A DNA stretch of 18,001 nt from Candidatus Bathyarchaeia archaeon. Its GTDB lineage: Archaea > Thermoproteota > Bathyarchaeia > Bathyarchaeales > Bathycorpusculaceae. The notes under the pieces were generated by a model that did not search any database, was not told the origin of the DNA, and was given only the letters and a program-made list of their open reading frames with translations. Both the position numbers and the translations under genes were made by a program. Below are positions 1 to 18,001 of this stretch, piece after piece. The DNA is taken from NCBI GenBank assembly GCA_049515895.1, contig JBEKTQ010000034.1, positions 1 through 18,001 of the forward strand, written 5' to 3'. Each line of letters starts with the position of its first letter. Position 1 is the first letter of the stretch.

Positions 1-231
1 ACTCATGGACCAAACATCGAGAAACGGCTTTATCGGTTGAGGTCTTCGATTGAAAGGGTGAATTCAAGGCTCAAAGAACAGCTGTGCTTGGAGAATCATA
101 GGGTGAGGAGTCTTGGGCGGATTGCTATTCATTCGTTGTTTTGCTTAATTGCTATGCTTTTGAACGCGGTTGCTGCTGTTAGGCTGAACGTTGTCGATAA
201 GGCTCGATGCATAACATTACTCGCAAAATGA
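1..231 (+). CDS. DDE transposase, C-terminal part (IS4/IS5/IS1182-like), truncated by the window edge
   Basis: Frame is open from base 1 (THGPNIEKRLYRLRSSIERVNSRLK). Y-x2-R-x3-E-R-x-N-S-R-L-K followed by RVRSL..IAIH matches the DDE transposase C-terminal signature. Confidence 0.75.
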   Translation, partial: THGPNIEKRLYRLRSSIERVNSRLKEQLCLENHRVRSLGRIAIHSLFCLIAMLLNAVAAVRLNVVDKARCITLLAK

Positions 232-286
232 ACAAGAATTAACACATTAAAGCTAAATTAGCAACGCACTGGCGCGCTATTTGAGT

Positions 287-595
287 TCAATCGAAAAGAA
301 TCTGTAGCGCGCAGTTTCGCAGTTCGGTTAGGTGTGTTTGTATGGTTTTGACAACTTCTTTTCTCAGGTCTTCATTTGATTGCTCTTCTTTTATTCTGTC
401 TATTGCTTCGGCTAGTTCCTCGTCTTTGATGACGTCTCTTATCCAGTTTTGGAAGTCTTTGCGTGGAAAATGAAATCCAATTGAATCAGCATCTATAACT
501 TGAAGCTTCTCGACGAACGAATCCATGCTTGTAGCAGTTTCTCCCGTGTAACGACCCATAGCCGTGAAAAAATGGAATCCCCTTTCATAAGGCAC
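287..595 (-). CDS. DUF5752-family protein; 5' end possibly disrupted
   Basis: Motifs GFHFFTAMGRYTG, SIGFHFPRKDFQNWIRDVIKDEELA. An in-frame ATG at 667 is followed by TAA at codon 4. Confidence 0.7.
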   Translation of the reverse strand: MPYERGFHFFTAMGRYTGETATSMDSFVEKLQVIDADSIGFHFPRKDFQNWIRDVIKDEELAEAIDRIKEEQSNEDLRKEVVKTIQTHLTELRNCALQILFD

Positions 596-842
596 AATGC
601 TGAAGATGCCCCTGATTTTTGTAAAAGCAGGTTCTTCTTCCGCGCGCGCTAAAGCTTAATCTTGCATATTCTTCTCTTGTTTTACACTTGATTTAACACT
701 AAACATATTCCATAAGAACCTCTTGAACGACAGCGATAACTCAAGTCTAATCAACCTCTTAAAAGAAAAATGGTGAAATTTCATACGTATACATTTTATA
801 TAGCTCTTCTAAACGAATAAAGAATTGGAAACGGAGAATAGC

Positions 843-1475
843 ATGCCTAAAATCAAGCTAACAACTAAGCAGGTTCTTGAACGTACAAAAGAAATGATTT
901 CTTGGGCGGAGTTTGGCTATAAAACTCTTCATTCTAATTCTGTGAAGGATAAGAAAGCTGGTTTAGTTAATGTAATCGTGTTTGGTCGGGCTGTTACAAA
1001 TGTTCTGCAAAAATTAAAAACTACGGAGCCAAATTTTGAACTATGGTATAAAGCCTACGTTGATGAAATGGAAACTGACCCATTAATGAAGTATTTCTAT
1101 AATTTACGGTCTGCTATACTTAAAGCAGGACAACCACTCAACCTTTCAAGCTCTACCTTCATTAATCATTTCAGTTCGGCAGACTTTGCTCGTATTCCGC
1201 TACCGCCACCAAACGTAAAAATAAAGGGCTTTTTCATGGGTGATAATCTGGGTGGTAATGGTTACGAAATTGAATTATCAGATGGTTCAATTGAACACTA
1301 TTACATTGATATACCGTCTGATATAGGTAGAACAATATTAAGTTTTGAAAATCCGCCAAGTAGCCATTTAGGAAAGCCTCTCACTGATTACTCCATTGAT
1401 AATCTTTCGAGACTTTACTTAGATTATCTTCAAAGAATGCTCAAAGATGCCAATGCCCGATTCGATAAAAAATAG
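843..1475 (+). CDS. Hypothetical protein, possibly HEPN-like fold
   Basis: Long AT-rich ORF (ATG 843; track start TTG 825). Helical N-half with GRAVTNVLQK...WY...DPLMKYFYNLRSAILK resembles a HEPN R-x4-H site with K in place of H. Confidence 0.6.
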   Translation: MPKIKLTTKQVLERTKEMISWAEFGYKTLHSNSVKDKKAGLVNVIVFGRAVTNVLQKLKTTEPNFELWYKAYVDEMETDPLMKYFYNLRSAILKAGQPLNLSSSTFINHFSSADFARIPLPPPNVKIKGFFMGDNLGGNGYEIELSDGSIEHYYIDIPSDIGRTILSFENPPSSHLGKPLTDYSIDNLSRLYLDYLQRMLKDANARFDKK

Positions 1476-2020
1476 AAATAGCTAAATAAAAAAGGGTAGC
1501 AGACGGAAATTTACGTGAACCCCGAAACAGACGAAGACTTTAAAGTACCTCTAAACGGGTTTTAAGCGCGCGCGCGCTCAGATAAGGCAGTCTCACCCAC
1601 ATACTTCAACACGTAATATCGGGACAAGGCAGCGCGCTAGCAAACCACAAGCGGCATAACGCTTGGTTCTGAATCATTTTAATTTTAATGAAGTTACAAT
1701 TGAAGGTTCATACAGTAAAGATGCCGCAGTGAATCATATGAAACCTGCTACCACAAGTTTTAAACCAAGAAACAAACTATACGACCAGTGAAGTGAGAGA
1801 AGAAGCCGTTGGCAGAGCCTCAACTGCCCAGAGGCTATCAAACTCACACAAATCGCACGCAAACAACAAATCCCTCGCAAGCAAGTTGCATGCGACCATT
1901 AAACGCTATTTCTCTCCCAAAAAAGAGTGCGTCTTAATCAAGATTTAGCCGCCAAAAGCGGCTCAACTTCACTTCCAAAACTAACAGTAGATTAATGGAT
2001 AAGAAGGGAGGTCGTAAAAA

Positions 2021-2164
2021 ATGAAGAAAGTACAAATCCTGATATTCAAATTTCTAATTTCGTTATCAATTTTCGTATTTGCGATTATGCAAGCCGAAGC
2101 TTTTATGTGCTCCTGCACTGAAAGCATGTCGCTGAGGTCAGCGAAGGGTTTGATGGTGAGGTGA
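2021..2164 (+). CDS. Small 47-aa protein with signal-peptide-like N-terminus (not in ORF track)
   Basis: GGAGGT RBS before ATG 2021. Translation MKKVQILIFKFLISLSIFVFAIMQAEAFMCSCTESMSLRSAKGLMVR. The stop lies inside the GAGGTGA RBS of the next gene. Confidence 0.45.
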   Translation: MKKVQILIFKFLISLSIFVFAIMQAEAFMCSCTESMSLRSAKGLMVR

Positions 2165-2168
2165 AAGA

Positions 2169-4718
2169 ATGAAGATAGGAACAACAAAGACAGCGAGAGT
2201 TGGCTGCATCCTTCTCATCTTCTTCCTGCTCTGTGCTTTGACATTAATACCTCAGCCAATTCGAGCTGCGATAACGACAACGGTAACCGTTGGAAGCACC
2301 CCTATTGGTGTGGCTTTGACGCCTAATGGCGCTTATGCCTATGTAACAAATTTTATCAGCGACTCGGTCTCGGTGATAAACACGGCCACAAACAACGTAA
2401 CGGCAACGGTCAAGCTAACAGTTGGAAGCAACCCTTTTGGTGTTGCTGTAACGCCCAACGGCACATACACCTATGTTACAAATTATGGCAGCAACTCGGT
2501 CTCGGTGATAAGTACGGCCACAAACACTGTGACAGCCACAATAACCGTTGGAAGCTCGCCTTTCAGTGTGGCTGTAACGCCTAATGGCGCTTATGCCTAT
2601 GTAACAAATTACGGCAATGATTCGGTCTCGGTGATAAGTACGGCTACCAATACAGTGACAGCCACAATAACCGTTGGAAGCTCGCCTAAGGGTGTGGCTG
2701 TAACGCCTAATGGCGCTTATGCCTATGTAACAAATTACGGCAATGATTCGGTCTCGGTGATAAACACGGCCACAAACACTGTGACAGCCACAATAACCGT
2801 TGGAACCGGTTTTACCCATCCTTTTGGTGTGGCCTTGACTCCTAATGGCGCTTATGCCTATGTAACAAATTATGTCAGCAATTCGATTTCGGTGATAAGT
2901 ACGGCTACCAATACAGTGACAGCCACAATGATCGGTTTAAAATCGCCTGAGGGTGTGGCTTTGACGCCTAATGGCGCTTATGCTTATGTTGCAAATTATG
3001 CCAGCAACACGGTCTCGGTAATGAACACGGCCACAAACAACGTGACAGCCACAATAACCGTTGGAAACAACCCTGTTGGTGTTGCTGTAACGCCCAACGG
3101 CACATATGTATATGTAACAAATTTTGGCAGCGACTCGGTCTCAGTGATAAACACAGCTATCAATACAGAGACAGGCACAATAACCGTTGGAAGCAACCCT
3201 GTTGGTGTTGCTGTGACGCCTAATGGCGCTTATGCCTATGTAACAAATTATGGCAGCAACTCGGTCTCGGTGATAAGCACGGCCACAAACAACGTGACAG
3301 CCACAATAACCGTTGGAACCGGACCTGAGAACGTGGCTGTGACACCTGACGGCGCTTATGCTTATGTTACAAATTATGGCAGCAACTCGGTCTCGGTAGT
3401 AAACACGGCCACAAACAACGTAACGGCAACGGTCAAGCTAACAGTTGGAAGCAACCCTTTTGGTGTTGCTGTAACGCCTAATGGCGCTTATGCCTATGTA
3501 ACAAATTATGGCAGCAACTCGGTCTCGGTGATAAGTACGGCCACAAACACTGTGACAGCCACAATAACCGTTGGAAGCAACCCCGTTGGTGTTGCTGTAA
3601 CGCCCAACGGCACATACACCTACGTTACAAATGTTAACGGCGGATCGGTTTCGGTAATAAACACGGCCACAAACACTGTGACAGCCACAATAACCGTTGC
3701 AAGCGGACCTGTTGGTGTTGCTGTAACGCCCAACGGCACATACACCTACGTTACAAATCTTGGCAGCAACTCGGTCTCGGTGATAAGTACGGCCACAAAC
3801 ACTGTGACAGCCACAATAACCGTTGGAACCGGACCTGAGAACGTGGCTGTGACACCTGACGGCGCTTATGCTTATGTTACAAATAATGTGGACAACTCGG
3901 TCTCGGTGATAAGTACGGCCACAAACACTGTGACAGCCACAATAACCGTTGGAAACAACCCCGTTGGTGTTGCTGCGCCCAACGGCGCATACACCTACGT
4001 CACAAATCATGGCGGCAATTCAGTTTCAGTGATAAGCATACCGCCGACTGTTAGCATCGCTCCTATTGGTCCGCTTACTTTGAATGTTGGACAGGTACAG
4101 GTTTTTATGGCTGCGGCTAGTGGCGGTACGGGAAAACTGAATTATCAGTGGTACCTGGACGGCTTTGCGGTTTCAGGCGCTACCAGTACAAGCTATTCTT
4201 ATACTGCCGCGGCGGGATCACATTTGGTTACTTGCACGGTGACTGATAGCGCTTCTACTCCAGTTTCTTCTGCATCTAACGCGGTTTCTGCGAACGTGAA
4301 CCCTACTCCAAGCCCTACTCCAAGTCCTACTCCAAGCCCTACTCCAACACCAACTCAAGCTCCTACTCCAACACCAACTCAAGCTCCTACTCCAACACCA
4401 ACTCAAGCTCCTACTCCAACACCAACTCAAGCTCCAACTCCAACACCAACTCAAGCTCCAACTCCCACCGCAACGCCAACATCCGCTCCAATTCCGGTTG
4501 TTACTCCTGCACCGACTATTGCACCAACGGCTACACCAACACCAACTCCCACACCAGTACCATCTGCAACAAATGTGCCAACGATAACAACTACAGGGGC
4601 GCCAAGTATACCTCAAGGGGCAATCTATGGAATAGTGGCTGTCGTAGCCATCGTTGCAATCGTTGCAGTTGTGTTAACGCTAAACATCGTAGGAAAGTCA
4701 AAAGCTAAGAAAGGTTAA
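2169..4718 (+). CDS. YVTN/YncE-family beta-propeller cell-surface protein (14 repeats, Ig/PKD-like domain, Pro/Thr stalk, C-terminal TM anchor)
   Basis: Signal peptide, 14 repeats of P.GVAVTPNG.YAYVTN.....VSVI.TATNTV, an Ig-like segment (LNYQWYLDG...VTCTVTDS), PT repeats, then a hydrophobic helix and basic tail. GAGGTGA RBS. Confidence 0.95.
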   Translation: MKIGTTKTARVGCILLIFFLLCALTLIPQPIRAAITTTVTVGSTPIGVALTPNGAYAYVTNFISDSVSVINTATNNVTATVKLTVGSNPFGVAVTPNGTYTYVTNYGSNSVSVISTATNTVTATITVGSSPFSVAVTPNGAYAYVTNYGNDSVSVISTATNTVTATITVGSSPKGVAVTPNGAYAYVTNYGNDSVSVINTATNTVTATITVGTGFTHPFGVALTPNGAYAYVTNYVSNSISVISTATNTVTATMIGLKSPEGVALTPNGAYAYVANYASNTVSVMNTATNNVTATITVGNNPVGVAVTPNGTYVYVTNFGSDSVSVINTAINTETGTITVGSNPVGVAVTPNGAYAYVTNYGSNSVSVISTATNNVTATITVGTGPENVAVTPDGAYAYVTNYGSNSVSVVNTATNNVTATVKLTVGSNPFGVAVTPNGAYAYVTNYGSNSVSVISTATNTVTATITVGSNPVGVAVTPNGTYTYVTNVNGGSVSVINTATNTVTATITVASGPVGVAVTPNGTYTYVTNLGSNSVSVISTATNTVTATITVGTGPENVAVTPDGAYAYVTNNVDNSVSVISTATNTVTATITVGNNPVGVAAPNGAYTYVTNHGGNSVSVISIPPTVSIAPIGPLTLNVGQVQVFMAAASGGTGKLNYQWYLDGFAVSGATSTSYSYTAAAGSHLVTCTVTDSASTPVSSASNAVSANVNPTPSPTPSPTPSPTPTPTQAPTPTPTQAPTPTPTQAPTPTPTQAPTPTPTQAPTPTATPTSAPIPVVTPAPTIAPTATPTPTPTPVPSATNVPTITTTGAPSIPQGAIYGIVAVVAIVAIVAVVLTLNIVGKSKAKKG
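2280..4040 (+). repeat. About 14 intragenic ~126-bp repeats encoding propeller blades
   Basis: Near-identical DNA units such as acggccacaaacactgtgacagccacaataaccgttggaa and cctaatggcgcttatgcctatgtaacaaat recur throughout. Confidence 0.9.
4302..4457 (+). repeat. Tandem repeats: 3x12 bp (PTPS) then 5x24 bp (PTPTPTQA)
   Basis: cctactccaag(c/t) x3 at 4302-4337 and cc(t/a)actccaacaccaactcaagct x5 at 4338-4457. Confidence 0.95.
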
Positions 4719-4765
4719 CAACGTTGAAATCATGATAATCCTCAACAAAGGCGAAGCGAAAAAAG

Positions 4766-5803
4766 TTATAGATTTACAAGTCTGGGTATCCAGTCTTTCT
4801 TTTCGTTTCTCAAATACTTCGCAAACAACAGAGCTTCTTCACTAATCAAAGTGTCAACAGTCTGACTATTCCCGTGCTTAATTCTTGCAACATCAACCCT
4901 GCGGTCAAAAAGACTATTCAAGCCTTCAGCAAGGTTATCAGCTTCAAACTCGCATAAATGAATTTTCTTTCCCATTTTGAGGTGCATCATGAAATCGGTT
5001 ACGAGAACAAAGTCTTTTTTGCGCAAGGAGTGACAGCGTTCAATCAAGTAGTCATCAATCAAATAGCGATAAAGTTCTTGAAAGTCACATACTAAACTGG
5101 GTTTTCCAAATTGGACACTGTGAAGAAAACCCAAGTATGGTTCAAGCTTAGCCTTCAGCAATGCTTTGTGTACTCTGCATTTTAACACGTAATAGCCAAA
5201 ATTGAAGACATTATTCAATCCATCATAAGCCTTGAATGTTCGCCTATTCTCAGGTCTGATACTTTCAGGAAATAGCTTGAAAATTTCTTTGAAATAGAGC
5301 CTTGCACATTTGCCTTCTATTTGAGTAAGTCTTCTTCGATATACTTTCAAGTCTTCTGAAGCAACACTTTCTATTTCCCTGATAATACATGCAGTTTCAA
5401 GTGGTTTGAGAGCATATTTCTTTAGAACTTTGTTTTGTCCTTCAAGCTTAGACAAAAGAAACTGCTTAGCTATTGCAATCCCTTTTTTGTTGCTGAGAGC
5501 TTCGTATTGGCTGAGCCTTGTTTGAACGTGGGAATCATCTTCCAGATTCCTTAAAACAGCTACCACTCGGTTTCTTTTGGTCATTATGTATGTGTCTATA
5601 TTCCAGAGTGCAAGGTCAATCAAAGCATCAACGCTGACGTAGGAACCGCTTTTTAGTACAGCTTCGCCGATTTCTTTTTGGAAGTGTGGGTATCGTTCAA
5701 TTTTTCCAGTTTTGTCTCTGATTTCAAAGCATCCTTCAGCTCTGCCCAAATAAGAACCATAATTGGATAACTCAACTTTCAAAACCTTAGAACCTTGAAC
5801 CAT
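4766..5803 (-). CDS. cas1: Stand-alone Cas1 endonuclease/integrase (Cas1-solo, casposase-like), 345 aa
   Basis: Cas1 motifs IEGKCARLYF (catalytic E), NNVFNFGY, EPYLGFLH (H), PSLVCDFQELYR (D/E). True start is likely ATG 5803, just after the upstream gene's stop; the track's extension to 5950 overlaps that gene. Confidence 0.95.
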   Translation of the reverse strand: MVQGSKVLKVELSNYGSYLGRAEGCFEIRDKTGKIERYPHFQKEIGEAVLKSGSYVSVDALIDLALWNIDTYIMTKRNRVVAVLRNLEDDSHVQTRLSQYEALSNKKGIAIAKQFLLSKLEGQNKVLKKYALKPLETACIIREIESVASEDLKVYRRRLTQIEGKCARLYFKEIFKLFPESIRPENRRTFKAYDGLNNVFNFGYYVLKCRVHKALLKAKLEPYLGFLHSVQFGKPSLVCDFQELYRYLIDDYLIERCHSLRKKDFVLVTDFMMHLKMGKKIHLCEFEADNLAEGLNSLFDRRVDVARIKHGNSQTVDTLISEEALLFAKYLRNEKKDWIPRLVNL

Positions 5804-5807
5804 GATT

Positions 5808-6497
5808 TCACACATCCTCAATTGTCTCTGATTCAGCGGTGTTCCTGTCAAGAAATTCTCTAATTGCTTCTTGTCGTTCTTCTTCAGTAGCCCAAATTCC
5901 TGCTTTTTCAAATTCAAAAAGGTATTTCTCTCTTGCTTTAAAAACCGCATTGCCTATTGCTTTCACATAAACCTCGTAAAACCATTCTGGATCAAAGAAT
6001 TTTAGATTCACTTTTGACTTGATTTCTAAGAGGGAATTAACAAATACTTCACCGAAATAAGACTCTATCAATGAGCAAAGTTTTGGTGACAAACGCTTTT
6101 TATCTACTAGAAGATCATCGAGGAAGATAGCTGATGCATAAGCATCACTTTGCTGATCAGATTTGAGTGATGAACGCTCTTGGTAGTGTTTTCTAAAGAT
6201 TTCCTTATTCACTTCTTTTAGTTCTTTTTCTTGAAGGTCTCCGTCGATTAAGAGTGTCGCTAGTCCTTTGGAGGTTAATTCTATTTTCATTGCTTTTCTT
6301 TTTTCAGGTTCTCCGACCTTTAATAGCTCAATATCTCGTAGTCTGTAGATGTTACGGCGAATTGTTGAAAATGTTGAACCCTTGATACTCTTAGCTAATT
6401 TATACATGCTCGTTTGCGGTGAGACTAGCAGGACTTTTAGAATTTCCATCTTTGAGTTTGTGTCTGATTTATTCGTTTTTCTGGGTTTTTTAGACAT
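5808..6497 (-). CDS. Winged helix-turn-helix transcriptional regulator with helical C-terminal domain
   Basis: ILKVLL...SMYKLAKSIKGSTFSTIRRNIYRLRDIELL...IELTSKGL is a wHTH pattern with the wing LTxKG. Stop is 4 nt before the cas1 ATG. Confidence 0.8.
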   Translation of the reverse strand: MSKKPRKTNKSDTNSKMEILKVLLVSPQTSMYKLAKSIKGSTFSTIRRNIYRLRDIELLKVGEPEKRKAMKIELTSKGLATLLIDGDLQEKELKEVNKEIFRKHYQERSSLKSDQQSDAYASAIFLDDLLVDKKRLSPKLCSLIESYFGEVFVNSLLEIKSKVNLKFFDPEWFYEVYVKAIGNAVFKAREKYLFEFEKAGIWATEEERQEAIREFLDRNTAESETIEDV

Positions 6498-6541
6498 GTC
6501 TTATTCGTCCATTAGACATATTCGTAAAGCGAATATATTAA
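6492..6541. promoter_or_regulatory. Divergent promoter/operator between wHTH-cas1 and the four-gene operon
   Basis: Palindrome AGACATGTCT (6492-6501) over the wHTH start codon; inverted repeat ATATTCG-N5-CGAATAT (6518-6536) overlapping a TATA-like stretch; repeated TTAGACAT and TATTCGT. Confidence 0.5.
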
Positions 6542-6570
6542 GTTTCACATGATGAAGAAACGGTGAAAAA

Positions 6571-6759
6571 ATGGAAAAAATAACTGAAGTAAAAGCTGTC
6601 TCTTGTAGCCGATGCGGCAACACTTGGCTGCCAAGAGTTAAAAACCCAGTGAAGTGCCCAAAATGTGGGCATCGATTTGACTCAAAAATAAACATCCAAC
6701 CAAGAAGAAAACCCAAAACACGTAACTCATTGCAAGGAGGGAAGCCAAATAATGAGTGA
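6571..6759 (+). CDS. Small C4 zinc-ribbon protein
   Basis: CSRCGNTWLPR...PVKCPKC with basic tail; GGTGA RBS. This pattern is typical of archaeal virus/plasmid Zn fingers. Confidence 0.8.
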   Translation: MEKITEVKAVSCSRCGNTWLPRVKNPVKCPKCGHRFDSKINIQPRRKPKTRNSLQGGKPNNE

Positions 6760-7033
6760 AAACAAAGAAAACAAATTTGCAAAAGCTTGCCCAGAATCAG
6801 CCAAAATACTCGAACAGAAGAAGCAATGCATGAACGGGTTTAGGGAAGACCTGAGAGATGGAGCTTTCCAAAAAGGCATAATGTGGCGCAAAAACAAACT
6901 CCAAGCGATACATGATGCAAGACTAGCAGGAGTCATTGACGCGGAAATCCTCAAGGAACTTAGAATCGGCGGAATAACGGCGCAAAAAGCACGCGAATTG
7001 ATGCGCGATTCTGAGGAGCTTCTAGGGAGGTAA
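6752..7033 (+). CDS. Hypothetical 93-aa helical protein
   Basis: GGAGG RBS; overlaps the previous gene by 8 nt, in operon context. Confidence 0.7.
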   Translation: MSENKENKFAKACPESAKILEQKKQCMNGFREDLRDGAFQKGIMWRKNKLQAIHDARLAGVIDAEILKELRIGGITAQKARELMRDSEELLGR

Positions 7034-7040
7034 CGAAACA

Positions 7041-7532
7041 ATGCGCCTTAACTTTAGAGTAAAAATAGTCAACATAACATTCTTTGCAATGGTCGCAAAA
7101 ACCCAACGGCTTGAAGGCGTTTCTTCACTTCAAAAGGATGGCAAGCATATTGTAATGTTTGATTTAGAAAATTGTTCTCTTGTACAAGCCGAAAAAACGC
7201 TAAGAAGAATTCAAAGGAAATATCATTTATCTGATATTTTCATCGTTTCGGACGTTGAAAAATCATATCGTGCATGGTGTTACAGCAAAGTTGGCTTCGT
7301 GACTTTTTTGAAAATACTTCTTGATGTAAAATTCTTGGATTGGAATTTCTTTTACTGGACAGTCAAGAGAGGCAAGGCAACACTGAGAACTAGCACAAAG
7401 AAAGGACGTCAACCCCAGAGAATTGTCAGCGTTTTGACGTCGTATTCTGTACCGATTTCGAATTCCTGTGAGAAAGTTGTCTATGACACTGGATTGACGA
7501 AAAGAGGCTTTACCGTTCTGTTGGGGGATTGA
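7041..7532 (+). CDS. Putative divergent archaeo-eukaryotic primase (AEP)-fold protein
   Basis: GGAGGT RBS. HIVMFDLE resembles motif I (hhhDhD/E), IFIVSDVEKSYRAW resembles motif II with His replaced by Arg, and D...RGKATLRTSTK resembles the D..LR..K motif III region. Confidence 0.5.
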   Translation: MRLNFRVKIVNITFFAMVAKTQRLEGVSSLQKDGKHIVMFDLENCSLVQAEKTLRRIQRKYHLSDIFIVSDVEKSYRAWCYSKVGFVTFLKILLDVKFLDWNFFYWTVKRGKATLRTSTKKGRQPQRIVSVLTSYSVPISNSCEKVVYDTGLTKRGFTVLLGD

Positions 7533-7534
7533 AA

Positions 7535-7879
7535 ATGGATAGGTTTCCTGAAGCTTTTGAACGGTTTGAGAGGGTTGTTGACGTAGACAGGTTCAGGTCT
7601 TATTTCGAGTTGGCTCTGGCTTTTCAATCTTGGGCGGGTCGAAACTGGACAGGCACAGCAAAGCAATGGAAAGCATTAGACAGGGAATCAGAAAACTTGG
7701 GTTTATCACCACCCACAATTTTCGGCAGTTCAACAAGAACGAGAGGATATTCAACCTATCACATTCCCACAAGAAAAACGAAAGCTGTTACGTTTAGACA
7801 TGAGGTTGTTAACGTAAAAGGCAAGTCTCAAAACAGGTACAGAGACCTCAAGACAGGACGCTTCATAAAGAAGCCTTAG
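7535..7879 (+). CDS. Hypothetical protein with basic C-terminal RDxxxGRF motif
   Basis: GGGGGA RBS before ATG 7535 (track start TTG 7529). C-terminus RYRDLKTGRFIKKP. Confidence 0.7.
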   Translation: MDRFPEAFERFERVVDVDRFRSYFELALAFQSWAGRNWTGTAKQWKALDRESENLGLSPPTIFGSSTRTRGYSTYHIPTRKTKAVTFRHEVVNVKGKSQNRYRDLKTGRFIKKP

Positions 7880-8464
7880 TCAAGTATCAGAAAATGGGTT
7901 AGATTCTGACCATACATCATCGAAAAATTTCATTGCATCAGTTATTGCCTGAGGGTAGTTTGAAGTAATCCCTGCATCAAAACGACTACCTCCAAAGCAA
8001 TCGGTTTGAATATCACCAGAACCAACAATTAAAAACCTTGTTTTCGGTATACAGAACAATCTCGCGTGCAACATTGGATGCAATCTTACTTCAGCGCCTG
8101 CCTTACTTAGTCTTTCGAGGGCATCTTTGTTTTTCTTTCTAGAAACAGTATCACTCGGGCTAATAATCTTGATTTTTTTGGCTATTGGAATAAGTTTGTC
8201 AAGTATTACTTGATCAAAGTGACCCATAATATATATGGTTATGTCGCCTTGAAATAGCATACCCATCATGCCCATACCACGACGTGGGTCAAACAAGTTT
8301 TCTATTAATTGGCTGTATGTTCTAGTTTGTGGTGAACTTACAACAAATCTTGGAGCCAAACTCTCTTTGTTTTCTTGAATTTGTCTATTTCTTTGCATTT
8401 CTTCTTCAATTGAGGTTATTCTTCTCTTAATTTCTTCGAGAGTGGTTTTCAGGTCTTCAGCCAT
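7880..8464 (-). CDS. Phospholipase D-superfamily (single HKD-type) domain protein with N-terminal coiled coil
   Basis: GAEVRLHPMLHARLFCI...LIVGSGDI...FDAGI...FFDDVWSES matches the PLD-nuclease layout with HxK as HAR and GSxN as GSGD. Confidence 0.7.
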   Translation of the reverse strand: MAEDLKTTLEEIKRRITSIEEEMQRNRQIQENKESLAPRFVVSSPQTRTYSQLIENLFDPRRGMGMMGMLFQGDITIYIMGHFDQVILDKLIPIAKKIKIISPSDTVSRKKNKDALERLSKAGAEVRLHPMLHARLFCIPKTRFLIVGSGDIQTDCFGGSRFDAGITSNYPQAITDAMKFFDDVWSESNPFSDT

Positions 8465-8580
8465 CCTTTTTCACAAAATCTAATCAGCTCTCTAAGTAGA
8501 AAAGAATTGTGCTTTGAAACCTTGCCAAAATATAGTTTATGAAATTAAGATGCAATAGTTGTTTACCTGATTAATGGTTG

Positions 8581-8728
8581 GCAGACAGAGTGAGTGACAT
8601 ACAGAGACAGACTGACAGACAGACATTAGGCACGCACGCGGGCGGGGGAGAGTGCACGCGTTAGAGAGAACGTAGTCGTTAGAGTTAGTGAGTTCGAGAG
8701 AGAGAGAAAAAGATTAAATTTTAATCCC
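8581..8728. repeat. Low-complexity strand-biased repeat tract ending in a 15-bp palindrome
   Basis: Repeated (G)ACAG units, GCACGCG x2, GTTAGAG x2, a (GA)n run, then GATTAAATTTTAATC (8712-8726) followed by CC. Confidence 0.75.
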
Positions 8729-8835
8729 AAACCCAAAAACTGTTCTTACCTTAGCTAGCTATCATTTGGTGCATTTTGTATGACCAAAAATATAATAAAC
8801 AAAAACTAACAACCTTCAATCAGGAGATAAAATCG

Positions 8836-9153
8836 ATGCCATTTTGCAGTAAATGTGGTCAAGAGATACCCAATAACGCAAATTTCTGCCCAAATTGCGG
8901 AACGCAAATTGGAACTGTGGAAGAGACTTTTTCTGTTTCCTCTAACGACTTAGTTCGGAAAGTTAAGGAATTAGTCCACGAAGGAAATGTTAGACGAATA
9001 ATTATCCAGAACGAAGAGGGCAAAACTCTGCTTGAGATGCCTGTTACAATTGGGGTTATAGGCATGGTTTTAGTTCCATGGCTAGCAGCGATTGGGGCAA
9101 TTGCCGCCTTAGCTACGAAATGCACTATAGTTGTCCAAAGACAGAAAGAATAG
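8836..9153 (+). CDS. Zinc-ribbon + DUF4342 domain protein
   Basis: GGAGA RBS before ATG 8836. FCSKCG...FCPNCG followed by VKELVHEGNVRRIII...LLEMPVTIG...LAAIGAIAALATKCTIVV. Confidence 0.85.
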   Translation: MPFCSKCGQEIPNNANFCPNCGTQIGTVEETFSVSSNDLVRKVKELVHEGNVRRIIIQNEEGKTLLEMPVTIGVIGMVLVPWLAAIGAIAALATKCTIVVQRQKE

Positions 9154-9260
9154 CTAAAAGCGCGCTTGCCAACTTTTACGTAGAGGAGCGACTCCTTTAC
9201 ACTAGGATATGCCAGCAGCTCTATTCAACTCCGACTTATTTTGGTTGAGAGTTCAAGATA

Positions 9261-10169
9261 TTAATGTGCTCTAAAACCACGGTGTAAGCCGAGTTTCTTA
9301 GCGTAATCAACCACTCTGAAATATTCAGTTCGACTTGGTCTTCTGCTCAATTTCTCGTGTTCATAGGCTTTGCCGCATGGTCTGTACTGAGCCATTATGT
9401 TAACGTAGGATTCCTTGGAGAGTTCTGCAGCAAACTCTAAAACTTTCTCGCTTCCAGCAAGATTATTCGGTAACACAAGATGTCTGATTAGCAGTCCCCT
9501 GTAGGCAATCCCCTTCTTGTTAACTTTCAAGTCCCCTACTTGGCGATGCATCTCTCTGACAGCTTCTTTGCAGCGTTCGAAATAGTCCGGTGCGTTGGAG
9601 TACTTTTTTGCAGGCTCGCTTTCGCCGTACTTTATGTCTGGCTTGTAGATATCTACTATACCTTCGAGGAGTTTTATTGTCTCCACGTTTTCATAGCCGC
9701 TGCAGTTCCAGAATATGGGCAGCTTCAAACCTCTTGCGGCAGCGACAGAAATTGTTTTTACAAGCTGAGGTGTGTAGTGGGTTGGAGTAACCACGTTGAT
9801 GTTATGGCATCCCCTGCCCTGTAGTCTGAGCATTATTTCAGCTGTTTCGTCTATAGATACTTCTTTGCCGTAGCCTAGATGACTTGTCTCGTAGTTTTGG
9901 CAAAAGATGCACAGCAGGTTGCAGTTTGTTAAGAAGATTGTGCCGGAGCCGTTTCTACCGGTAATCTCTGGCTCTTCTCCAAAATGCGGGCCATAACTTG
10001 AAATTGTAAGTTCTACACCAGACCTGCAGTATCCTTTCTGTGCCTTTAATCTGTTCACTTTACATCGTCTTGGACAGAGCTCACATGACTCAAGTATGCT
10101 GTAAAGCCTCGCTATTCTTTCATCTAATTCTCCACTTTCGTACAGTTTAAGATAGCTTGGTTCAAACAT
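9261..10169 (-). CDS. pflX: Radical SAM protein, PflX-like
   Basis: CELCPRRCKVNR, HFGEEP, GSGTIF..CNLLCIFCQN (CX3CX2C), HNINVVTPTH, LIRHLVLP, NIMAQYRP. Confidence 0.9.
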   Translation of the reverse strand: MFEPSYLKLYESGELDERIARLYSILESCELCPRRCKVNRLKAQKGYCRSGVELTISSYGPHFGEEPEITGRNGSGTIFLTNCNLLCIFCQNYETSHLGYGKEVSIDETAEIMLRLQGRGCHNINVVTPTHYTPQLVKTISVAAARGLKLPIFWNCSGYENVETIKLLEGIVDIYKPDIKYGESEPAKKYSNAPDYFERCKEAVREMHRQVGDLKVNKKGIAYRGLLIRHLVLPNNLAGSEKVLEFAAELSKESYVNIMAQYRPCGKAYEHEKLSRRPSRTEYFRVVDYAKKLGLHRGFRAH

Positions 10170-10376
10170 GCGAAATAGGCTCCGAGCAAGTTTGAGCGAG
10201 AACCTTTAAGGTTAAGGTTTAATTAAAAGATGGCAGGTGAATCTTTCTCAGCGAGCTTTACACGCTGCAAAAATTATGGGGTCTCAGTCGCCTTCAAAGC
10301 CCATTCAGGGTCGCTAGTAGCGCCCTGTAACGAGCGCGGAAAAGAAAAAGGTGGAAAGTACATATTCTCCCCGTGC

Positions 10377-10395
10377 GGTTCGAGTCCCAGCGGCC
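10377..10395 (+). repeat. Degenerate tRNA-3'-end-like sequence, copy 1
   Basis: GGTTCGAGTCCCAGCGGCC resembles T-loop plus acceptor strand; 16/19 identical to 16007-16025. Confidence 0.35.
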
Positions 10396-10472
10396 TGCTA
10401 TTATGAAAACGGGTTGGCTGTATCTGAAGAAATGTTGTCAGATGAATGAAAAAATGGAAAAGGAGGTCAATT

Positions 10473-10727
10473 ATGAGAAAGCAAGATAAAACAATGCCAC
10501 TTACCCGACCTGACGGAGGCTTGGCGTTCACATCTGAGGATAGAGCTTGGCAAATCTATCGTTTAAGAACCTTTGGAATGTCCAATGATAAAATTAAAGA
10601 ACTAATGTCCGTTTCAAATGAAGAGTTTGACTTCTGTGCTACCCTAATACCGAAGCTCAGAAGAAAATTTGCGGCAACTTCAAGAAGAATCCTGACATCT
10701 GTAAGTATCTGTCGAGTTAAATACTGA
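10473..10727 (+). CDS. Small hypothetical protein, possible HTH
   Basis: GGAGGT RBS before ATG 10473. IYRLRTFGMSNDKIKELMSVS resembles an HTH. Confidence 0.55.
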   Translation: MRKQDKTMPLTRPDGGLAFTSEDRAWQIYRLRTFGMSNDKIKELMSVSNEEFDFCATLIPKLRRKFAATSRRILTSVSICRVKY

Positions 10728-11075
10728 AAATTGAAGACATAGATTTAAGTTGAACTATCAATTCTTTTCACATCTGAACACTTTGCTATTTGCGGTACGC
10801 ACTGAGTAGCTTTCTGGCTAATATTACCAAACCATTGATAGAATGAAAGTCGAACTTCAGTCTCTAGTTAAAAGGTGGAAGAGGATCTTCGCGCATTCGG
10901 GCAAAAAAATGATTGAGCGATTCAATGCCGGCATCAATTAGTATTGGCTGCTTGCCTGTTAAGGGGGCTTCTTAATTCACTCAATAGTTGGTCGCGACTT
11001 TTTGACACACCAAAGACTTTGTCGCCAAGAAATCTAAAAAAGCTCCCAGAAGGCCTTTGGCATTTTCAGGCACAA

Positions 11076-11288
11076 TTACTCATCTCTTACTAAAACAATT
11101 ATCATACATGACGCATTATTAATTGATTCAGGAATTACAGAAAAAATTCTCCAGCCTTCTTTCAGATAGCCATTAACTCTATTTTGAAAGTCTATTAATT
11201 TCTCTGGTACAGTAACATAAGTATTAACTTCTTTAATTGATTTCACTGTGGTTGCAAAATTACGCTGAATTAATTTTATTTGCTGAAT
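11076..11288 (-). CDS. Unannotated 70-aa protein (DUF1737/DUF4177-like), probable ATT start
   Basis: GAGGCG RBS, then ATT at 11288 (in-frame TGA just upstream). Sequence IQQIKLIQR...FQNRVNGYLKEGWRIFSVIP...MIIVLVRDE. Start lies 40 bp from the 62-bp element, similar to the other two target genes. Confidence 0.6.
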   Translation of the reverse strand: MQQIKLIQRNFATTVKSIKEVNTYVTVPEKLIDFQNRVNGYLKEGWRIFSVIPESINNASCMIIVLVRDE

Positions 11289-11327
11289 TTTTTCGCCTCA
11301 CAAAAAACTATTTTACAATCCTAAGTT

Positions 11328-11389
11328 ATAAAGTTACTTTACTTAGTAAACTATTTAAATATAAGCTAACATAAAGTAAAGCAAGTAAC
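11328..11389 (+). promoter_or_regulatory. 62-bp bidirectional promoter/operator element, copy 1
   Basis: ATAAAGTTACTTTACTTAGTAAACTATTTAAATATAAGCTAACATAAAGTAAAGCAAGTAAC; 53/62 identical to copy 2 and 55/62 to copy 3; central TATA-like core. Confidence 0.85.
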
Positions 11390-11404
11390 CGAAGATGAAA
11401 AAAT

Positions 11405-11776
11405 ATGGTTCAAGGTCAACCAAATAAAGAACAAGTTATGAATATGATTGAGCAGACAGTAGAAATAATTGGCGATAAATGGAGCTTCCTCATAATTTGC
11501 GAAATTGCTTTTGTAAAAAGCCCCAGCAGATTCAACGAAATAATGAAGGAACTAAAACCTATAAGCTCAAGAACGTTATCAATAAAACTGTCCAAATTAG
11601 CCGATAACGGGATCGTTGAAAAAACTGTCGAAAACGCCTCACCGCCGTATACCAAGTACTCTCTAACGGAAAAAGGCAAAGACGCAGTCAATGTGTTAAT
11701 AGCAATGGGCGAATGGGGTTTTAAATGGCTATGTCCAGACTTAAAGCAAACCTGCGGCGAAAGAACAGGCATGTGA
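11405..11776 (+). CDS. HxlR-family (DUF24) winged-helix regulator
   Basis: IIGDKWSFLII...RFNEI...ISSRTLSIKLSKL...PPYTKYSLTEKG...MGEWG. Confidence 0.93.
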   Translation: MVQGQPNKEQVMNMIEQTVEIIGDKWSFLIICEIAFVKSPSRFNEIMKELKPISSRTLSIKLSKLADNGIVEKTVENASPPYTKYSLTEKGKDAVNVLIAMGEWGFKWLCPDLKQTCGERTGM

Positions 11777-11811
11777 AAATTCGCAAATCAACTACAGCTA
11801 TTTTTGCAACT

Positions 11812-11945
11812 TCAAGAGTGCTGAAGCCTGTTCGCTGAATCTCTCATCACGGCCACGACCGTTGCATCAAGCTTGGCAAGACCGATTGCTGTGGCCTTTT
11901 CGATTCCACCGCTTGTCCCGTAACAACGCAAACCTTCCCTTTCAT
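11812..11945 (-). pseudogene. N-terminal remnant of an SDR-family oxidoreductase
   Basis: MKGKVCVVTG, a frameshift, then SGGIEKATAIGLAKLDATVVAVMRDS: a broken TGxxxGIG Rossmann motif. Confidence 0.75.
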
Positions 11946-11959
11946 GCTTACGGAGCTCA

Positions 11960-12726
11960 TTAACTAATCACCTTCCGGAACTGATACAATGTCGCCGCGA
12001 TGGTCACAAGGGCGATAAATCCAATCACAGCATATGCAGACACTATTGTGCTCCAAGTCAACCCGCCTTGAATTAAGGCACGTATTACATTGGAAGCATA
12101 ACTCACCGGATTATACTTCGAGACAGTTTGCGCCCAAGCAGGGAAGAATGCAGCAGGGAACAGAGCGCTACTTATAAAGAGAAGCGAGATGGAGAAGGCG
12201 AATTGAAGCGAAGAGATTGTCTCGGTTTTCCTAGTCCTTATCGCAACCACAAGAAATATCCCTGAAAGAGCTAACTCAAAGAATGCGGCTGTCACCAGAA
12301 TAAGCAGCACTCCTAGAAGTCCTGTGACGATTGTGACACCCATTGCAATCGCAATAGCAAGTATAATAATCGACTGTGCTAGTACAACTAAGATATCAGT
12401 CAGCAACCTGCCTAGAAGGATTGCCGGTCTATTGACCCGAGTTAGCAGCATCTTCGAGAGGAAGCCCGAATTCAGGTCATTCGCAATCGAGATCCCTGAA
12501 AGAGGCGAAGCATTCAAGGCGGTTAGCACAACAACCCCTGGCGTCAAATATGTGAGGTAGCTTCCGGAGACACCGGGAAAGATGCTGAGTTTTTGAAGCA
12601 ACTGCGAAAAAGGAGGAGAAGCAGCACGGGAGTACCAATATTCGTCACTAGCAAGGTAGGATTCCTAACAAGCTTCGTCAGGTATCTCACGAGAAGCGAT
12701 TGTATATCGTAGAATAATGTCAACAC
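11960..12726 (-). pseudogene. ABC-2 type exporter permease split by a 1-nt frameshift
   Basis: ORFs 12544-12726 and 11960-12601 join into about 255 aa if the A5 run at 12607-12611 were A6 (LLF-SQLLQKLS). May be a sequencing error. Confidence 0.8.
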
Positions 12727-12734
12727 CGATCATC

Positions 12735-13730
12735 TCAATACAGGAAGGGCTCGGTTTCCTTCCTGCCAAGCTCCTCTGACCTAATCCTCCTGCCCGTCTG
12801 ACGCAGAAAGACATCGTCTAAAGTCGGAGAGGAGATATTGAGAAAGGCCAGACGAATGTTATTTCGGTCGAGCAATGTCACAACATCGGCGATTATCTGA
12901 CCAGCGTTCTTCGCATAGGCAATAACACCACTATCCGAATCCACGACATTGGTGACTTCTTGGATCGTTTTGAGAATCTCCTTTGTTTTTGATCTCAAGG
13001 AAGCGTTCGTCCCGTCTTTCAGCGTCAACGTTATCGTATCGCCTCCCAACGCGCCTTTGAGATCCGAAGGAGAACCACTCGCGATGAGCTTACCATGATC
13101 TATTATAGAGAGCTCCCGACAAAGCCGGTCAGCTTCCTCCAAATACTGCGTAGTCAAGAAGATCGTTATGCCTTCTTCCTTATTCAATTTCTCCAGATAA
13201 TCCCAGATGGCAGTCCGAGACTGTGTATCAAGTCCTGTGGTCGGCTCATCCAAGAATAACAACTTCGGCTTGTGAATGAGAGCTGAAGCCAAGTCCAACC
13301 TCTTCCTCATCCCGCCCGAGTAGCGACCTGCTGGTTTCTTCGCAACATCCTCAAGCTGCACTAGCTTCAAGAGCTCATTCACGCGTTCCTCAAGAACGCG
13401 ACCATGAAGCTGTTGCATCCGACCCTGGAGATGTAGATTTTCTCTCCCGGTTAGGTCCACATCCAGAATTGCTTCCTGGTTCAACACACCGATAACACTT
13501 CGGATTTCCCCTGCAGATTTGTCTAAATCGTAACCGGCAACTGAGACTCTGCCTGATGTCTTCCTCAGAAGCGTGGTTAGTGTCTTTATCGTGGTACTCT
13601 TCCCAGCCCCGTTCGGACCCAAAAAGCCGAAGAACTCTCCCTCTTTCACACTAAACGAAATACCATCGACTGCTCGTGTCCCATCGGGATAAACCACTAC
13701 GAGGTTATCTACTGTAATTATGTCTTGCAA
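12735..13730 (-). CDS. ABC exporter ATP-binding subunit (DrrA-like)
   Basis: GPNGAGKST, YSGGMRKRL, LFLDEPTTGLD, C-terminal PTLDDVFLRQTG. Confidence 0.95.
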   Translation of the reverse strand: MQDIITVDNLVVVYPDGTRAVDGISFSVKEGEFFGFLGPNGAGKSTTIKTLTTLLRKTSGRVSVAGYDLDKSAGEIRSVIGVLNQEAILDVDLTGRENLHLQGRMQQLHGRVLEERVNELLKLVQLEDVAKKPAGRYSGGMRKRLDLASALIHKPKLLFLDEPTTGLDTQSRTAIWDYLEKLNKEEGITIFLTTQYLEEADRLCRELSIIDHGKLIASGSPSDLKGALGGDTITLTLKDGTNASLRSKTKEILKTIQEVTNVVDSDSGVIAYAKNAGQIIADVVTLLDRNNIRLAFLNISSPTLDDVFLRQTGRRIRSEELGRKETEPFLY

Positions 13731-13770
13731 TATTTCAGTCCTCTAACTGGAAGCTAAATGGCTAATTATT

Positions 13771-13832
13771 GTAAAGTAACTTCACTTTGTAAACTATTTA
13801 AGTCTAAGCTAACAAGCAGTAAAGCAAGTAAC
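13771..13832 (+). promoter_or_regulatory. 62-bp promoter/operator element, copy 2
   Basis: GTAAAGTAACTTCACTTTGTAAACTATTTAAGTCTAAGCTAACAAGCAGTAAAGCAAGTAAC; 41 bp from the ABC ATPase start. Confidence 0.85.
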
Positions 13833-13852
13833 CTCCTTGTTGTAACATAATT

Positions 13853-13938
13853 TTGGTTGAGCAAACAGTGCCGTTATCGGGGATAAGTGGAACCCCGCTC
13901 ATACAGGGAACTTGCATTTGGACTGACGCCTTATTGGT
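13853..13938 (+). pseudogene. Frameshifted hxlR fragment
   Basis: Reads VEQTV/AVIGDKW/PLI/RELAFG across small indels, versus IEQTVEIIGDKWSFLIICEIAFV in the intact HxlR. Confidence 0.75.
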
Positions 13939-13949
13939 TGGTTTCCGGC

Positions 13950-13997
13950 GTCAATCATATTCGTAATTTGTTCTTTACTTGGGTGATCTTGAACCAA
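13950..13997 (-). pseudogene. hxlR N-terminal fragment
   Basis: TTG start giving MVQDHPSKEQITNMID, versus MVQGQPNKEQVMNMIE of the intact HxlR; 17 bp from element copy 3. Confidence 0.8.
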
Positions 13998-14013
13998 ATT
14001 TTGTACCGCTGCT

Positions 14014-14075
14014 GTTACTTGCTTTACTTTATGTTAGCTTATGCTTAAATACTTTATAAAGTAAATTAACTTTAC
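14014..14075 (-). promoter_or_regulatory. 62-bp promoter/operator element, copy 3 (inverted)
   Basis: Reverse complement GTAAAGTTAATTTACTTTATAAAGTATTTAAGCATAAGCTAACATAAAGTAAAGCAAGTAAC; 34 bp before the Rieske ATG. Confidence 0.85.
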
Positions 14076-14108
14076 AGATTCTTAAGTTAAAAATTACCAG
14101 GTGAATAA

Positions 14109-14522
14109 ATGGTACTTGTGAAAGTTGCTAAAAAAGTTGATATTCCTATAGGTAAGATGGTGCATTTGGAAGTTGATGGAAAAGAGATAATGATTGCTAA
14201 CGTGGACGAAAAGTTCTATGCCCTTGAGGATAGATGTGGACACATGAATGCACGACTTTCAATGGGCACGCTAGCTAATACAGTTGTTACGTGTCCTTGG
14301 CACTCTTCAACATTTGACGTAACTACAGGAAAATTAATTTCTGGACCCAAACCGATGCAAGGCAGTGTTGCTGACGTATTTGCAAAATGCCCAGAGGAGG
14401 TCCAAAAAACGATGATGCAGATGGCTCAGCGTATGGGCGAAATCCAGAGCGTAATCAAAACTTACAACAGACTTGTTTACGAAGTGAAAGTAGATGGCAA
14501 CGACTTATTCATTAACATCTAA
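14109..14522 (+). CDS. Rieske [2Fe-2S] ferredoxin with helical insertion
   Basis: CGH...CPWH ligands; GGTGA RBS. Confidence 0.92.
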   Translation: MVLVKVAKKVDIPIGKMVHLEVDGKEIMIANVDEKFYALEDRCGHMNARLSMGTLANTVVTCPWHSSTFDVTTGKLISGPKPMQGSVADVFAKCPEEVQKTMMQMAQRMGEIQSVIKTYNRLVYEVKVDGNDLFINI

Positions 14523-14629
14523 ACATGAATGCTTCAGTTTCCTTGGCTTCTCCAGAGGAGAAAAACGGAAAGGGACAAAAATTCTCTTCTTAATTTCAGC
14601 AATTATTAAACATCTGCATAGGTGATTTT

Positions 14630-15106
14630 TTGTCTGTTAAAGTTGGCGATAAAGCTCCAGATTTCACACTTCCTTCCCAAATGGGGGACAATGTGACTCT
14701 TTCAGAATTCTTCGGGAAGAAAAACGTTGTTTTATACTTTTATCCAAAAGATGAAACGCCTGGATGCACAAGGGAGGCATGCAGTTTCAGAGATAGCTAC
14801 CAAGAACTAACAAATTTGGGTGCTGAAGTGCTGGGCGTTAGTGGGCAAAGTGTTGAGTCACATAAGTCTTTTGCAACACATCACGGCTTACCATTCATAC
14901 TGTTAAGCGACGAAGATAACAAGATTCGCAAACTATACGGTGTTCCCCAATCAATGGGCATACTTCCCGGACGAGTCACATACATAATTGATAAGCAAGG
15001 CATTGTAAGGCACATTTTCAATTCCCAAACCCAAACTCAACGGCACGTAGAAGAAGCAAAAAACACACTAAAGGAACTGGAAAAAGAACAGGAGCTTCAC
15101 CCTTAA
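14630..15106 (+). CDS. bcp: Peroxiredoxin, BCP/PrxQ family
   Basis: [34 protein letters not shown]. Confidence 0.93.
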
Positions 15107-15128
15107 GTGACCAGGAGCAAACAGTAAT

Positions 15129-15320
15129 ATGTCCAGTAAAGAGCACAAAAATCTTCTTCGTTCCAAAAAAGATATTCATTCAAGCGCTCAACGATTTGAC
15201 AATGGGAAATCGAATCTTCATAATTTTGAGAATGAAAGCAACCTTGCAGATATTCCTTTGGAAGTTAGAAAAAGGGAAGCGGAAAAGCCTCTCTTTCTCA
15301 CCCGTTACGAATACACGTAA
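15129..15320 (+). CDS. Hypothetical 63-aa protein
   Basis: AGGAG upstream and co-oriented with bcp; no recognisable motif. Confidence 0.4.
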   Translation: MSSKEHKNLLRSKKDIHSSAQRFDNGKSNLHNFENESNLADIPLEVRKREAEKPLFLTRYEYT

Positions 15321-15426
15321 GAGTTTAGTTAGTAGGAAAGGAACCTTGACAAAAAACATCAGCGGTTAGAATTTAACGCTATGATAGAAAAGCAAAAACA
15401 AAAAATGAACAGAGGAGGTGGAAAAA

Positions 15427-15765
15427 TTGACTCTTGTTAAAGTTGCTGAAATATCAGAAATACCATCGGGTCAAATGAAGACTGTAAAACTTGCCGAAAA
15501 AGAAGTCTTGATAGCCAACGTGAACGGCGTCTATTACGCAATCGGAAATATTTGCACACACCAACGCGGCGACCTTTCAAAAGGAACGTTAGAAGGAATC
15601 ACAGTGACATGCCCCAAGCACAAGTCAAAATTTGACGTAACAACTGGCAAAGTAATTTCTGGCCCAAAAATTCCTTTAATGCACCCAAAAATCAAAGACG
15701 AACCAACTTATGTAGTGAAAGTTGAAGGGAAAGACATCCTACTAGAGGCTCCGCAGTCAGTTTAG
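15427..15765 (+). CDS. Rieske [2Fe-2S] ferredoxin
   Basis: CTH...CPKH ligands. TTG 15427 after GGAGGTGG gives MTLVKVA, matching the paralog's MVLVKVA. Confidence 0.92.
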   Translation: MTLVKVAEISEIPSGQMKTVKLAEKEVLIANVNGVYYAIGNICTHQRGDLSKGTLEGITVTCPKHKSKFDVTTGKVISGPKIPLMHPKIKDEPTYVVKVEGKDILLEAPQSV

Positions 15766-16004
15766 ATGGATATGGCAATTGGAACTAAAGAAGAAATTCG
15801 TGCTTCCAACACATGCCCAGCAGGATCTACTGACTTGGCCCAAAATTCCTCCACGTGCGGCTCACTTATTGCGAAGAAAGGTTTGTCCTAAATTGATTCA
15901 GAACTCGCTTAATAAATTAATGCATCCCAACTGGACCAGCCATGACTGAAAAAACATTTATTTCCTGTAACAACGTTGCCAGTTAATGGTGTACTAGAAC
16001 CGTT

Positions 16005-16028
16005 TGGGTTCGGGACCCAGTGGCCCCA
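16005..16028 (+). repeat. Degenerate tRNA-3'-end-like sequence, copy 2
   Basis: TGGGTTCGGGACCCAGTGGCCCCA: T-stem/loop plus acceptor-like strand, followed by a T run. Confidence 0.35.
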
Positions 16029-16276
16029 CTTTTTGTCTAATTTCTGCCTAATTCTTGCTCGCTTCTTGCACTCTCAATATTTTAGCTCCTGCCGCTCGCG
16101 CGCTTACTTTGAAATATTGAAGAGCCTTTTTTTAGGGTAGTCTTTGCATTCGTAGATTCGCAGTTGCCTTTGCGGTTCGATTCGGCATCTTTTGCGAGCA
16201 TTCTTTCGTCTAATCAGAGGGGCAAACCCGAAAAAGGGGCATTTGTTGCAAAGTGTACTCGTACATGTGCCTCCGC

Positions 16277-17476
16277 TTACCTGGTCATCATTCTTCTGAA
16301 TAACGGAACTGCAATTGCAATCATGATTACACCGAAAGCTATCAGGATTATCAGATCCGTAGAGATGTCGCCTATTCCTGCACCTAGCACCATAACTTTT
16401 CGCATAGCATCCGAAGCATACGTCAACGGAAGGAATTTGCTTATGTCTTGCATGTACCAAGGCATCTGCGATATCGGGAACAACACACCACTGAGGAACA
16501 TCATTGGAAACATCAACGTCATCATCATCATCTGCGCCGTCTCCTGATCCTTAGCTAAAGACGTCAAAACGATGCCTAAACCTACGAATGAGAATACACC
16601 TAGCAACAGCAAACCGACCACAAGCAGAATGCTCCCCTGGATTGCGACACCGAACAGCCCTAAAGCTAAACCCATTATTATGGCGCCCTGAAGTAAGCCA
16701 CGAGCAGTCTGACCCAAAGATTTTCCCAAGATAATGGATAACCGGTTTATTGGCGCAACCATCATGCCATCCATAGTGCCAACTTCCTTCTCCTGAGATA
16801 TCGCCACAGGCAGCCCAGTCATGACACTCATCATAACCGTCATCATCATTATTCCAGGGGCAATGAAGTTAAAGTAACTTGGGTTTCCAGGAACCACGCC
16901 TTGCGTCTGAACGTTATACGGTTTAACAAGGGCAAGAGAATTGTTTGCGGTAACTGTAGTATTCATTATCTCAACGTTATGTTGTGCCAGCAACGTACCC
17001 ATCTGGTCAAATACCGCGGACAAAGCTGCCTGCATAGTTGCGGACACGGTTGGGTTAGACTGGTCAGTAACGATAATCAGCGTTCCCTGTTGGCCACTCA
17101 GAATGCTGGCAGAGAAATTACTAGGAATGACTATGCCGCCGTCTATCTCGCCCTTTTGAACCTTATCTTTGATTTCAGCTACACTTGATAGGTTGGATAG
17201 CTTCAGCATGTGTGTCTGAGTGTCGATCTGCTGTAGGCCCATGATGAAGGTTTGGCTTGGAATTGTGATGTTGTTGAAGCCTGAATCTTGATTCACCAAA
17301 CCGACAGGCAAGTTGCTTACTGTGGTATTGCTGGAAGGATAGATAAAGCCAATCATAACCATCATGAACAACGGCATCAGGATAAGCAGGACAAGCCCCA
17401 AACGGTTCCTAAACAGCTCAGTCAGATCTTTCCAAGCGATACGCGCAGAATGCGAAAGCAGAGTTTTTGCTCCCAT
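16277..17476 (-). CDS. ABC-2 type exporter permease with extracytoplasmic domain
   Basis: WKDLTELFRN, SYFNFIAPG, EKEVGT.DGMMVAPI, PMMFLSGVLFP, PLTYASDAMR. Confidence 0.93.
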   Translation of the reverse strand: MGAKTLLSHSARIAWKDLTELFRNRLGLVLLILMPLFMMVMIGFIYPSSNTTVSNLPVGLVNQDSGFNNITIPSQTFIMGLQQIDTQTHMLKLSNLSSVAEIKDKVQKGEIDGGIVIPSNFSASILSGQQGTLIIVTDQSNPTVSATMQAALSAVFDQMGTLLAQHNVEIMNTTVTANNSLALVKPYNVQTQGVVPGNPSYFNFIAPGIMMMTVMMSVMTGLPVAISQEKEVGTMDGMMVAPINRLSIILGKSLGQTARGLLQGAIIMGLALGLFGVAIQGSILLVVGLLLLGVFSFVGLGIVLTSLAKDQETAQMMMMTLMFPMMFLSGVLFPISQMPWYMQDISKFLPLTYASDAMRKVMVLGAGIGDISTDLIILIAFGVIMIAIAVPLFRRMMTR

Positions 17477-17482
17477 GTTATC

Positions 17483-18001
17483 TCACCTTATCCTCTTTGG
17501 CGCAGCCCCGAAACGCCTATGTTGTTCCATTGGTATTTTCTGGTCTGCGGTGTCTCTTACCTGGTGACCAGTTATATGCAGGAATACATCCTCAAGCGTG
17601 GGCTGCAGGTTTTCCATTGAATTTATCTTTCCCCCCGAAGCTCTCACCGAGTCGATTACAGAGTCAAACGCTTCCTGTCCGTGGCTAATAACTCTTAAGT
17701 GCATCGAGTTTTCTTGAGTAACAGCGTCCACACATCCGCAAGCGTTGATTGCCTCAATAACTTGGGGTGAGAGATTTCCGATTTCCAGTTTCAGTATTGT
17801 TGTATCCGCTCCTGAAATCGATTTTTTCAAGTTCGTCGAAGTATCAAGAGCCACAATCTTGCCATGATCCACAATGGCGATGCGGTCACACATCAAGTCG
17901 GCATCAACCATCATGTGTGTTGTTACGATAACTGTTATGCCGTTTTCCCTGTTGAGTTTTTTGATGAATTCGCGAATCTCAACGGAAGACTGAGGGTCCA
18001 A
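17483..18001 (-). CDS. ABC exporter ATP-binding subunit, C-terminal part (truncated by window)
   Basis: DPQS...VIVTTHMM.DAD.MCDRIAIVDHG...PTLEDVFLHITG. Confidence 0.92.
   Translation of the reverse strand: MDPQSSVEIREFIKKLNRENGITVIVTTHMMVDADLMCDRIAIVDHGKIVALDTSTNLKKSISGADTTILKLEIGNLSPQVIEAINACGCVDAVTQENSMHLRVISHGQEAFDSVIDSVRASGGKINSMENLQPTLEDVFLHITGHQVRDTADQKIPMEQHRRFGAAPKRIR

Follow-up and report, generated by a model that had tools for sequence, protein, structure and literature searches.

Genes and features at the locus

In the window, by which we mean the whole stretch of 18,001 nt that was analysed from a Candidatus Bathyarchaeia archaeon, a gene for a Cas1-family integrase and two small adjacent genes, orf163 and orf116, are accompanied by accessory and cargo genes and by the right end of an element (Table 1). 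The first-pass annotation had read the product of orf163 as carrying AEP motifs in their proper order within only 163 aa, with a D-x-E signature and with His changed to Arg. All of these were present in the translation, which contains, from N- to C-terminus, HIVMFDLE (residues 36–43), SDVEKSYRAW (70–79), D100 and RGKATLRTSTK (110–120).

Table 1. Coordinates of the features discussed, with the evidence for each
Feature	Position	Strand	Evidence and remarks
Cas1-family integrase, 394 aa as listed	4766–5950	−	Pfam Cas_Cas1, E 2.2e-42; TIGR00287, E 5.5e-41
229-aa accessory gene	5808–6497	−	HTH-like hints weak, all below thresholds; in some relatives
62-aa zinc-ribbon protein, accessory in some copies	6571–6759	+	Family scans, locus comparison
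orf93, small helical protein directly 5′ of orf163	6752–7033	+	Shared by some elements of the family, among them the distant L029
orf163, miniature AEP-superfamily (PF24387/RepB′-primase-related) protein, 163 aa	7041–7532	+	Homology, motifs, structure model
orf116, partner gene, 116 aa	7535–7879	+	Homologue alignment, synteny; listed ORF 7529–7879 starts at TTG 7529
194-aa cargo gene	7880–8464	−	PLDc_2, 23 bits against a cut-off of 27: a weak match to PLD-like nucleases
Right terminal inverted repeat, inferred	8575–8711	−	Low-complexity, CT/CA-rich, inward start TTTTTCTCTCTCTC; similar to the L002 TIRs and to solo ends of the host genome
Target-site copy at right end, 15-bp palindrome	8712–8726	.	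GATTAAATTTTAATC then CCAAACCCAAA; same 13–15 bp form a direct repeat at both ends in relatives

A word-indexed search returned 200 relatives of orf163 at E ≤ 0.01, whilst an exhaustive search with a profile of 28 close relatives gave 672 cluster representatives at E ≤ 0.001, the best 150 of which range from 66 to 276 aa in length. In ungapped codon comparisons with three relatives, dN/dS values of 0.125, 0.079 and 0.113 were obtained, and the orf163 family is thus under purifying selection at a dN/dS of ∼0.1. Given these values and the many relatives of both genes (174 were found for orf116), orf163 and its partner are real genes and not chance frames.

The adjacent gene with a basic tail that had been described at first pass was likewise recovered: the listed ORF ends in RYRDLKTGRFIKKP, which forms the basic tail of a conserved C-terminal part that also contains a β-hairpin, and this part is joined by a variable, disordered linker to a conserved N-terminal three-helix domain. 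As homologues begin at MDRFPEAF, the true start of orf116 is probably, judging from the alignment, the ATG at 7535, 2 nt past the orf163 stop. It lies directly 3′ of orf163 in all 12 genome loci and in 74 of 80 metagenome loci, the six misses being loci that end within 52 nt of the gene. In a decayed copy, L012, an N-terminally truncated orf163 reads in frame into orf116; a longer or fused form of orf116 was not found, which is weak evidence. Scans of Pfam, PHROGs and NCBIfam gave no family match for orf116, its AlphaFold2 model (pLDDT 71.4) had no Foldseek match in the PDB (best E 1.4), and its scores in a protein atlas (≤ 0.85) were at chance level. A complex prediction for the two proteins, run without controls, scored 0.00 and gives no verdict either way.

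With regard to Cas1, homologues align from about residue 48–52, and the true start is therefore probably, on this alignment, M46 or M50 (about 5815 or 5803). The protein has all four catalytic residues, E212, H277, D289 and E292; among 10 aligned sequences the E, H and D are invariant and position 292 is always acidic (D/E), such that by sequence the enzyme is catalytically intact. No other cas gene stands beside it, and the host genome contains neither Cas2 nor, in a k-mer scan, a CRISPR array. Of the remaining genes, the 229-aa accessory gene had tblastn matches in L002, L042, L053, L057, L058, L060 and L082, and, of the loci examined, the metagenome locus L042, which is 100 % identical, was the only one to contain the 194-aa cargo gene. 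For orf93 we considered a role like that of Cas2 but dropped it, since the protein looks wholly helical on visual inspection and no Cas2 match was obtained.

Ends, contents and distribution of the element family

Among the relatives, orf163, orf116 and Cas1 lie inside elements of 3.8–12.6 kb, typically 3.8–6 kb. Terminal inverted repeats (TIRs) of ∼100–200 nt and 94–99 % identity were found in L002, L003, L005, L006, L008, L028, L029 and L059, and a decayed TIR pair in L009. Eleven distinct loci extend for 2.5 kb or more to either side; in nine of them Cas1 is located within 4 kb of orf163, whereas the other two have a broken orf163. Three distant relatives from other families of the order have a 44–50 % identical Cas1 within 1.6–6.5 kb. 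This linkage to Cas1 inside TIR-flanked elements bears out the initial proposal that orf163 and its neighbour belong to a Cas1 element.

Beside the TIRs we observed a 13–15-mer that in nine of nine elements fits a direct repeat better than an inverted one (mismatches 0, 1, 0, 0, 0, 0, 2, 2 and 0 as direct repeat, against 1, 2, 1, 1, 1, 3, 3, 6 and 1 as inverted repeat). This 13–15 bp direct repeat would represent a target-site duplication, as read from the element ends and not from an empty-site comparison; in same-genus genomes no empty site was readable, the right-flank gene having about 78 % identity and the upstream DNA being unrelated.

The copy in the window has intact genes, and because only its right end is kept (8575–8726) it has probably lost the ability to move autonomously. 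Its left TIR was found neither in the window nor in the assembly, which yielded only older solo ends of 80–90 % similarity. Neither the single terminal repeat of this copy nor the palindromic duplication in the element family had been noticed at first pass. One contig of run X3 departs from the window sequence before 8711, a difference to which we attach no weight. At the opposite side, contigs of two other runs, of which one is possibly the source sample, run through from the left neighbour gene into Cas1 and show no difference there. A copy of this kind, with one terminal repeat, intact genes, a left junction that is identical in two other runs (one perhaps the source sample) and a single orf163 in the genome, is what might be expected if the three genes were a domesticated host module, e.g. 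for Cas1-based defence or repair, with orf163 serving host DNA repair. We regard this as highly improbable in view of the relatives, where near-identical TIR pairs and direct repeats are found, the genes on either side vary from genome to genome, several copies have decayed or been cut short, and the cargo is variable (e.g. a restriction–modification pair or a Shedu nuclease). The patchy distribution speaks against domestication as well: the family profile matched six of 401 genomes sampled from the phylum, a sample in which the 10 other genomes of the genus gave no match.

Metagenome relatives came from peat, wetland and sediment. A search of a viral contig collection with close-family patterns returned no relative of orf163. 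No PolB is encoded in the 4–6 kb elements, which contain no ORF of more than 460 aa, and family scans of the 10 window ORFs and 17 accessory ORFs of relatives detected no polymerase family.

Kinship, motifs and predicted structure of orf163

In family scans, orf163 itself matched no Pfam, NCBIfam or PHROG model. Two members of its family, both among the 672 representatives, nevertheless pass curated primase models although orf163 is below detection: P0344 (profile E 9.4e-22; 37 % identical to orf163 over 137 aa, pairwise E 5e-24) passes PF24387 'AEP-like' (34 bits, E 3e-8; cut-off 27), and P0341 (profile E 8.3e-23; 35 % identical over 135 aa, pairwise E 7e-26) passes RepB_primase with 26.5 bits against 24.3. 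It is by this transitive homology alone that orf163 is placed in the AEP superfamily, in agreement with the divergent AEP-type protein proposed at first pass. In a wide alignment of 46 family members, PF24387 was matched at E up to 10 by 15 (best 3e-8), and a protein-language-model search returned a cluster of look-alikes (score 0.95, 192 shared features), 54 % of whose members carry PF24387. PF24387 was not found in the 401 genomes of the phylum, and a literature search found no paper on the function of PF24387 proteins. Against the sequences of solved structures, the close-family profile and a profile of distant members gave either chance matches (histone H2B, E 0.035) or nothing, the close-family profile recovering no solved structure. 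Identity as an HUH Rep was also considered and dropped, given the homology to primases and as no HUH motif was seen on reading the sequence by eye.

The definition of the AEP motifs, with D-x-D/E at a strand end and motifs II and III, reportedly goes back to Iyer et al. in 2005. Motif I of orf163 (D41-L-E43) is at the end of strand 36–43 in the AlphaFold2 model; D41 is found in 45 of the 46 sequences of the wide alignment, and at position 43 there are 34 sequences with D and 11 with E (E in 25 and D in three of the 28 close relatives), whilst P0344 has D-x-H. The motif III Asp, D100, is present in 28/28 close relatives and 42/46 sequences of the wide alignment, and the acidic motif on whose conservation the first-pass reading had been made to depend is thus conserved in homologues. 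It is followed by K112-A-T-L-R116 and then K120 (R116 in 46/46, K120 in 44/46), and D41, D100, R116 and K120 are all invariant in the close relatives. Motif II (S75-Y-R77) has Arg, in 28/28 close relatives, where AEPs have His; in the wide family this position is R in 21 sequences, H in 11 and another residue in 14, and the s-x-H pattern is absent from orf163.

The AlphaFold2 model of orf163 (pLDDT 80.9) has the order strand (motif I), helix, β-hairpin (motif II) and helix, with residues 149–155 at pLDDT < 50. Foldseek against the PDB, the comparison by which the first-pass annotation had proposed to judge an AEP fold, gave mostly AEP primases as best matches: AEP enzymes (primase small subunits, Prim-PolC and the LigD polymerase domain) fill 12 of the first 19 rows, all of them weak (E 0.095–0.39, TM 0.3–0.4), and nothing was found at E ≤ 0.001. 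In a viral structure library the best match was an uncharacterised protein of Pyrobaculum filamentous virus 1 (E 3.2e-4), followed by DUF927, a primase-helicase and Replication protein B.

These observations also bear on whether orf163 is an enzyme at all, a point on which the first-pass annotation had allowed for either an active or an inactive protein. It could have an AEP/RRM-like fold and yet be no polymerase, and instead bind DNA or play an architectural part alongside Cas1, recognising the TIR ends or the palindrome, or bridging Cas1 dimers as Cas2 does, with orf116 as a second DNA-binding piece. Such a role would suit the missing motif II His, at a position that is variable in the wide family, and the very small size of orf163, whose chain has no attached helicase, zinc-binding or PriCT domain; no AEP of demonstrated activity is, to our knowledge, as small as 163 aa. 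It would also suit the five of the first 19 Foldseek rows that are polyomavirus T-antigen origin-binding domains, the fold of which is related to the AEP/RRM-like fold, and the distant Cas1-linked relatives L029 and L023, in which no Asp aligns with D100. Moreover, the most conserved positions, G26, R116 and Y148 (46/46 each), are not the acidic ones. Nevertheless, 42–45 of 46 sequences retain the acidic triad at an identity of only about 30 %, a degree of conservation not easily accounted for unless the protein carries out metal-dependent chemistry, and related proteins pass models of catalytic primases. Furthermore, orf163 and orf116 are kept intact in elements without Cas1, such as L077. 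We consider a purely binding role unlikely, albeit one to be taken seriously.

The invariant Y148 lies in the flexible C-terminal segment of the model, and together with the long TIRs and the T/G-rich, telomere-like tracts that adjoin the element ends it could point to self- or end-priming, in which the hydroxyl of this Tyr (or of the orf116 tail) would prime at the element ends in the manner of the terminal proteins of family 1 casposons and other TIR-bearing linear replicons. We hold this to be very unlikely: we know of no precedent for protein priming by an AEP, all copies seen were integrated with no free linear or circular form, and the invariant Tyr is equally explicable as structural.

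A candidate DNA-synthesis module and its relation to known systems

On balance, and with confidence a little better than even, we favour the reading that orf163 and orf116 are the DNA-synthesis (or gap-filling) module of a casposon-like transposon that is compact, lacks PolB and occurs in Bathyarchaeia-type archaea; the catalytic activity of orf163, its part in gap filling or priming and the helper role of orf116 are what we infer from the evidence above. In this scheme, the Cas1 integrase would join both TIR ends to the palindromic 13–15 bp target by staggered attack, leaving single-strand gaps that would become the direct repeats. The mini-AEP, using D41, E43 and D100 for two-metal catalysis and with R77, R116 and K120 contacting nucleotide phosphates, would fill these gaps and/or prime copying of the element in place of the family B polymerase of casposons, and orf116, with its helical domain and basic β-hairpin tail, may serve as a template-binding or primer-initiation helper. 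Several observations speak against this reading: orf163 itself matches no family model and its fold matches are weak, its motif II has Arg, P0344 has D-x-H, L029 and L023 have no Asp at D100, the protein is very small, Cas1 is missing from some elements (L077) and broken in others (L002 and L003), and the window copy has no left end.

The four established casposon families are all defined by Cas1 plus a family B polymerase. The elements described here share with casposons a Cas1 integrase with a full catalytic set, TIRs, site preference, the lack of a CRISPR context, and variable cargo that includes restriction–modification genes; the duplicated target of 13–15 bp also resembles that of casposons, which is about 14–15 bp (15 bp in PMC9939771). 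They differ in having the 163-aa AEP-like protein and its 116-aa partner instead of a family B DNA polymerase, in their much smaller size, and in their target, which is a multi-copy, AT-rich palindrome between T/G-rich and C/A-rich tracts and not the end of a tRNA or protein gene. In a ranking by sequence among solved structures, their Cas1 also scores higher with 4n06_A (E 6.5e-21), an Archaeoglobus fulgidus protein deposited as 'CRISPR-associated endonuclease Cas1 1', than with 6opm_A (E 1.9e-16), the M. mazei casposase.

Also comparable are the proposed 'family 5' casposases of hot springs, which were described as Cas1 proteins without cas neighbours, near subtype I-A Cas1, on contigs that mostly lack a DNA polymerase and have hypothetical proteins as neighbours, with TIRs in five contigs, and which were termed non-self-replicating (Front Microbiol 2022, PMC9755687). 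By that published description, the two groups have in common a Cas1 without cas neighbours, the general lack of a polymerase, and TIRs; in the parts of the description compared here, no primase-like gene, partner gene or palindromic duplication is named, and the source is hot springs rather than peat, wetland and sediment metagenomes. Among the publications searched, none describes a Cas1 transposon that carries a primase.

At the level of the protein, orf163 resembles PF24387 and the RepB′ primase of RSF1010 (PF16793) in having a domain of about 130–190 residues with D-x-D/E as motif I, a motif III Asp and then a conserved Arg, and its relatives pass both models; orf163 itself, in contrast, falls below detection for both, has Arg for the motif II His, lacks a PriCT or helix-bundle domain in its chain, and is found in a Cas1 transposon rather than a plasmid or phage replication module. 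A genetic link between Cas1 and AEP-superfamily enzymes has been described for the CAPPs, for which DNA synthesis tied to Cas1 integration was proposed (Nat Commun 2021, PMC8211822). CAPPs belong to CRISPR–cas loci, whereas the host of orf163 has no CRISPR array and no Cas2, and the Prim-Pol model PF09250 was touched by only one of the 46 orf163 family members (E 0.2).

If an intact Cas1 together with a 163-aa AEP-type enzyme proves to be a widespread arrangement, Cas1 transposons would be seen to have an exchangeable synthesis module; a similar swap of polymerase for primase-polymerase is known from polinton-like viruses. As a very small AEP, orf163 would be a candidate for biochemistry, and three small proteins with defined DNA ends could be used to test how gaps are filled after Cas1 integration. 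The CRISPR adaptation machinery has been proposed to descend from casposons, and a palindromic target that regenerates itself would be a direct parallel of CRISPR repeat duplication: were the repeat duplicated at every insertion, the palindrome would multiply, and it occurs in 29 copies in the host genome and in 10 copies within 11.5 kb of one metagenome contig. It is conceivable, though we think it rather doubtful, that the elements are a living model of a pre-CRISPR step, in which Cas1 inserts into a short palindromic repeat and duplicates it each time, arrays of repeats with inserted DNA between them form, and the gaps are filled or the element is copied by a mini-primase and its partner instead of PolB. 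Were this so, Cas1-linked AEPs, both orf163 and the CAPPs, would mark an ancestral partnership of Cas1 and primase, and the duplication of repeats by Cas1 would be older than CRISPR immunity.

Genes, distribution and cargo of the Cas1 element

Orf163, a small AEP/primase-like gene, its adjoining partner orf116 and Cas1 are genes of a Cas1 transposon, and the proposal in the first-pass annotation that orf163 and its partner formed part of a Cas1 element is supported. In public genomes, a Cas1 gene of 60-80% identity was found within ~2 kb of orf163, upstream in divergent orientation or downstream in the same direction. Across 86 distinct loci bearing orf163 relatives, Cas1 lay within 4 kb in 31, most others being contigs of <3 kb; where at least 2.5 kb was available on both sides, it was present at 9 of 11 loci, and the two loci without it (L010 and L012) carry a frameshifted or truncated orf163. 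Near-perfect terminal inverted repeats (TIRs) of ~100-200 nt surround the module in L002, L003, L005, L006, L008 and L059, and a decayed pair does so in L009; their sequence varies from element to element, whilst matching within each. The genes flanking the elements vary among genomes. Two distant elements, L028 (12.6 kb) and L029 (4.5 kb), carry, between TIRs of their own, an AEP-like gene and a Cas1 of 44-50% identity. All four catalytic positions of Cas1 (PMC4046053) are present in 10/10 aligned sequences. At locus L077, Cas1 is missing and orf163 and orf116 are intact; elements of this type show that the pair is kept independently of Cas1 in cis.

Gene map of the window, with further features discussed in the text
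Feature	Position	Strand	Remark
Transposase-like ORF, C-terminal part	1-231		contig begins within it
DUF5752 gene, 102 aa	287-595	-
YVTN-repeat surface protein gene	2169-4718		left neighbour of element genes
Cas1	4766-5950	-	Pfam Cas_Cas1, 2.2e-42
229-aa gene	5808-6497	-
62-aa zinc ribbon	6571-6759	+
orf93	6752-7033	+
orf163	7041-7532	+
orf116	7529/7535-7879	+
194-aa gene	7880-8464	-	weak PLD-like match
TIR-like stretch	~8575-8711		right end of element
Palindrome	8712-8726		right end of element
DUF4342 gene	8776-9153		right neighbour of element genes
Inverted repeats	11329-11451, 13770-13832, 13951-14076		52-75 nt, 84-88% identity

Of 401 genomes sampled from the phylum, the family profile of orf163 matched 6; the sample includes 10 other genomes of the same genus, none of which matched. 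Cargo includes Mrr-type endonuclease, DNA methylase and ParB-like genes in L028, and a Shedu SduA_C nuclease in L007 (= L086). The latter, an archaeal-type element with Cas1, orf163 and orf116, was found in a bin of the bacterium Candidatus Levybacteria, probably through a binning error, as a metagenome contig has identical orf163 DNA and the same total length. No polymerase B family was detected among the window ORFs and the accessory ORFs of relatives, and the 4-6 kb elements contain no ORF of >460 aa.

The 18,001-base window is an entire contig of a 3.18 Mb genome, and its closest public-genome relatives carry the labels Bathyarchaeota or Bathyarchaeia. Its opening inside a transposase-like ORF is a likely cause of the assembly break. 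Eight more copies of the nearby DUF5752 gene (29-55% identical) occur in this genome, and relatives of it also adjoin elements in L008 and L010. The inverted repeats in the right part of the window bracket an HxlR-type regulator gene and ABC transporter genes, and have no relation to the Cas1 element.

Element ends and the state of the window copy

Every element end is adjoined by the 15-mer GATTAAA(A/T)TTTAATC, the orientation of which can be read because it is palindromic except for the central base. The two copies fit a direct repeat better than an inverted one in 9/9 TIR-confirmed elements, and this fit holds for the asymmetric variants in L009, L028 and L029; the arrangement looks like a target-site duplication of 13-15 bp. 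Beyond the ends, the palindrome is preceded by T/G-rich tracts, e.g. (TTTGGG)n or (GT)n, and followed by C/A-rich ones. In the genome of the window there are 29 palindrome copies (≤1 mismatch), ~16 with a CT-rich element end at one side and ~10 that are C/A-rich on both sides, read outward. At L112:122-10627, ten 15-bp copies occur in 11.5 kb around a single Cas1 and orf163 module, those on the upstream side ~270-1650 bp apart, in an array-like pile-up of target copies.

In four metagenome runs (X1-X4), two of them possibly the source of the window DNA, the motif-containing bin 8532-8815 exceeded its neighbours ~3- to 10-fold in summed contig depth. In X1 and X2, contig breaks fall at 8700-8728, and in other contigs several different sequences run on from 8692-8739. 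The depth excess and the breaks at the motif fit a multi-copy junction. Elsewhere in the genome, the terminal motif (palindrome plus CT tract) occurs in inward-facing pairs around ordinary-looking genes, for instance at contig C24:24732-27979 and C21:56058-61903; one pair encloses a PQQ-repeat surface protein, the other an MFS transporter with ATPase/TPR regulators. The pairs have only 24-28 nt in common and no long TIR; they are perhaps cargo-bearing elements that have eroded with age, or else the motif in another use.

The window copy has a right end only; the window contains no left end, and no matching TIR was found elsewhere in the assembly. In L003, L004 and L006, which have the same gene order, an extra gene and the left TIR lie beyond Cas1; in the window, 48 nt separate the end of the YVTN gene from the Cas1 stop. 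This junction is spanned without differences by contigs of X2 (possibly the source sample) and X3, and is therefore no assembly artefact. The three core genes are all intact. Most probably, this copy has a single end and is not mobile by itself. Separately, fragments matching only the last 30-70 Cas1 residues occur apart from complete elements, in the same genome (contig C13:991-1083 and C10:5-76) and at L002:863-1066, L006:3319-3411, L059:9332-9484 and L070:2530-2649; these resemble what is left of decayed copies in which the Cas1-proximal end survived.

Orf163 and the AEP superfamily

Orf163 is a real gene under constraint (dN/dS of 0.08-0.13 against three relatives) and belongs to a large family. 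By word-indexed search it has 200 relatives at E ≤ 0.01, with identities of 58-100% among the best 120. Exhaustive searching with a profile yielded 672 cluster representatives at E ≤ 0.001, 303 of them at 1e-10 or below; the top 150 of the 672 are 66-276 aa long, with no large fused form among them. The window protein had no match in Pfam, PHROG or NCBIfam, and the 'AEP-like' family PF24387 was touched by just 2 of 28 close relatives (E 0.031). More distant members, detected with the family profile, score better: 15 of 46 matched PF24387 (E up to 10), and two exceed curated cut-offs, P0344 that of PF24387 (34 bits vs 27) and P0341 that of RepB_primase (26.5 bits vs 24.3), and both align directly with window orf163 over ~135 residues (37% identity, E 5e-24, and 35% identity, E 7e-26, respectively). 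Independently, a language-model search returned a look-alike cluster with PF24387 in 54% of its members. Membership of the AEP superfamily by transitive homology is thus well supported, in line with the divergent AEP-like identity first assigned to the gene.

The motif strings originally quoted for orf163 were confirmed in place in the translated ORFs, and the acidic residues hold across the 46-sequence alignment: D41 of motif I in 45, D or E at position 43 in 34 and 11, respectively, and D100 of motif III in 42. After motif III, R116 is present in all 46 and K120 in 44. Position 77 of motif II, His in AEPs, is R in 21, H in 11 and another residue in 14, and the His-to-Arg change noted earlier extends throughout the close family. 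This loss, the small size of orf163 and a motif III that is not fully conserved in distant branches all speak for the main rival explanation, that of an AEP-fold DNA binder or Cas1 partner without catalysis; conservation of the acidic triad argues against it.

The AlphaFold2 model (pLDDT 80.9) has, in order, a motif I strand, a helix, a motif II hairpin and another helix. Foldseek gave no PDB match at E ≤ 0.001; the first 19 entries, all at E > 0.001, included 12 AEP enzymes and five T-antigen origin-binding domains. In a viral library, the sole match below 0.001 was an uncharacterised Pyrobaculum filamentous virus 1 protein, after which came primase-type entries. The predicted fold is consistent with an AEP.

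The partner gene and a possible role in DNA synthesis

Orf116 follows orf163 after a 2-nt gap or, with a TTG start, overlaps it by 4 nt. It lies directly 3' of orf163 in 12/12 genome loci and 74/80 metagenome loci, the remaining six contigs stopping ≤52 nt from orf163. Its N-terminal 60 and last 30 residues are strongly conserved around a variable linker, and its model is made up of three helices, a disordered region at residues 65-85 and a beta hairpin, with no match to known families or folds. It was not detected beside the distant AEP-like genes of L028-L030, and so is specific to the branch of the window. In one decayed copy (L012:9995-10684), a natural fusion takes the form of a 229-aa ORF in which orf163, N-terminally truncated and beginning at residue 42, reads in frame into orf116. 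The two proteins also have similar conserved end motifs (Y-D-T-G-x-x-K-R-G at 145-156 of orf163 and Y-R-D-L-K-T-G-R-F at 103-113 of orf116), and their tails might share one binding partner.

The element family has the Cas1, TIRs and ~15 bp duplication of casposons but lacks their PolB, and its apparent 13-15 bp duplication is the same size as the 15 bp reported for casposase integration (PMC9939771). PolB-less 'family 5' casposases, proposed in 2022, are placed close to subtype I-A Cas1 and have hypothetical proteins as neighbours; the paper names no primase-like gene (PMC9755687). Going by their description, they could belong to this group or to one related to it. CAPPs, AEP enzymes linked to Cas1, are found in CRISPR loci (PMC8211822), whereas the genome hosting the window element has no CRISPR array (k-mer scan) and no Cas2. 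In the literature searched, no Cas1 transposon with an AEP-type gene was described. The reading with most support is that DNA synthesis for a Cas1 transposon without PolB would be provided by orf163, probably together with orf116, which it might do by filling the staggered gaps that create the duplication, by priming the copying of the element, or both.
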